Part shown: piece by piece, positions 1 through 9,003 of the stretch | How positions within the stretch are numbered: position 1 is the stretch's first letter | How the letters are laid out: each line of letters begins with the position of its first letter | Virus record (IMG/VR): IMGVR_UViG_2667527608_000007 | Length of the DNA: 9,003 bases | Origin: a virus | Taxonomy: Duplodnaviria; Heunggongvirae; Uroviricota; Caudoviricetes | Direction: 5' to 3' (one strand) | Translations under genes and position numbers: made by a program | The notes under the pieces: generated by a model | The model's input: the letters and a program-made list of their open reading frames with translations, nothing else | Told to the model about the DNA's origin: nothing | Database searches by the model: none

Positions 1-84
1 TACAATCGTCAGCGTCGTCACTCTCGTCTGGGGAATATCTCCCCGGCAGCCTTCAGGGAAAAATATCATCAGATGGCTGCTTAA
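1..84 (+). CDS. IS3-family transposase (OrfB), C-terminal 27 codons only; 5' part lies outside the window
   Basis: Open frame from position 1 to TAA at 82-84; translation YNRQRRHSRLGNISPAAFREKYHQMAA. Confidence 0.6.
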   Translation, partial: YNRQRRHSRLGNISPAAFREKYHQMAA

Positions 85-127
85 AAAAAGAACAAATGGT
101 AGTGTCCGCTATTGCCAGTACACCTCA
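1..127 (+). mobile_element. Right end of an IS3-family insertion sequence (3' end of transposase gene plus terminal inverted repeat ending ...CACCTCA at 127); element continues to the left of the window
   Basis: Frame 1 translates as YNRQRRHSRLGNISPAAFREKYHQMAA*, the typical C-terminal tail of rve/DDE transposases of the IS3 family (HSxLGxxSPxxF). About 40 bp after the stop, GTGTCCGCTATTGCCAGTACACCTCA resembles an IS3-type terminal repeat ending in CA, as I recall it. No large ORF lies to the right for ~640 bp. Confidence 0.6.
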
Positions 128-772
128 AATACAGGGTTACTGATAGTGACACCAATTTCAAAACAACCTTCAGACGTATTAACGTTTGGTAATAACGTTT
201 CCATTATCGCGTCCTCAACAATGAATTTTGTGATGCAGTGCCTGGTGCCTCCAGGTGACGTTAACCAGTTAACAATTAACGCCGGATACAGAGAATCCAA
301 CCATAACACTGTTTTTGGTTTTAACTGTTCCGCGTGCGCTTAGCCGCATTCACCGCATCACAAAATTCACTTTAAAAAGGGCGGCAGAGCAGTCACGGAG
401 TAAAACTGATACCGCCAAACGTCACCAGAAAATTGATAACAGAGGGCGTTGCAGCGGGGTTGTCACTTAAGCGTATGGTCAACCTGACAACCCGGTGTCC
501 TCAACGGGGGAAGGAATAACCCCGCCATACTTACCGCCGCGCCATTTCGCGGATTGCCACAACCGGAAGCGCACGGTCGACGAAAATTTAACGACAGGCT
601 ATCTATGAACCAGCTACCTCGCCGTGCGCTTTCGCGTTATGGTCTGACTTTTCAGGGAAATATCCTTTCAGTAAACTGTCAGTGCCGGATGCTCACCCGT
701 GTCCGGCGCAAGCACTCCACCTCACCCGTGGAGAACTCCTTAATTACCAACCTTAGCTTCGTTGGTTAGCTA

Positions 773-991
773 TTAACGCGGGTATGTAATCATTCTGGCA
801 ATGGTTAATGCCGCTGCTTTTTCCAGATTGGTGATATCCTGCTCCAGAGAGGACAGATTTTCAGCCTGCTTAGCCCTGACTTCATTAGCCCATTTCAGAT
901 CCTGCGCTGCATTAATTTTCTGGTGCATCCACTCATAAAGTTCATCATTGGTATAGTCTGGCGCGATGATGACGGGTTCTCGTTTCTGCAT
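773..991 (-). CDS. Small hypothetical protein (72 aa) of the leftward early operon; function unknown
   Basis: ORF with a GAGGA ribosome-binding site 7 nt upstream of the ATG (minus strand, around 997-1001); same orientation and close packing with the two ORFs upstream of it. No family recognised. Confidence 0.5.
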   Translation of the reverse strand: MQKREPVIIAPDYTNDELYEWMHQKINAAQDLKWANEVRAKQAENLSSLEQDITNLEKAAALTIARMITYPR

Positions 992-1020
992 ACTGATTCC
1001 TCGCGGTGCTGTTTCGCTTA

Positions 1021-1149
1021 TCAGCCATTAGATTTTGCCGAACTGGAAAGCACCTGTTTAAATTCGTTGAAGCTGTGAGCTTCTTCGCCTTCGGCAAGGC
1101 CTTCGAAGTATTCTTCGTAAGCCTTTTCCATGATTGTGTCGAAATCCAT
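1021..1149 (-). CDS. Small acidic hypothetical protein (42 aa, MDFDTIMEKAYEEYFEGLAEGEEAHSFNEFKQVLSSSAKSNG)
   Basis: Not in the supplied ORF track (below its length cut-off). ATG at 1149..1147 follows a GGTGGG ribosome-binding site and sits 1 nt after the stop of the preceding ORF (TGA-T-ATG), suggesting translational coupling. Position is comparable to the small ydaG/ydaF genes of Rac, but identity is unverified. Confidence 0.4.
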   Translation of the reverse strand: MDFDTIMEKAYEEYFEGLAEGEEAHSFNEFKQVLSSSAKSNG

Positions 1150-1150
1150 A

Positions 1151-1387
1151 TCACCCACCTGAATTTCTTTCCAGCCAGCGACGCGCTCCAGATTCGGTTT
1201 TAAACGTTTTGCTTTTGGTATACGTCATTGCGGTGAACGTACCGTACTGGTTGGGGAACACGCCACATACCAGAGATTCGCTGTTGCCAAGATCGATAGT
1301 ATCCATGCTGACCTCATTTCCCCTTAACGCCGGGGTAGCGGAACAAAAACCTGCTGCATAGTTATTAAAGTTGAACCCTGCCGTCAT
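1151..1387 (-). CDS. Hypothetical protein (78 aa), first gene of the leftward early operon downstream of the PL-like promoter
   Basis: ORF begins about 95 nt downstream of the minus-strand promoter predicted at 1516..1488; weak GAGG upstream; stop abuts the next ORF's start. Confidence 0.45.
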   Translation of the reverse strand: MTAGFNFNNYAAGFCSATPALRGNEVSMDTIDLGNSESLVCGVFPNQYGTFTAMTYTKSKTFKTESGARRWLERNSGG

Positions 1388-1487
1388 GTTCTTACGCCTC
1401 GGGCTGGCTACTTAACCCGTGACCACTGCCTGGTAACTCGAGGTATTGCCCTGTATTGTGTGGGACGGGATGGGTTGGTATGGGAAA

Positions 1488-1555
1488 ACTATAGGAAATG
1501 CCTAATTACTTGTCAATAGGCTATGCCTAATAATTTGGGCGCAACCTAATAGGTG
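1488..1555 (-). promoter_or_regulatory. OL/PL-like region: leftward promoter (-35 TTGACA at 1516..1511, 17-bp spacer, -10 TATAGT at 1493..1488 on the minus strand) overlapped by repressor operator repeats
   Basis: ATAGGCTATGCCTAAT at 1516-1531 is the exact reverse complement of ATTAGGCATAGCCTAT at 2155-2170. Further half-site copies occur at 1491-1506 (ATAGGAAATGCCTAAT) and about 1546-1555 (CCTAATAGG). The promoter hexamers were read directly from the sequence. Confidence 0.6.
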
Positions 1556-1624
1556 ATGGTTTGTGGAAGAGGTAGTAGGAGTTAACTAACGGGAACTAGG
1601 AATTTCCCGTCGGACCATATAAGT

Positions 1625-2101
1625 TTAAGTTCCTGTCTTGGTGATGTTCTGGCTTTTCCGTTTTGATTCTTGATTTTTCAGATAGTTAGCTACCTTCATT
1701 TCCATTGCGGCAATGTAGGCGCGAACGTCATGATCAACCCAACTAGGCTCCGTAGCATTTCCAGATAAGATGAAAGCCACAATTGCTCTTTTTTCATCAG
1801 AGGCGGCTTGATAAAGGCTGTTTATGTCTAAAAGTTCACTTTTTGTATCTGAAGTGGATGGGGTTGGTATGGGGTATTCGTTAAGCCCCCAATGCTCTGG
1901 ACCAACCACATCAGAAAAGAAACGCCATAGTTCTGGAAGTTTGTCTTTACTTATCGAACCTTTCTTAATCCAGTCATGGATTGATGGTGGTTGGACTTTG
2001 AAATGACGTGCGATTTCCGCCTTTGATTTGACGGCTCCTGATGCAATTTTTTTGTTAATGGCCTGCTCTATCGCTCGGCCTAAGTCTTTACCACTAAGCA
2101 T
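1625..2101 (-). CDS. racR: CI-like prophage repressor with N-terminal helix-turn-helix (158 aa); resembles Rac prophage RacR
   Basis: N-terminal HTH segment (SKAEIARHFKVQPPSIHDWIKKG). Divergently oriented to a Cro-like gene and flanked on both sides by shared operator repeats. The 158-aa length and sequence match my recollection of E. coli RacR. The ORF is visibly more AT-rich than its neighbours. Confidence 0.75.
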   Translation of the reverse strand: MLSGKDLGRAIEQAINKKIASGAVKSKAEIARHFKVQPPSIHDWIKKGSISKDKLPELWRFFSDVVGPEHWGLNEYPIPTPSTSDTKSELLDINSLYQAASDEKRAIVAFILSGNATEPSWVDHDVRAYIAAMEMKVANYLKNQESKRKSQNITKTGT

Positions 2102-2126
2102 TGCTTAATAGTCTCCTATGCGCATC

Positions 2127-2198
2127 GCGTTAGGCAATCCCTACTCTCGATGTATTAGGCATAGCCTATTGACAATTTCATTAGGCTAAGCCTAATAT
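2127..2198 (+). promoter_or_regulatory. OR/PR-like region: rightward promoter (-35 TTGACA 2169-2174, 18-bp spacer, -10 TAATAT 2193-2198) with operators
   Basis: A perfect 17-bp palindrome ATTAGGCTAAGCCTAAT (2180-2196) lies between -35 and -10. An imperfect copy ATTAGGCATAGCCTAT is at 2155-2170 and a half-site GTTAGGCAAT near 2129-2138. Drives the Cro-like gene starting at 2226. Confidence 0.65.
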
Positions 2199-2225
2199 TG
2201 TTGCGTGTTTTTTGGAGTTCATTCG

Positions 2226-2549
2226 ATGAAAAAAGATAACTATTCATTCAAACGAGCTTGTGCTGTTGTCGGTGGGCAATCAGCAATGGCTAGGCTTTTA
2301 GGTGTATCTCCTCCAAGCGTAAATCAATGGATCAAAGGTGTACGTCAGTTACCTGCTGAGAGATGTCCTGCGATTGAACGAGCAACAAAAGGTGGTGTTC
2401 TGTGTGAAGAACTTCGTCCTGATGTTGATTGGACATACTTACGACGCTCGTCATGTTATTCGCAGAATATGTCGATGAAGCAACCAAATGACGAAAACGA
2501 TCATACCCGAAGCATCAAGAGGCAAATGATTCATGAAAATCAAACATGA
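2226..2549 (+). CDS. ydaS: Cro-like HTH transcriptional regulator (YdaS-like), 107 aa from ATG 2226
   Basis: GGAG ribosome-binding site at 2214-2217, 8 nt before ATG 2226. HTH segment QSAMARLLGVSPPSVNQWIKGVRQLP. The ORF track's start at 2205 is a GTG extension with no ribosome-binding site. The 3' end overlaps the next gene by 17 nt. Confidence 0.7.
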   Translation: MKKDNYSFKRACAVVGGQSAMARLLGVSPPSVNQWIKGVRQLPAERCPAIERATKGGVLCEELRPDVDWTYLRRSSCYSQNMSMKQPNDENDHTRSIKRQMIHENQT

Positions 2550-2958
2550 GCACATCCGCATGGCGATGAATGCCTGGGCATACCCTGATGGTGAGAAAGT
2601 TCCTGCAGCTGAAATAGCCCGGACTTATTTCGAACTGGGGATGACGTTCCCTGAACTGTACGACGACAGCCATCCGGAAGCCCTGGCCCGTAATACCCAG
2701 AAAATTTTCCGTTGGCTGGATAAAGACACCCCTGATGCTGTTGAAAAAATGCAGGCTCTGTTACCGGCGATCGAAAAGGCGATGCCGCCTTTGCTGGTGG
2801 CCCGTATGCGCAGCCACAGTTCTGAATATTACCGTGAGATCGTCGAACGGAGGGATCGGCTGGTGAAGGATGTCGATGATTTTGTTGCGTCAGCGGTTGT
2901 TTTGTATGACCAGATGAATCGCGGCGGCCCGGCAGGGAATGCTGTGGTGATGCACTAA
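2533..2958 (+). CDS. ydaT: YdaT-like protein (141 aa), partner of the Cro-like gene; CII-like regulator role is an inference
   Basis: AAGAGG upstream of ATG 2533. Size, position and sequence resemble Rac YdaT. Co-directional with and overlapping the Cro-like gene. Confidence 0.6.
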   Translation: MKIKHEHIRMAMNAWAYPDGEKVPAAEIARTYFELGMTFPELYDDSHPEALARNTQKIFRWLDKDTPDAVEKMQALLPAIEKAMPPLLVARMRSHSSEYYREIVERRDRLVKDVDDFVASAVVLYDQMNRGGPAGNAVVMH

Positions 2959-2980
2959 AAGCACGGTGTTCGGGGGTTTT

Positions 2981-3943
2981 ATGAGCAGCAAGCTTCATGG
3001 TCTTGTCTGGGAAGGGTGCGCCTTCACCGGCATGATCTTATCCAGGGTGGCGGTTATGGCCCGTCTTGCAGACTACAGCAATGACGAGGGCGTGTCATGG
3101 CCTGCCATTGAAACTATCCGGCGTCAGATCGGTGCAAGAAGTGAATCCACAGTGAAATCGGCTATTGCAGAACTGGCGAAAGAGGGCTGGCTGACGAAGG
3201 AAGAGCGTAAGGTCGGTGGGCGTAATGTAAGCAATATCTATCGGCTTAATGTGGAAAAACTCGAAGCAGCTGCGGCGGCGGCGCGTGAGTCATATAAACC
3301 GAAAAGAAAAATTAGCCCGGCAAAAAATGACCCGTTAACAGTTGACCCGTCAAATATTGACCCCTCAACGGTTGACCCGTCAAATTTTGATGGATCAACT
3401 GTTGATAAAAAACTGCCGATTAGGGGGGCGATGATTGACCCCGATCCGTCAGTATTAAAACCTGATCCGTCAGATAAAAGATCTTCTTGTCCGGACGCTT
3501 CGCAACCGGACCCGCAGACGGCTGAACAGGATTTTTTAACCCGACACCCTGACGCGGTTGTGTTCAGTGCGAAAAAACGCCAGTGGGGAAGTCAGGAAGA
3601 TTTGGTGTGCGCACAGTGGATCTGGGGACGAATCGTGAGTCTTTACGAGCAGGCGGCCAGCGATGATGGCGAGATCACTAGACCGAAAGAACCCAACTGG
3701 ACAGCATGGGCCAATGACGTTCGCACAATGCGGATGCTGGATGGCAGAACTCACAGACAAATTTGTGAAATGTTTGGGCGTCTCCAGCGGGATTCGTTCT
3801 GGGTAAAAAACATCATGAGTCCGGCAAAACTCCGGGAAAAATGGGATGAACTGGTTATCCGCCTGGGGCGTTCGCCTGCGCAGCGTTGCGTGAATCACAT
3901 TTCTGAACCGGACACTGAAATACCGCCGGGATTCAGGGGGTGA
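2981..3943 (+). CDS. Lambda-O-like replication initiator (320 aa from ATG 2981): winged-helix N-terminal domain, repetitive linker, C-terminal domain
   Basis: N-terminal HTH/winged-helix region (ARLADYSNDEGVSWPAIETIRRQIGARSESTVKSAIAELAKEGWL). The linker DPLTVDPSNIDPSTVDPSNFDGSTVD is encoded by the tandem 15-bp iterons. Lies immediately upstream of the DnaC-like loader. The ORF track's 2966 start is a GTG extension. Confidence 0.7.
   Translation: MSSKLHGLVWEGCAFTGMILSRVAVMARLADYSNDEGVSWPAIETIRRQIGARSESTVKSAIAELAKEGWLTKEERKVGGRNVSNIYRLNVEKLEAAAAAARESYKPKRKISPAKNDPLTVDPSNIDPSTVDPSNFDGSTVDKKLPIRGAMIDPDPSVLKPDPSDKRSSCPDASQPDPQTAEQDFLTRHPDAVVFSAKKRQWGSQEDLVCAQWIWGRIVSLYEQAASDDGEITRPKEPNWTAWANDVRTMRMLDGRTHRQICEMFGRLQRDSFWVKNIMSPAKLREKWDELVIRLGRSPAQRCVNHISEPDTEIPPGFRG
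3328..3417. repeat. Tandem 15-bp iterons (about 6 copies, consensus TTGACCCGTCAAnnn), putative prophage origin of replication inside the initiator gene
   Basis: Copies start at 3328 (ATGACCCGTTAACAG), 3343 (TTGACCCGTCAAATA), 3358 (TTGACCCCTCAACGG), 3373 (TTGACCCGTCAAATT), 3388 (TTGATGGATCAACTG) and 3403 (TTGATAAAAAACTGC). Degenerate GAYCCGTCAG copies follow at about 3436-3475. Each core TGACCCGTCA is internally near-palindromic. Confidence 0.7.
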
Positions 3944-3949
3944 CGTGTC

Positions 3950-4690
3950 ATGAAAAACATTGCGGCAGTTGGGGTTCTTGAACGTATTCGCAGACTTGCA
4001 CCACAGGGGGCGGTTCCACCGTACCGGACGGTGGAGGAGTGGCGGGAATGGCAACTTGCTGAAGGACGAAAACGCAGCGAGGAGATTAACCGCCTGAATC
4101 ATCAGGTGCGGGTTGAAAAAATCCTGAACCGTGCGGGCATCCAGCCGCTTCACAGGAAGTGCTCATTCGGGAACTACCGGGTGCAGAACGACGGTCAGCG
4201 CCATGCTCTGAGCCAGGCGAAATCCATTGCCGATGAATTGATGACCGGATGTACAAACTTCGTGTTCAGCGGTAAACCTGGTACCGGTAAAAATCACCTG
4301 GCAGCAGCGATTGGCAATCGGCTGATGGCGAAGGGGAGAAGCGTGATTATCGTCACCGTGTCCGATGTCATGAGCGTGTTGCATGACGGCTACGACAACG
4401 GCCAGTCCGGGGAAAAATTTTTACAGGAGCTTTGTGGAGTTGACCTTCTGGTCCTTGATGAAATTGGCATGCAGCGGGATACGCGCAACGAGCAGGTCAC
4501 GCTGAACCAGATAGTCGACCGCAGAACGGCTTCGATGCGTAGTGTCGGAATGCTGACGAACCTGAATCACGCAGCGATGAGCACACTCCTCGGAGATCGG
4601 GTGATGGACCGTATGACCATGAATGGTGGTCGTTGGGTGAATTTTAACTGGGAGAGCTGGCGGTCAAACGTTGGACGTCAGGGTATGTGA
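3950..4690 (+). CDS. DnaC/IstB-like AAA+ helicase loader (246 aa); YdaV-like
   Basis: Walker A-like GKPGTGKNHLAAAIG and Walker B LLVLDEIG. Start is 7 nt after the initiator stop, with GGGGG upstream. Typical replication-module partner. Confidence 0.85.
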   Translation: MKNIAAVGVLERIRRLAPQGAVPPYRTVEEWREWQLAEGRKRSEEINRLNHQVRVEKILNRAGIQPLHRKCSFGNYRVQNDGQRHALSQAKSIADELMTGCTNFVFSGKPGTGKNHLAAAIGNRLMAKGRSVIIVTVSDVMSVLHDGYDNGQSGEKFLQELCGVDLLVLDEIGMQRDTRNEQVTLNQIVDRRTASMRSVGMLTNLNHAAMSTLLGDRVMDRMTMNGGRWVNFNWESWRSNVGRQGM

Positions 4691-4715
4691 GAATTTTTGA
4701 CGAGGTAAATTTTCG

Positions 4716-5486
4716 ATGGAAACTGTATTGCATGCACTGAAAGCGATGGGAAAAGCCAATTCTGTTGAACTGGCGGCGCGGCTTGATATCAGCCGTGAAG
4801 AAGTTCTTAACGAACTGTGGGAACTCAAAAAAAATGGCGTTGTTGATAAAACGGGTCACACCTGGTTTCTGGCTGTCGAAGGTGAAGCCGGGGTAACCGA
4901 AGGGCAGGCACTACAACCTGAAGCGCCGGATGTGGTAACCGAAGAGGTCGCTCCAAAAGTTACCGCAGACATGATGGTTGAGTTTATCGGTCAGGATGGT
5001 GCTAAAACGTGTGAGGAACTGGCGGGTAAGTTCGGCGTCAGTACTCGCAAGGTTGCTTCCACGCTGGCGGTGGTAACCGCAACGGGGCGGCTGGCACGCG
5101 TTAATCAGAACGGTAAATTTCGTTACTGCATGTCGGGGGGTAATTTACCAGCAGATCCGAAAGCCGCGCCGGTAACGAAAAATGATGGTAAGGCCTTTCC
5201 TCAGCCAGCAGGTGCTGCGTTACCAGTCCGGGAAGCCGCAACACAGGAAGAAATTAAAACAGAAACTGTGGCGGACATTGTGCAGCCGTTGCTATCGTTT
5301 ACCGAAACGCAAGCAGATGAGCTGATTTTTCCGTCCCTGCGCAGGGCAAACCTGGCGCTGCGCAGGGCGAAAAGTGATGTTCAGAAGTGGGAGCGAGTCT
5401 GCGCCGCGCTGCGGGAGCTGAACAAGCACCGGGATATTGTTCGACAGATTACTGATTCTTCCCGCCGTGTTGTATCGGAAAAGTGA
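4716..5486 (+). CDS. Hypothetical prophage protein with two winged-helix-like repeats (256 aa; DUF1627-like)
   Basis: Two similar HTH-like segments (ANSVELAARLDISREEVLNELWELKKNGVV and KTCEELAGKFGVSTRKVASTLAVVTATGRLARV); GAGG ribosome-binding site upstream. Confidence 0.6.
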   Translation: METVLHALKAMGKANSVELAARLDISREEVLNELWELKKNGVVDKTGHTWFLAVEGEAGVTEGQALQPEAPDVVTEEVAPKVTADMMVEFIGQDGAKTCEELAGKFGVSTRKVASTLAVVTATGRLARVNQNGKFRYCMSGGNLPADPKAAPVTKNDGKAFPQPAGAALPVREAATQEEIKTETVADIVQPLLSFTETQADELIFPSLRRANLALRRAKSDVQKWERVCAALRELNKHRDIVRQITDSSRRVVSEK

Positions 5487-5501
5487 TAGCCGGAGGCGCT
5501 T

Positions 5502-5897
5502 ATGGCGAAACCTTTTACACACGAACAGCGTGAAGAACTGAAGGCCCGAATTATCGGGCTGGTACGCAAAAATGAACGCATGACGATATCACAACTGGAG
5601 AGAGCGACGGGAGCAGGCTGGCATTCAGTCAGACGTTGCCTTGTGGATGTACTGGCTTGTGGCGATTTATACATGCCCGGTAAATACGGTGTTTTTACAT
5701 CAGAACAGGTGTATCGCGTATGGCGTAAGGCAGCGGAGAAAGCAACCGACCAGACATTGATTCGAAAGTTACCAGACGGAGAAATACGCCGCTACGACAG
5801 ACAACAGAACATAATCTGTGGCGAGTGCCGGAAGAGTGAAGTTATGCTGCGTGTACTGGCGTTCTATCAGGGCAATTTTCAGGAGGCGGTACTGTGA
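5502..5897 (+). CDS. Hypothetical protein (131 aa), possible HTH near the N-terminus
   Basis: Intact ORF tightly packed with its neighbours (stop overlaps the next start, GTGA); segment MTISQLERATGAGWHSVRRCL looks HTH-like. No family recognised with confidence. Confidence 0.5.
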   Translation: MAKPFTHEQREELKARIIGLVRKNERMTISQLERATGAGWHSVRRCLVDVLACGDLYMPGKYGVFTSEQVYRVWRKAAEKATDQTLIRKLPDGEIRRYDRQQNIICGECRKSEVMLRVLAFYQGNFQEAVL

Positions 5898-6538
5898 GTG
5901 AATTAGCTATCAGGCTTCAATTGTCGCTGGCATTCGCATCAAAGGAGAATGAGATGATCACTTTTACAAAAGAGCAGTTAATCAGTCATGTTAGTGAAAA
6001 TGTAAAGGCGATGAAATTTGCAGTAAAACAGACAGTATTCAAAAATTCTCTCGAGGCAATTGAGTTGGATTTAGCACTGGCCCTTGTTGCTCAGGCTTCG
6101 CTGGAAGCAGAGCCCGTGCTTTATATGAATCGATTTACCGGAAAGACATTCTCACTGGAAGAGCAACCCGGTGCTGATAAGGAACCGGAAATATACGTGC
6201 CGCTATATGCTGCCCCGCCAGACAGCGCCGCCATGCTTCAGGCTGGAAACTTTCGGGAAAATAAGGGTTCGTCAACCAATAATTTTCGGGAAATCTCGGA
6301 AACGTCAACCAACTATCCGGTAACTCCGGATGGTTGGATAAGCTGTAGTGAGCGAATGCCGGATGATGGTCAGCACGTAATTATTTTATGTGATGGCGCA
6401 TTCGTTCTTTATGCGCAATATCGAGACGGTGAGTTTTTTGATGTAGTCCGTAATGGTGATGAATTTTTCGAAACACAGAGCCGCAATGTAACCGACTGGA
6501 TGCCGCTACCAGAACCGCCGCAGGAGGTGCGCCAATGA
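5894..6538 (+). CDS. Hypothetical prophage protein with C-terminal DUF551-like domain (214 aa from GTG 5894; alternative ATG at 5954)
   Basis: C-terminal segment DGWISCSERMPDDG...TDWMPLPEPP is typical of DUF551 phage proteins. AGGAGG at 5881-5886 precedes GTG 5894; AAGGAG precedes ATG 5954. Confidence 0.6.
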   Translation: MSELAIRLQLSLAFASKENEMITFTKEQLISHVSENVKAMKFAVKQTVFKNSLEAIELDLALALVAQASLEAEPVLYMNRFTGKTFSLEEQPGADKEPEIYVPLYAAPPDSAAMLQAGNFRENKGSSTNNFREISETSTNYPVTPDGWISCSERMPDDGQHVIILCDGAFVLYAQYRDGEFFDVVRNGDEFFETQSRNVTDWMPLPEPPQEVRQ

Positions 6539-6618
6539 TCTGGCCTGAAGCCTTTGCAATTACAGGCGTTGCTATAGCTATTGATTTTTTAGTATATGTT
6601 ATTTGTCGGTGGGGGTAA
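6535..6618 (+). CDS. Micro-ORF, 27 aa predicted single-TM peptide (MIWPEAFAITGVAIAIDFLVYVICRWG)
   Basis: Perfect AGGAGG at 6522-6527, 7 nt before the ATG, which overlaps the upstream stop (ATGA). Hydrophobic core of about 18 residues. Below the ORF-track cut-off. Confidence 0.4.
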   Translation: MIWPEAFAITGVAIAIDFLVYVICRWG

Positions 6619-6653
6619 AAACGTTCGCCGGGATTCACACCAAAGGAGGGAAT

Positions 6654-6758
6654 ATGTCGGATGATATTTCACTGGCAATGGAAGGTGCTCTGGCTGTTAT
6701 TGCTGTTGTGGGCGTTTACTGCCTGGTTGTGTTTTTGATGGATCGACTAGGGAACTGA
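6654..6758 (+). CDS. Micro-ORF, 34 aa predicted single-TM peptide (MSDDISLAMEGALAVIAVVGVYCLVVFLMDRLGN)
   Basis: AAAGGAGGG at 6642-6650 immediately upstream of the ATG; about 22 consecutive hydrophobic residues; below the ORF-track cut-off. Confidence 0.45.
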   Translation: MSDDISLAMEGALAVIAVVGVYCLVVFLMDRLGN

Positions 6759-6766
6759 ATTCATTA

Positions 6767-6788
6767 CGATATGGGAATTCCCATATCG
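6767..6788. promoter_or_regulatory. 22-bp perfect palindrome CGATATGGGAATTCCCATATCG, 13 bp upstream of the predicted hok promoter -35
   Basis: Exact dyad symmetry read from the sequence; no T-tract follows, so it is not a classical intrinsic terminator. Confidence 0.5.
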
Positions 6789-6800
6789 GGTAAAAACGGT

Positions 6801-6828
6801 TTGCGGTAAAGCGAGAGTTAAGTAGAAT
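6801..6828 (+). promoter_or_regulatory. Putative promoter of the mok/hok mRNA (-35 TTGCGG 6801-6806, 16-bp spacer, -10 TAGAAT 6823-6828)
   Basis: It sits just upstream of the 5' element (6833-6846) that is complementary to the mRNA 3' end, giving a transcript of about 420 nt ending at the terminator at 7254. Confidence 0.45.
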
Positions 6829-6889
6829 TGCTGCGGGTGCTTGAGGCTGTCTGCCTCGGGCATGCCACCGTAAGGCAGACAGAGAAAAG

Positions 6890-6955
6890 CCCCAGTTAAC
6901 ATTACGCGTCCTGCAAGACGCCTAACATTAATCTGAGGCCAATTTCATGCTAGAC
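6890..6955 (-). ncRNA. Putative Sok-like antisense RNA overlapping the mok translation-initiation region (predicted from a promoter only)
   Basis: Minus-strand -35 TTGCCT (6990..6985), 17-bp spacer, -10 TAACCT (6967..6962) would start a transcript antisense to the mok ribosome-binding site (GAGG 6934-6937) and start codon (6947). The 3' end is not defined. Confidence 0.25.
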
Positions 6956-7159
6956 ATATGTAGGTTAGCCTCTTACGCGCCGAAAGGCAAGGAGAAGCAG
7001 GCTATGAAGCAGCAAAAGGCGATGTTAATCGCCCTGATCGTCATCTGTATCACCGTCATAGTGACGGCACTGGTAACGAGGAAAGACCTCTGCGAGGTAC
7101 GAATCCGAACCGGCCAGACGGAGGTCGCTGTCTTCACAGCTTACGAACCTGAGGAGTAA
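6947..7159 (+). CDS. mok: Mok-like reading frame (70 aa), in frame with and containing hok
   Basis: MLDICRLASYAPKGKEKQAMKQQ... closely parallels my recollection of E. coli MokC (MLNTCRVPLTDRKVKEKRAMKQH...), where mok is an in-frame N-terminal extension of hok. GAGG ribosome-binding site 9 nt upstream. Confidence 0.6.
   Translation: MLDICRLASYAPKGKEKQAMKQQKAMLIALIVICITVIVTALVTRKDLCEVRIRTGQTEVAVFTAYEPEE
7004..7159 (+). CDS. hok: Hok/Gef-family type I toxin (51 aa)
   Basis: MKQQKAMLIALIVICITVIVTALVTRKDLCEVRIRTGQTEVAVFTAYEPEE is near-identical to my recollection of HokC/Gef and HokD/RelF. AAGGAG ribosome-binding site at 6988-6993; single TM helix; conserved Cys and the RTGQTEVAVF motif. Confidence 0.9.
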   Translation: MKQQKAMLIALIVICITVIVTALVTRKDLCEVRIRTGQTEVAVFTAYEPEE

Positions 7160-7228
7160 GAGACCCGGCGAGGGAGAAATCCCTCGCCACCTCTGATGAA
7201 TCAGGCATCCTCAACGCACCCGCACTTA

Positions 7229-7254
7229 ACCCGCTTCGGCGGGTTTTGTTTTTT
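7229..7254 (+). terminator. Rho-independent terminator of the hok transcript (stem ACCCGC/GCGGGT with TTCG loop, then T-run)
   Basis: ACCCGCTTCGGCGGGTTTTGTTTTTT read directly. An additional perfect 9-bp hairpin with GAAA loop (GGCGAGGGA-GAAA-TCCCTCGCC) lies at 7167-7188, just after the hok stop. Confidence 0.7.
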
Positions 7255-7326
7255 CCTGGCATTCTGGTTTACAATTCGCACGCCAGCCTGAACAACTGGC
7301 ACCTGCTGCGCCAGCAGAGACAACCG

Positions 7327-7605
7327 ATGGCGCACGATACCAAATTATACAATTCTGATGATTCTGCCGTCTTTGCCAGCAGGCGCGGACGGTGTTTTCA
7401 CGCATTCAAATCTGACTGGTACCAGCATCCCCCATGCACTGAAGAACAGGCCGAATGGCTCATTCAGTGTTACCGCAGGCGCGGATGCGAGGTTAAAAAA
7501 GCCCTTAGCCTCGACTACCGTCACTGGATAATCTCCGTCAGGCTCCCTTACTCCGAACGGCCACCGCGTCCGTCCCGCACATTCCAGCAACGGATCTGGA
7601 GGTAA
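7327..7605 (+). CDS. Small Cys-rich hypothetical protein (92 aa from ATG 7327), in the position occupied by rem in the Qin prophage
   Basis: ORF downstream of the hok terminator. The track's 7246 start would overlap the terminator T-run, so ATG 7327 is preferred. Four cysteines (C-x15-C-x10-C-x6-C). Weak ribosome-binding site. Confidence 0.45.
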   Translation: MAHDTKLYNSDDSAVFASRRGRCFHAFKSDWYQHPPCTEEQAEWLIQCYRRRGCEVKKALSLDYRHWIISVRLPYSERPPRPSRTFQQRIWR

Positions 7606-7606
7606 T

Positions 7607-8656
7607 GTGCGGGTATTACTTCGACCTGTTCTGGTACCGGAACTCGGTCTGGTTATCGTTAAGCCAGGCCGTGAATCAATGTCAGCATTCCATAACGGCA
7701 GAATACTGGTGGAGCCGGAACCAAAAAGCATGCGAGCTCTGCCGTCCGGGGTTGTACCTGCCGTTCACCAGCCGCTGGCGGAAGATAAATCACTACTGCC
7801 ATTTTTCAGCGATGAGCGGGTGAGCCGTGCTGCGGGTGGCGCTGGTGCACTGTCTGACTGGTTATTACGTCACGTGAAATCCTGCCAGTGGCTACACGGT
7901 GATTATCATCACAGCGAAACCGTCATTCACCGTTACGGTACCGGCGCAATGGTGTTGTGCTGGCACTGCGACAACCAGTTGCGTGACCAGACATCCGAAT
8001 CACTCGAGCAACTTGCTCATCAAAACCTGTCAGCATGGATGATTGACGTCATCGGTCACGCAATAAGCGGTACGCAGGAGCGTGAATTATCTCTGGCTGA
8101 ATTATCCTGGTGGGCGGTCCGCAATCAGGTGGCGGACGCGCTACCGGAAGCGGTATTACGTCGTTCGCTGGGGTTGCGTGCGGAAAAAATCCGCTCCATG
8201 TACCGTGAAAGCGACATCGTACCGGGAGAGCAGACCGCCACCAGCATACTGAAACAGCGCACAAAAAATCTTGCGCCGCTGCCTCACGCCCACCAGCAAC
8301 AGAACCCACCACAGGAAAAGACGGTGGTCAGCATTGCCGTTGATCCTGAGTCTCCGGAATCTTTCATGAAACGACCTAAACGTCGCCGCTGGGTTAACGA
8401 GAAATACACTCGCTGGGTGAAGACACAGCCGTGTGCGTGTTGTGGTAAGCCAGCCGACGATCCCCATCACCTGATTGGTCATGGTCAGGGCGGAATGGGG
8501 ACAAAATCTCACGATATTTTCACGCTACCGCTGTGTCGGGAGCATCACAACGAGCTTCATGCGGATCCGCTGGCGTTCGAAGAAAAGCATGGTTCTCAGG
8601 TTGATTTAATTTTTCGTTTTCTTGATCACGCCTTTGCAACTGGCGTGCTTGGGTAA
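7607..8656 (+). CDS. ydfU: DUF968/YdfU-like prophage protein with C-terminal HNH-like Cys/His motif (349 aa from GTG 7607)
   Basis: C-terminal CACCGKPADDPHHLIGHGQGGMGTKSHDIFTLPLCREHHNELH. Size matches Qin YdfU as I recall it. GGAGG lies only 4 nt upstream of the GTG, so the start is uncertain (alternative ATG at 7679). Confidence 0.65.
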   Translation: MRVLLRPVLVPELGLVIVKPGRESMSAFHNGRILVEPEPKSMRALPSGVVPAVHQPLAEDKSLLPFFSDERVSRAAGGAGALSDWLLRHVKSCQWLHGDYHHSETVIHRYGTGAMVLCWHCDNQLRDQTSESLEQLAHQNLSAWMIDVIGHAISGTQERELSLAELSWWAVRNQVADALPEAVLRRSLGLRAEKIRSMYRESDIVPGEQTATSILKQRTKNLAPLPHAHQQQNPPQEKTVVSIAVDPESPESFMKRPKRRRWVNEKYTRWVKTQPCACCGKPADDPHHLIGHGQGGMGTKSHDIFTLPLCREHHNELHADPLAFEEKHGSQVDLIFRFLDHAFATGVLG

Positions 8657-8668
8657 AAGAGGTGACTG

Positions 8669-9003
8669 ATGCTCATAGATTTGGTTTTACCTTACCCGCC
8701 GACGGTGAACACTTACTGGCGACGCCGTGGCAGCACATATTTTATCTCGGAGGAGGGAAAGCGTTATCGCCGGGCTGTGGCGCTTATTGTTCGCCAGCAG
8801 CGGCTGAAATTAAGCCTGTCCGGAAGGCTGGCGATAAAGATTATTGCCGAGCCACCGGATAAGCGCCGCCGTGACTTGGACAATATTCTGAAAGCGCCGC
8901 TGGATGCGCTGACGCATGCGGGGTTGCTAATGGACGATGAGCAGTTTGATGAAATCAATATCGTTCGTGCTCAGCCAGTATCTGGTGGACGTCTGGGGGT
9001 GAA
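8669..9003 (+). CDS. rusA: RusA-family Holliday-junction resolvase, N-terminal 111 codons; 3' end beyond the window
   Basis: MLIDLVLPYPPTVNTYWRRRGSTYFISEEGKRYRRAVALIVRQQ...PPDKRRRDLDNILKAPLDALTHAGLLMDDEQFDEINIVRAQPVSGGRLGV carries the RusA hallmark segments. The frame stays open to the window end and was verified codon by codon. The track's 8662..8862 ORF is in another frame. Confidence 0.85.
   Translation, partial: MLIDLVLPYPPTVNTYWRRRGSTYFISEEGKRYRRAVALIVRQQRLKLSLSGRLAIKIIAEPPDKRRRDLDNILKAPLDALTHAGLLMDDEQFDEINIVRAQPVSGGRLGV

Follow-up and report, generated by a model that had tools for sequence, protein, structure and literature searches.

The dicBF operon of the K-12 prophage Qin contains a long untranslated region in which dicF lies and which is natively non-coding (PMC5069750, PMC10448788). 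DicF has no internal promoter (PMC10448788, PMC9438474) and arises by processing of the polycistronic transcript, in which RNase III gives a 190-nt species and RNase E the 53-nt form (PMC10448788). It has been shown for the K-12 operon that a leftward promoter makes this polycistronic RNA once the repressor is relieved, that DicF represses ftsZ, manX, and other mRNAs, and that read-through passes a leader of 174 nt into dicB, which encodes a MinC-dependent division inhibitor. The 190-nt DicF species has been known from Northern blots since 1990. Two further systems come close: in the K-12 Rac prophage an sRNA detected by RIL-seq, KilS, lies upstream of kilR, and the ban leader of phage P1 contains a "dicF-like region" (AF234173, 68472-68573).

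We compared with these systems a stretch of 9,003 nt from a Caudoviricetes record (IMGVR_UViG_2667527608_000007), the whole of which we call the window. Both 127-1400 and 127-9003 show 100% identity to a prophage of Escherichia coli O103:H2 str. 12009 (whose annotation names dicB, ydfC, DUF1391, and racR) and of a dozen other STEC genomes. The minus strand of the intact relative reads racR, DUF1391 (ydfA), a ydfB-like gene, ydfC, a stretch with no CDS, dicB, DUF1482 (ydfD), exonuclease, xis, and int. This left operon is shared by K-12 Qin, where dicF lies at 1649382-1649434, and in a three-way alignment the whole stretch is ∼97% identical to the Qin dicBF operon and shares its layout: ydfC, a 340-nt spacer, dicF (identical over the 53 nt and the terminator), the 174-nt leader, and dicB. 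The window differs from Qin in that its dicB is cut after codon 26 and in that its immunity region (1625-2958) is of the Rac type, with a RacR-like repressor (1625-2101, minus strand), a YdaS/Cro-like protein (2205-2549, plus strand), and YdaT (2533-2958, plus strand) in place of DicA/DicC. The prophage is thus a mosaic of both types of K-12 cryptic prophage, combining Rac-type immunity with a Qin-type left operon (ydfABC-dicF-dicB).

An earlier note on this DNA, made from the letters of the window, had described the prophage as Rac-like, which is right for the immunity genes, whereas the left operon is of the Qin/dicBF and not of the kil/sieB type. Its expectation of further leftward early genes agrees with the intact relative, in which ydfD, the gene of a RecE-like exonuclease, xis, and int come next. 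The three small leftward open reading frames (ORFs), taken there to be the truncated remains of a longer operon, are nothing of the kind: these are ydfA, ydfB, and ydfC, which are intact and promoter-proximal (table 1). It should be noted that the ydfA frame (1151-1387, minus strand) is open up to an ATG at 1387, corresponding to 78 aa compared with the annotated 51 aa starting at 1306. In the rightward region, a hok/sok type I toxin–antitoxin locus was observed at 6835-7009 and 6947-7159 (both plus strand); it scores 114.3 bits with the Rfam sok model and overlaps a 70-aa ORF in the mok/hok frame with a Pfam HOK_GEF match.

Table 1. Features of the left part of the window; strands are given relative to the window, and a slash within a sequence marks a boundary.
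Feature	Position	Strand	Remark
IS600 right end (IS3 family)	1..127	+	last 27 orfB codons and terminal inverted repeat; ends ...ACACCTCA
Presumptive 3-bp target-site duplication AAT	128..130	.	inferred from TAA around the reference IS600 copy
31-aa chimeric ORF	109..204	-	dicB codons 1-26, then EVYWQ and stop from the IS600 end
dicF-dicB intergenic leader	172..381	-	distant relative of Rfam STnc100, below gathering threshold
dicF	374..431	-	53-nt DicF sRNA (431..379) and terminator U-tract (378..374); identical to K-12 dicF
Single-stranded AU-rich linker, 16 nt	432..447	-	sequence ..UGUUAUCAAU/UUUCUGG
Conserved four-helix-junction RNA domain, ∼116 nt	448..563	-	5' domain of the 190-nt DicF species
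P0	563-556 / 455-448	-	
P1	552-548 / 541-537	-	
P2	524-520 / 509-505	-	
P3 (stem of the earlier note)	493-485 / 465-457	-	
Pseudoknot, GUAUGG / CCAUAC in the P3 loop	530-525 / 478-473	-	
Long near-perfect helix, probable RNase III substrate	558..642	-	core arms 634-622 / 576-564
ydfC-proximal untranslated region	643..772	-	hairpins 766..746, 733..715, 707..684
ydfC, 72 aa	773..991	-	intact
ydfB homologue, 42 aa as annotated in relatives	1021..1149	-	intact
ydfA homologue (DUF1391), 51 aa	1151..1306	-	intact

The left edge of the window is the end of an insertion sequence. IS600 is an IS3-family element often found in Shigella and STEC. Across the last 127 bp of the element, the window has at least 98.5% nucleotide identity to IS600 in 3450 E. 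coli records, in which the annotation reads "IS3-like element IS600 family transposase"; the likeness includes the terminal ...CCTCA and the C-terminus of orfB, whose stop codon is at 82-84 (plus strand). The 27-aa transposase tail gives a weak match to Pfam rve_2, and 1-84 reaches at least 98.5% nucleotide identity to annotated IS600 transposase genes. The terminal inverted repeat (∼101-127) equals the right inverted repeat of a reference IS600 copy (L151), which reads ...ctgTAA/TGAGGTAGCC...ACACCTCA/TAAtat, with TG...CA termini (TGAGG...CCTCA), imperfect inverted repeats pairing over 28 nt with 71% complementarity, and a 3-bp TAA target duplication. This layout places the end of the element exactly at base 127, so that the IS3-family terminus proposed for 1-127 in the earlier note holds to the base. 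Only the right end of IS600 lies in the window; the second AAT copy would sit past the left end, outside it.

The gene that IS600 entered is dicB, which bears out the proposal that an insertion sequence end adjoins, and truncates, the leftward early operon of a lambdoid prophage. An alignment of the 128-770 region with intact prophages, suggested in the same note, revealed the dicB remnant beside IS600: where intact copies read ...CCT GTA TTT ACT GAA..., the window reads ...CCT GTA TT/T GAG GTG TAC TGG CAA TAG, with the break directly after ...CCTGTATT. The match to the uninterrupted prophages overlaps the element by one base, and of dicB codons 1-26 (204..127) the last base is supplied by the element, leaving 77 nt (204..128) as the remnant made by the insertion. 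The short ORFs of this region had been described as devoid of ribosome-binding sites; the chimeric ORF 204..109 nevertheless has a Shine–Dalgarno sequence (GAGGA, 216..212) 7 nt upstream of its ATG and a Pfam DicB match (PF05358, 53.6 bits) covering only profile positions 1-26 of 62. The full-length DicB of ∼62 aa is absent, whereas relatives carry an intact dicB of 62 aa, and the dicB of the window is, judged by its sequence, a truncated pseudogene. There are zero substitutions relative to uninterrupted copies over 8.9 kb, which indicates that the insertion is recent. It is also private: none of the sets searched (5426 complete E. coli genomes, the GTDB representatives, IMG/VR, and the JGI metagenomes) contained the IS600::dicB junction. 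Instead of a simple insertion, an IS-mediated deletion or inversion may have removed the rest of dicB; as the left end of IS600 and the DNA beyond it are outside the window, these events look alike here.

Between IS600 and ydfC lie the ∼640 bp for which the earlier note offered two origins, a gene degraded through the insertion or a source of untranslated RNA. An untranslated RNA is indeed encoded there: the Rfam DicF model (RF00039) matches 430..379 (minus strand) with 76.7 bits (gathering score 48) over model positions 1-52 of 52, the intrinsic terminator combines a hairpin of −15.9 kcal/mol with a TTTTT run at 378-374, and the match lies inside a dicBF operon between ydfC and dicB. [quoted passage not shown] Downstream of dicF, the leader is the most widely conserved block upstream of dicB and kil genes, and the same leader precedes the kil genes of Rac-type phages. 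The STnc100 model (RF02076) aligns over its full length to 381..172 with E = 9e-6 and shares the GGUGAAU and CACCUGGAGGCACCAGGCAC elements with it, at a score of 34.5 bits that is below the gathering score of 47 and thus indicates a diverged relative, not a member by Rfam's criterion. Upstream of dicF, no Rfam hit was found between 432 and 772 (4227 models, E ≤ 10), and ARAGORN detected no tRNA or tmRNA gene. The statement that the segment holds no convincing ORF was correct insofar as neither ORF searches, nor the annotation of relatives and of K-12, nor a codon-position test revealed an intact conserved protein gene in 128-772; the segment is nonetheless not free of genes, given dicF at 431..379. 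The 640 bp without ORFs are accounted for by the published untranslated, dicF-containing stretch of this cell-division-inhibitor operon.

Taken together, codon 26 of dicB has very probably been interrupted by a very recent IS600 insertion, in a prophage with Rac immunity and a Qin operon, and 128-772 is a native, transcribed but untranslated part of that operon rather than debris; we hold this reading with high confidence. That the whole of 128-770 is instead the frameshifted remnant of a protein gene, decayed after the insertion, seems to us extremely improbable. The 77 nt adjoining IS600 truly are a truncated gene, dicB', and to this extent the idea of a gene remnant created by the element stands; the other ∼565 bp are untouched, since all of 128-772 is 100% identical to prophages without the element. 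Moreover, the 97% identical K-12 stretch carries no CDS, 1-nt indels separate relatives within the spacer, and the conserved blocks covary as RNA helices. Hardly more credible is a real antisense gene on the plus strand, the ORF 605-769 (54 aa; PGAP hypothetical protein WP_001358071.1), which is the sole CDS annotated anywhere within 205-772 and which PGAP calls in some genomes only. It is annotated in O103:H2 12009 and open in 18 of 20 distinct close homologues, but these are copies of ∼97% identity, K-12 has no such annotation, and the frame runs antisense to a structured RNA. We rejected it on the pattern of substitutions, which number 8, 42, and 21 at codon positions 1, 2, and 3 and nearly all alter the protein: the dominance of second positions indicates that there is no purifying selection. 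Just after ydfC, the two hairpins at 733-715 and 707-684 (minus strand) both contain CACGGGUGAG, and an AAGGAG at 741-736 precedes the former; in other prophage types, the loops of the hairpins after ydfC differ (ACGGAUAAGA) and the CCGGA/UCCGG stem is kept.

The native reading of 128-772 leaves the region upstream of dicF, where the earlier note had seen a 9-bp stem, GGGTTGTCA/TGACAACCC, at 457-465 with 485-493. Its position is exact and all nine pairs are complementary, around a loop of 19 nt. Dinucleotide shuffling of 128-775 produces a perfect 9-bp inverted repeat with a loop of 3-60 nt in 9.8% of cases, which makes the stem weak evidence by itself; its reality rests on covariation in relatives. 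BLAST searches showed that 563-440 moves as one block, with ∼90% identity in Stx2c phages, phage Ayreon, and others, all of which lack an Rfam-level DicF, and with 77% identity in the "dicF-like region" of the P1 ban leader. Copies were collected from IMG/VR, and their fold was analyzed in an alignment of 40 and later 71 distinct sequences. Under a model of four helices with a pseudoknot (table 1), 95.5% of the cells are paired, compared with 34-55% when the partners are slid; nine pairs have changed on both sides, a level that 1 of 500 shuffles matched, and RNAalifold independently recovers P0-P3. P3, the stem of the earlier note, shows U-A to C-G changes at two positions; in the P1-type copies, U-A to C-G change is also seen in the pseudoknot. 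In some types, the MAFFT and covariance model (CM) alignments are one column out of register at P2, a variable hairpin; every variant was therefore folded on its own, and the hairpin is kept with at least six different stem sequences. These results support, in the nucleotide comparisons made here, the formation of a conserved four-helix junction with a pseudoknot and compensatory changes by 563..448, although the figures are modest and no proof, because the sequences are related and one of the alignments is model-fitted. The junction domain is absent from Rfam and apparently has not been described before: we found no description in the literature covered, a scope to which Faubladier and Bouche (1994) and the P1 genome paper did not belong.

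The domain recurs in many lambdoid phages as well as in the P1 ban leader. In all 53 distinct contexts, a terminator (hairpin and T-run) follows it at a distance of 40-88 nt; the terminator hairpins have at least eight different sequences, and we conclude that the conserved unit comprises domain, linker, and terminator. The P1 copy scores 87.9 bits with the CM, has compensatory changes in P2, P3, and the pseudoknot, and is likewise followed by a terminator; by Rfam score, the "dicF-like region" is not a DicF homologue. Its setting is also different from that in the window: a C1-controlled promoter directly precedes it, tRNA genes and ban follow, and it is not part of a lambdoid PL-type operon. 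K-12 Rac resembles the window in its architecture: an Hfq-bound sRNA that ends in an intrinsic terminator precedes the conserved AAAGTGAATTTTGTGATGCGGTGAATGCGG... leader, behind which a small division inhibitor directed at FtsZ is encoded. In contrast, the seed and hairpin sequences of KilS differ from those of DicF, the Rfam DicF model gives no match, KilR takes the place of DicB as the inhibitor, and Rac lacks the four-helix domain. In Rac (L152, 7406-7503, minus strand), KilS stands where the window has the junction domain and DicF (563-374), and the sequence reads ...CCGGTTGT/AAATAACGACATTG..., as if ∼110 nt between the P0 arms had been removed. Variants without the 5' arms of P0 and P1 were also observed on two IMG/VR contigs (L131, 1633-1755; L138, 5222-5344), where the RNase III helix upstream, ...CATAACGCGAAA, is fused straight to ...TGGCGCGGCGG. 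This fusion looks like a recombination between the similar motifs AACGCGAAAG (window ∼630) and TCCGCGAAAT (window ∼550), and the similarity of the two motifs suggests an old internal duplication.

The domain would also fit the known processing of DicF. Upstream of it, 642..558 is predicted to fold into a helix of −37.4 kcal/mol (z = −3.78), the 3' arm of which takes in, and so sequesters, the 5' arm of P0. A consensus promoter scan upstream of K-12 ydfA yielded no usable anchor for the published "813/814" cleavage numbering, and the 190-nt length was used in its place, so that the cut positions of RNase III and RNase E in window coordinates derive from RNA lengths. A cut by RNase III at ∼564/563 would start the longer species at ∼563, giving an RNA that ends at 374 and has the published RNase III-dependent length (PMC10448788): 563..374 is exactly 190 nt, and the K-12 counterpart spans 189 nt. 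We infer from this that the 190-nt species consists of the junction domain, the AU-rich linker, and DicF, and that the RNase E cut making the 5' end of DicF falls at 432/431 (AAU/UUU).

The operation of the locus could then be as follows. Relief of the repressor would let the leftward promoter make the polycistronic RNA; RNase III would cut the helix 642..558, releasing the ∼190-nt RNA and probably also freeing the 5' arm of P0, so that the junction can close; RNase E would then cut the linker and, with the terminator at 378-374 setting the 3' end, yield the 53-nt Hfq-dependent DicF. Read-through past the terminator would normally run through the conserved leader into dicB. Here, it would hit IS600 and enter it antisense to the transposase, with the 31-aa peptide (26 of the 62 DicB residues) as the sole possible product, and ydfD, exo, xis, and int, if still present, would presumably be uncoupled from the promoter. 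The production of DicF should be unaffected: the DNA from promoter to terminator is unchanged, and DicF should therefore still form upon derepression.

Whether the domain 563..448 is more than a by-product of processing is a matter that adds to this explanation and does not replace it. It might be a cis element acting on the adjacent terminator, either a put-like antiterminator or a riboswitch-like sensor, or else an autonomous protein- or RNA-binding domain of prophage RNAs of ∼160-200 nt; we regard this as doubtful, if worth considering. Antiterminator RNAs of the HK022 put type act on RNA polymerase, and in riboswitches a ligand alters read-through of a downstream terminator; the likeness of the domain to either we take to be conceptual, only its position relative to terminators being known. 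In favor of a function are the loops and junctions, nearly invariant across the Qin-type, P1, and Salmonella phage copies while the helices covary, the breakpoints of mosaics, which fall at the edge of the domain (query 210, window 563), and the invariable presence of a terminator downstream; in addition, the P1 copy begins ∼25 nt after the start of Pban, and a unit of ∼185 nt would be the primary transcript there. Against these stands Rac, which has the sRNA and the leader (KilS, kilR) with the domain cleanly missing, so that the domain is dispensable for making such an sRNA; the sequences compared are, moreover, closely related and their covariation statistics modest. The single-sequence minimum free energy (MFE) structure of the 190-nt RNA, where GGCGCGGCGG of the domain is base-paired to the terminator's 3' arm, would also speak for a function, but this pairing is impossible in P1-type copies; as it comes from one MFE structure only, we do not endorse an antiterminator-like pairing of domain and terminator. 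In the same MFE structure (374-563, minus strand), GGCGCGGCGGUAAGUAUGGCGGGG of the domain pairs with the 3' arm of the DicF terminator, replacing P0/P1, which may represent an alternative conformer, albeit one that P1-type copies cannot adopt. A function of its own might, at rather low probability, concern read-through into dicB, kil, or ban, the release of the sRNA by RNase E, or the binding of a host factor, with the freeing of the P0 5' arm by RNase III as a folding switch.

The apparently empty prophage segment is thus a textbook dicF locus, and its explanation draws on what was already known, namely dicF, dicB, and IS600, together with an insertion allele specific to the strain; the junction domain is the sole lead worth following. 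In one STEC-like strain, the DicB toxin appears to have been lost to an IS600 hop and the DicF sRNA kept, and the loss of DicB agrees with the broader pattern that hosts disarm toxic genes of their prophages. The 190-nt DicF species has a strongly conserved, covarying 5' domain, which P1 and other phages carry in the absence of DicF. If the domain does have a function, it would represent a new element controlling early-operon termination or sRNA maturation in temperate phages.

Follow-up and report, generated by a model that had tools for sequence, protein, structure and literature searches.

The stretch of DNA analysed (9,003 nucleotides, hereafter the window) was, over bases 127-9003, a 100% match to a prophage located beside potC in E. 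coli O103:H2 12009, and to other prophages, and its bases 1400-2600 were found at 100% identity in many E. coli chromosomes, in which the repressor gene is annotated as racR (RefSeq). The order of genes was that of a lambdoid early region (int-xis-exo ... PL/OL-repressor-OR/PR-cro-cII-O-P-...-Q), with genes for integrase, excisionase and exonuclease, dicB and ydfC to the left of the immunity region, and genes for a replication initiator, a DnaC-like loader, RusA and a Q-type antiterminator to its right. The early-left operon ran from a DUF1391 gene through ydfC, the DicF RNA (379-430) and dicB towards the exonuclease gene, xis and int. The region between the two arms corresponds to the already known RacR/YdaS/YdaT repressor switch of Rac-type lambda-like E. 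coli prophages, with the ydaS-ydaT pair divergent from racR and in the expected order and orientation.

The gene racR (1625..2101, minus strand) encodes a prophage repressor of 158 aa with an N-terminal lambda-repressor-like helix-turn-helix and a helical C-terminal domain; the protein was 91% identical to K-12 RacR over 158 aa and scored 246 bits against a cut-off of 200 for the NCBIfam RacR equivalog NF049929. No Pfam family matched the repressor and a PDB sequence search returned nothing significant, and the term 'CI-like', used in a preliminary description of the sequence, was therefore tested by fold. Only the N-terminal domain was found to be lambda-repressor-like, the C-terminal part being modelled as helices, so that the term is apt for the DNA-binding fold but not for the remainder of the protein, in which the Pfam scan detected no S24 peptidase (self-cleavage) domain. 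Given a helical C-terminal part with no S24 match, induction by RecA-stimulated self-cleavage would not be expected. Relatives sharing the RacR N-terminal domain do carry S24 (PF00717) C-terminal domains, and across the family of relatives, of which 224 proteins were collected, the first 73 residues were nearly invariant while the C-terminal part was variable.

To the right of racR, ydaS (2226..2549, plus strand) encodes the Cro analogue (107 aa), which matched Pfam YdaS_toxin (PF15943, 3.8e-30) and P22_Cro (1e-8) and was 85% identical to K-12 YdaS. It is followed by ydaT (2533..2958, plus strand; 141 aa), the CII analogue, whose product matched Pfam YdaT_toxin (PF06254, 2.8e-10) and PDB entry 8bt1 (E 3e-89), was near-identical to the YdaT of CP-933P and showed only 31% identity to that of K-12. 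The ydaT start codon is spanned by a YdaT box (ATGATTCATGAAAATCAA, 2526..2543) identical at 18/18 positions to the box footprinted in K-12, where YdaT, a CII-like activator, binds ATGATTCATGAAAATCAA at the start of ydaT and stimulates a reverse promoter in ydaS (PMC11879457); the structure of YdaT has been solved, and the protein is a DNA-binding activator (PMC9986795, PMC11879457). A counterpart of PracR4 (the PRE analogue) was placed at 2316..2348 on the minus strand (-10 TACGCT, 2321..2316; -35 CTGACG, 2348..2343) by transfer of the hexamer positions from K-12 (PMC11879457). Its -35 differs in the first base from that of K-12 (TTGACG), and the 21-bp spacer makes the assignment of the hexamers uncertain.

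A search of the window for ATTAGGC-N3-GCCTAAT with at most three mismatches gave seven sites where 0.31 were expected, a number that no shuffle out of 200 attained. All seven were confined to a left cluster of three (1490-1550) and a right cluster of four (2093-2196), with the repressor gene between them. The preliminary description had the same dyad on both sides of the gene, which was borne out by the sites with no mismatch at 2180-2196 and one at 1515-1531, but its count of two sites was too low. In the left cluster, OL1 (1490..1506, TATAGGA-AAT-GCCTAAT, three mismatches) is an operator as judged by sequence and lies over the -10 of the leftward promoter PL, and OL2 (1515..1531, AATAGGC-TAT-GCCTAAT, one mismatch) abuts and overlaps its -35. 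The third site, OL3 (1534..1550, TTTGGGC-GCA-ACCTAAT, three mismatches), is a weak operator-like site held with lower confidence, since it was present in K-12 and E. ruysiae and missing from more distant relatives. The right cluster consists of a site over the racR start codon (2093..2109, ACTAAGC-ATT-GCTTAAT, three mismatches), a weak operator at 2129..2145 (GTTAGGC-AAT-CCCTACT, three mismatches), OR2 (2154..2170, ATTAGGC-ATA-GCCTATT, one mismatch), which abuts the -35 of the rightward promoter PR, and OR1 (2180..2196, ATTAGGC-TAA-GCCTAAT, no mismatch), which lies over its -10. The start-codon site is identical in sequence in K-12, where it is the RacR site named O3 in a 2022 paper (PMC9638921), and the site at 2129..2145 is the homologue of a family-wide middle operator that carries the PR -35 in other genera. 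The four right-hand sites thus match the (A/T)TAGGC-N3-GCCTA(A/T) operators published for the space between racR and ydaS, including the copy that covers the racR ATG (PMC9638921, PMC11014345). Neighbouring sites were spaced by 25-26 bp, except for OL2-OL3 (19 bp) and the start-codon site (36 bp). A perfect 23-bp inverted repeat (1510-1532 and 2153-2175, 100% complementary) makes OR2 with its -35 a perfect reverse-complement copy of the OL2 unit, and the left and right operator-plus-(-35) units are therefore copies of each other.

The two promoters of the preliminary description were recovered as stated, both by direct reading and by a consensus scan. The predicted promoter PL (1488..1516, minus strand) has its -35 TTGACA at 1516..1511, a 17-bp spacer and its -10 TATAGT at 1493..1488; it was the best sigma-70 match in the window (11/12 consensus positions), with a predicted transcription start at about 1481. 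PR (PydaST; 2169..2198, plus strand, TTGACA-18-TAATAT) matched 10/12 positions and is identical in hexamers and spacing to the PydaST mapped in K-12. Promoter-like matches were no more numerous than in shuffles (only seven in 9 kb), and it is their quality and placement that set PL and PR, the top two, apart. The perfect dyad does lie within PR, as had been described, but not strictly between the hexamers, for it starts 5 bp past the -35 and runs four bases into the -10. The -10 elements of racR mapped in K-12 bear substitutions in the window (for example, GAGAAT to GAGACT). A hairpin at about 1588-1611 on the minus strand, after the racR stop, folded only modestly better than shuffles (z = -1.8), the terminator scan made no call there, and it is not claimed as a terminator.

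The GC content of 1488-2198 was 0.421, compared with 0.502 for the whole window, which places it in the lowest 1% of windows of the same size and agrees with the earlier remark that the repressor region is AT-richer. Alignment of the window to K-12 Rac was limited to 1319-2556 (86% DNA identity), coinciding with the GC trough, and the junction of the K-12-like segment falls just after the YdaT box, the next gene being a ydaT of the CP-933P type. These boundaries support the suggestion that the immunity cassette is a separately acquired mosaic module.

Much of the right-hand side has been characterised in K-12. The 123-bp racR-ydaS intergenic region holds GCCTAA/TTAGGC repeats to which RacR binds, as determined by EMSA (three complexes), thermal shift and ChIP-qPCR (PMC5700373), and DNase I footprinting has defined operators O1-O3, the half-site ATTAGGC and repeats of the form (T/A)TAGGC-n3-GCCTA(T/A), with one repeat lying on the racR ATG (PMC9638921). 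In these footprints the region corresponding to OR1 was protected at the lowest RacR concentration, and weak sites were filled at higher concentrations. Primer extension and -10 mutagenesis have mapped one promoter for ydaS-ydaT (TTGACA/TAATAT) and three for racR (PMC9638921), PydaST being abolished by mutation of its -10 (PMC9638921, PMC11879457), and repression of transcription by RacR has been recorded with reporters (PMC5700373, PMC9638921). All of the published K-12 right-hand elements were found in the window's allele, the right half of which is accordingly an allele of a characterised system. This half of the switch, as proposed in the preliminary description, has thus been demonstrated for the K-12 orthologue (PMC5700373, PMC9638921, PMC11879457), including the assignment of the rightward promoter to the Cro-like gene, which is ydaS. 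K-12 YdaS represses its own expression and is reported not to repress racR (PMC9638921); the lambda-like bistability of the preliminary description is for that reason conjectural. That description did not identify the region as the RacR system, and the 'complete cis-architecture' that it read from the sequence contains both operator-promoter sets but omitted racR's own promoters and the YdaT-dependent reverse promoter.

For the left-hand side, the Rac papers searched gave no description of operators or of a promoter downstream of racR, a literature search on the operator motif yielded nothing relevant, and the 2022 operator paper (PMC9638921) mentions neither ydaG, ydaF, kilR or sieB nor the word 'leftward'. 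The RacR regulon, including the 'ydaFG' operon, has been termed uncharacterised (PMC11014345), and leftward genes are reported to rise 40- to 100-fold upon RacR depletion (PMC6765115; bioRxiv 10.64898/2026.09.06.749655). The same three left sites and the same leftward promoter were present in K-12. Among 5,426 complete E. coli genomes, about 1,086 carried the OL-to-OR segment nearly whole; 1097 matched the 791-bp left-to-right segment, and the 1086 that covered at least 80% of it show that the left cluster travels with racR. Two main alleles of the segment were distinguished, one about 98-100% identical to the window and the other, of the K-12 type, about 86%. A collection of phages contained a single record with this immunity region (87% identity), which makes for thin evidence of its working in active phages.

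Alongside the 224 RacR relatives, 28 genomic loci were collected, of which 26 were scanned. Nearly all 26 had sites at about -68, -43 and -8 from the repressor start codon (for the -8 site, half of the sequence is also constrained by coding), and an extra site, at -95, was found in these data in Escherichia-type loci only. Downstream of the repressor gene, 12 of the 26 loci contained two sites, spaced by 24-25 bp, that were fused to a TTGACA and a -10, giving, together with the window, 13 OL modules that range from Enterobacterales to Betaproteobacteria (Mixta, Morganella, Proteus and Erwinia to Achromobacter, Burkholderia, Pigmentiphaga and Hydrogenophaga). The pair was located at +550 to +620 where the repressor was RacR-sized, and at +1170 to +2560 where it was a long S24-type protein followed by cargo genes. 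The aligned cassette reads ATTAGGC-N3-GCCTAT followed directly by TGACA-N3/4-ATTAGGC-N3-GCCTAATAT, with the near-consensus -35 and -10 kept in register with both sites throughout and the placement of OL1 relative to the -10 constant in 13/13 modules. Over these modules the majority-base frequency of the half-sites was 0.97 (OL2) and 0.90 (OL1), whereas the N3 spacers gave 0.64 and 0.46, respectively, and the flanks 0.51-0.54. Similarly, when the window was compared with K-12, differences were seen at 5 of the 98 positions within half-sites but at 18 of the 81 outside them (Fisher p = 0.0012). Half-sites conserved amid drifting spacers and flanks are hard to reconcile with a decaying duplicate, and the left promoter-operator cassette has the pattern expected of a working operator-promoter unit; conservation over the 13 loci, a comparison of sequences, thereby supports the left half of the switch as well. 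Mechanical ORF calls near the left promoter in the distant loci were on mixed strands, with GC-rich shadow ORFs and, in three loci, a short flank.

The locus is therefore very probably the immunity (lysogeny-maintenance) module of a Rac-type lambdoid prophage, comprising, as had been described, a repressor gene, a divergent Cro-like gene and operator clusters over strong divergent promoters on both sides, and operating as follows. RacR dimers would recognise pairs of ATTAGGC half-sites in inverted orientation, separated by 3 bp. Occupancy of OR1 and OR2 would cover the -10 and -35 of the very strong PR and silence ydaS, ydaT and the replication genes, and occupancy of OL1 and OL2 would probably do likewise at the -10 and -35 of the equally strong PL, silencing the early-left operon. 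With both hexamers of each outward promoter covered by strong sites, bound RacR should turn off the two early operons, although binding of RacR at OL and activity of PL are here predicted from the sequence. At higher RacR levels the weaker sites at 2129-2145 and 2093-2109, which lie over the racR promoters and start codon, would fill and give negative autoregulation, while YdaT at its box (2526-2543) would boost the reverse promoter inside ydaS, which is directed at racR. A RacR octamer might also bridge OL and OR over about 640 bp, a proposal modelled on lambda and CP-933P. Since the left operon holds the DicF RNA and dicB, RacR would in addition keep division inhibitors silent.

Three other explanations of the locus were weighed against this immunity module. 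RacR might act only at the right intergenic region, with the left repeats being a non-functional relic of duplication and the leftward genes being expressed by read-through from racR when Rho fails. The 23-bp perfect inverted repeat does indicate that sequence has been exchanged between the two sides, and several points have been counted against the left-operator case, namely the three mismatches in each of OL1 and OL3, a published octamer model in which four dimers are satisfied by the four right-hand repeats and OL is not needed (PMC11014345), and the published view that kil is expressed by transcription running on from the racR promoter, which a Rho-dependent terminator inside racR holds in check to keep kil silent, and not from a distinct PL (PMC4150792). 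A relic would, however, hardly retain half-sites at 0.90-0.97 from Proteus to Achromobacter while its 3-bp spacers and flanks drift, nor a near-consensus -35 and -10 always in register with two sites, and where cargo genes follow the repressor gene, as in locus L013, the cassette lies beyond them; this explanation is considered very unlikely. Still more improbable, to the point of being nearly dismissible, is a toxin-repressor or atypical toxin-antitoxin cassette in which RacR neutralises YdaS and YdaT and no phage lysis-lysogeny switch exists. The Pfam family names YdaS_toxin and YdaT_toxin suggest such a function, and in K-12 racR is essential unless ydaS and ydaT are deleted, over-expression of ydaS/ydaT being toxic (PMC5700373, PMC5700377). 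Yet the genes are arranged as in a lambdoid early region, the opposite operon has an operator-promoter set of its own that would control it, YdaT is a DNA-binding activator resembling CII whose structure is solved (PMC9986795, PMC11879457), the same module was found in a phage record, and Jobling's critique makes the same argument (PMC5917428). The toxin-antitoxin reading was rejected on gene context and the second operator set.

The remaining alternative accepts the sites and promoters as described and questions the two-state behaviour, the module being a one-way silencer with neither Cro-type counter-repression of racR nor SOS-triggered inactivation. This is unlikely on balance but deserves to be taken seriously, given that YdaS did not repress racR in K-12 reporter assays (PMC9638921) and that RacR has no S24 match, whereas relatives with the same N-terminal domain have S24. 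On the other hand, excision of Rac is promoted when YdaS is over-produced, an effect expected of Cro-type antagonism (PMC11014345), bistability has been demonstrated for the related CP-933P module (PMC8630535), and the layout of operators over the racR promoters would permit competition.

Taking the locus as an immunity module, its closest known counterpart is racR-ydaS-ydaT of K-12 Rac (b1356-b1358), with which it shares, besides RacR, YdaS and the DNA of 1319-2556 at the identities given above, the ATTAGGC half-site, four right and three left sites, the hexamers and spacing of PydaST and the YdaT box. The two differ in the type of ydaT, in the spacer bases of OR1 and OR2 and in the early-left operon, which is Qin-like in the window (ydfC, DicF, dicB) and ydaG-ydaF-kilR in K-12 Rac. 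In the dicA-dicC/dicB region of Qin, ydfC, the DicF RNA and dicB likewise lie in the early-left operon downstream of the repressor gene. There a prophage repressor keeps cell-division inhibitors silent, as proposed for the window, but that repressor is DicA instead of RacR and the operators differ. The paaR2/ydaS-ydaT module of CP-933P (O157:H7) has the same general layout, with operators to either side of the repressor operon, YdaS and YdaT as partners and a repressor that forms octamers and has no SOS-cleavable domain; its PR, PRM and PL promoters and OL1-3 operators have been described (PMC8630535). It differs in its operator repeat (published consensus GTTTAGTAA palindromes) and in the toxin-antitoxin pair between the repressor gene and PL. 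With lambda cI-cro the window shares, as far as sequence layout can tell, a repressor gene bracketed by operator clusters over divergent strong early promoters, 17-bp dyad operators 25-26 bp apart and a site for a CII-type activator at the start of the cII-analogue gene. In contrast to lambda, HMMER detected no similarity of the repressor to CI, the C-terminal domain is helical instead of the S24 peptidase domain of CI, there are four right-hand sites instead of three, about 640 bp instead of lambda's about 2.3 kb (PMC2685085) separate left from right, and Cro-type repression of the repressor promoter is unseen in K-12.

The design is a textbook one and has been dissected in E. coli K-12, so that the window adds no new kind of system; what the comparison probably adds to the known Rac work is a modest increment, a left operator and promoter with deep conservation. 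Such an operator would explain the rise of kilR, ydaE/F/G, racC and recET on RacR loss, and in the window's prophage it would place DicF and DicB under RacR control. It also allows the RacR octamer to be interpreted in another way. The protein is eluted as an octamer, for which 'four inverted repeats' are cited (PMC11014345), the word 'loop' is absent from the main text of that paper, and a limited literature search found no OL-OR looping proposal for Rac. Tentatively, and with somewhat less than even confidence, it is proposed that the octamer bridges OL1-OL2 and OR1-OR2 by a loop of about 640 bp, and that the cassette, together with the DNA-binding domain of 73 residues, constitutes a portable specificity unit of ancient origin. 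If so, bridging would tighten repression of both early promoters, shape racR autoregulation and reinterpret the published model of four dimers on four intergenic repeats, and the unit would be common to phages of Gamma- and Betaproteobacteria, paired with either an SOS-cleavable S24 or the non-cleavable RacR C-terminal domain. As a single type of DNA-binding domain, with the same operators, is found attached to two unrelated kinds of C-terminal domain, the family provides a natural comparison of how induction signals are wired to one operator specificity. In the source of the window itself, dicB is interrupted by the end of an IS600 at about base 126, and the left operon is thus damaged.

Right-hand operators were compared between window positions 2129-2175 and the upstream regions of L007-L030 (genomic loci of RacR relatives). 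In other genera, the -35 element of the rightward promoter PR is carried directly by the middle operator (TTAGGCAATTCCTA), giving three right-hand sites. In Escherichia, the middle operator (CCCTACTCTCG) has lost this -35, and an additional 26-bp unit, identical to the left-hand OL2-plus-(-35) segment, lies between the middle operator and OR1. From this sequence comparison, PR looks as if a copy of the leftward promoter had served to rebuild it.

The DNA-binding domain of RacR (residues 1-73, identity up to 86%) was also found in fusions with a LexA-like S24 peptidase domain (P0101, P0102 and P0114 among the relatives' proteins, and positions 2501-3601 of locus L013), for example in proteins of 235 amino acids (Pectobacterium and others) and 366 amino acids (Achromobacter). 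The same operators were present on both flanks of the S24-type repressor locus, as examined in the DNA of L013. Downstream of PR, a mosaic junction with the K-12 Rac prophage was located approximately 13 bp past the YdaT box (window 2526-2560). All 18 bases of the box are shared with K-12, yet the YdaT encoded after it belongs to the CP-933P type and has just 31% identity to its K-12 counterpart. A K-12-identical box ahead of a CP-933P-type YdaT fits the published cross-reactivity of CP-933P-type and K-12 YdaT proteins on this box.

On the left side, an exact 13-bp direct repeat (GGGTTGGTATGGG) was observed at 1472-1484, in the predicted leader of the leftward promoter PL directly past the -10, and at 1861-1873, within racR, where it corresponds to minus-strand codons for PIPT. 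The transcribed strand of the predicted leader (about 1400-1480) is rich in C and poor in G, a base composition reminiscent of a Rho loading site. A perfect 11-bp palindrome (ACCTAATAGGT; 1544-1554), with the same sequence in K-12, overlaps OL3, a weak operator, in its right half. The palindrome may represent a pair of overlapping half-sites or be bound by another protein.

Within the early-left operon, a full-length gene for the antisense RNA DicF (379-430, minus strand; Rfam RF00039, scoring 76.7 bits with the gathering threshold at 48) is positioned with ydfC on one side and dicB on the other, and DicF would here answer to RacR and PL, not to DicA. Approximately the first 126 bp of the window (1-126) are foreign to the prophage and show a 98-99% match to the end of copies of IS600, an element of the IS3 family. 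This insertion leaves dicB truncated, with a reading frame of 31 codons (METLLPNVNTSEGCFEIGVTISNPVFEVYWQ*). The O103:H2 prophage, identical in other respects, has dicB intact.

A hok/sok type I toxin-antitoxin locus (6835-7009, plus strand; Rfam sok RF01794, 114 bits), with a hokD ORF around 7004-7159 (RefSeq annotation hokD), is flanked by a DUF551 gene and a DUF968 gene. A racR gene, its product having 91% identity to the window RacR, was also observed on a contig of 5.2 kb (L005, JARKOR010000130.1) from a metagenome bin assigned to 'Candidatus Nanosynbacter'; most likely this contig is E. coli DNA that contaminated the bin.

Follow-up and report, generated by a model that had tools for sequence, protein, structure and literature searches.

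A probable replication origin with a lambda-like layout inside the initiator gene of a Rac-like prophage of Escherichia coli

We propose that a Rac-like lambdoid prophage of E. coli probably has its cis-acting replication origin at positions 3327-3483 of the DNA analysed here (a stretch of 9,003 nucleotides, which we call the window), and that this origin is built like ori-lambda. The region lies within the gene of a replication initiator, and we infer from the comparative analysis below that this initiator would bind the sites of a repeat array there and that the region would fire as an origin. The element fits best among origins that lie inside an initiator gene, and within these in the HTH_36/phrog_391 family of initiators. 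That an origin may sit inside the gene of its own initiator is a textbook principle, hence the conceptual gain is small. In our opinion the proposal nevertheless deserves attention for three reasons. It locates a cis element that lacks annotation, in a prophage carried by roughly 1,500 of the 5,426 complete E. coli genomes, EHEC included; it provides a clean case in which selection at the DNA level overrides peptide conservation within a coding region; and the motif that emerges, TGA-N4-TCA every 15 bp with GATCCGTCA boxes behind it, could help to find and label the origins of many prophages of enterobacteria. A literature search returned no description of iterons for the HTH_36/phrog_391 initiator family, with an earlier in-silico mention being possible, and nothing usable on the sequence of oriJ or on the origins of SfIV, SfII and SfV; the SfIV genome paper is silent on an origin.

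The window represents the early region of the prophage. A racR gene on the minus strand (1625-2101; RacR equivalog, 246 bits) is followed by a YdaS/Cro-like gene, a YdaT/CII-like gene (phrog_163), the initiator gene and a DnaC-like gene, and 3' of the latter lie DUF1627, DUF977 and DUF551 genes, then hok/sok, DUF968 and others. The initiator thus belongs to the early rightward operon, downstream of cro/cII-type genes, as is the case for lambda-type origins. A 978-bp query around the array is 100% identical in many genomes, for example in that of the EHEC strain O103:H2 12009, where the prophage adjoins potC, and it finds a match with at least 80% coverage in 1,514 of the 5,426 complete E. coli genomes. 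At the prophage locus RefSeq annotates no origin and describes the initiator only as a "helix-turn-helix domain-containing protein".

The initiator gene (2981-3943, plus strand; the RefSeq start is the ATG at 2981) encodes 320 amino acids (WP_000095671.1). In PHROGs it matches phrog_391, "replication initiation O-like", at 2.2e-115, while Pfam finds HTH_36 at amino acids 25-71 together with a weak DnaD_N match. An AlphaFold2 model, made from an alignment of 33 sequences, divides the protein into parts. The N-terminal winged-helix domain (amino acids 1-105; 2981-3295), which is presumed to bind the origin, consists of four helices, a two-strand wing and a further helix at a pLDDT of about 70-85, and in Foldseek it matches dimeric winged-helix DNA binders of the MarR/PadR/ArsR type. 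The two domains are joined by a disordered linker, therefore E-values for the whole model are weak (7e-3 or worse) and served only to confirm the winged-helix class. This linker (amino acids 107-176; 3299-3508) is predicted to be disordered, with a pLDDT below 50 and no secondary structure. The C-terminal helical domain (amino acids 182-300, 178-295 in the model; 3524-3880; pLDDT 70-83) aligns by BLASTP with amino acids 171-277 of lambda O at 39% identity (E 5e-26). The same search gives no N-terminal alignment with lambda O, and the Pfam family of the N-domain is HTH_36, not that of lambda O. Finally, a tail of 20 residues (amino acids 301-320; 3881-3940), floppy in the model, resembles the C-terminal end of host DnaT and of K-12 YdaU. 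The coding region of the linker holds all of the putative origin elements: the array corresponds to amino acids 116-141 and two GATC-containing boxes to amino acids 151-166, so that, given the domain limits of the model, both fall wholly within the predicted disordered segment.

The array itself occupies 3327-3401 (gene nucleotides 347-421) and is composed of five 15-bp units with 12-bp dyad cores, as delimited by Tandem Repeats Finder, motif search and family comparison. Four of the cores are good: unit 1 at 3327-3338 (aTGACCCGTtAA), unit 2 at 3342-3353 (TTGACCCGTCAA), unit 3 at 3357-3368 (TTGACCCcTCAA) and unit 4 at 3372-3383 (TTGACCCGTCAA again). The fifth, at 3387-3398 (TTGAtggaTCAA), is degenerate and inverted, being the best match on the minus strand (TTGATGGATCAA), and an A-rich stretch at 3402-3416 (TTGATAAAAAACTGC, or TTGAtaaaaaac in register) is a vestigial sixth unit which keeps only TTGA. 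Each core is internally a dyad with the arms TTGAC and GTCAA (TTGAC-N2-GTCAA), hence the four good units and the degenerate one supply the four or more tandem dyad repeats typical of a lambda-type origin. Half-site centres are only 7-8 bp apart and sites recur every 15 bp, which is more compact than in lambda. At this spacing neighbouring sites would lie on nearly opposite faces of the helix, while alternate sites, 30 bp apart, would roughly share a face. The latter fits with the stronger 30-bp periodicity, since Tandem Repeats Finder, which reports period-15 and period-30 arrays between 3307/3316 and 3384/3405, scores 84% matches at 30 bp vs 71% at 15 bp.

Chance is a poor explanation for this pattern. 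A search of both strands for TTGACCCGTCAA with up to two mismatches gives seven matches, all inside 3327-3398, vs 0.81 expected by chance, and none of 200 shuffles reached seven. Self-identity at a lag of 15 is 0.64 over 3327-3416, and the lag-15 peak of the entire window (0.69, at 3316) also belongs here, the window mean being 0.27 with a standard deviation of 0.06. A previous sequence-only reading had counted "about six" 15-bp repeats; the tandem array survives Tandem Repeats Finder and shuffling, and the count comes down to four good units, one degenerate unit and one vestige. That reading had also put the array inside an O-like initiator gene in a lambda-like arrangement, and indeed the phrog_391 match and the homology of the C-domain to lambda O agree with the former, while the array takes the same position in the gene as the annotated iterons of lambda. 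It had further noted that the period is a multiple of 3 and that the repeats encode a linker peptide; the frame and the peptide (DPLTVDPSNIDPSTVDPSNFDGSTVD) are as it described.

This last observation suggests a different explanation, namely that the repeat was selected only as a flexible linker of pentapeptides (DPSxV) and that its DNA has no role in cis. The period is a multiple of 3, the repeats are in frame, and they are located within a predicted disordered linker, all of which such an explanation would require. It can be confronted with relatives of the initiator, which we collected from 7 phage loci and 80 genome loci in Erwinia, Edwardsiella, Morganella, Yersinia, Providencia, Enterobacter and other genera, with N-domains 49-77% identical. 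All relatives of sufficient length have a periodic array of 5 amino acids/15 bp directly after the N-domain. For the SfIV-type subfamily the units were picked by protein criteria only (a Ser every five residues, an acidic residue two positions earlier, in phase), which yielded 154 distinct 15-mers in 71 genes. Of these units, 134 (87%) use TCA for Ser, a codon that accounts for 227 of 1505 Ser codons (15%) outside the linker of those genes. A T precedes GA in 129 of the 154 units (84%), whether its codon specifies S, F, P, A, Y or T, vs a third-position background of 0.23. Other positions are nearly random: the wobble base of Asp/Glu carries 0.33 bits and the middle codon 0.57, 0.52 and 0.28 bits. 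Gene by gene, TCA makes up at least 75% of the Ser codons in the array in 65 of 74 genes and at least 50% outside the linker in none, and the density of TGA-N4-TCA is 20 per kb in the array region vs 0.42 per kb elsewhere in the genes. Units are related by descent within and across genes, so that these codon counts are not independent, a problem which the internal control positions mitigate and do not remove.

With TCA and T constrained and the wobble base and the middle codon near-random, conservation follows the dyad T-GA-N4-TCA-A and not the codon positions. The peptide is in fact variable, position 3 of the unit being P, A, G, T, V or R and position 1 being S, F, I, V or Y. The protein-based picker missed most units of the window's own subfamily (loci L011-L018), because Pro replaces Ser in many of them, thus these were read directly as DNA. 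Here the unit TTGACCCCTCAA encodes D-P-S and its reverse complement TTGAGGGGTCAA encodes E-G-S, and cores are found in both orientations throughout the family (CCCG 59 and CGGG 11; CCCC 12 and GGGG 7; GGCA 16 and TGCC 10). Depending on its orientation, one DNA site yields one peptide or another, therefore an explanation at the peptide level fails. Moreover, phage HannyBb, which has the same C-domain, carries out-of-frame 23-bp repeats. Based on codon usage across 83 relatives we conclude that the constraint on the repeats acts on the DNA and not on the peptide, and we regard a pure linker peptide as an extremely improbable explanation.

Downstream of the array there is an isolated half-site, TTGACCCC, at 3435-3442, which in closer relatives is part of the palindrome GGGGTCAAtggTTGACCCC. 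It is followed by GATC box 1 (3443-3452; GATCCGTCAG), an iteron-like variant with a Dam site, and by an A/T-rich segment of low stability (3453-3483), a candidate unwinding element within which GATC box 2 (3464-3473) and another GATC, at 3480, are located. GATC thus occurs in a cluster at 3393, 3443, 3464 and 3480. The degenerate GAYCCGTCAG copies that the earlier reading had noticed after the array correspond to the two exact GATCCGTCAG boxes at 3443 and 3464; on their own these two are statistically weak, and they are kept in 79 of 83 relatives. The family consensus aligned on the first box is GATCCGTCAGTAAAttCAAaacc.GATCCatcAg..aaaaaa. Of 83 genes, 79 have boxes of the form GATCC[GA]TCA; 50 of them have a pair, with a spacing that is mostly 24 bp. 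GATC reaches 12.8 per kb here vs 2.7 per kb in the remainder of the genes, and Asp, which is encoded by GAC 181 times and by GAT 50 times in array units, is encoded by GAT 118 times and by GAC 31 times in box-type units. This flip of the Asp wobble base to T suggests selection for GATC in the boxes.

The moderately AT-rich stretch mentioned in the same reading is also there, AT content being 77% at 3382-3412 and 66% at 3452-3483 vs 48% for the gene. Across the family, the 50 bp from the first box are 62-70% AT, vs 48% for the genes. Of all 30-mers in the gene, 3382-3412, 3285-3315 and 3453-3483 are the least stable; they rank no lower than the 98.9th percentile of the window and either border the sites or overlap them. 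The first is the least stable of the three, and the vestigial sixth unit forms part of it. The tract on the promoter-distal side of the iterons remains moderate, at 66-77% AT and a stability z of 2.1-2.4, compared with 81% and 3.3 in lambda.

This moderate tract is one reason to consider that the sites are bound by the initiator merely for autoregulation, copy control or incompatibility (through titration, handcuffing or a roadblock in its own gene), with strand opening and helicase loading occurring elsewhere in the prophage. Iterons of plasmids and of lambda also serve control and exclusion (PMC3349717, PMC4488673). We nevertheless consider a control-only role quite unlikely. Within the 9-kb early region, neither Tandem Repeats Finder nor motif search found a second array of repeats or anything comparable to it, the succession of array, GATC boxes and A/T-rich DNA reproduces the lambda layout at the same position of the gene, and the three 30-mers of lowest stability in the gene lie next to the sites. 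Other searches gave no different reading of the region: matches to the DnaA box number 7 vs 6.95 expected, which is no enrichment; Rfam has nothing in the array region and only DicF (379-430) and sok (6835-7009) in the window; and no internal promoter or terminator was found within 2900-4000. A resemblance to the oriC 13-mer near 3480 was dropped, the match being poor by eye.

If the array is the cognate site of the initiator, the type of repeat should travel with the type of N-domain, and this is what is seen. In a megablast against phage genomes only the 3' part of the gene matches, from query position 478 or 511. The homology therefore breaks at 3443 or 3476 of the window, immediately 3' of the array in the one case and of the boxes in the other. 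In phage HannyBb the same C-domain (86.6% DNA identity) is joined to an unrelated N-domain, and at the same gene position there are five 23-bp repeats, which cannot be a peptide repeat since the period is not a multiple of 3. K-12 Rac ydaU combines a DUF1376 N-domain with four 14-bp repeats, and lambda has four repeats of about 20 bp (measured spacings 20, 24 and 23), again at the same gene position. The HTH_36 N-domain and its array form a module that is combined with at least three types of C-domain, and two HTH_36 subfamilies differ subtly in their sites, TTGAC vs TCTGAC. Every class of N-domain comes with a distinct repeat, which is what a cognate pair of initiator and site would show.

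The breaks in homology may also be read in another way: some other protein (a phage HTH protein or a host factor) would bind the sites, or the sites would be mainly a recombination hot spot that makes a mosaic joint at 3443-3476. Close relatives indeed differ by whole units, one 15-bp unit or one 21-bp box unit being lost at a time. Such gain and loss, however, is the behaviour of any tandem array, no host-factor consensus is enriched, and the repeat type tracks the N-domain class in lambda, HannyBb, YdaU and the HTH_36 family. We hold this explanation to be very improbable and retain the proposal of an origin bound by its own initiator.

The comparison with ori-lambda is instructive in both directions. 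In lambda the origin is in the initiator gene, in the linker between the DNA-binding and the recruiting domains (PMC7466680). The mid-gene position is shared (lambda's annotated iterons cover nucleotides 349-433 of O, and the array here covers 347-421), as are tandem sites with an internal dyad, followed here by a more moderate A/T-rich tract, and the C-domains are homologous. Three lambda-specific features are absent, namely the family of the N-domain, the size and spacing of the iterons, and the P-type loader. The N-domain is HTH_36, not the lambda O N-domain, though its fold is still a winged helix; the sites are 12 bp at an in-frame period of 15 bp, whereas those of lambda are 19 bp at 20-24 bp; and here there are sites in both orientations, GATC boxes, a weaker A/T tract and a DnaC-type loader instead of P. 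The six-iteron origins of Stx phages stand beside ori-lambda as close counterparts. Origins of iteron plasmids (RepA/pi type) have helically phased iterons of about 17-22 bp and DnaA boxes next to them, and the present region does not conform to that type, given its 15-bp period and DnaA boxes at chance level.

K-12 Rac (racR-ydaS-ydaT-ydaU-ydaV) is another close counterpart. Immunity and early-operon organization are the same, the loader is YdaV-like, and the tail of the initiator is shared with YdaU. Rac is reported to have an experimentally active origin, oriJ (PMC3945230). The N-domain of YdaU is, however, unrelated (DUF1376), and its repeats are four of 14 bp (AAGCAGATGTTCAA) at gene nucleotides 353-444, so that the origin specificity module has been swapped relative to Rac. 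YdaU was also considered as the same initiator and rejected, the alignment being limited to the 19-aa tail. The window's gene instead belongs with the HTH_36/phrog_391 group with in-frame 15-bp arrays, which includes the "primosomal protein / O protein" initiators of SfIV, SfII and SfV and phiP27 L17. These share an N-domain 49-77% identical and a 15-bp-period TGA-N4-TCA array straight after it, then GATCCGTCA boxes and A/T-rich spacers. They differ in that most have S-D-x-S-K units (TCTGAC...TCAAAA; the SfIV-type site is TCTGACCCGTCAAAA), while the window has x-D-P-S-N (TTGAC...GTCAA), and in that most have a C-domain of the TIGR02220 type.

The gene downstream of the initiator (3950-4690, plus strand, 246 aa) encodes a helicase loader of the DnaC/IstB type, not a lambda P-type one, in agreement with what had been read from the sequence alone. 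It scores 500.5 bits against NF009043 (PRK12377; cut-off 389) and 1.5e-19 against IstB_IS21. With the DnaC equivalog NF005931 it reaches 309.4, which is below the cut-off of 357, thus we call it a DnaC-like paralogue and not DnaC itself. Its identity is 79% to K-12 YdaV and 49% to E. coli DnaC. Lambdoid modules with DnaC-like loaders are known. The order of the two genes is that of the host dnaT-dnaC operon, a protein ending in ...SEPDxxIPPGFRG followed by dnaC; the tails are 70% identical over 20 aa, and a 58-nt match with 76% DNA identity runs across the gene junction. Host DnaT differs in having no wHTH domain, no iterons and no lambda-O-like domain, and it acts in PriA-dependent restart, not at an origin (PMC13377028). 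A phage origin of dnaC has been discussed (PMC5109545).

Taken as an origin, the region might work as follows. Lifting of the RacR-type repressor would allow rightward transcription, and the initiator would be made. Dimers of its winged-helix N-domain would occupy the dyad sites and form a complex like the O-some, by analogy with lambda (PMC7466680). The resulting strain would open adjacent A/T-rich DNA, at 3382-3412 and/or 3453-3483. The lambda-O-like C-domain and the DnaT-like tail would recruit host DnaB bound to the phage DnaC-like loader, and with DnaB loaded, theta replication would start. Dam methylation, or SeqA, on the four clustered GATC sites may modulate firing.

One could go further and suppose an origin design distinct from that of lambda: dense minimal dyads of 10-12 bp at an in-frame 15-bp period and in either orientation, with two Dam-methylatable iteron variants bracketing the unwinding element, so that methylation or SeqA would gate firing. 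The DnaT-like tail would then be a docking motif for DnaB-DnaC, and the host would have acquired the 3' end of dnaT and dnaC together from a phage module of this kind. This extended version appears rather doubtful to us.

Some minor observations concern the surroundings of the module. A DnaC-like gene adjoins the initiator in only 6 of 83 genes. Two small "plasmids" contain the module, one being a 16-kb circle running from cI through the lysis genes and the other an e14-like circle; they could be real circles or assembly artefacts, and we gave them no weight. Separately, several relatives have an adenine methylase of their own beside the initiator.

The initiator ends in a 20-residue tail, VNHISEPDTEIPPGFRG, that shares 70% identity with the C-terminus of host DnaT, and the DnaC/IstB-type loader, encoded directly downstream (3950-4690), is 49% identical to DnaC. 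The similarity is also found in the DNA: within window 3881-3961, a 58-nt segment with 76% identity to the dnaT-dnaC locus of K-12 begins in the tail coding sequence, crosses the stop codon and extends into the start of dnaC. Our comparison suggests joint capture of dnaC and the 3' end of dnaT from a phage module of the same initiator-loader type as that in the window. The paper on dnaC domestication (PMC5109545) makes no mention of dnaT.

Repeats are also present in initiator genes that encode other N-domains. The Rac initiator gene of K-12, ydaU, carries four copies of the 14-bp repeat AAGCAGATGTTCAA, spaced by 33, 33 and 12 (positions 2472-2563 of the Rac locus L002; nt 353-444 of the gene), and their relative position equals that of the lambda iterons in gene O. 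In our opinion these repeats are candidate iterons of the Rac origin oriJ. The initiator of phage HannyBb shares its C-domain with the window initiator, while its N-domain is different; its gene contains five 23-bp repeats beginning CATCGGTTCAAAATG (1846-1961 of locus L008), which are followed by an A/T-rich duplicated TACAGAGAATA(C/A)AA.

The N-domain of the window initiator recurs elsewhere. At L17-L18-L19 of phage phiP27, the gene of an initiator relative precedes genes for a DnaC-like loader and for a DnaB-like replicative helicase, giving a third kind of module based on the window-type N-domain and array. The record NZ_CP148542.1, a circular 'plasmid' of 15,977 bp, contains nothing but a lambdoid prophage segment running from cI to the lysis genes; it encodes an N-domain identical to that of the window initiator and has a DnaC-like gene. 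It could be an autonomous circle resembling lambda-dv, or an assembly artefact.

In several relatives, YeP1, 716R3 and Flotzy, a DNA methyltransferase gene lies no more than about 1.3 kb downstream of the initiator gene (L005 3477-4190; L010 2981-3790; L007 from 4179 onward); of these three, only that of YeP1 carries the annotation adenine methylase. GATC is kept in the origin boxes, and there is a hint here that methylation controls the origin.

The initiator begins with GTG at 2966 in the mechanical ORF versus ATG at 2981 in RefSeq, and its coordinates are counted from 2981 throughout. A high proportion of this protein's database entries are 'partial', i.e. the contig ends within the gene; several related prophages per genome may have broken the assemblies here.

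Two RNAs were located elsewhere in the prophage: DicF antisense RNA (window 379-430, minus strand, 76.7 bits) and sok antitoxin RNA (6835-7009, plus strand, 114.3 bits), the latter adjoining hokD.

Follow-up and report, generated by a model that had tools for sequence, protein, structure and literature searches.

Does the short interval between a prophage DUF551 gene and a hok toxin locus encode further membrane peptides and, if so, do these peptides belong to the hok system? The question arises from a 9,003-nucleotide stretch of Caudoviricetes DNA (the window), in which the original prediction had placed open reading frames of 27 and 34 codons (ORF1 and ORF2) behind AGGAGG-type ribosome-binding sites, both of which are present as described (Table 1). 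We conclude that ORF1 and ORF2 are real, conserved genes: the ORFs themselves, their Shine-Dalgarno (SD) elements, the overlap of ORF1 with the upstream gene, the conservation of frame and length, the pattern of substitutions and the synteny are all observed, and translation of ORF2 has been published. On balance, we consider it probable that the two are independent genes for putative single-pass inner-membrane peptides, neither of them Hok-type, with ORF1 expressed early in lytic growth and ORF2 serving as a lysogen-expressed accessory linked to hok.

Table 1. Features of the DUF551-hok interval (positions in the window)
Feature	Coordinates	Strand	Remarks
DUF551 (EaA-type) gene	5954..6538	+	RefSeq CDS WP_000627694.1; Pfam PF04448, E=6.8e-21
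ORF1 SD, AGGAGG	6522..6527	+	inside DUF551 3′ end, 7 nt 5′ of ATG
ORF1, 27 codons, MIWPEAFAITGVAIAIDFLVYVICRWG	6535..6618	+	ATG 6535, TAA 6616-6618
Direct repeat GGGTAAAAACG, left copy	6613..6623	+	flanks ORF2-bearing insertion
ORF2 SD, AAGGAGGG	6643..6650	+	5′ of ORF2 ATG
ORF2, 34 codons, MSDDISLAMEGALAVIAVVGVYCLVVFLMDRLGN	6654..6758	+	ATG 6654, TGA 6756-6758; RefSeq CDS
Perfect 22-nt palindrome, CGATATGGGAATTCCCATATCG	6767..6788	.	between ORF2 and hok promoter
Direct repeat GGGTAAAAACG, right copy	6788..6798	+	
hok promoter, inferred	6801..6828	+	-35 TTGCGG 6801-6806, -10 TAGAAT 6823-6828
hok mRNA leader/sok region	6835..7009	+	Rfam RF01794 (sok/hok-leader), 114 bits
mok (from 6947) and hokD-type hok (7004-7159)	6947..7159	+	PF01848, E=2.3e-23, 81.9 bits; RefSeq hokD
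Intrinsic terminator hairpin, end of hok transcript	7228..7245	+	

The ATG of ORF1 at 6535 and the TGA of the DUF551 gene at 6536-6538 form an ATGA overlap. The longest ORF of the DUF551 gene opens with a GTG at 5894, as compared with the RefSeq start at 5954. Because hok lies directly downstream of ORF1 and ORF2, three small membrane peptides are encoded within 625 bp, in agreement with an earlier estimate of 650 bp. The hok promoter was called by reading the sequence and by aligning hok loci, and is not listed by the consensus scan; an inverted-repeat search pairs the hok 5′ element TGCGGGTGC (6832-6840) with positions 7216-7224. The palindrome at 6767-6788 would form an RNA hairpin that lacks a U-tract, and it is kept beside hok in paa-carrying prophages whose ORF2 is replaced. 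The first terminator-like site downstream of the ORF2 stop codon is the hairpin at 7228-7245, and none lies between ORF2 and hok.

When both strands of the whole window were searched for ORFs of at least 20 codons with GGAGG located 4-14 nt upstream of an ATG or GTG, six were found, as compared with 1.7 ± 1.4 expected in shuffled sequence. The + strand carries all six, ORF1 and ORF2 among them. Conservation is a stronger argument for these ORFs than this count of ribosome-binding sites.

Insertion of both peptides into the membrane is predicted from their hydrophobic stretches. The summed Hessa ΔG of ORF2 residues 13-29 is about -3.0 kcal/mol, and that of residues 7-24 of the common ORF1 allele is about 0. 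The value rises to +1.1 for the ORF1 allele in the window because of Asp17, a residue in the hydrophobic core that is unique among the 51 peptides of the family, and so the window copy may be impaired. The original suggestion that small, single-helix membrane peptides are made here from likely real genes is supported by this hydrophobicity and by the conservation described below. The proposed comparison with models of small-protein and toxin families yielded no family match for either peptide: searches of Pfam, NCBIfam, PHROGs and PADLOC with ORF1, ORF2 and further members of the two families brought up nothing beyond hydrophobic noise below threshold. When 1.84 billion representative proteins were searched exhaustively with HMMER, seven matched ORF2, all at least 79% identical, and a word-indexed protein search returned E. 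coli ‘hypothetical protein’ entries alone. Inspection by eye revealed no convincing similarity between ORF1 and ORF2 or between ORF2 and Hok, and a text search of a paper library found neither peptide string. Papers on Hok diversity, hokW-sokW and the enterobacterial micro-proteome make no mention of either ORF.

ORF1 belongs to a family of its own, separate from that of ORF2, with the motif MxWPEAF..G..A....VYSICRWG and a length that is almost always 27 codons. Among 180 homologues of exactly this length (51 distinct peptides), the residues W3, P4, E5, A6, G11, A15, Y21, I23, C24 and W26 are near-invariant. Conservation of the reading frames across homologous prophage regions had been proposed as a check, and pN/pS in frame is 0.37 for ORF1, versus 0.87 and 1.47 in the shifted frames, and 0.18 for the long lineage of ORF2. 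Entropy in ORF1 is likewise concentrated at third codon positions (0.745, versus 0.377 at first and 0.268 at second positions). Searches anchored at the N-terminus or at the C-terminus each find the opposite half conserved, and no nonsense or frameshift allele occurs in the roughly 128 related matches from the C-terminus-anchored search; TGG is changed to TAG at codon 3 in two copies from other loci. The instances of both ORF1 and ORF2 represent a handful of lineages and are not independent of one another.

The window copy exhibits every feature of the ORF1 family, including a length of about 27 codons, the WPEAF and Y-x-I-C-R-W-G motifs, and the ATGA overlap with an Ea/DUF551-type gene. The start of ORF1 invariably runs into the stop codon of a mosaic gene of this type: the ATGA persists in all homologues examined, whose upstream genes end in three different ways, and a GGAGG-type element upstream is retained in all contexts. 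This arrangement, an ATGA plus an SD that lies within the preceding gene, is what is expected of a translationally coupled pair, and agrees with the original proposal that ORF1 is set up for coupling to the DUF551 gene. The 93 phage records that contain the family include 933W, VT2-Sakai and VT1-Sakai; it is also present in the virulent Vequintavirinae myovirus Av-05 and the P1-like phage-plasmid SJ46, and across the family hok may be present or absent. A canonical terminator, by a simple terminator rule, follows only 13 of 122 copies, and the notion that ORF1 ends the operon as a general rule was dropped.

Taken together, these features suggest that ORF1 is the micro-gene with which the mosaic Ea/DUF551-type early arrays of enterobacterial phages end. 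Ribosomes that finish a DUF551-type gene would restart at the ATGA, aided by the embedded SD, so that transcription of the early operon, as occurs in lytic growth, would always yield ORF1 as well. Its product may be a small membrane-embedded modulator unrelated to hok.

The two ORFs had been singled out as the most plausible place for something undescribed, which is only partly right. ORF1 is absent from RefSeq and from the reference Stx-phage records, and only a few GenBank records list it as a ‘hypothetical protein’. Even the smallest ORFs in the novel-gene table of a published Ribo-seq study (PMC5597208), at 93 bp, are longer. ORF2, on the other hand, is the RefSeq hypothetical protein WP_001278450.1, with the same coordinates, length and position between DUF551 and hokD, and it is identical to the last 34 residues of XECs145, which is transcribed and translated in O157:H7 Sakai (Hücker et al. 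2017, PLoS One 12:e0184119, PMC5597208). In LB, XECs145 has a ribosome coverage value of 4.35, a translatome value of 346 RPKM and a coverage of 0.99 (PMC5597208), from reads that may be shared among near-identical prophage copies, since O157:H7 records show 4-6 places matching positions 6500-6790. These values place it among the better-translated novel ORFs of an uninduced, growing lysogen, and its product is predicted to be an inner-membrane protein with one helix (PMC5597208). The published XECs145 has 54 codons, counted from an upstream ATG that lacks an SD, whereas the window reads ATA at that place; the paper proposes neither a function nor a family for it and draws no connection to hok (PMC5597208). 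Judged from the sequence, the SD-supported start, which yields 34 amino acids, is the correct start of XECs145.

The ORF2 family is restricted to Escherichia and consists of a long and a short lineage of 29-34 codons with an SD-preceded start and the C-terminal core …YCL..[VF]LMD[RH]L[GS][DN], all of which are evident in the window copy, a member of the long lineage. The SD AAGGAGGG is conserved in the long lineage, in which seven of ten variable sites are third codon positions. The short lineage, MLVLKCALAIAAVMAIYCLAVVLMDRLSD, has the same C-terminal core and an SD of AGGAGG, GGGAGG or AGGAG located 5-6 nt upstream of a GTG. Identity between the lineages is only about 62% in the shared core, and pN/pS in frame between them (0.46) is barely below that of one shifted frame (0.53). 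The short lineage also carries a conserved promoter-like element, TTGAAT-17-CATATT. No sigma-70-like promoter upstream of the window ORF2 passed the scan on the + strand, and a TTGCTA/TAGTAT pair inside ORF1 was discarded as a promoter candidate because its spacer is just 15 nt.

Treatment of ORF1, ORF2 and hok as one cluster, as originally proposed, did not survive comparison of loci. ORF1 is tied to the Ea/DUF551-type arrays and occurs without hok, whereas ORF2 occupies an insertion of about 175 bp between ORF1 and the hok promoter, flanked by the direct repeat GGGTAAAAACG, and is tied to that promoter. At loci that lack ORF2, the ORF1 stop codon continues straight to ...TAAAAACGGTTTGCGG, which contains the hok -35. 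We prefer to see ORF2 as a putative ‘moron’, an accessory membrane-peptide gene that is expressed in the lysogen, moves together with the hok cassette and probably shares the end of the hok transcript, given that no terminator precedes that of hok. We take its product to be harmless at native levels and hok/sok to be able to do without it.

The association of ORF2 with hok is strict enough to raise a different reading, wherein the ORF2 peptides work as a third part of hokD-type hok/sok loci, translated from the first cistron of a common transcript to damp or potentiate Hok or to tune the cassette. Every copy of the ORF2 family that was found is followed immediately by the promoter of a hokD-type hok/sok locus or, in Shigella pINV, by its decayed remnant. 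The hok 5′ element stands at a fixed distance in 123 of 123 untruncated IMG/VR instances and in all five instances from species-representative genomes, at either 47 nt or 80/81 nt after the stop codon (81 nt for the window-type ORF2 at the identical O103:H2 locus). This adjacency holds for both lineages, despite their divergent cores, and across at least four different upstream junctions, and the terminator-free path from ORF2 to hok and the promoter-like element of the short lineage likewise speak for a functional connection. Against it, about two thirds of the hok loci sampled lack an intact ORF2: in a hok-anchored sample, 26 of 76 loci carry an intact ORF (about a third), three more carry a Met-to-Thr variant, and about eight retain only a 3′ remnant. 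Furthermore, Hok shows no co-variation with ORF2, whether with its presence or with its lineage: one Hok peptide dominates every context. In addition, the ORF in Shigella pINV is intact even though hok has been lost. A spacer of 47-81 nt also means that the linkage could reflect a small recombination target. We consider a role as a third component unlikely.

A bolder joint proposal holds that ORF2 is the lysogen-expressed first cistron of the hok transcript, modulating Hok or the membrane that it attacks in three-part loci, while ORF1 is a conserved early micro-protein of temperate and virulent phages with a specific target in the host membrane. We regard this combination as rather improbable.

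Could one or both peptides instead be toxins that attack the membrane, in the manner of type I toxins or holins, and that are silenced under normal conditions? Both are small, hydrophobic and predicted to form a single helix (by our hydrophobicity analysis and, for XECs145, the published prediction), as expected of type I toxins, and a real toxin of this type adjoins them. They resemble Hok/Gef proteins (PF01848) in size, in the single transmembrane helix and in being prophage-borne, and fall into the length class (19-35 amino acids) and hydrophobicity of Ibs, Ldr, ShoB, TisB, DinQ and ZorO. However, no PF01848 match at E≤1 was obtained for ORF1, ORF2 or other members of the two families, and neither peptide has sequence similarity to Hok/Gef or a periplasmic C-terminal domain. 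Nor did we find a motif shared with Ibs, Ldr, ShoB, TisB, DinQ or ZorO, a cognate sRNA, a tandem duplication or a structured leader; the strong SDs of both ORFs are unobstructed. Around ORF1 and ORF2 there is nothing comparable to a mok-like overlapping frame, a sok-type RNA or 5′/3′ (tac/fbi) pairing, and the sok Rfam model and the pairing of 6832-6840 with 7216-7224 belong to the hok locus proper, which starts 74 nt after the ORF2 stop codon.

The sign most suggestive of an antitoxin is a weak antisense promoter-like site at the ORF2 start (6678 to 6651, matching at 9 of 12 positions). Three such sites occur in the region as compared with 1.2 ± 1.3 in shuffled sequences, so the antisense site is within chance expectation, and it has no counterpart at the start region of the short lineage in the sequences inspected. 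With no Rfam family over ORF1 or ORF2 in addition, an antisense RNA for ORF2 is unsupported. Type I toxins are translated poorly during growth, whereas ORF2 is freely translated in growing lysogens, and translation at this level in a lysogen that has not been induced speaks against a potent toxin. Holin function fares no better: the C-termini (RWG in ORF1, DRLGN in ORF2) do not form the charged tail of a holin, and the matching O103:H2 prophage has a class II holin/lysis cassette about 7 kb downstream of ORF2, beyond the window. On these grounds we consider toxin function quite improbable.

It is very unlikely that the ORFs are regulatory uORFs whose translation as such matters, by covering the 3′ end of the operon or by setting read-through into the hok/sok promoters. 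Their placement would suit this purpose, in that the ORF1 stop codon lies about 10 nt upstream of the hok -35 in the commonest arrangement, with the short-lineage ORF2 stop codon at an equal distance, 46-47 nt upstream of the hok 5′ element, and ORF1 appears coupled to the upstream gene through its ATGA overlap. However, the amino acid motifs themselves are conserved (WPEAF and YSICRWG in ORF1, YCL..VLMDRL in ORF2) with pN/pS below 1, and conservation of ORF1 is just as high at loci without a downstream hok, a virulent phage among them. Finally, that these are functionless chance ORFs or decaying remnants, as their shortness, the ease with which hydrophobic ORFs arise, the nonsense mutations in some ORF1 copies and the frequent deletion of ORF2 might suggest, is highly improbable and already disfavoured by length and frame kept over hundreds of copies down to about 75% nucleotide identity, by mostly third-position substitutions, by conserved SDs and by the published translation of ORF2.

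We therefore return to two independent, putative membrane peptides, for which other small proteins offer a precedent. MgrB, AcrZ, MgtS, PmrR and KdpF are E. coli peptides of fewer than 50 amino acids with one hydrophobic helix that bind larger membrane proteins. We know of no homology between these and ORF1 or ORF2, and the MgrB-type peptides are host chromosomal genes with known partners, whereas ORF1 and ORF2 are phage-borne. By analogy, ORF1 and ORF2 would most likely act in the same manner, by binding larger membrane proteins. T4 Imm and HK97 gp15 are phage membrane proteins that serve in superinfection exclusion or host takeover; they share with ORF1 and ORF2 a phage origin and a predicted membrane location, and with ORF2 expression in the lysogen, but are larger and unrelated in sequence.

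ORF2 was already on record as a RefSeq protein, as was its translation as XECs145; new here are its two-lineage family and its tie to the hok promoter. Even if neither peptide has a phenotype, the annotation is fixed, the XECs145 start is corrected, and two unrelated micro-genes that lie side by side are told apart. Located at the hok promoter and translated in lysogens, ORF2 is an obvious candidate for a modifier of the hok system. ORF1, a 27-codon gene whose conservation extends from Stx phages as far as a virulent myovirus although reference annotations omit it, bears on the biology of Stx phages and on small-protein annotation generally.

ORF1 and ORF2, the micro-ORFs that directly follow the DUF551 gene and precede the hok promoter, respectively, are real genes for small peptides, which their hydrophobicity suggests are probably membrane-inserted. 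The window represents a Rac-like lambdoid prophage from E. coli; many STEC chromosomes, among them that of O103:H2 strain 12009, match its 6400-6900 segment at 100% identity. The RefSeq record of this strain lists racR, an HTH gene, a YdaT-family gene, replication genes, DUF1627, DUF977 and DUF551, followed by a 34-aa ‘hypothetical protein’, hokD, another hypothetical protein, DUF968, rusA and an antiterminator. The 34-aa protein (WP_001278450.1) is ORF2, and ORF1 carries no annotation in the same record. The ORF1-ORF2 segment is carried by 673 of 5426 complete E. coli genomes (~12%).

The ribosome-binding sites and ATGA overlap named in the original prediction are present: AGGAGG lies 7 nt upstream of the ORF1 start, AAGGAGGG ends 3 nt before the ORF2 start, and the DUF551 TGA shares bases with the ORF1 ATG (ATGA). 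Just six window ORFs of 20 codons or longer, all plus-strand and these two among them, have GGAGG 4-14 nt before an ATG or GTG, compared to 1.7 +/- 1.4 in shuffled sequence. The claim that both peptides are hydrophobic single helices holds for ORF2, with a clear helix at residues 13-29, but hydrophobicity analysis leaves ORF1 borderline. The ORF1 allele of the window places Asp17 inside the hydrophobic helix, a position that among 51 distinct family peptides is A in 47, T in 2, V in 1 and D in 1. The Asp17 allele is nonetheless common in STEC genomes.

Features of the micro-ORF and hok region (positions in the window)
Feature	Position	Strand	Detail
ORF1	6535-6618	+	27 codons
ORF1 Asp17 codon	6583-6585	+	
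ATA at the XECs145 start position	6594-6596	+	
Direct repeat	6613-6623 and 6788-6798		
ORF2	6654-6758	+	34 codons
Antisense ORF	6747-6902	-	51 codons
Palindrome	6767-6788		22 nt, perfect
Complementary hok segments	6832-6840 and 7216-7224		
sok/hok-leader Rfam match	6835-7009		114 bits
Sub-threshold isrK match	7168-7249		27.7 bits
Intrinsic terminator	7228-7245		downstream of hok

Other prophages preserve the 27-codon frame of ORF1 at ~75% nucleotide identity (MxWPEAF..VG..MAV.LVVYSICRWG). A scan of IMG/VR (in which all our instance counts are lower bounds) with an N-terminal motif recovered at least 127 instances and at least 43 distinct peptides, almost all of 27 aa. A C-terminal-motif scan recovered at least 130, of which 113 combine an ATG at -57 with a length of 27 codons, 5 use GTG as the start codon, 3 show in-frame two-codon deletions and 2 are unrelated; the remainder mostly share the ORF1 start and have an extra in-frame upstream ATG or a longer C-terminal tail. 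No nonsense or frameshift allele occurs among these C-terminal-motif instances, and the half left unconstrained by each motif came back conserved. Pooled, the scans give at least 180 27-codon copies and at least 51 distinct peptides, in which W3, P4, E5, A6, G11, A15, Y21, I23, C24 and W26 are near-invariant. Across 53 distinct alleles, entropy at codon positions 1/2/3 is 0.377/0.268/0.745 and pN/pS is 0.37 in frame versus 0.87 and 1.47 in shifted frames (uncorrected for phylogeny; all selection statistics for both ORFs are pairwise and non-independent). Loss of ORF1 is evidently possible, given TGG-to-TAG changes at codon 3 in phage phiSTEC1589-Stx1c (locus L002, 2501-2730) and E. coli 2009C-3133 (locus L005); the latter locus also lacks hok.

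In every case the ORF1 start codon shares bases with the stop codon of the gene before it, which encodes a mosaic Ea-type protein with one of three C-termini (DUF551 ‘…PLPEPPQEV[RN]Q’, ‘…RNGLISVEDILR’ or ‘…NDLKNIEQEVNR’). The coupling layout originally described is therefore retained throughout, and we infer that this arrangement equips ORF1 for termination-reinitiation coupling with the last Ea/DUF551-type gene. Downstream of ORF1 the sequence varies: some loci have hok at +46 nt, others the ORF2 insertion or a terminator with other DNA, and some lack hok altogether. By tblastn, ORF1 occurs in 93 phage records (e.g. 933W, VT2-Sakai, VT1-Sakai, BP-4795 and Min27); those of 933W, VT1-Sakai and vB_EcoS-666R9 give it no CDS, and a few GenBank records list it as ‘hypothetical protein’. 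P1-like phage SJ46 has a 24-aa form. The virulent Vequintavirinae phage Av-05 has a homologue (MTWPEAFTTVGVVMAVAFAVYSVCRWG) 3′ of a 220-aa gene annotated only as hypothetical, and tblastn matches in related phages label the gene 5′ of ORF1 as EaA protein. We regard ORF1 as a genuine gene that goes with Ea/DUF551 gene arrays rather than with hok. Its occurrence in a virulent phage and within early operons points to lytic growth as the most likely time of action.

Compared to loci with ORF1 alone, the window has ~175 extra bases that hold ORF2, are bracketed by the direct repeat GGGTAAAAACG and terminate in a palindrome, suggesting gain or loss of this segment through short-repeat recombination. 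Located between the ORF2 stop and the hok -35 element, the palindrome (CGATATGGGAATTCCCATATCG) contains a central EcoRI site, forms a hairpin lacking a U-tract as RNA, and is still joined to hok in two paa-carrying prophages (L234 and L235) where ORF2 is replaced.

A tblastn search of 50,697 phage records with ORF2 gave only four matches, all weak (Tritos, Evi, mEp460_ev081 and HannyBb). The three inspected (Tritos, mEp460_ev081 and HannyBb) lie just 5′ of hok and encode a shorter relative, MLVLKCALAI[AT]AVMAIYCLA[VI]VLMDRLSD, with a GTG start behind AGGAGG; none has ORF1 nearby, and in two of the three an opposite-strand gene precedes it. When IMG/VR was scanned with the shared C-terminal core, a pattern that fixes 11 codons and is not conditioned on hok, at least 125 instances emerged (52 of the long lineage and 73 of the short), and in all untruncated ones the hok 5′ element follows at +80/81 nt (long) or +47 nt (short). 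The same scan of one genome per species (185,579 species) matched only E. albertii, E. ruysiae and three short MAG contigs, all five of the short lineage with hok at +47; we take the contigs, labelled as other genera, to be mis-binned. Long-lineage ORF2 always lies 3′ of an ORF1 of the ‘AIT’ sub-lineage, intact or damaged, and four IMG/VR loci have the short form 3′ of ORF1. The short lineage retains a promoter-like TTGAAT-17-CATATT and a Shine-Dalgarno sequence, and sequence farther upstream varies.

With 11 codons fixed by the pattern, pairwise pN/pS is 0.18 versus >1 in shifted frames for the long lineage (7 of 10 variable sites at codon position 3), 0.44 versus 0.66 and 0.72 for the short lineage, and 0.46 versus 0.53 and 1.24 between lineages, where discrimination is poor. 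A long-lineage variant (MSDDLSLAMEGALAVISVVGVYCLVVFLMDRMGN, WP_077779993.1) accompanies hok on the E. coli IncY plasmid pHX138.261ft_1 (L340, 1983-2087); of an ORF1-type frame, only the 3′ end is present in the 100 nt read upstream, with an IS5 transposase gene ~460 nt 5′. The original prediction had proposed examining conservation, synteny and protein families: ORF1 keeps its frame, untruncated IMG/VR ORF2-family copies keep their distance to hok, and neither peptide nor further members of either family match Pfam, NCBIfam, PHROGs or PADLOC. For ORF2, exhaustive HMMER searching returned only seven near-identical representatives, and an indexed protein search only E. coli hypothetical proteins.

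Among 76 usable loci anchored on the hok leader, 16 have ORF1 only, 11 have ORF1 and long ORF2, 5 combine long ORF2 with an ORF1 that is variant or damaged and whose N-terminus the motif misses, 10 have short ORF2 (plus 3 with a Met-to-Thr change), and ~8 have only an ORF2-family 3′ stub (e.g. paa-carrying prophages, where the junction falls within the last two codons); the others have neither. All classes share an identical dominant Hok peptide. Among pINV-type virulence plasmids from Shigella and EIEC, 135 carry a short form (79% identity). The one pINV copy inspected, Shigella flexneri pCP301 (L338 1601-1690; AF386526.1 219920-220006), is an intact homologue (MLVLKGTLAIAAVMTIYCLIVVLMERFSD) with an ATG start, an AGGAGG and an intact promoter-like TTGAGT-17-CATATT. 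It differs from the phage allele at 18 sites (8/1/9 at codon positions 1/2/3) and is followed by just ~75 nt of decayed hok promoter/leader and then the upstream region of icsP, ~290 nt away. The pINV copy is the sole family member seen without intact hok. Thus ORF2-family members invariably accompany hok DNA, hok itself can do without them, and the family may persist in the absence of hok. A direct functional partnership with Hok would suit the constant association, but we consider it improbable, as the frequent loss of ORF2, the lack of co-variation with Hok and the pINV case all count against it.

Translation of ORF2 sequence has been published. XECs145, a translated ORF of O157:H7 Sakai (1550761-1550922; Hücker et al., 2017, PMC5597208), encodes MCYLSVGVKTFAGIHTKGGN followed by ORF2. 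Its transcriptome, translatome, ribosome coverage value and coverage were 79.1 RPKM, 346.1 RPKM, 4.35 and 0.99 in LB and 121.3 RPKM, 150.1 RPKM, 1.14 and 0.84 in BHI control, with essentially no translation in BHI stress; the reads may be common to several prophage copies. The XECs145 model has 54 codons and no Shine-Dalgarno sequence was found for its start (PMC5597208), whose ATG is ATA in the window; the 34-codon, Shine-Dalgarno-supported RefSeq model fits better. The published peptide begins MCYL…, implying an ATG in Sakai, and the same base change would convert ORF1 Tyr21 to Cys. The smallest ORFs in the novel-gene table of that study are 93 bp, longer than ORF1 (84 bp including the stop). 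Neither ORF features in the examined papers on Hok diversity, hokW-sokW and enterobacterial micro-proteins. The original prediction saw here the most plausible place for something undescribed; ORF2 is already on record (WP_001278450.1, XECs145), and ORF1 has a few GenBank entries.

The complementary segments correspond to the pairing between the 5′ and 3′ ends that is a classical feature of hok mRNA. The leader-model match, the complementary segments and the intrinsic terminator place the hok transcript start ~74 nt past the ORF2 stop. The weak match to isrK, an Hfq-binding sRNA of Gifsy-1 (gathering score 50, E=9e-4), covers the hok transcript 3′ end and terminator, 5′ of the hypothetical-protein and DUF968 genes. 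The antisense ORF spans the palindrome, hok promoter and leader; a related one at a paa-type hok locus, XECs166, is listed by the Sakai study (PMC5597208), and the signal could stem from transcription of the Sok region and not from a gene.

Toxins were among the roles that the original prediction entertained, but translation in growing lysogens makes a potent toxin unlikely for ORF2; toxin, pure-uORF and chance-ORF readings of either frame are less likely than a partnership with Hok. The cluster of two peptides with hok stands for the ORF2 family but not for ORF1. There is no terminator between ORF2 and that of hok, and short-lineage relatives have their own promoter-like element; we therefore favour the view that ORF2 would be a lysogen-expressed accessory peptide that rides with the hok cassette, possibly co-transcribed with it, and expect that ORF1 would be made together with the early operon.

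Follow-up and report, generated by a model that had tools for sequence, protein, structure and literature searches.

Gene content of the window and the palindrome upstream of hok/sok

The window, by which we mean the whole stretch of 9,003 nucleotides that was analysed (IMG/VR virus record IMGVR_UViG_2667527608_000007), originates from a lambdoid STEC prophage. DicF is followed by a RacR-type repressor, YdaT, and O-like and DnaC-like replication genes, and then by a DUF551 gene, two micro-ORFs, and the hok/sok type I toxin-antitoxin locus, with DUF968, RusA, and Q located further downstream (Table 1). Micro-ORF2 encodes a hydrophobic peptide for which we found no Pfam or PHROG match. The hok promoter was inferred from a conserved TAGAAT element just 5' of the Rfam match, which is present in all hok loci that we sampled; a consensus promoter scan did not call it. 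Between micro-ORF2 and this promoter lies the 22-bp palindrome CGATATGGGAATTCCCATATCG. The 311-bp segment around it is identical in E. coli 2011C-4251, and related copies covering at least 80% of this segment were found in 672 of the 5426 complete genomes of E. coli, where the palindrome and hok/sok are immediate neighbours.

Table 1. Features of the window discussed in the text.
Feature	Position	Strand	Remark
DicF	379-430	-	
DUF551 gene	5894-6538		after the O-like and DnaC-like genes
micro-ORF1	6535-6618	+	27 aa
Direct repeat GGGTAAAAACG, left copy	6613-6623	+	read from the sequence and compared with the 933W arrangement
micro-ORF2	6654-6758	+	34 aa, RefSeq WP_001278450.1
Putative KilA-N gene remnant	6756-6791	-	about 36 bp
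Palindrome CGATATGGGAATTCCCATATCG	6767-6788	none	perfect, 22 bp; orphan copy of the palindrome found inside KilA-N genes
Direct repeat GGGTAAAAACG, right copy	6788-6798	+	marks the left edge of the conserved hok module and the remnant's right-hand junction
hok promoter, inferred	6801-6828	+	TTGCGG 6801-6806, 16-nt spacer, TAGAAT 6823-6828
hok/sok locus	6835-7159	+	Rfam RF01794, 114 bits; mRNA leader and Sok target 6835-7009
mok	6947-7159	+	ORF
hok	7005-7159	+	ORF; annotated as hokD in RefSeq
Terminator downstream of hok/sok	7228-7245		

The palindrome consists of two fully complementary 11-nt arms without any spacer, as an earlier note on this DNA had described. No other perfect palindrome in the window has arms of at least 7 nt, the next longest being 12 bp in total, and no further copy was found in the window at up to three mismatches. 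A perfect palindrome of 22 bp or longer arose in 0.13% of 1500 first-order Markov simulations of the window (P ~0.001), in agreement with the view of the earlier note that it is unusually long for chance. It is flanked by GGTAAAAACGG on the plus strand and by TAATGAATTCAG on the minus strand. As single-stranded DNA, it is predicted to form a stem of 9 bp closed by an AATT loop (-7.6 kcal/mol), and the predicted RNA fold of positions 6740-6815 has a free energy of -22.4 kcal/mol (z = -3.4). The palindrome begins 8 nt after the stop codon of micro-ORF2 and ends 12 nt before the inferred -35 element, which fits the 13 bp given previously.

Several common explanations for such an element were rejected. 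An intrinsic (Rho-independent) terminator was ruled out, as the earlier note had also concluded, because there is no U-tract or T-run beside the palindrome on either strand and the terminator scan did not flag it. An operator for the RacR-type repressor of the immunity region or for Cro was ruled out because repeated copies are missing there: the search for further copies that the earlier note had suggested found only this one in the window and the 87 kb of the prophage and its surroundings at up to four mismatches. A host repeat of the REP/BIME type was ruled out by the occurrence of the surrounding 311-bp segment at one to five places per genome, and all 40 listed places share the same hok-region context. 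A tyrosine-recombinase core site of the 8-6-8 type was considered as well: arrays of the element lie beside integrase genes in L255 and L258 (see below), but the central GAATTC is symmetric and no attL/attR pair was found. No Rfam family matched the palindrome, in the window or in the nin-region module described below, even at E <= 5.

Relation of the palindrome to hok/sok

The position of the palindrome had led to the proposal that a dimeric regulator of the prophage or the host binds it and thereby controls hok. Its short distance from the inferred -35 element and its perfect dyad symmetry would suit such an operator, but the hok loci themselves argue against it. We sampled hok loci by the promoter sequence alone and found the perfect palindrome in about 39% of the contigs, a variant lacking 1 nt of the left arm in about 10%, and no palindrome in about 51%. 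The homology shared by the hok module of 933W and many other phages begins at 6788-6792 with GGTAAAAACGG, just past the palindrome, which therefore lies outside both the conserved module and the Rfam model.

The sequences upstream of the hok promoter also differ. In the 933W type, a homologue of micro-ORF1 runs straight into the promoter without a palindrome. In the type represented by the window, micro-ORF2 and the palindrome are present, and in a third type a homologue of micro-ORF2 abuts a different -35 element, again without a palindrome. The PPompW type combines the palindrome with an unrelated paa/adfO moron, and in the loci L024 and L055, which have yet another left flank, the palindrome is located about 38 nt from the -35 element instead of 12 nt. 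Among 30 haplotypes of the window type, the only differences within the palindrome are a single central change and a single 1-nt deletion; the adjacent spacer varies. Because about half of the sampled hok loci do without the palindrome and the upstream types differ, we do not regard it as an operator or insulator of hok. Together with the missing second copy in the immunity region or elsewhere in the prophage, and with the occurrence of the same 22-mer in many hok-free contexts across phyla, these observations make an operator function highly improbable. The coupling of the palindrome to hok suggested in the earlier note is not supported, and neither operator nor terminator would be an appropriate annotation for the palindrome.

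The palindrome is probably a remnant of a deleted KilA-N gene

A sister prophage in E. coli 95NR1 encodes identical RacR, YdaT, O-like (WP_000095671.1), and DnaC-like (WP_000788938.1) proteins. Exactly between its DUF551/micro-ORF1 block and hok, it carries on the opposite strand a gene for a 257-residue protein with a KilA-N domain (WP_000200358.1). Pairwise BLAST aligned the minus strand of the window around the palindrome with this intact gene at 32 of 36 nt (E = 2e-8), colinear with the 3' end of DUF551, micro-ORF1, and hok; in the opposite orientation, only the 23-nt palindrome matches. The palindrome itself is identical to nucleotides 174-195 of the E. coli gene. Read on the minus strand, the window encodes D-M-G-I-P-I-S-stop-stop-I-Q in place of DMGIPISELIQ in the intact gene, and compared with the intact allele there are no changes in the 22 nt of the palindrome and two in the adjacent 10 nt. 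For the 15-nt flank, a position-weight-matrix test gave p = 0.017 in the window and p = 0.007 in the PPompW variant. Micro-ORF2 stands in place of the 3' part of the lost gene, and the direct repeats GGGTAAAAACG bracket micro-ORF2 together with the palindrome.

Other hok-linked loci extend this comparison to a graded series, in which the full gene (L512), about 70 nt of it (L055 and L024, reading ISRLTQSVKAP and ISGLI*PVK), about 36 nt (the window and PPompW), or about 22 nt (L121) are found. The series was obtained by searching for the palindrome and is biased toward fragments that kept it, others being missed. Because tblastn of the KilA-N protein against the remnants gave only short and weak extensions beyond the palindrome, the assignment rests on the nucleotide match and the synteny. 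We also considered the right flank as part of the relic, since 'DMGIPIS-GKNGL' matches a KilA-N protein of Calothrix; this was ruled out because loci that lack the palindrome have AAAACGGTTTGCGG as part of their hok module, and because IMG/VR contains no KilA-N gene of enterobacteria with SGKNGLIQ.

The parent gene product has a canonical KilA-N domain at its N-terminus (Pfam PF04383, E = 4e-27) and aligns along its whole length with PHROG 6287 'BstA abortive infection system' (E = 2.7e-89), with residues 119-238 matching the BstA model of PADLOC. It shares 32% identity with BstA of BTP1 in the C-terminal domain only. The palindrome in the window is thus very probably a remnant of a deleted gene that combined a KilA-N N-terminal domain with a BstA-type C-terminal domain. 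Judged by this alignment, its perfect symmetry was inherited from the KilA-N gene and was not built for hok. For the window, this is a modest result: the conspicuous palindrome would be a gene remnant rather than a regulator of hok.

A palindromic DNA element within KilA-N genes

We refer to the element as the 'KilA-N box', a name coined here for a 22-bp dyad with GGAATTCC at its centre and C-G/G-C ends, located in KilA-N coding sequences about 15 codons upstream of (Q)GTW(V)HP. The palindrome in the window pairs at 11 of 11 positions and is identical to the site in the intact E. coli KilA-N genes of L512. Because only 36 nt with stop codons and no KilA-N ORF remain around it, we classified it as an orphan or remnant and not as an in-gene member.

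The 18-nt core of the box was found in at least 120 IMG/VR contigs, about a third of which place it in surroundings that have no relation to hok. Of 28 such surroundings, 22 show the palindrome prolonged by 2 bp or more at both ends, compared with a chance rate of 1 in 16. The 22-mer, with R/Y at two central variable positions, occurs in at least 80 species-representative genomes, where about 0.1 would be expected. These belong to Nostocales, Saprospiraceae, Firmicutes, alpha-, beta-, and gamma-proteobacteria, Dehalococcoidia, Spirochaetia, Verrucomicrobia, Planctomycetes, Saccharibacteria, and others, and the box is also present in KilA-N genes of giant-virus MAGs. About half of the copies in species-representative genomes sit in KilA-N genes and encode D-M-G-I-P-I-S. 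A chance coincidence of codons for this peptide was ruled out by a degenerate scan for DMGIPIS encoded by any codons, in which about 90% of the sites use the palindromic ones.

To guard against ascertainment bias, we resampled KilA-N genes by the unrelated motif QGTWVHP and obtained 76 distinct upstream sequences, 46 of which contain a G-[IVLYM]-[PS] motif. Among these 46 sites, 17 are perfect 22-bp palindromes representing 12 different sequences, 13 pair at 10 of the 11 positions, and 10 at 9 of the 11. Perfect variants include CGATACCGGAATTCCGGTATCG (DTGIPVS), CGAAACCGGAATTCCGGTTTCG (ETGIPVS), CGTTGCGGGAATTCCCGCAACG (VAGIPAT), CGATGTCGGAATTCCGACATCG (DVGIPTS), and GGAAACGGGATATCCCGTTTCC (ETGYPVS). 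The pairing involves synonymous sites, since the third positions of the proline codon and of the codon two places upstream covary.

Across 42 distinct sites, 89.8% of the cells are paired, and changes on both sides occur in 8 of the 11 pairs (65 cells). The covariation score was 0.381 for these 42 sites, compared with 0.151 for shuffled sites (reached in 0 of 500 shuffles) and at most 0.078 for slid partners. An RNA-specific signal was ruled out because G-U is not enriched among the non-Watson-Crick cells (13 versus 47 others) and because the central AATT, the would-be loop, is conserved. In addition, KilA-N genes of Saprospiraceae, Haliscomenobacter, and Aureispira contain the identical 22-mer at the same place in another reading frame, where it encodes R-Y-G-N-S-H-I; the proteins with this frame match Pfam KilA-N with E = 1.8e-19. 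Since two reading frames are used for one and the same 22-mer, what is conserved is the DNA, or the transcript, and not the peptide. The compensatory changes demonstrate, at the level of sequence comparison, that the box in KilA-N genes is kept by selection on the nucleotides, including synonymous sites.

About 40% of the sampled KilA-N genes lack the box. A simple insertion of the box into KilA-N genes was ruled out because KilA-N proteins without it have the same length in this segment. Our literature searches for the box sequence, for its peptide, and for KilA-N combined with palindrome, inverted repeat, or stem-loop found no description, and the box family, which extends over bacterial phyla and giant-virus MAGs, appears to be undescribed.

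Stand-alone copies and arrays

Beyond KilA-N genes and hok loci, many enterobacterial prophages carry a nin-region module in which a stop codon is followed by CCATACAAGC, the box, GAC.., and an intrinsic terminator, so that the box lies after the stop codon and 8-10 nt before the terminator. The module occupies the slot between DUF551-type early genes and ninB, dinI, rem, rusA, DUF968, or Q, which is the slot of hok in the window. When the copies were sampled by the terminator alone, they showed uncompensated single changes, mostly in the left arm. The module is essentially absent from GenBank phages; only Over9000 matched, via the box.

In about half of the virulent Dhillonviruses, the box is part of a 54-bp indel, the other components being TAG and a duplicated 29-bp repeat. 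The indel site is an iteron and AT-rich region adjoining the helicase-primase gene, and there is no KilA-N flank; HK578 and SO-1 are without the indel. Arrays of several boxes with differing arms were found near a ParB-like gene and an integrase gene (L204 and L255) and beside an integrase gene (L258), and further arrays in L245, where overlapping units make up a 36-bp palindrome, and in L233. Box arrays also occur inside KilA-N genes (L108 and L524), and in-frame copies are present in linkers of unrelated proteins such as an AAA_24 ATPase. A second arm type (CGAAACSGGAATTCCSGTTTCG) has orphans, too. Of about 40 stand-alone copies in genomes, none had an intact KilA-N gene at a distance of 8 kb or less, and ARAGORN found no tRNA at the copies located at contig ends (L216 and L250).

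Discussion

Why should a palindrome be preserved inside the coding sequence of a protein domain, and why should copies of it be found outside? We know of no DNA target identified for the KilA-N domain since the domain was defined. Because the one factor that every host of the box shares, from bacteria of many phyla to the hosts of giant viruses, is the KilA-N protein, the simplest interpretation may be that the box is its cognate site. The palindrome is probably a protein site, and a dimeric DNA-binding protein, as proposed in the earlier note, is still the most plausible candidate ligand. The box may accordingly be viewed as a candidate site in double-stranded DNA, perhaps in the form of an extruded hairpin, to which dimers of the KilA-N domain would bind, and it offers a concrete candidate for the DNA target of this domain and a direct handle on its specificity and on self-immunity in BstA-like defence.

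A precedent exists in the BstA system. BstA is a prophage protein of abortive infection that blocks phage DNA replication, and aba is the cognate DNA element inside the bstA locus that neutralises BstA for its own prophage (Owen et al. 2021, PMC8585504). Like the box, aba of BTP1 is a short DNA element inside a prophage abortive-infection locus whose product has a KilA-N(-like) N-terminal domain, and the parent gene of the remnant in the window shares the C-terminal domain with BstA. Aba acts as DNA and not as RNA or peptide, is specific to its cognate protein, and is more effective in many copies (PMC8585504). The palindrome is nevertheless not the mapped aba. The mapped element of BTP1 covers 63 bp across the start codon and requires CCCGCC direct repeats at its ends (PMC8585504), whereas the box is a 22-bp palindrome at codons 58-65; no such 63-bp sequence is present, the position in the gene differs, and a palindrome is not a direct repeat. 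Conversely, bstA of BTP1 has no GGAATTCC palindrome, and BstA-Ec, which was tested in the same study (PMC8585504), is of the BTP1-like type with 298 residues. The box is also found in KilA-N genes with many other C-terminal domains, including ANT/KilAC.

By analogy with the self-immunity that aba provides against BstA, a KilA-N protein could recognise through the box the replicon that encodes it. An orphan box might then outlive its gene, because it could still bind or titrate the KilA-N proteins of co-resident or resident prophages and thereby serve as an immunity decoy. We favour this reading because the BstA/aba precedent fits the arm variants, the arrays, and the acquisition of the box by virulent phages near an origin-like region. 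For the window, the whole chain from the gene remnant over a putative KilA-N site and self-marker to an orphan kept as an immunity decoy has, in our estimate, a little less than an even chance of being correct. The general form of the idea, in which the box is the cognate KilA-N site and a self-marker in each gene, the arm variants are specificity types, and the orphans are anti-defence decoys, is more doubtful. If true, it would generalise self-immunity of the BstA/aba type to the KilA-N proteins of phages and giant viruses. The boxes upstream of hok, in the nin module, in Dhillonviruses, and in arrays would then be decoys that let phages escape KilA-N-based abortive infection, and the box with its orphans may form a general layer of self-marking and decoys in phage-phage conflicts.

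The main rival is that the orphan in the window is a non-functional scar of the deleted KilA-N gene, intact either because the deletion is recent or because palindromes are end-points of deletion and recombination. We consider this a serious possibility, albeit one that falls clearly below an even chance. The origin from a gene is well supported, and several observations agree with a scar: the two stop codons already in the flank, the 1-nt left-arm deletion in one lineage of hok-linked boxes, the uncompensated arm mutations in the nin-module copies, and the location of every rearrangement junction close to the palindrome. The difference from the mapped aba likewise weakens the decoy reading, as does the lack of a KilA-N gene in cis in the prophage of the window, which holds a single box, and of one near the stand-alone copies. 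The E. coli KilA-N allele is also rarer than the orphan, being present in 137 of 5426 genomes compared with 672 for the hok-linked box. A scar would, however, not be expected to remain unchanged over 22 nt next to two changes in 10 nt, nor to keep its arms invariant across 30 haplotypes. It is also difficult to reconcile with the boxes of virulent Dhillonviruses in the absence of a KilA-N flank, the multi-copy arrays, and the orphans of other arm types; these orphans, like the stand-alone nin copies of other prophages, appear to be retained or acquired.

An RNA function was assigned a much lower probability. After micro-ORF2, the palindrome could act in the early rightward transcript as a hairpin that stabilises the 3' end, marks a processing site, or attenuates weakly and shields the hok promoter from read-through, and an RNA-processing hairpin was indeed among the proposals of the earlier note. 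Its location just past the micro-ORF2 stop codon, the stable predicted fold, and the similar placement between a stop codon and an intrinsic terminator in other prophages would be consistent with this role. Against it stand the lack of a U-tract and of an Rfam family, the uncompensated arm changes in the stand-alone copies, and the pairing statistics, which reveal no G-U excess and a conserved rather than free AATT centre. Moreover, boxes occur in both orientations relative to transcription, and the copy in the window derives from a gene on the opposite strand. These features render an RNA hairpin quite improbable.

Somewhat less improbable, but still unlikely, is that the box functions as a recombination joint, in which a cruciform, a hairpin, or simply the 22-nt identity creates a hot spot of exchange that shuffles KilA-N domains and neighbouring morons without any dedicated protein. 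Such a hot spot would place the box at module borders, and at the hok loci at least four left flanks and two right flanks do meet at the box or within 15 nt of it. Direct repeats bracket the inserted segment, both in the window (GGGTAAAAACG) and in the Dhillonviruses (29 bp), gene fragments of KilA-N are frequent in Nostocales, and KilA-N is part of the domain-swapping 'Bro network' (PMC10111431). However, cruciform extrusion would usually need more than a palindrome of 22 bp with a DNA hairpin of -7.6 kcal/mol, the position of the box is central in the KilA-N domain and not at a domain border, and the compensatory maintenance across phyla implies selection on the site that a hot spot alone does not explain. 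A role in recombination would be compatible with either a decoy or a scar.

As regards known elements, the box resembles the lambda origin inside O and parS inside spo0J/parB, which are origins and centromeres with known ligands, in being a DNA site within a coding sequence that constrains the codons; it differs from them in being shared across phyla and read in two reading frames. At the junctions of mosaic lambdoid genomes, short conserved boundary ('linker') sequences have reportedly been described by Juhala, Clark, Hendrix, and colleagues. Like these linkers, the box lies exactly at module junctions of the nin region with neighbours that differ among phages, but it has perfect dyad symmetry, shares its exact sequence with an intragenic element of unrelated viruses, and extends beyond the lambdoid phages.

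The palindrome and a direct repeat beside hok

In the window, the 22-bp KilA-N box and micro-ORF2 lie between two copies of the direct repeat GGGTAAAAACG (see the table, where L-numbers are our handles for compared contigs, phages or genomes). In the 933W arrangement, the micro-ORF1 homologue directly precedes the hok promoter. Judging from this comparison of sequences, the 175 bp between the GGGTAAAAACG copies look like an insertion relative to 933W. Virulent Dhillonviruses resemble the window in that the box touches the right-hand copy of a duplicated repeat, which is 29 bp long in their case. There, the box belongs to a 54-bp presence/absence polymorphism, found in Over9000 (L433) when compared with HK578 (L434) and SO-1 (L435). 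The region in which it lies is AT-rich over one stretch, contains TGTCCCGC iterons as well as repeats of GGCAACCAATGCGCGC, and adjoins a helicase-primase gene; CEC_Kaz_2018 carries the degenerate version TGGGGATCCCCA.

Non-coding boxes, arrays and contig ends

The nin region of enterobacterial prophages contains a non-coding module, roughly 65 nt long, that is conserved in L169, L157, L177 and over 40 further IMG/VR contigs. Its order is CCATACAAGC, the box with a left arm less conserved than the right, GAC(A/C)GCC and the terminator AGGGCCTCTTCGGAGGCCTTTTT, and the stop codons of unrelated ORFs lie upstream. Elsewhere, two to six palindromes centred on GGAATTCC form arrays with differing arms and a spacing of 20–110 bp; some have tyrosine-integrase or ParB-like genes as neighbours. 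In two contigs (L216 and L250), the box at the extreme contig start is followed by GCGGGTTCGAGTCCCGCGGGCGGC, beyond which the two sequences begin to diverge. GCGGGTTCGAGTCCCGCGGGCGGC looks like a tRNA T-arm plus the 3' strand of the acceptor; ARAGORN called no tRNA at this contig-start box, which may be a repeat or an att junction that breaks assemblies.

The palindrome within coding sequences

Within KilA-N genes of Saprospiraceae, Haliscomenobacter and Aureispira genomes, the identical 22-mer occupies the homologous gene position in another reading frame, encoding RYGNSHI, or RYGDSHI where its centre is GGGGATTCCC. In some giant-virus or jumbo-phage contigs, two or three tandem boxes lie within the KilA-N coding sequence, giving peptides such as DMGIPIPG...DMGIPIS and KGIPVF..GMGIPID..ETGIPVS. 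The box is also read in frame as DMGIPIS or DMGIPIL in three Firmicutes phage-like contigs (L185, L200 and L105), where it opens the low-complexity linker in an AAA_24 (Sak4-like) ATPase. Further in-frame copies lie in ORFs of 748 aa (L196) and 1988 aa (L224). A second KilA-N/BstA-C allele (L513) has a cI-like repressor immediately upstream, a position corresponding to that of bstA in BTP1 and rexAB in lambda.

The E. coli KilA-N protein aligned weakly (E = 0.27) with the APSES domain of Mbp1 (1bm8), with SRDMGIP (residues 56–62), which overlaps the box-encoded heptapeptide DMGIPIS, opposite a 7-residue gap. Because it falls in this gap, SRDMGIP has the appearance, relative to APSES, of an insert separating two helices.

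Other features of the window

The inverted repeat in the O-like replication gene is built from TTGACCC..TCAA units; it codes for the repetitive peptide PLTVDPSNIDPSTVDPSNFDGSTVD and probably provides the origin iterons of the prophage. DicF adjoins dicB/ydfC-type genes in the leftward early operon.

Coordinates of features in the window and in compared sequences
Feature	Sequence	Position	Strand	Remark
DicF antisense sRNA	window	379-430	-	Rfam RF00039, 76.7 bits
Imperfect inverted repeat, 33 + 33 nt	window	3337-3403		within O-like replication gene (2966-3943)
Direct repeat GGGTAAAAACG	window	6613-6623 and 6788-6798		flanks micro-ORF2 and palindrome on both sides
54-bp polymorphism	L433	2480-2535
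Nin-region module	L169	6050-6125
GGAATTCC-centred arrays	L204; L255; L258; L245; L233	2530-2705; 1935-1996; 1486-1730; 4445-4500; around 7860-7990
Box at contig start	L216 and L250	23-44		Alcaligenaceae MAG
KilA-N genes with 22-mer in RYGNSHI/RYGDSHI frame	L184, L192, L194, L207, L209, L232, L237, L257
Tandem boxes in KilA-N genes	L108; L524	3239-3302; around 1940-2021
Second KilA-N/BstA-C allele	L513	8223-9729		centre GGGGATTCCC; E. coli elppa10, DLP12-like prophage

Follow-up and report, generated by a model that had tools for sequence, protein, structure and literature searches.

[quoted passage not shown] The hok/sok paradigm was worked out decades ago, and the cassette is of a kind that is already known: its toxin is annotated in RefSeq, its family has a name in PHROG, and a relative with 91% identity has been studied. 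Taken together, the evidence makes us highly confident that this HokD-type cassette is carried as a moron in the nin region of a prophage and that, judged by homology, it has a mechanism like that of plasmid R1 and hokW-sokW. Nothing in the sequence evidence contradicts the hok/mok/sok reading. What is new here is limited to the coordinates of mok, of Sok and of the RNA elements, which were unannotated, and to a comparison showing that hokD of Escherichia coli (E. coli) K-12 is a 5'-truncated derivative in the same prophage slot. Beyond correct annotation the significance is slight, and the cassette is no new kind of system.

Reading frames and identity of the locus

The hok ORF lies on the plus strand, from the ATG at 7004 to the TAA at 7157-7159. 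It encodes a HokD-type protein of 51 amino acids and has a Shine-Dalgarno (SD) sequence, AGGAG, at 6990-6994. The ORF matches the Pfam family HOK_GEF (PF01848) over profile positions 1-42 of 42, with an E-value of 2.3e-23 and a score of 81.9 bits against a cutoff of 22. It also matches PHROG 251, 'MokW-like host killing' (2.8e-33), a family that PHROG files under the 'moron' category. The RefSeq protein WP_001303917.1, 'toxin HokD', is identical to the window toxin. The NCBIfam Hok models NF007279 (48.1 bits against 73) and NF007290 (HokA; 39.9 bits against 89) remained below their curated cutoffs, so that the name HokD comes from near-identity to K-12 HokD and not from a family model. Both models are adjusted to other subgroups of Hok, and the identical protein is nonetheless called HokD in RefSeq.

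Alignment to the Hok/Gef family showed that the window toxin shares 50 of its 51 residues with K-12 HokD, the one difference being Ile16 in the window and Leu16 in K-12. It is 84% identical to HokC (Gef), the toxin of the chromosomal hokC/mokC/sokC locus, and about 40% identical to R1 Hok (37% in the alignment). The sequence-only reading of this DNA had called the toxin near-identical to the chromosomal Hok/Gef toxins, a description that fits HokD and is too strong for HokC/Gef.

The mok ORF, of 70 amino acids, occupies 6947-7159 on the plus strand. It is an N-terminal in-frame extension of hok and both frames end at the same stop codon. Its ATG at 6947 is located 57 nt (19 codons) upstream of the hok ATG, and its SD sequence GAGG (6935-6938, plus strand) lies 8 nt upstream of that ATG. 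In K-12, mokC is annotated likewise, with a stop common to hokC. Both the hok ORF at 7004-7159 and the Mok-like extension from 6947 are thus found where the sequence-only reading had put them.

For comparison, relatives were collected with a single-protein query. One genome per species was scanned, which returned 60 loci. The alignment was made with 34 full-length transcripts, all distinct, whose sources are Escherichia, Kluyvera, Photorhabdus, Pantoea and Citrobacter. GAGGC at the mok SD is unchanged in 34 of 34 relatives. The 19-codon in-frame mok extension is present in 17 of them, and three more have a longer in-frame one. By analogy, translation of hok would be driven through the overlapping mok frame.

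At the level of RNA, the hok-leader/sok covariance model of Rfam (RF01794) matches 6835-7009 on the sense strand with 114.3 bits against a gathering cutoff of 59, and the alignment spans the full model, positions 1-157. Furthermore, many E. coli genomes contain a copy of the 491-nt locus with 100% identity. Most of them are STEC, with serotypes such as O103 and O45, and RefSeq names the CDS in them 'type I toxin-antitoxin system toxin HokD'. Of 5426 complete E. coli genomes, 4737 have related copies; the median number per genome is 2 and the maximum 11. The window itself is identical to the genome of E. coli O103:H2 12009 (NC_013353.1) from position 127 on, bar one base at 7979. In the identical RefSeq genome only the hokD CDS is marked, and mok, Sok and the RNA elements carry no annotation. 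Pfam, Rfam, PHROG 251 and the RefSeq hokD annotation of identical DNA all agree with the earlier claim of a complete Hok/Mok locus.

The transcript and its boundaries

A consensus promoter scan listed neither the hok nor the Sok promoter. The hok promoter was missed because its -35 has only 3 of 6 matches to TTGACA, which is below the thresholds. Positions obtained by comparison with other loci were therefore used. The putative hok/mok promoter occupies 6801-6828 on the plus strand and consists of the -35 hexamer TTGCGG (6801-6806), a 16-nt spacer and the -10 hexamer TAGAAT (6823-6828), as read previously from the sequence. In all 34 relatives, a -10-like hexamer of the form TA...T, with at least 4 of 6 matches, ends 6 nt before GGG, which supports a transcription start near 6835. 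The RF01794 match begins at this same position. The same promoter arrangement is seen in K-12 hokC, in the hokW-type loci of Stx2 phages and in plasmid hok loci. The weakness of the hok -35 (3/6 of the consensus) is a point against hok/mok/sok as the best explanation.

The full-length hok mRNA, of about 420 nt, would extend over 6835-7255 on the plus strand, from G6835 to the end of the T-run of the terminator. This intrinsic terminator (7228-7255, plus strand) was found both by a terminator scan and by folding. Its 7-bp stem, AACCCGC-TTCG-GCGGGTT (7228-7245), is followed by TTGTTTTTT, and its predicted fold has an energy of -13.3 kcal/mol (z = -4.1).

Long-range pairing of the mRNA ends

The segment GCGGGTGCTTGAGG (6833-6846) is complementary to CCTCAACGCACCCGC (7209-7223), with C7215 as the single bulge. 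A repeat search also recovers this 5'/3' pairing, as I5 plus I2. Applied to all 220 nt upstream and 130 nt downstream, RNAduplex gave only long, uninformative chains, and short 5'/3' segments were used instead. The duplex between 6833-6852 and the 3' UTR has an energy of -33.6 kcal/mol, while dinucleotide shuffles of the 3' UTR give -20.1 ± 2.7 kcal/mol. None of 2000 shuffles was as low, and the complementarity is therefore beyond chance. Moreover, on neither strand of the 9-kb window does the 5' 20-mer have a better non-self partner than this 3' segment.

The two partners correspond to tac, the translational activator, and fbi, the fold-back inhibitory element. Element tac, GGGUGCUUGAGG, is located at 6835-6846 on the plus strand; its partner would be fbi as long as the RNA is full-length, and ucb once the 3' end has been processed. 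Element fbi, CCUCAA(C)GCACCC, with C7215 bulged, is located at 7209-7221 on the plus strand and has a pairing probability of ~1.0 in the full-length ensemble. Transcription probably starts after G6833 and C6834, which form the outermost two pairs of the complementary segments with G7222/C7223; among the 34 relatives, no more than 10 to 15 have these pairs. Consequently, of the 14-by-15-nt pairing in the sequence-only reading (6833-6846 with 7209-7223), the complementarity and its one bulge stand, and the first two pairs are probably not transcribed.

Conservation and covariation of the elements were seen directly in the alignment of the relatives. When the minimum free energy (MFE) structure of the window RNA was projected onto the 34 sequences, 87.5% of the cells were paired, compared with about 42% (39-47%) when the partners were slid. 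Changes on both sides occurred in 35 pairs, compared with 11-20 with slid partners, and no shuffle out of 500 reached the observed values for pairing and both-sided changes. At the tac/fbi column 6/407, 24 relatives have UA, 9 have CG and one has UG, and further compensatory exchanges in tac/fbi are found at columns 12-14. An 11-12-bp tac/fbi helix is kept by 14 of 14 distinct 5'/3' combinations, and the cognate duplexes are stronger than those of permuted partners (p ~1e-4). The relatives were picked by regular expressions on the 5' and 3' motifs, which inflates the percentage of pairing in helix 1 and does not create compensatory changes. Columns 398-403 understate the pairing, as the distal part (one half) of fbi is out of register in the MAFFT alignment of the Photorhabdus rows, which lack the bulge; despite the counts in these columns, duplexes computed sequence by sequence show that the Photorhabdus rows pair too. 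This covariation and the predicted folds described below bear out the fold-back pairing that had been proposed from the sequence.

Predicted alternative folds

Structure prediction for the full-length RNA (6835-7254) gave an MFE of -176.1 kcal/mol (z = -6.8), in a structure that contains the tac-fbi pairing. For the nascent transcript, a metastable 5' hairpin that would sequester tac is predicted at 6837-6863 on the plus strand. Folding of the first 32 nt (6835-6866) gives -20.7 kcal/mol, 0.80 of the ensemble and z = -4.8. The leader stem-loop (6847-6882, plus strand) has a perfect 10-bp stem made by 6847-6856 and 6873-6882, plus further pairs, and appears in both the full-length and the truncated folds. 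In the relatives this stem-loop (helix 2) is 89.5% paired, with both-sided changes at 4 pairs.

The predicted partner of the anti-SD element ucb, AAGCCCC (6887-6893, plus strand), changes from the mok SD to tac when the full-length RNA is truncated. At ucb, AAAGCCCC is unchanged in all 34 relatives. The probability of pairing between ucb and the mok SD falls from 0.99 in the full-length RNA to 0.57-0.61 in the truncated RNA, and that of tac with ucb rises from 0 to 0.35-0.43, the ensemble being split. The MFE structure obtained after removal of the last 63 nt has the tac-ucb pairing, GGG(U)GCUU with AAGCCCC.

The 3' stem-loop (7167-7188, plus strand) consists of GGCGAGGGA-GAAA-TCCCTCGCC, with a stem of 9 bp, and is the presumed protector of the 3' end of the processed mRNA. 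This GAAA hairpin folds at -19.7 to -20.7 kcal/mol (z = -5.4), and in the relatives (helix 16) it is 88.8% paired, with both-sided changes at 4 pairs. Mutations in the corresponding last stem-loop of R1 lead to loss of function (PMC9841398). The 10-bp leader stem, the 9-bp GAAA hairpin and the terminator were all located where the sequence-only reading had placed them. As predictions, the folds reproduce the published hok folding pathway that is summarised in PMC9841398.

The Sok antitoxin

The earlier reading had named no antitoxin gene. The candidate gene for the Sok antisense RNA, of about 77 nt, runs from 6955 to 6879 on the minus strand. These coordinates were transferred by alignment from annotated K-12 sokC, which begins 9 nt inside mokC; the same offset is assumed for the window Sok. 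Over this interval Sok is complementary to the mok SD and the mok start codon. In its predicted fold (-32.9 kcal/mol, z = -5.5), the first 11 nt are single-stranded and are followed by a long hairpin and a U-rich end.

The putative Sok promoter (6962-6990, minus strand) consists of the -35 hexamer TTGCCT (6990-6985), a 17-nt spacer and the -10 hexamer TAACCT (6967-6962). All 34 relatives have TTGCCT-17 or TTGACC-17/18, followed by a hexamer that begins with TA or CA, at this promoter. In sokW, a promoter-less ('pro-less') mutant lost antitoxin activity (PMC8621323). Comparison of the mutagenic primer YO-421 (PMC8621323) with the sokW-type locus indicates that the -10 hexamer altered in this mutant corresponds to the TAACCT of the window. 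By analogy with sokW, the window Sok is probably transcribed.

The cassette as prophage cargo

The DNA of the window belongs to a Rac/Qin-type lambdoid prophage of Shiga-toxin-type E. coli and represents its early region. Before the cassette, the window carries dicB, DicF, ydfC, a RacR-like repressor, a CII/YdaT-like gene, replication genes, and genes for DUF1627, DUF977 and DUF551. Downstream of the cassette there are a small gene, a DUF968 gene, rusA and Q. The site of the cassette is the nin region, between the DUF551 gene and DUF968–rusA–Q, inside the early-right operon, and its orientation is that of the flanking genes. The window, the O103:H2 genome, K-12 Qin and mEp460 agree in gene order; mEp460 is a functional lambdoid phage that has the cassette at the same place. 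The 933W-type Stx phages carry a hokW-type cassette, 91% identical, at a different position, near the attachment site and with different flanks. Homology between phages begins at ~6788-6793 and stops at ~7230-7270, just past the terminator. Since these limits bracket the unit from promoter to terminator, the cassette behaves as a moron, which confirms that hok cassettes travel in this way in STEC lambdoid prophages. The term 'autonomous locus', used in the sequence-only reading, is apt for a self-contained cassette with its own promoter and terminator, but this cassette travels as cargo in a lambdoid prophage and does not stand free in the chromosome.

No IS element and no relBE were found within ±9 kb of the cassette in the identical annotated genome. 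This agrees with the earlier statement that the window copy, unlike K-12 hokD, has no relBE upstream and is not disrupted by an IS. In K-12 Qin, the order is relB-relE-hokD-rem-ydfU(DUF968)-Q, and hokD occupies the same prophage slot as the window copy. In a pairwise alignment, the two are near-identical from the hok SD (~6989) to the terminator, with the ORF, the GAAA hairpin and fbi included. Before the hok SD, K-12 has no similarity to the window, as relBE replaces the promoter, tac, ucb, the mok start and sok. With its 5' half replaced in this way, hokD comes third in the relBE operon and lacks its own control. K-12 also has rem inserted downstream of hokD, whereas the window keeps the whole cassette. 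On this sequence comparison, the window holds the intact form of a locus that is rearranged in K-12, and K-12 hokD is a 5'-truncated derivative in the same slot. The window copy is a clean example of the ancestral intact form of K-12 hokD/relF.

Comparison with studied hok loci

One of the closest known systems is hokW-sokW of Sakai prophage 5 (Sp5), an Stx2 phage (PMC8621323), with ~91% DNA identity across the cassette. The two loci share the hok promoter, the tac and fbi sequences, the Sok -35 and -10 hexamers, and a toxin length of 51 amino acids. They differ at the C-terminus of the toxin, which is ...AVFVDYESEK in HokW, according to primers YO-560 and YO-369 and to the alignment of the Stx2-phage locus, and ...AVFTAYEPEE in the window.

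The hok/mok/sok locus (parB) of plasmid R1 has the architecture of the window cassette together with its tac, fbi, ucb and mok SD (PMC9841398). It also has the metastable hairpin, the 3' protective hairpin and an antisense Sok across the mok start (PMC9841398). The R1 replicon is a plasmid, whereas the window copy is in a prophage. The chromosomal hokC locus, which has mok in frame with hok, adjoins nhaA in the core chromosome, and in K-12 it is disrupted by IS186 with loss of fbi. Its Sok promoter is TTGACC-17-CACTCT and its Sok hairpin is shorter. The Sok-target hairpin of the window is ~18-20 nt longer than that of hokC-type or plasmid-type loci.

Proposed mechanism and biological role

Transcription, processing, Sok binding and toxicity of the window copy would follow the scheme known from its studied homologues. 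A constitutive promoter would give an mRNA of ~420 nt that starts at about G6835. In the nascent RNA, the predicted 5' hairpin would conceal tac. In the finished RNA, tac (6835-6846) would be paired with fbi (7209-7221) and ucb (6887-6893) would sequester the mok SD, so that the RNA would be stable and neither translated nor bound by Sok. Slow exonucleolytic trimming of the 3' end, up to the GAAA hairpin (7167-7188), would remove fbi; tac could then move to ucb, and the mok translation start would be freed. The short-lived Sok (6955→6879, minus strand) would bind the truncated mRNA and lead to its decay, with the duplex being cut by RNase III. Should Sok synthesis be halted, mok would be translated, and hok with it by coupling. 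The 51-residue Hok would act as an inner-membrane toxin, causing depolarisation and the killing or lysis of the cell. Both K-12 HokD and HokW have been reported to be toxic on overexpression (10.1101/2025.08.07.668861; PMC8621323).

What such a cassette does for its prophage could be described in several ways, each of which we hold tentatively. It is possible, albeit somewhat unlikely, that its role is to aid lysis on prophage induction and not to serve maintenance; Sok would fall, Hok would reach the inner membrane and phage release would be earlier or larger. [quoted passage not shown] The window shares the promoters, Sok and 91% of its DNA with this hokW-type locus. In addition, the cassette is co-oriented with its flanking genes in the early-right operon, and therefore induced read-through would oppose the Sok promoter. 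On the other hand, hokW is at a different phage position, near the attachment site of 933W-type phages, and the C-termini of HokW and of the window toxin differ.

Somewhat more doubtful is a cassette that is structurally intact but silent, being transcribed with too little Hok made to kill, and hitch-hiking on the prophage. As cited in a passage of the preprint 10.1101/2025.08.07.668861, no post-segregational killing has been reported for the intact chromosomal hokA, hokB and hokC, so that an intact structure is no guarantee of a phenotype; the window cassette resembles these loci. The weak hok -35 points in the same direction, and the several copies per genome (median 2, up to 11) could buffer the toxin through cross-reacting Sok RNAs. 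Against silence, the regulatory elements have all been retained and show covariation between genera, an argument for selection acting on the RNA switch, and the 91%-identical hokW-sokW has a measured phenotype in its native prophage (PMC8621323).

We consider it unlikely that the cassette serves for addiction or defence, killing cells that lose the prophage or aborting infection by another phage when host transcription is shut off. Post-segregational killing is the established behaviour of plasmid hok/sok, and R1 hok/sok excludes T4, as cited in a passage of PMC8621323. Furthermore, hok genes are about fourfold enriched in prophages (preprint 10.1101/2025.08.07.668861). However, the same preprint finds hok not enriched beside defence systems, and a passage in it cites the chromosomal homologues as lacking post-segregational killing.

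Less likely again is a cassette that prophage induction would activate directly and that would be a device for lysis or timing rather than an addiction module. It has the orientation of the replication genes and of Q, and antiterminated read-through from upstream would hit the convergent Sok promoter. Read-through on induction could also give hok RNAs with a foreign 5' extension and altered folding. The window copy could be used to test its role for the prophage, be it help in lysis, prophage retention or phage exclusion.

Finally, the reading of the ORF and hairpins as a chance resemblance or a decayed pseudogene has practically no probability left, being refuted by Pfam, Rfam and the shuffle test: the family E-values are 1e-23 to 1e-33, the Rfam score is 114 bits, 0 of 2000 shuffles match the 5'/3' duplex, and the window ORF and all the RNA elements are intact, unlike the decayed copies L051, L052 and L059, which are frameshifted.

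Three ORFs on the minus strand, 6747-6902, 6973-7137 and 7134-7262, overlap the RNA elements or the hok ORF and are presumed to be non-coding.

Mok frame, Tyr47 codon and Sok strand

The extension that runs from the mok start codon to hok (window 6947-7003) was compared for the Mok frame with the related hok loci L011-L013, L016 and L025-L036. Relatives with a TTGACC-18 Sok promoter, which has one extra base, lack an in-frame ATG upstream of hok. An in-frame Mok extension of 19 codons occurs only together with the TTGCCT-17 promoter, or in loci with a second, compensatory indel, such as hokC. This pattern suggests that the sequence of the Mok peptide is not itself the conserved element. Within the toxin gene, codon 47 (Tyr, TAC) is followed by G, forming a TACG motif at 7142-7145, and the hexamer TACGAA is identical in all 34 aligned relatives. 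In hokB, A-to-I editing by TadA turns the equivalent Tyr into Cys, and the same change is said to hold for hokC, hokD and hokE (preprint 10.1101/2025.08.07.668861).

The Rfam family RF01794, although named 'sok antitoxin', matches the sense strand at 6835-7009 (+), from the 5' end of the hok mRNA to the hok AUG, and does not match the Sok-encoding strand, 6879-6955 (-). Relying on Rfam alone for annotation would thus assign the antitoxin to the wrong strand and give it the wrong extent.

Prophage type and flanks of the hok cassette

The window includes the DicF antisense sRNA at 379-430 (-), which matches Rfam RF00039 with 76.7 bits over the whole model, and a dicB homologue at about 16-204 (-), positioned by offset from an identical RefSeq genome. 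Together, these two genes mark the prophage as Qin/Rac-like. On the right side of the cassette, rem is absent between hok and the DUF968 gene (window 7256-7330, compared with 4600-5100 of the K-12 locus L002), whereas it is present at this place in both K-12 Qin and phage mEp460. A 92-aa ORF at 7327-7605 belongs to PHROG 1212, and its conserved counterpart in K-12 is present but not annotated.

On the left side, a perfect 22-bp palindrome, CGATATGGGAATTCCCATATCG (6767-6788), adjoins the limit of the homology of the cassette to other phages (about 6789-6793), and the stop codon of a small upstream ORF just precedes it. The palindrome may act as a hairpin terminator, be bound by a protein or mark a recombination boundary. 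The small ORF (6654-6758, +), with GGAGG at 6645-6649 ahead of its start, encodes 34 strongly hydrophobic residues (MSDDISLAMEGALAVIAVVGVYCLVVFLMDRLGN), a second small membrane peptide directly 5' of hok. It has no match in Pfam, NCBIfam or PHROGs, and its RefSeq label is 'hypothetical'.

Rearranged and plasmid-borne copies

In the hokD-type locus L005 from E. coli ECMA0423 (CP178302.1, 1947710-1949062), the toxin has the same sequence as K-12 HokD. The fbi element of this locus is intact, but its leader has no tac motif (5' ...GACTGCATGTGGCTATGTGCC...), a second kind of 5' rearrangement that differs from the relBE rearrangement of K-12 hokD. Cassettes of hokD type, with 86-88% identity, are also carried by many plasmids of E. 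coli, Shigella and Salmonella (matches H53-H71), which are about 70-190 kb in size, most of them about 92-101 kb. Across all 861 plasmid matches, the mobility class predicted most often is non-mobilizable. The plasmids H53-H71 may be phage-plasmids, which would provide another vehicle for the hokD-type cassette.

What the first reader, a model, noticed from the sequence alone, without database searches (positions are those of the whole stretch)
6890..6990. Candidate Sok-like antisense RNA against the mok initiation region
A plausible sigma-70 promoter on the minus strand (TTGCCT 6990..6985, 17-bp spacer, TAACCT 6967..6962) would start an antisense transcript near 6955 covering the mok start codon and its ribosome-binding site. 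That is where Sok antitoxin RNAs act in characterised hok/sok systems. I cannot define its 3' end; no canonical terminator is evident.
Basis: inference. Interest (0 to 1): 0.45.

Follow-up and report, generated by a model that had tools for sequence, protein, structure and literature searches.

The report
Sok antitoxin RNA of prophage hok locus

Summary
As a consensus match they are no better than chance (7/12; 689 such sites in the window, about 748 in shuffles).

Comparative evidence supports the interpretation:
- The region is the leader of an intact hok-family type I toxin-antitoxin locus (Hok 50/51 identical to K-12 HokD; Rfam RF01794, 114 bits) in a lambdoid E. coli prophage.
- Across 50 non-redundant homologues from Escherichia to Photorhabdus, Pantoea and Erwinia, the -35 is TTGCCT or TTGACC. 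The -10 keeps A at position 2 and T at position 6 in 49/50.
- The promoter sits in the same place relative to the mok start codon in most loci.
- Both hexamers are identical to those of sokW of phage 933W/Sp5, where a published -10 mutation abolished the antitoxin effect.

The predicted RNA is about 71 nt, 6955 to ~6885 on the minus strand: a 5' tail, a long hairpin, then GGGGCUUUU. The hairpin covaries and pairs better on the Sok strand (96-98% against 77-78%).

Verdict: a real but already known kind of element, left unannotated in RefSeq. Low interest.

The parts
6985..6990 (-). sok promoter -35 hexamer, TTGCCT
   Evidence: Read from the sequence. TTGCCT in 32 and TTGACC in 18 of 50 non-redundant homologues. 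Identical in 933W sokW. The same bases on the + strand overlap the hok SD (AGGAG 6990-6994) at 6990 and adjoin it, so part of the conservation may be due to that.
6962..6967 (-). sok promoter -10 hexamer, TAACCT (3/6 to TATAAT, but it keeps T1, A2 and T6)
   Evidence: Across 50 homologues position 2 is A in 49, position 6 is T in 49 and position 1 is T in 40, while positions 3-5 vary. Identical in sokW, where -10 mutations abolished the antitoxin effect (PMC8621323).
6885..6955 (-). Predicted Sok antitoxin RNA, about 71 nt. The 5' end at G6955 is inferred; the 3' end lies somewhere in 6880-6888.
   Evidence: A rule (+1 is the 7th nt after the -10; the 3' end is the end of the U-run after GGGGC) reproduces the annotated sokW coordinates exactly (L001 1586-1656) and the annotated sokC 5' end (L004 553). 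Folds at -31.3 kcal/mol as 71 nt. PMC8621323 states that sokW has a 71-nt sequence complementary to the hokW 5'-UTR.
6941..6955 (-). Single-stranded 5' tail of Sok (GUCUAGCAUGAAAUU), complementary to the mok start codon (CAU = anti-AUG) and to the target loop
   Evidence: Unpaired in the MFE fold of the 71-nt RNA; 9 nt are unpaired in the 76-nt fold. The most variable part among homologues: mean pairwise identity 0.64 and 0.52, against 0.88 and 0.78 for the hairpin. R1 Sok recognises its target through an 11-nt 5' tail (PMC1635323).
6888..6940 (-). Sok stem-loop (terminator hairpin); its 5' arm includes GCCUC, the anti-Shine-Dalgarno of mok
   Evidence: Covariation in homologues: 97.8% of cells paired, 30 double-change cells against 8.2 in shuffles, 0/500 shuffles as high. 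Pairs are canonical in 96-98% of cells on the Sok strand and 77-78% on the hok strand. The Sok strand is more stable in 49/49 homologues.
6880..6888 (-). U-rich tract UUUUCUCUG after the hairpin; probable 3' end of Sok
   Evidence: GGGGCUUU(U)CU is kept in nearly all homologues. The annotated sokW ends at the position equivalent to 6885. The primer-defined R1 Sok extends about 9 nt past GGGGC, equivalent to about 6880.
6935..6938 (+). mok Shine-Dalgarno GAGG, covered by Sok
   Evidence: Read from the sequence; GAGG is nearly invariant in the homologue alignment.
6947..7159 (+). mok reading frame (70 codons), in frame with hok and containing it
   Evidence: The same arrangement as the annotated mokW/hokW and mokC/hokC.
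6950..6956 (+). Loop CUAGACA of the Sok-target hairpin in the hok mRNA; contains a YUNR (CUAG) motif
   Evidence: Loop of the third hairpin in the RF01794 alignment. YUNR is present in 29/48 homologues against roughly 32% expected by chance. The U-turn role is from my own knowledge of Franch et al. 1999, listed as ref. 12 in PMC1635323.
7004..7159 (+). hok toxin gene (51 aa)
   Evidence: Pfam HOK_GEF 83.2 bits, cut-off 22. 50/51 identical to K-12 HokD and 46/51 to HokW. RefSeq annotates it as hokD.
6835..7009 (+). hok mRNA leader (match to Rfam RF01794 'sok', which is modelled on the mRNA strand)
   Evidence: 114.3 bits, gathering score 59. The orientation test on K-12 and 933W shows the model lies on the hok strand, opposite to the annotated sokC and sokW.
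6801..6828 (+). Probable hok promoter: TTGCGG - 16 bp - TAGAAT, placing +1 near 6835
   Evidence: Found in the pattern count. The RF01794 model starts at 6835. Inferred, not tested.
6835..6846 (+). tac element at the 5' end of the hok mRNA
   Evidence: Pairs with 7209-7221 in the MFE fold of the 419-nt mRNA; duplex energy -24.3 kcal/mol.
7209..7221 (+). fbi (fold-back inhibition) element near the 3' end of the hok mRNA
   Evidence: The role follows the R1 model described in PMC9841398.
7228..7255 (+). Intrinsic terminator of the hok mRNA
   Evidence: Terminator scan: 7-bp stem with 5 GC pairs, then TTGTTTTTTC.

Best explanation
Window 6955 to ~6885 on the minus strand encodes the Sok antitoxin RNA of an intact hok/mok/sok type I toxin-antitoxin cassette (about 6800-7255). 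The cassette sits in a Rac/Qin-like lambdoid prophage of E. coli. It is the complete form of the hokD (relF) locus that K-12 has lost upstream of the toxin gene, and a close relative of hokW-sokW of Stx phage 933W/Sp5.

Proposed mechanism (shown for R1 and partly for sokW; inferred here):
1. A constitutive sigma-70 promoter (TTGCCT-17-TAACCT), embedded in the first codons of mok and reading the opposite way, starts transcription at G6955.
2. Transcription stops at a long hairpin plus U-tract, giving an RNA of about 71 nt.
3. The single-stranded 5' tail of this RNA contacts the loop (CUAGACA) of the target hairpin, which forms only in the 3'-processed, refolded hok mRNA.
4. Pairing then spreads over the mok start codon and Shine-Dalgarno sequence.
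5. Because hok translation depends on translation of mok, blocking mok blocks Hok. The duplex is then cut by RNase III.
6. When Sok, which is short-lived in R1, is no longer replenished (loss of the element or, as shown for sokW, prophage induction), the stable hok mRNA is translated and Hok damages the inner membrane.
For: Shown on this sequence:
- The hexamers, spacing and +1 geometry are as described.
- Hok-family toxin: Pfam HOK_GEF 83 bits; 50/51 identical to HokD.
- mok is in frame and overlaps hok.
- The leader matches RF01794 at 114 bits. That model is oriented as the hok mRNA, opposite to the annotated sokC and sokW.
- The minus strand folds into a tail, a hairpin and a U-tract: -32.9 kcal/mol, z = -6.3. 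The complementary strand gives -17.8 kcal/mol, z = -3.7.
- tac/fbi pairing joins 6835-6846 with 7209-7221.

Shown by comparison:
- The promoter is conserved in 50 homologues from at least six genera. The -10 positions that matter most (A2, T6) are kept in 49/50 each, while the middle positions vary. The spacer is 17-18 bp, and the anti-AUG lies 12 nt after the -10 in 41 of the 50 scored loci.
- The Sok strand is more stable than its complement in 49/49 homologues.
- The hairpin covaries and is asymmetric between strands through G.U pairs.
- The same rule recovers the annotated sokW exactly and the annotated sokC 5' end.
- An R1-type parB locus has the same layout: TTGCGC-17-TATCCT-6 nt-G.

Published experiments on the closest relative (91% identical locus, identical hexamers):
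- sokW is expressed from its own promoter.
- -10 mutations unmask HokW toxicity, and sokW supplied in trans partly rescues.
- A Northern blot detects sokW, and it disappears after mitomycin C.
- RNase III and Hfq contribute to the antitoxin effect (PMC8621323).

The R1 mechanism is described in PMC9841398, PMC1635323 and PMC4147584.
Against: - There is no expression data for this locus or this strain.
- The hexamers score only 7/12 (the -10 only 3/6), and the generic scan does not call them.
- Every conserved Sok feature lies on DNA that also encodes conserved hok-mRNA features: the hok SD overlaps and adjoins the -35, the dcb/mok codons lie under the -10, and the tac-stem 3' arm lies under the U-tract. 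Conservation alone therefore cannot be credited to Sok. Only the G.U strand asymmetry and the sokW experiments are strand-specific.
- The 5' and 3' ends are inferred by homology, not mapped.
- The window differs from sokW at 7 of 71 Sok positions, and at one position between the -10 and +1 (6957). An effect on promoter strength or RNA stability cannot be excluded.
Confidence: 0.93

Rival explanations
1. The locus is a hok/sok homologue, but this copy's sok promoter is silent or too weak. The minus-strand hexamers would then survive only as a by-product of constraints on the hok mRNA leader (mok codons, hok SD, dcb pairing), leaving the toxin controlled only by mRNA folding or itself not expressed.
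For: The -10 is only 3/6 and the pair 7/12, so neither is called by the scan, and such matches are not above chance. All conserved blocks are dual-use on the + strand. Reviews report that many chromosomal hok/sok copies are decayed (PMC4147584), and decayed copies were seen here: L015 has a mutated -35, L065 has lost the mok ATG, and K-12 hokD is truncated.
Against: Both hexamers are identical to those of sokW, which is functional (PMC8621323). All cassette parts are intact: hok, mok, SDs, tac/fbi and terminator. The hairpin's G.U pairs favour the Sok strand, which would not be maintained without a minus-strand RNA. An intact, translatable hok without an antitoxin would be counter-selected.
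Confidence: 0.05
2. The small RNA is on the + strand. The Rfam 'sok' hit at 6835-7009 (+) would then be the antitoxin gene itself, and nothing functional is made from the minus strand.
For: RF01794 is labelled 'sok antitoxin' and hits the + strand at 114 bits.
Against: The same model hits the hokC/mokC strand in K-12 and the hokW strand in 933W, opposite to the curated sokC and sokW features. The model runs from the hok mRNA 5' end to the hok AUG (its last three consensus bases are AUG), so it describes the mRNA leader. R1 Sok is antisense to the leader (PMC1635323).
Confidence: 0.01
3. The minus-strand hairpin and U-tract terminate some longer minus-strand transcript coming from downstream, rather than a dedicated ~71-nt RNA.
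For: The hairpin would work as a terminator for any minus-strand transcription that enters it.
Against: In the identical RefSeq region, every annotated gene from the prophage cro-like gene onward, including those flanking the locus, is on the + strand. No minus-strand gene is annotated within about 6 kb downstream of the locus. A conserved promoter lies at a fixed distance upstream of the hairpin in 50 homologues found in unrelated genomic contexts.
Confidence: 0.01

Closest known systems
sokW of hokW-sokW (Stx2 phages 933W and VT2-Sakai/Sp5)
   Same: The locus is about 91% identical over 432 bp. The -35 and -10 are identical, the spacer is 17 bp, the RNA is 71 nt, and the long hairpin and GGGGCUUUU tail are the same. 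Both lie in lambdoid prophages. The annotated sokW coordinates map exactly to window 6885-6955.
   Different: Seven of 71 Sok positions differ, six of them in the 5' recognition tail, plus one hairpin bulge and one loop base among them; one further base differs in the promoter spacer and one between the -10 and +1. The toxin is 46/51 identical to HokW but 50/51 to HokD. The position in the prophage differs: here the locus lies between the replication/DUF551 genes and the DUF968-rusA-Q region, whereas in 933W it is near one end of the linear phage record, next to a ygiW-like gene. The hok mRNA terminator region is unrelated beyond about 7226.
hokD (relF) of E. coli K-12, Qin prophage
   Same: The toxin is 50/51 identical. 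The DNA is 97% identical from window 6990 to 7253 (H22). The downstream neighbours are the same (a hypothetical protein, then DUF968/ydfU).
   Different: K-12 lacks everything upstream of about 6990, where relB-relE sit instead. It therefore has no mok start, no Sok and no sok promoter. The window carries the complete cassette.
sokC/mokC/hokC (gef) of E. coli K-12
   Same: The layout is the same. The sokC 5' end is 8 nt inside mokC, matching 6955 against the ATG at 6947. The order is promoter, 6 nt, then +1 G, and the GGGGCUUUUCUCU tail is the same. RF01794 scores 118 bits.
   Different: sokC belongs to the short class (a 53-nt core; annotated as 59 nt), because the window's hairpin has about 18 extra nt. 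Its -35 is TTGACC and its -10 is CACTCT.
Sok of hok/sok (parB) of plasmid R1, the founding member
   Same: It is antisense to the mok translation-initiation region, with a single-stranded 5' tail and one stable stem-loop (64 nt, 11-nt tail; PMC1635323). An R1-type locus shows TTGCGC-17-TATCCT-6 nt-G, and the RNA has CAU, then GCCUC, then the hairpin, then GGGGCUAUCUUCUU. The tac/fbi logic of the mRNA is shared (PMC9841398).
   Different: Only short stretches of DNA are alignable (about 78% over about 80 bp in plasmid Hok-family loci). HokW shares 44% identity with R1 Hok (PMC8621323). R1 is on a plasmid rather than in a prophage, and its hairpin is shorter.

Membership tests
hok/sok type I toxin-antitoxin system (Sok antisense RNA) | A Hok/Gef-family small membrane toxin is encoded on the opposite strand, downstream of the antisense target | tested here: met
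   Pfam PF01848 HOK_GEF: 83.2 bits (cut-off 22), E = 1e-23. 50/51 identical to K-12 HokD.
hok/sok type I toxin-antitoxin system (Sok antisense RNA) | A mok leader reading frame overlaps hok, with its own SD, and its initiation region is the antisense target | tested here: met
   A 70-codon ORF at 6947-7159 contains hok in frame, with GAGG 8 nt upstream of its ATG. The arrangement matches the annotated mokW and mokC.
hok/sok type I toxin-antitoxin system (Sok antisense RNA) | The hok mRNA leader has the family's sequence and structure (Rfam RF01794) | tested here: met
   114.3 bits against a gathering score of 59, full length 1-157, on the hok strand. The model's orientation was verified on K-12 sokC and 933W sokW.
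hok/sok type I toxin-antitoxin system (Sok antisense RNA) | A promoter inside the mok 5' region, reading antisense, puts +1 a few nt inside mok | tested here: met
   TTGCCT-17-TAACCT-6 nt-G6955. Conserved in 50 homologues, with A2 and T6 of the -10 each kept in 49/50. The geometry matches sokC, sokW and an R1-type locus. Caveat: the hexamers alone are at chance level.
hok/sok type I toxin-antitoxin system (Sok antisense RNA) | The Sok RNA is a single-stranded 5' tail plus one stable stem-loop ending in a U-rich 3' end (about 50-70 nt) | tested here: met
   A 71-nt RNA with a 9-15-nt tail and a hairpin, -31 to -33 kcal/mol, z = -6.3. Covariation and strand asymmetry support it. The R1 architecture is described in PMC1635323.
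hok/sok type I toxin-antitoxin system (Sok antisense RNA) | Long-range 5'-3' pairing (tac/fbi) keeps the full-length hok mRNA closed | tested here: met
   In the MFE fold of 6835-7253, positions 6835-6846 pair with 7209-7221; the duplex energy is -24.3 kcal/mol. This is a prediction only.
hok/sok type I toxin-antitoxin system (Sok antisense RNA) | The target loop presents a YUNR U-turn motif to the Sok 5' tail | tested here: met
   CUAG at 6950-6953 lies in the loop of the target hairpin. Across the family it is only moderately enriched: 29/48 against about 32% expected by chance.
hok/sok type I toxin-antitoxin system (Sok antisense RNA) | The antisense RNA is actually transcribed and neutralises the toxin | not testable with these tools
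   Shown for sokW, the closest relative, by promoter-less mutants, rescue in trans and Northern blot (PMC8621323). Not shown for this allele.
hok/sok type I toxin-antitoxin system (Sok antisense RNA) | Sok is unstable while the hok mRNA is stable, and RNase III cleaves the duplex | not testable with these tools
   Known for R1 (PMC1635323, PMC9841398). RNase III and Hfq dependence is reported for sokW.

The most novel reading that the evidence does not exclude
Two features might carry function beyond 'one more Sok'.

1. The 5' recognition tail is the fastest-evolving part of Sok (mean pairwise identity 0.52-0.64, against 0.78-0.88 for the hairpin). Genomes carry up to 11 related loci, and this strain has about 6. 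The tail might therefore be diversifying so that co-resident hok/sok cassettes are insulated from each other's antitoxins.
2. Prophage-type Soks form a distinct long-hairpin class (68-72 nt against 49-53 nt). The extra length might tune stability or RNase III/Hfq dependence for a role in induction-timed lysis, as reported for Sp5, rather than in post-segregational killing.
Probability: 0.25. Interest if true: 0.3.

Novelty: already known. Interest (0 to 1): 0.1.

Why it matters
The practical value is in annotation. This antitoxin RNA and its promoter occur in 3,825 of 5,426 complete E. coli genomes, yet no RefSeq feature lies under them. The Rfam model named 'sok' matches the opposite (mRNA) strand, so automated pipelines can omit the RNA or place it on the wrong strand.

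Biologically, the window shows the complete ancestral form of the hokD/relF locus, which K-12 carries only as a truncated toxin gene. It adds nothing new about how hok/sok systems work.

Tried and rejected
- Generic promoter/terminator scan. It called neither the sok promoter nor the Sok terminator. I rejected it as a test because its templates exclude 3/6 -10 boxes and bulged long stems.
- Chance test of the hexamers. It showed that they carry no statistical weight alone, so I did not use them as evidence.
- First tail-finding regex. It mis-cut 17 sequences at an internal GGGCCT. It was fixed, and the summary statistics were discarded.
- IncHI1 plasmid locus L066. It is a different Hok subfamily, not R1. 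It was kept only as one more example of the TTGCAT/TACTCT arrangement.
- R1-type locus L067. The published hok primers match exactly, but the sok primers differ at a few tail positions. Its rule-defined Sok is 59 nt, not the published 64 nt. I therefore used it for layout only, not to fix exact ends.
- Searches were script errors.
- PMC2593563 is not held.
- I considered and rejected the + strand reading of the Rfam hit.
- Three loci of the relBE-hokD (K-12) type, L016, L047 and L055, do not align upstream and were excluded. L015 and L065 look decayed and were excluded from the fold statistics.

Full report
**What is in the sequence**

On the minus strand, TTGCCT lies at 6990-6985 and TAACCT at 6967-6962, with 17 bp between them. 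A G at 6955 is the seventh base after the -10. On the plus strand there is a GAGG at 6935-6938. An ATG at 6947 opens a 70-codon frame that runs to 7159 and contains, in frame, a 51-codon hok gene starting at 7004. A transcript starting at 6955 would therefore be antisense to the mok start codon and its ribosome-binding site, as claimed.

As a pattern the promoter is weak. It scores 7/12 to the consensus and only 3/6 in the -10, and the scan tool does not call it. The window contains 689 sites of at least that quality, against about 748 in shuffles. Even the stricter form TTGnnn-16..18-TAnnnT occurs 8 times, against 9.7 expected. The hexamers alone are therefore no evidence.

**What the locus is**

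The window is 100% identical to a lambdoid (Rac/Qin-like) prophage in E. coli 2011C-4251. That region carries dicB, racR, replication genes, DUF968, rusA and an antiterminator. RefSeq annotates the toxin as hokD and nothing else at this spot.

The evidence that this is a hok-family locus:
- The toxin matches Pfam HOK_GEF at 83 bits.
- It is 50/51 identical to K-12 HokD and 46/51 to HokW.
- Rfam RF01794 ('sok') matches 6835-7009 at 114 bits, but on the plus strand.

I tested what that strand means. In K-12 the same model hits the hokC/mokC strand, and in 933W it hits the hokW strand. In both cases this is opposite to the curated sokC and sokW features. The model runs from the hok mRNA 5' end to the hok AUG, so it describes the mRNA leader. 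A plus-strand hit therefore predicts Sok on the minus strand.

The rest of the cassette is also intact:
- A likely hok promoter, TTGCGG-16-TAGAAT, lies at 6801-6828.
- The mRNA 5' end (6835-6846) pairs with 7209-7221 in the MFE fold of the 419-nt mRNA. This is the tac/fbi arrangement.
- An intrinsic terminator follows at 7228-7255.

K-12's hokD matches only from about 6990 onward, because relBE replaces the upstream part. The window is therefore the complete form of that locus.

**The antisense RNA itself**

The minus strand from 6955 reads GUCUAGCAUGAAAUU, then a long bulged hairpin (6940-6888), then UUUUCUCUG.
- The 76-nt stretch 6955-6880 folds at -32.9 kcal/mol with z = -6.3.
- The 71-nt complementary strand (6885-6955) reaches only -17.8 kcal/mol, z = -3.7.

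The scan tool misses the hairpin because of its length and bulges.

GenBank annotates a 71-nt 'SokW antisense RNA' in 933W and VT2-Sakai. I applied a simple rule: +1 is the 7th nt after the -10, and the 3' end is the end of the U-run after GGGGC. The rule returns exactly those coordinates in 933W, the curated 5' end of sokC in K-12, and 6885-6955 in the window.

An R1-type parB locus, verified with the published hok primers, has the same layout: TTGCGC-17-TATCCT-6 nt-G. Its RNA then has CAU, GCCUC, a hairpin and GGGGCUAUCUUCUU.

**Comparative test**

A scan of one genome per species returned 60 loci from Escherichia, Shigella, Kluyvera, Citrobacter, Pseudocitrobacter, Photorhabdus, Pantoea and Erwinia. 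A few hits come from contigs labelled as unrelated taxa; these are probably contaminants.

Promoter, in the 50 non-redundant loci with an intact leader and a recognisable -35:
- The -35 is TTGCCT in 32 and TTGACC in 18.
- The spacer is 17-18 bp.
- The -10 has A at position 2 in 49/50, T at position 6 in 49/50 and T at position 1 in 40/50, while positions 3-5 vary.
- The complement of the mok ATG lies 12 nt after the -10 in 41 of the 50 scored loci.

This is how a real -10 element is conserved. However, the same bases also serve the hok mRNA: the hok SD overlaps and adjoins the -35, and the dcb/mok codons lie under the -10. This evidence is therefore supportive but not exclusive.

Strand-specific evidence comes from the hairpin:
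- The Sok strand is more stable than its complement in 49/49 homologues, with means of -22.1 and -12.5 kcal/mol.
- In the short class, 97.8% of cells pair. There are 30 double-change cells against 8.2 in shuffles, with 0/500 shuffles as high, and slid controls give 36-57% pairing.
- About 20% of the pairs are G.U on the Sok strand. The same helix is therefore canonical in 96-98% of cells on the Sok strand but only 77-78% on the hok strand.

**Experimental support in the literature**

For hokW-sokW of Sp5, Takada et al. 2021 (PMC8621323) reported that:
- sokW is expressed from its own promoter;
- substitutions around its -10 element unmask HokW toxicity;
- sokW supplied in trans partly rescues;
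- a Northern blot detects sokW, and the RNA disappears after mitomycin C;
- RNase III and Hfq contribute to the antitoxin effect;
- deleting the locus halves phage release.

The window and 933W differ at 10 of 106 positions across Sok plus its promoter, and none of the differences is in either hexamer. Six are in the 5' tail, one is in a hairpin bulge, one in the loop, one in the spacer and one between the -10 and +1.

The general mechanism comes from work on plasmid R1 (PMC9841398, PMC1635323, PMC4147584):
- Sok's 5' tail recognises a loop in the 3'-processed hok mRNA.
- Pairing blocks mok translation, and hok translation depends on mok.
- RNase III cleaves the duplex.
- Sok is unstable and the hok mRNA is stable.

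**Conclusion**

The feature is the Sok antitoxin RNA of a complete hokD/hokW-type cassette, about 71 nt long, running from 6955 to ~6885 on the minus strand. What remains inferred for this copy is expression, the exact ends and activity.

It is an already known kind of element and very common: the Sok and promoter segment is present in 3,825 of 5,426 complete E. coli genomes, with no RefSeq feature under it. Interest is therefore low.

Two modest leads remain:
- The recognition tail is much more variable than the hairpin.
- There are two size classes of Sok, 49-53 nt and 68-72 nt, and the long one includes the prophage-type loci.

Noticed in passing
window 379-430, minus strand: A full-length DicF sRNA (Rfam RF00039, 76.7 bits against a gathering score of 48), next to dicB in the identical RefSeq region. 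No ncRNA feature is listed there in that record, although the locus-tag numbering skips one tag between dicB and ydfC.
   Followed up: partly
window 6835-7009 (+); also L004 502-654 (-) and L001 1536-1710 (+): Rfam RF01794, named 'sok antitoxin', is modelled on the hok mRNA leader strand, from the mRNA 5' end to the hok AUG. It is not modelled on the Sok strand. Strand calls taken from it are opposite to the curated sokC and sokW features.
   Followed up: yes
window 6767-6788: A perfect 22-bp palindrome, CGATATGGGAATTCCCATATCG, lies between the small upstream ORF and the hok promoter. It is outside the part of the cassette conserved with 933W. It could be a terminator stem or a protein-binding site.
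   Followed up: no
window 6654-6758, plus strand: A 34-aa hydrophobic ORF (MSDDISLAMEGALAVIAVVGVYCLVVFLMDRLGN) lies directly upstream of the hok cassette. RefSeq annotates it as a hypothetical protein and it has no Pfam match. A terminator-like site sits inside it at 6709-6725.
   Followed up: partly
L004, L019-L021, L024, L037, L040, L051, L064 versus the window (region equivalent to 6962-6990): The -35 exists in two forms that differ by a 1-nt indel (TTGCCT and TTGACC). The hokC group carries a second, compensating 1-nt deletion next to the -10, which keeps both the 17-bp spacer and the mok frame. Other loci keep an 18-bp spacer, and there the Mok N-terminus no longer aligns in frame.
   Followed up: partly
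Sok homologues in L001-L064 (alignments A2 and A3): Sok RNAs fall into two size classes: 49-53 nt (hokC-like, Photorhabdus, Pantoea, Erwinia) and 68-72 nt (the window, 933W and hokD/W-like loci). They differ by an extension of about 18 nt at the tip of the hairpin. In both classes the 5' tail is far more variable than the hairpin.
   Followed up: partly
L010, L014, L042, L054, L059 (genome-contig hits): Near-identical E. coli-type hok/sok loci turn up on contigs labelled Veillonella, Xanthomonas, Acinetobacter, 'Candidatus Scatousia' and Haemophilus MAGs. These are most likely contamination or mis-binned contigs.
   Followed up: no
window about 5502-5897 (L003 6703-7098): The DUF977-family gene of the prophage is annotated as a pseudogene with an internal stop in the identical RefSeq record, as is a TerB-family gene further downstream. 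This suggests the prophage is partly decayed.
   Followed up: no

Follow-up and report, generated by a model that had tools for sequence, protein, structure and literature searches.

A probable nin-like DNA-processing block with a YdfU-type DUF968 protein in a mosaic lambdoid prophage

The right end of the 9,003-nt stretch of viral DNA analyzed here (hereafter, the window) probably serves for DNA processing in a mosaic lambdoid prophage of Escherichia coli and resembles a nin region, delayed-early and pre-Q. Three tightly packed co-directional genes are found there between an intact hok/sok locus on the 5' side and the gene of the Q antiterminator on the 3' side (table 1): a 92-aa ORF, a gene encoding a 349-aa DUF968 protein, and a RusA gene that extends past the window end. 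These ORFs and their coordinates had been given correctly in an earlier note on this DNA. The block is an ordinary set of recombination genes in an E. coli lambdoid prophage of a very common kind, and it is mostly routine because all three genes belong to described families. Over 2.1 kb, the region matches annotated E. coli genomes with 100% identity; the gene order there is hok, hypothetical, DUF968, RusA, and Q. At least 80% of these 2.1 kb was found in 3504 of the 5426 complete E. coli genomes, about two thirds, including K-12 and many STEC prophages.

Table 1. Features of the block and of the adjacent hok/sok locus (window coordinates).
Feature	Position	Strand	Evidence or details
hok/sok regulatory region (sok, RF01794)	6835..7009	+	Rfam 114 bits vs gathering score 59
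mok (70 aa), enclosing the 51-aa hok (7004-7159)	6947..7159	+	Pfam HOK_GEF E 1e-23
Intrinsic terminator-like hairpin and T-run, end of hok transcript	7228..7255	+	No promoter-like site up to the small ORF
92-aa PHROG 1212 protein, function unassigned in PHROG	7327..7605	+	ATG 7327, TAA 7603-7605
GGAGG Shine-Dalgarno of DUF968 gene, within 3' end of small ORF	7598..7602	+	Read from sequence
349-aa YdfU-type DUF968 protein	7607..8656	+	GTG start; Pfam DUF968
Predicted N-domain zinc-knuckle motif C93-Q-x6-Y-[C/H]101-H...C118-W-H-[H/C]121-D122-N	7883..7975	+	Conservation, 28 homologs
HNH/His-Me catalytic core and structural zinc site	8432..8560	+	C276-x2-C279, H287-H288, D303, C310-x2-H313, H314, N315, H318
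RusA (Holliday-junction resolvase), codons 1-111 of 124	8669..9003	+	Pfam RusA E 1e-16; ATG 8669

Origin and Gene Content of the Block

The earlier note had described the element as a recombinant of the Rac and Qin lineages, and this holds. According to nucleotide identity with K-12, hok (97%) and the DUF968 gene (84%) are Qin-like, and racR-ydaS (86%) and ydaV/W (72%) are Rac-like. The element is even more mosaic than was stated there, as the DicF/dicB end (window 127-1344) is also Qin-like (96.6%). The mok/hok region is annotated hokD in a 100%-identical genome. Unlike the intact locus of the window, hokD of K-12 has lost its sok/mok part, and the homology with K-12 Qin starts only at position 6990. 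Downstream of hok, no promoter-like site was recognized between the terminator-like hairpin and the small ORF. Expression of the block therefore depends on presumed read-through. A repeat search of positions 7100-9003 gave nothing meaningful. Elsewhere in the same prophage, a separate HNH gene lies directly 5' of the terminase small subunit gene (18699-19064 in the source genome, L001).

The 92-aa protein is a real phage protein under purifying selection. The PHROG 1212 profile aligns over its entire length (positions 1-66 of 66) with residues 27-92 (E 5.9e-36), which form a conserved core made of a beta-alpha-beta-beta arrangement and a basic PRPSR..QQRIW tail. Residues 1-26 are a poorly conserved extension, predicted to be disordered. 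No match was obtained for the small protein in a Pfam search, and neither it nor the DUF968 protein matched the PADLOC defense models or NCBIfam. A relationship with NinE or NinF was rejected (hhalign probability 0.1-0.2%). The four spaced cysteines pointed out in the earlier note are present (C23, C37, C48, and C54), but they do not constitute a conserved motif. C37 alone shows conservation in the family, and PY54 has a methionine even at this position; the three others vary within E. coli itself and are replaced by Y, S, and F in the K-12 copy. The cysteine-rich character is thus incidental, and we rejected the hypothesis of a Cys4 zinc protein.

The gene order given for Qin in the earlier note implied that the small protein is Rem. 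The small protein shows no similarity to Rem. In the alignment to K-12 Qin, rem sits in a K-12-specific insert of ~380 bp that is absent from the window, and the small ORF aligns with an unannotated stretch between rem and ydfU. This stretch, complement(1644306..1644584) in K-12, translates to an intact 92-aa homolog, an ORF missing from the K-12 annotation. The gene occupies the slot immediately 5' of a nin-region nuclease gene: among 32 diverse loci, the gene directly 3' of the PHROG 1212 gene encodes a His-Me nuclease in 29 cases (14 YbcO, 12 NinG, and 3 DUF968). This position is newly noted here, as a minor point. We did not see any co-evolution of the small-protein clades with the nuclease type.

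The RusA assignment was borne out by Pfam (PF05866), with 62 bits against a cut-off of 22.8 for the partial sequence. Similarity to E. coli RusA (1Q8R) covers residues 5-113 (E 2e-22), with conservation of the RRRDLDN and DD motifs. The catalytic aspartates, D70, D72, and D91 in the E. coli reference, are conserved, and D69 (8873-8875), D71 (8879-8881), and D89/D90 all lie inside the window. The earlier note had named a truncation just past the window as an observation that would count against it; in the 100%-identical source genome, the gene is complete, with 124 aa, and Q is the next gene. The NCBIfam equivalog for DLP12 RusA scores 86 bits against a cut-off of 200, and we therefore consider this RusA a diverged phage allele. 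The pairing of DUF968 with RusA suggested previously is not obligate, since RusA is missing between ydfU and Q in K-12 Qin and the DUF968 gene leads straight to Q in 8 of 87 related loci.

The Two-Domain DUF968 Protein

Profile searches bore out the DUF968 assignment of the 349-aa protein. Pfam DUF968 (PF06147) matches residues 160-346 at E 4.4e-77, scoring 258.4 bits where the cut-off is 27.8, and PHROG 96, named "HNH endonuclease" like several weaker PHROG matches, aligns over the full length (E 3e-173). The GTG start lies 4 nt past its GGAGG and 1 nt from the stop of the small ORF, a spacing compatible with translational coupling; K-12 shows it too. The protein consists of an N-domain (residues 1-225), a disordered linker (~226-250), and a C-terminal His-Me finger (~251-349). 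Its AF2 model has a mean pLDDT of 85.6, with values below 50 for residues 228-240. Both domains are under purifying selection (dN/dS 0.08-0.12), which is strong for the C-domain (0.08), even when compared with the cryptic K-12 copy. PDB sequence searches, whether by single sequence or by profile, returned no match even at E<=10. Some sequences join the N-domain to tail, portal, or capsid proteins, and others contain internal duplications or have Q, RusA, or the small ORF fused on; these were judged to be chimeras, mis-assemblies, or decayed prophages and not true architectures.

The C-terminal ~100 residues form a zinc-stabilized His-Me (HNH) finger of the Ref/YbcO/HNHc_6 lineage. The Cys/His arrangement from which the earlier note had proposed an HNH/His-Me nuclease is present, ending in C310-x2-H313-H314-N315-x-L317-H318. 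Its reading is supported by profile comparisons (Ref, E 3e-5; YbcO-type, E 2e-5; Gp16, E 4e-8) and by the predicted fold. This fold places the motif on a beta-beta-alpha element, with a histidine closing the first strand and the putative metal-binding His/Asn in the helix, and matches the HNH domains of P1 Ref, IscB, and Cap5, as well as YbcO. The structural zinc site has the treble-clef form C-x2-C...C-x2-C/H. Among 28 homologs, C276 is found in 28, C279 in 23, C310 in 24, and H313 in 23 (as C or H). H287, H288, H314, and H318 are all present in the window protein and in 25 of the 28, and D303 is invariant. The entire motif is retained in 20 homologs, which are 26-83% identical to the window protein. 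The eight others lack either the zinc ligands or the catalytic histidines, so that activity is not universal in the family. By this arrangement, H288 would be the general base, H318 (with N315/D303) would hold the catalytic Mg/Mn, and C276, C279, C310, and H313 would hold the structural Zn. Pfam RecA_dep_nuc (PF16786) gave no match, which leaves the protein outside the Ref family. Its HNHc_6 (PF16784) score of 22.4 bits is below the cut-off for membership, 26.6. No similarity to NinG was detected.

The HNH nature of DUF968 proteins was already predicted in print in 2017, when they were recorded as His-Me group 7 with RusA/Q neighbors (PMC5714182), and the link between YbcO and Ref has been drawn as well (PMC4999995). 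That the function is still uncharacterized, as the earlier note put it, thus holds only in part, and the DUF968/HNHc_6 homolog Gp16 has been characterized (PMC12817073). It does hold for YdfU itself: our literature search found no experimental characterization of YdfU or any close homolog.

The N-terminal ~225 residues are a family-specific helical domain with a predicted Cys3His zinc knuckle. That this domain has its own conserved four-ligand motif, presumably for zinc, is a minor new point. Among the 28 homologs, C93, C118, and H/C121 are present in all, C/H101 and W119 in 27, and D122 in 26. Residues 101 and 121 swap between C+H (16 homologs), H+C (6), and H+H (5), but are never C+C. AF2 places the motif on a beta-beta-alpha element (strands 105-110 and 113-118, helix 119-125). 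H102 is present in only 15 of the 28 homologs. The knuckle aligns in register with the C-terminal HNH motif, but not significantly (hhalign E 0.2); the idea that it is a duplicate of this motif is hence purely hypothetical. An origin of the N-domain in an upstream gene (NinB/Orf, YbcN, or DUF1367) fused to YbcO was rejected. Comparisons with lambda NinB, phiES15 YbcN, and mEp237 gp50 gave hhalign probabilities of 0.1-0.2%, which sets the protein apart from the Orf/NinB-HNH fusion class (HNHc_6, PF16784; members φETA Orf20 and ΦNM1 Gp16).

Proposed Function and Alternatives

On balance, we favor as fairly probable that the small PHROG 1212 protein, the two-domain HNH enzyme, and RusA form a nin-like block for DNA processing. 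The analysis shows directly which genes these are and in what order they lie, together with their motifs, homology, conservation, and predicted fold. By analogy with P1 Ref and ΦNM1 Gp16, the 349-aa protein would be a nuclease that introduces nicks into intermediates of recombination or replication, perhaps with assistance from RecA. As neither the NinB-like domain of Gp16 nor the basic tail of Ref is related to its N-domain, RecA dependence is not confidently transferable. Nicking would feed phage recombination and late replication, and RusA would resolve the resulting Holliday junctions. A contribution of the small protein, if any, is presumed.

Alternatively, the small protein and the nuclease might be a functional pair, the former acting as an inhibitor/immunity factor or a DNA-targeting subunit in a host-directed toxin or take-over module and not in a recombination helper. 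The 29 of 32 loci with a His-Me nuclease gene directly 3' of the small ORF are consistent with this, as are the overlap or 1-2 nt spacing of small-ORF stop and nuclease start, the maintenance of the pair in the window although hok replaces the usual upstream gene DUF1367, and the growth inhibition exerted by Gp16 (PMC12817073). However, the grouping of the small proteins into clades does not follow that of the nucleases, as nearly identical small proteins adjoin YbcO or NinG, and in the scanned short-form loci the small gene is equally tight to the upstream DUF1367 gene. Lambda and DLP12 have NinF or NinE in this slot, neither of which is homologous to the small protein, PADLOC gave no match, and lambdoid nin gene order is conserved by descent anyway. 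We therefore regard such a pair as unlikely. Similarly, there is a slim chance that PHROG 1212 serves the nin His-Me nucleases as a dedicated accessory factor, be it a regulator, an inhibitor, or an adaptor to DNA or a partner, and, separately, that the YdfU N-domain carries a second, degenerate HNH-like zinc module. PHROG 1212 is kept across YbcO, NinG/Rap, and DUF968 and is positioned for translational coupling. A second module, if real, would set the substrates or partners of the enzyme apart from those of Ref and Gp16.

It is also doubtful that the role of the 349-aa protein is non-catalytic, in DNA binding or regulation, with two zinc modules that only bind DNA or a partner and a vestigial HNH site. 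In favor of such a role, three of the 28 homologs have kept the zinc ligands and lost the catalytic histidines, no catalytic histidine is strictly conserved in the N-domain knuckle, and the annotation of one member of the family is that of a transcriptional regulator (PMC5714182). On the other side, the complete set of histidines in the window protein and 25 homologs, the invariant D303, the low dN/dS of the C-domain, and the requirement of the homologous motif for Gp16 activity (PMC12817073) argue for a catalytic site. Roles in packaging (cos cleavage together with the terminase, as for HK97 gp74) or as a mobile homing endonuclease are frequent among HNH proteins, and several weak PHROG matches are named "HNH endonuclease". 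We nevertheless consider them highly improbable here: the prophage has its separate HNH gene by the terminase small subunit, in dozens of loci the DUF968 gene is found at one set place of the nin region, ahead of RusA/Q, and not at variable insertion sites, and its product is related most closely to Ref, YbcO, and Gp16 and not to HNH proteins of packaging.

Gp16 demonstrates that DNA nicking, RecA binding, and host poisoning are within the reach of this nuclease lineage. If confirmed in ubiquitous E. coli prophages, such an activity would bear on prophage induction, on recombination among the many lambdoid prophages of STEC, and also on antibiotic-phage synergy as described for P1 Ref. The practical gains are small: the small gene is re-identified as distinct from rem, a conserved ORF missing from the annotation of K-12 Qin is recognized, and the residues for mutagenesis are defined.

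Comparison with Known Systems

The closest known system is YdfU of K-12 Qin (b1560; DUF968; His-Me group 7, Jablonska et al. 2017), likewise a 349-aa protein with a GTG start and a GGAGG. The two regions are 84% identical in nucleotide sequence over positions 7310-8656 and share the motifs, the upstream small ORF, and hok. K-12 Qin differs by the presence of rem (b1561) between hok and the small ORF, the loss of sok/mok, and the absence of RusA. For ΦNM1 Gp16, from a Staphylococcus aureus phage, a study of 2026 demonstrated an HNH nickase that interacts with RecA and inhibits host growth; mutants in its C-x2-C, C-x2-H, and histidine residues lost toxicity fully or partly (PMC12817073). Gp16 aligns with the window protein over ~156 homologous columns (hhalign probability 95%), with an identical C-x2-C...LCREHHNE.HA zinc/catalytic motif. 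It also exceeds the Pfam DUF968 threshold, and ΦNM1 too has a RusA gene nearby. However, Gp16 has 223 aa and a NinB-like N-domain, in place of the 225-residue N-domain with its own predicted zinc knuckle. P1 Ref, a RecA-dependent HNH endonuclease (PDB 3PLW), has a disordered basic N-terminus where the window protein has a folded predicted zinc domain. YbcO (DLP12/phage 82, DUF1364, PDB 3G27) is a nuclease domain alone, of ~96 aa, with a single histidine at the position of the HH of DUF968. Lambda NinG/Rap has no detectable sequence similarity to the 349-aa protein. Finally, the window RusA shares with E. coli RusA (DLP12; PDB 1Q8R, 2H8C) the catalytic motifs and the location directly 5' of Q.

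A widespread three-gene block in a lambdoid mosaic

Downstream of an intact hok locus (6835-7159: Rfam sok match, mok frame and hok), the ORF listing and reading of the window identify three same-strand genes encoding a 92-aa protein, a 349-aa YdfU-type DUF968 protein, and RusA. The 2.1-kb region 6900-9003 is 100% identical to many Escherichia coli chromosomes, for example that of O103:H2 strain 12009, and at least 80% of it is present in 3,504 of 5,426 complete E. coli genomes. The identical genome is annotated, in order, with hokD, a hypothetical protein, a DUF968 domain-containing protein, RusA, and antitermination protein Q. The three-gene observation is therefore real, but its object is common and was annotated beforehand: a nin-like recombination block of a standard and widespread kind. 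A separate, packaging-type HNH endonuclease gene lies in the same prophage (18699-19064 of the identical source genome, L001), some 290 bp before the gene for the small subunit of the terminase.

A strong terminator-like hairpin closes the hok transcript 72 nt ahead of the small ORF, and a search of the interval gave no sigma-70-like promoter. Presumably the block is transcribed through read-through or antitermination that starts upstream.

The proposal in the earlier note of a recombinant, Rac-like on the left and Qin-like on the right, proved essentially right in BLASTN comparisons with the K-12 prophages, which add a further Qin-like piece at the leftmost end. That piece corresponds to the Qin dicB/DicF/ydfABC segment and adjoins the Rac-like immunity genes racR, ydaS, and ydaT, with a recombination joint near 1319-1344. 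Such a Rac/Qin mixture is ordinary lambdoid mosaicism. As K-12 Qin homology begins only at about 6990, K-12 hokD lacks the sok/mok part, whose place in Qin is occupied by relBE.

Features of the window (identities are from BLASTN against K-12 prophages)
Feature	Position	Strand	Remark
DicF/dicB side	127-1344		96.6% identity to Qin
DicF	379-430	-	inside left-end Qin-like segment
racR-ydaS	1319-2556		86% identity to Rac
ydaV/ydaW-like	3907-5174		72% identity to Rac
sok	6835-7009	+	Rfam match
hok segment	6990-7253		97% identity to Qin
hok	7004-7159	+	Pfam
Terminator-like hairpin	7228-7245, T-run to 7255	+	closes hok transcript
Right-hand segment	7310-8656		84% identity to Qin
92-aa small ORF	ATG 7327 to TAA 7603-7605	+	ORF listing
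GGAGG	7598-7602	+	4 nt ahead of GTG 7607
349-aa ORF	GTG 7607 to 8656	+	ORF listing
N-domain motif	7883-7975	+	residues 93-123; predicted beta-beta-alpha element
RusA gene	8669 to past window end	+	111 codons inside; ORF listing
RusA D69 and D71	8873-8881	+	alignment to 1Q8R

The two domains of the DUF968 protein

The 349-aa protein matches Pfam DUF968 over residues 160-346 (258 bits), as the earlier note expected, and PHROG 96 "HNH endonuclease" over its full length; a match to HNHc_6 (residues 271-319) falls below the Pfam threshold. Among 1.84 billion representatives, we found 3,087 relatives, some of them homologous over the full length at identities as low as 26%. In 28 aligned relatives the C-terminal motif reads C276-x2-C279, H287-H288, D303, C310-x2-[C/H]313-H314-x3-H318. 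D303 is invariant and the complete set is present in 20 homologues; five have lost the zinc ligands and kept the histidines, and three the reverse. In the AlphaFold model based on this alignment (mean pLDDT 85.6), the N-domain spans residues 1 to ~225 and is joined by a disordered linker (228-240) to a C-domain with a predicted beta-beta-alpha element (strands 285-288 and 306-309, helix 311-319). Profile comparisons relate the protein to the P1 endonuclease Ref (E 3e-5, with PLCR-x-HH common to both), to a YbcO-type protein (E 2e-5), and to Gp16 of Staphylococcus aureus phage ΦNM1 (probability 95%, E 4e-8, identical LCREHHNE.HA segment), an HNHc_6 protein that also passes the DUF968 threshold. 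At the level of sequence profiles, they confirm homology to all three.

The HNH idea of the earlier note is correct but not new. DUF968, with YdfU named, and DUF1364/YbcO were placed in His-Me finger group 7, with RusA and Q recorded as neighbours (Jablonska et al. 2017, PMC5714182). YbcO has been tied to Ref and HNHc_6 (Kaur and Subramanian 2016, PMC4999995), and Gram-positive DUF968 proteins were described as Orf-like plus HNH (Curtis et al. 2014, PMC4118853). Gp16 has been shown to be a RecA-binding nickase, inhibitory to the host and favourable to propagation of the phage; mutants in C-x2-C or C-x2-H are dead, and those altered in His are partly defective (PMC12817073, 2026). The family is no longer entirely uncharacterised; for YdfU itself, no characterisation was found in the literature searched. 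Public databases contain many "variants" of DUF968 (P0001-P0003, P0008, P0027, P0033, P0040, P0051, P0125, P0143, P0173, P0191, P0192) that are duplicated internally or fused to Q, RusA, the small ORF, or a tail, portal, or capsid protein. These resemble chimeric assemblies or prophages in decay rather than true architectures.

The N-domain has no PDB relative by sequence or profile search and no structural match in BFVD; comparison ruled out NinB/Orf-, YbcN-, and DUF1367-like identities. It contains a second conserved motif: C93 (28/28), C/H101 (27/28), C118 (28/28), and H/C121 (28/28), together with W119 (27/28) and D122 (26/28). Residues 101 and 121 exchange Cys and His (C+H in 16 homologues, H+C in six, H+H in five, C+C never), a pattern that suggests one zinc site with four ligands. 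The motif can be set in register against the C-terminal HNH, but the alignment is not significant (E 0.2), and the candidate catalytic His102 occurs in only 15 of the 28 homologues. We therefore take it for a predicted zinc knuckle with a structural or binding role, perhaps an HNH that has degenerated.

The PHROG 1212 gene and its neighbours

The small protein had been taken for a Cys-rich Rem. However, rem sits in a ~380-bp K-12 Qin insert missing from the window, and the small ORF aligns instead to an unannotated stretch between rem and ydfU. In K-12 MG1655, this stretch encodes an intact 92-aa homologue, complement(1644306..1644584) (6307-6585, minus strand, of locus L002, NC_000913.3), under purifying selection (core dN/dS 0.08); the RefSeq record has no CDS there. 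The Cys-rich motif fails as well: only C37 of the four cysteines is conserved, K-12 having Y, S, and F at the others. Without a match in Pfam, NCBIfam, or PADLOC, the protein matches PHROG 1212 (function not assigned) across the whole 66-position profile (E 6e-36). Homologues, 66-69 aa long and 35-50% identical, are carried by mEp237, Gifsy-1/2, SPN3UB, phiES15, PY54, N15, and many enterobacterial prophages. Their spread and the PHROG match identify the small ORF, from sequence, as a real gene. Lambda NinE and NinF are unrelated, though they occupy the same slot.

We surveyed 42 loci (one-genome-per-species contigs plus four phages). Where a downstream ORF was definable (n = 32), the PHROG 1212 gene is followed by YbcO (14), NinG (12), E. 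coli-type DUF968 (3), RusA (1), or an unassigned gene (2), stop and start overlapping or lying 1-2 nt apart. Such tight adjacency to nucleases might indicate a partnership, to which we assign a low probability. The small-protein clusters do not track the nuclease family, and at short-form loci the scanned upstream ~200-aa ORFs are DUF1367 and abut the small gene, so that conserved gene order in the nin region, not a specific partnership between proteins, may explain the adjacency.

In non-Escherichia prophages (L097-L128, L003, L004), the conserved block reads DUF1367 (~199 aa, some 600 nt ahead of the small ORF), PHROG 1212, then YbcO or NinG; in the annotated phages of this group RusA and Q come after. 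mEp237 gp50, annotated "NinB/Orf", falls in the ~199-aa group, scanned members of which match Pfam DUF1367. An E. coli-type hok/rem/small-ORF/DUF968 segment in a Veillonella parvula MAG contig (L092, JAGZPX010000007.1) is probably binning contamination.

RusA and the proposed pathway

The RusA assignment stands (Pfam E 1e-16; E. coli RusA 1Q8R, E 2e-22, RRRDLDN and DD conserved), and the gene, which might have been truncated beyond the window, is complete (124 aa) in the identical source genome. The suggested pairing of DUF968 with RusA is not obligate: RusA is missing beside DUF968 in K-12 Qin, and of the 87 loci that carry the small ORF in its long form, 67 have RusA next after DUF968 and eight pass straight from DUF968 to Q.

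Based on homology to Ref and Gp16, the 349-aa protein, as an HNH enzyme stabilised by Zn, would most likely nick recombination intermediates, perhaps with the help of RecA, and RusA would resolve them afterwards. The new points are modest ones: the identification of the small gene as PHROG 1212 in place of rem, its conserved position, an ORF of K-12 that had escaped annotation, and a predicted zinc motif in the N-domain. In ΦNM1 (L132), the Gp16 nuclease gene (4052-4723) follows ssb, and a RusA gene (7706-8113) lies ~3 kb downstream. The HNH-plus-RusA theme thus recurs in an unrelated Gram-positive phage.
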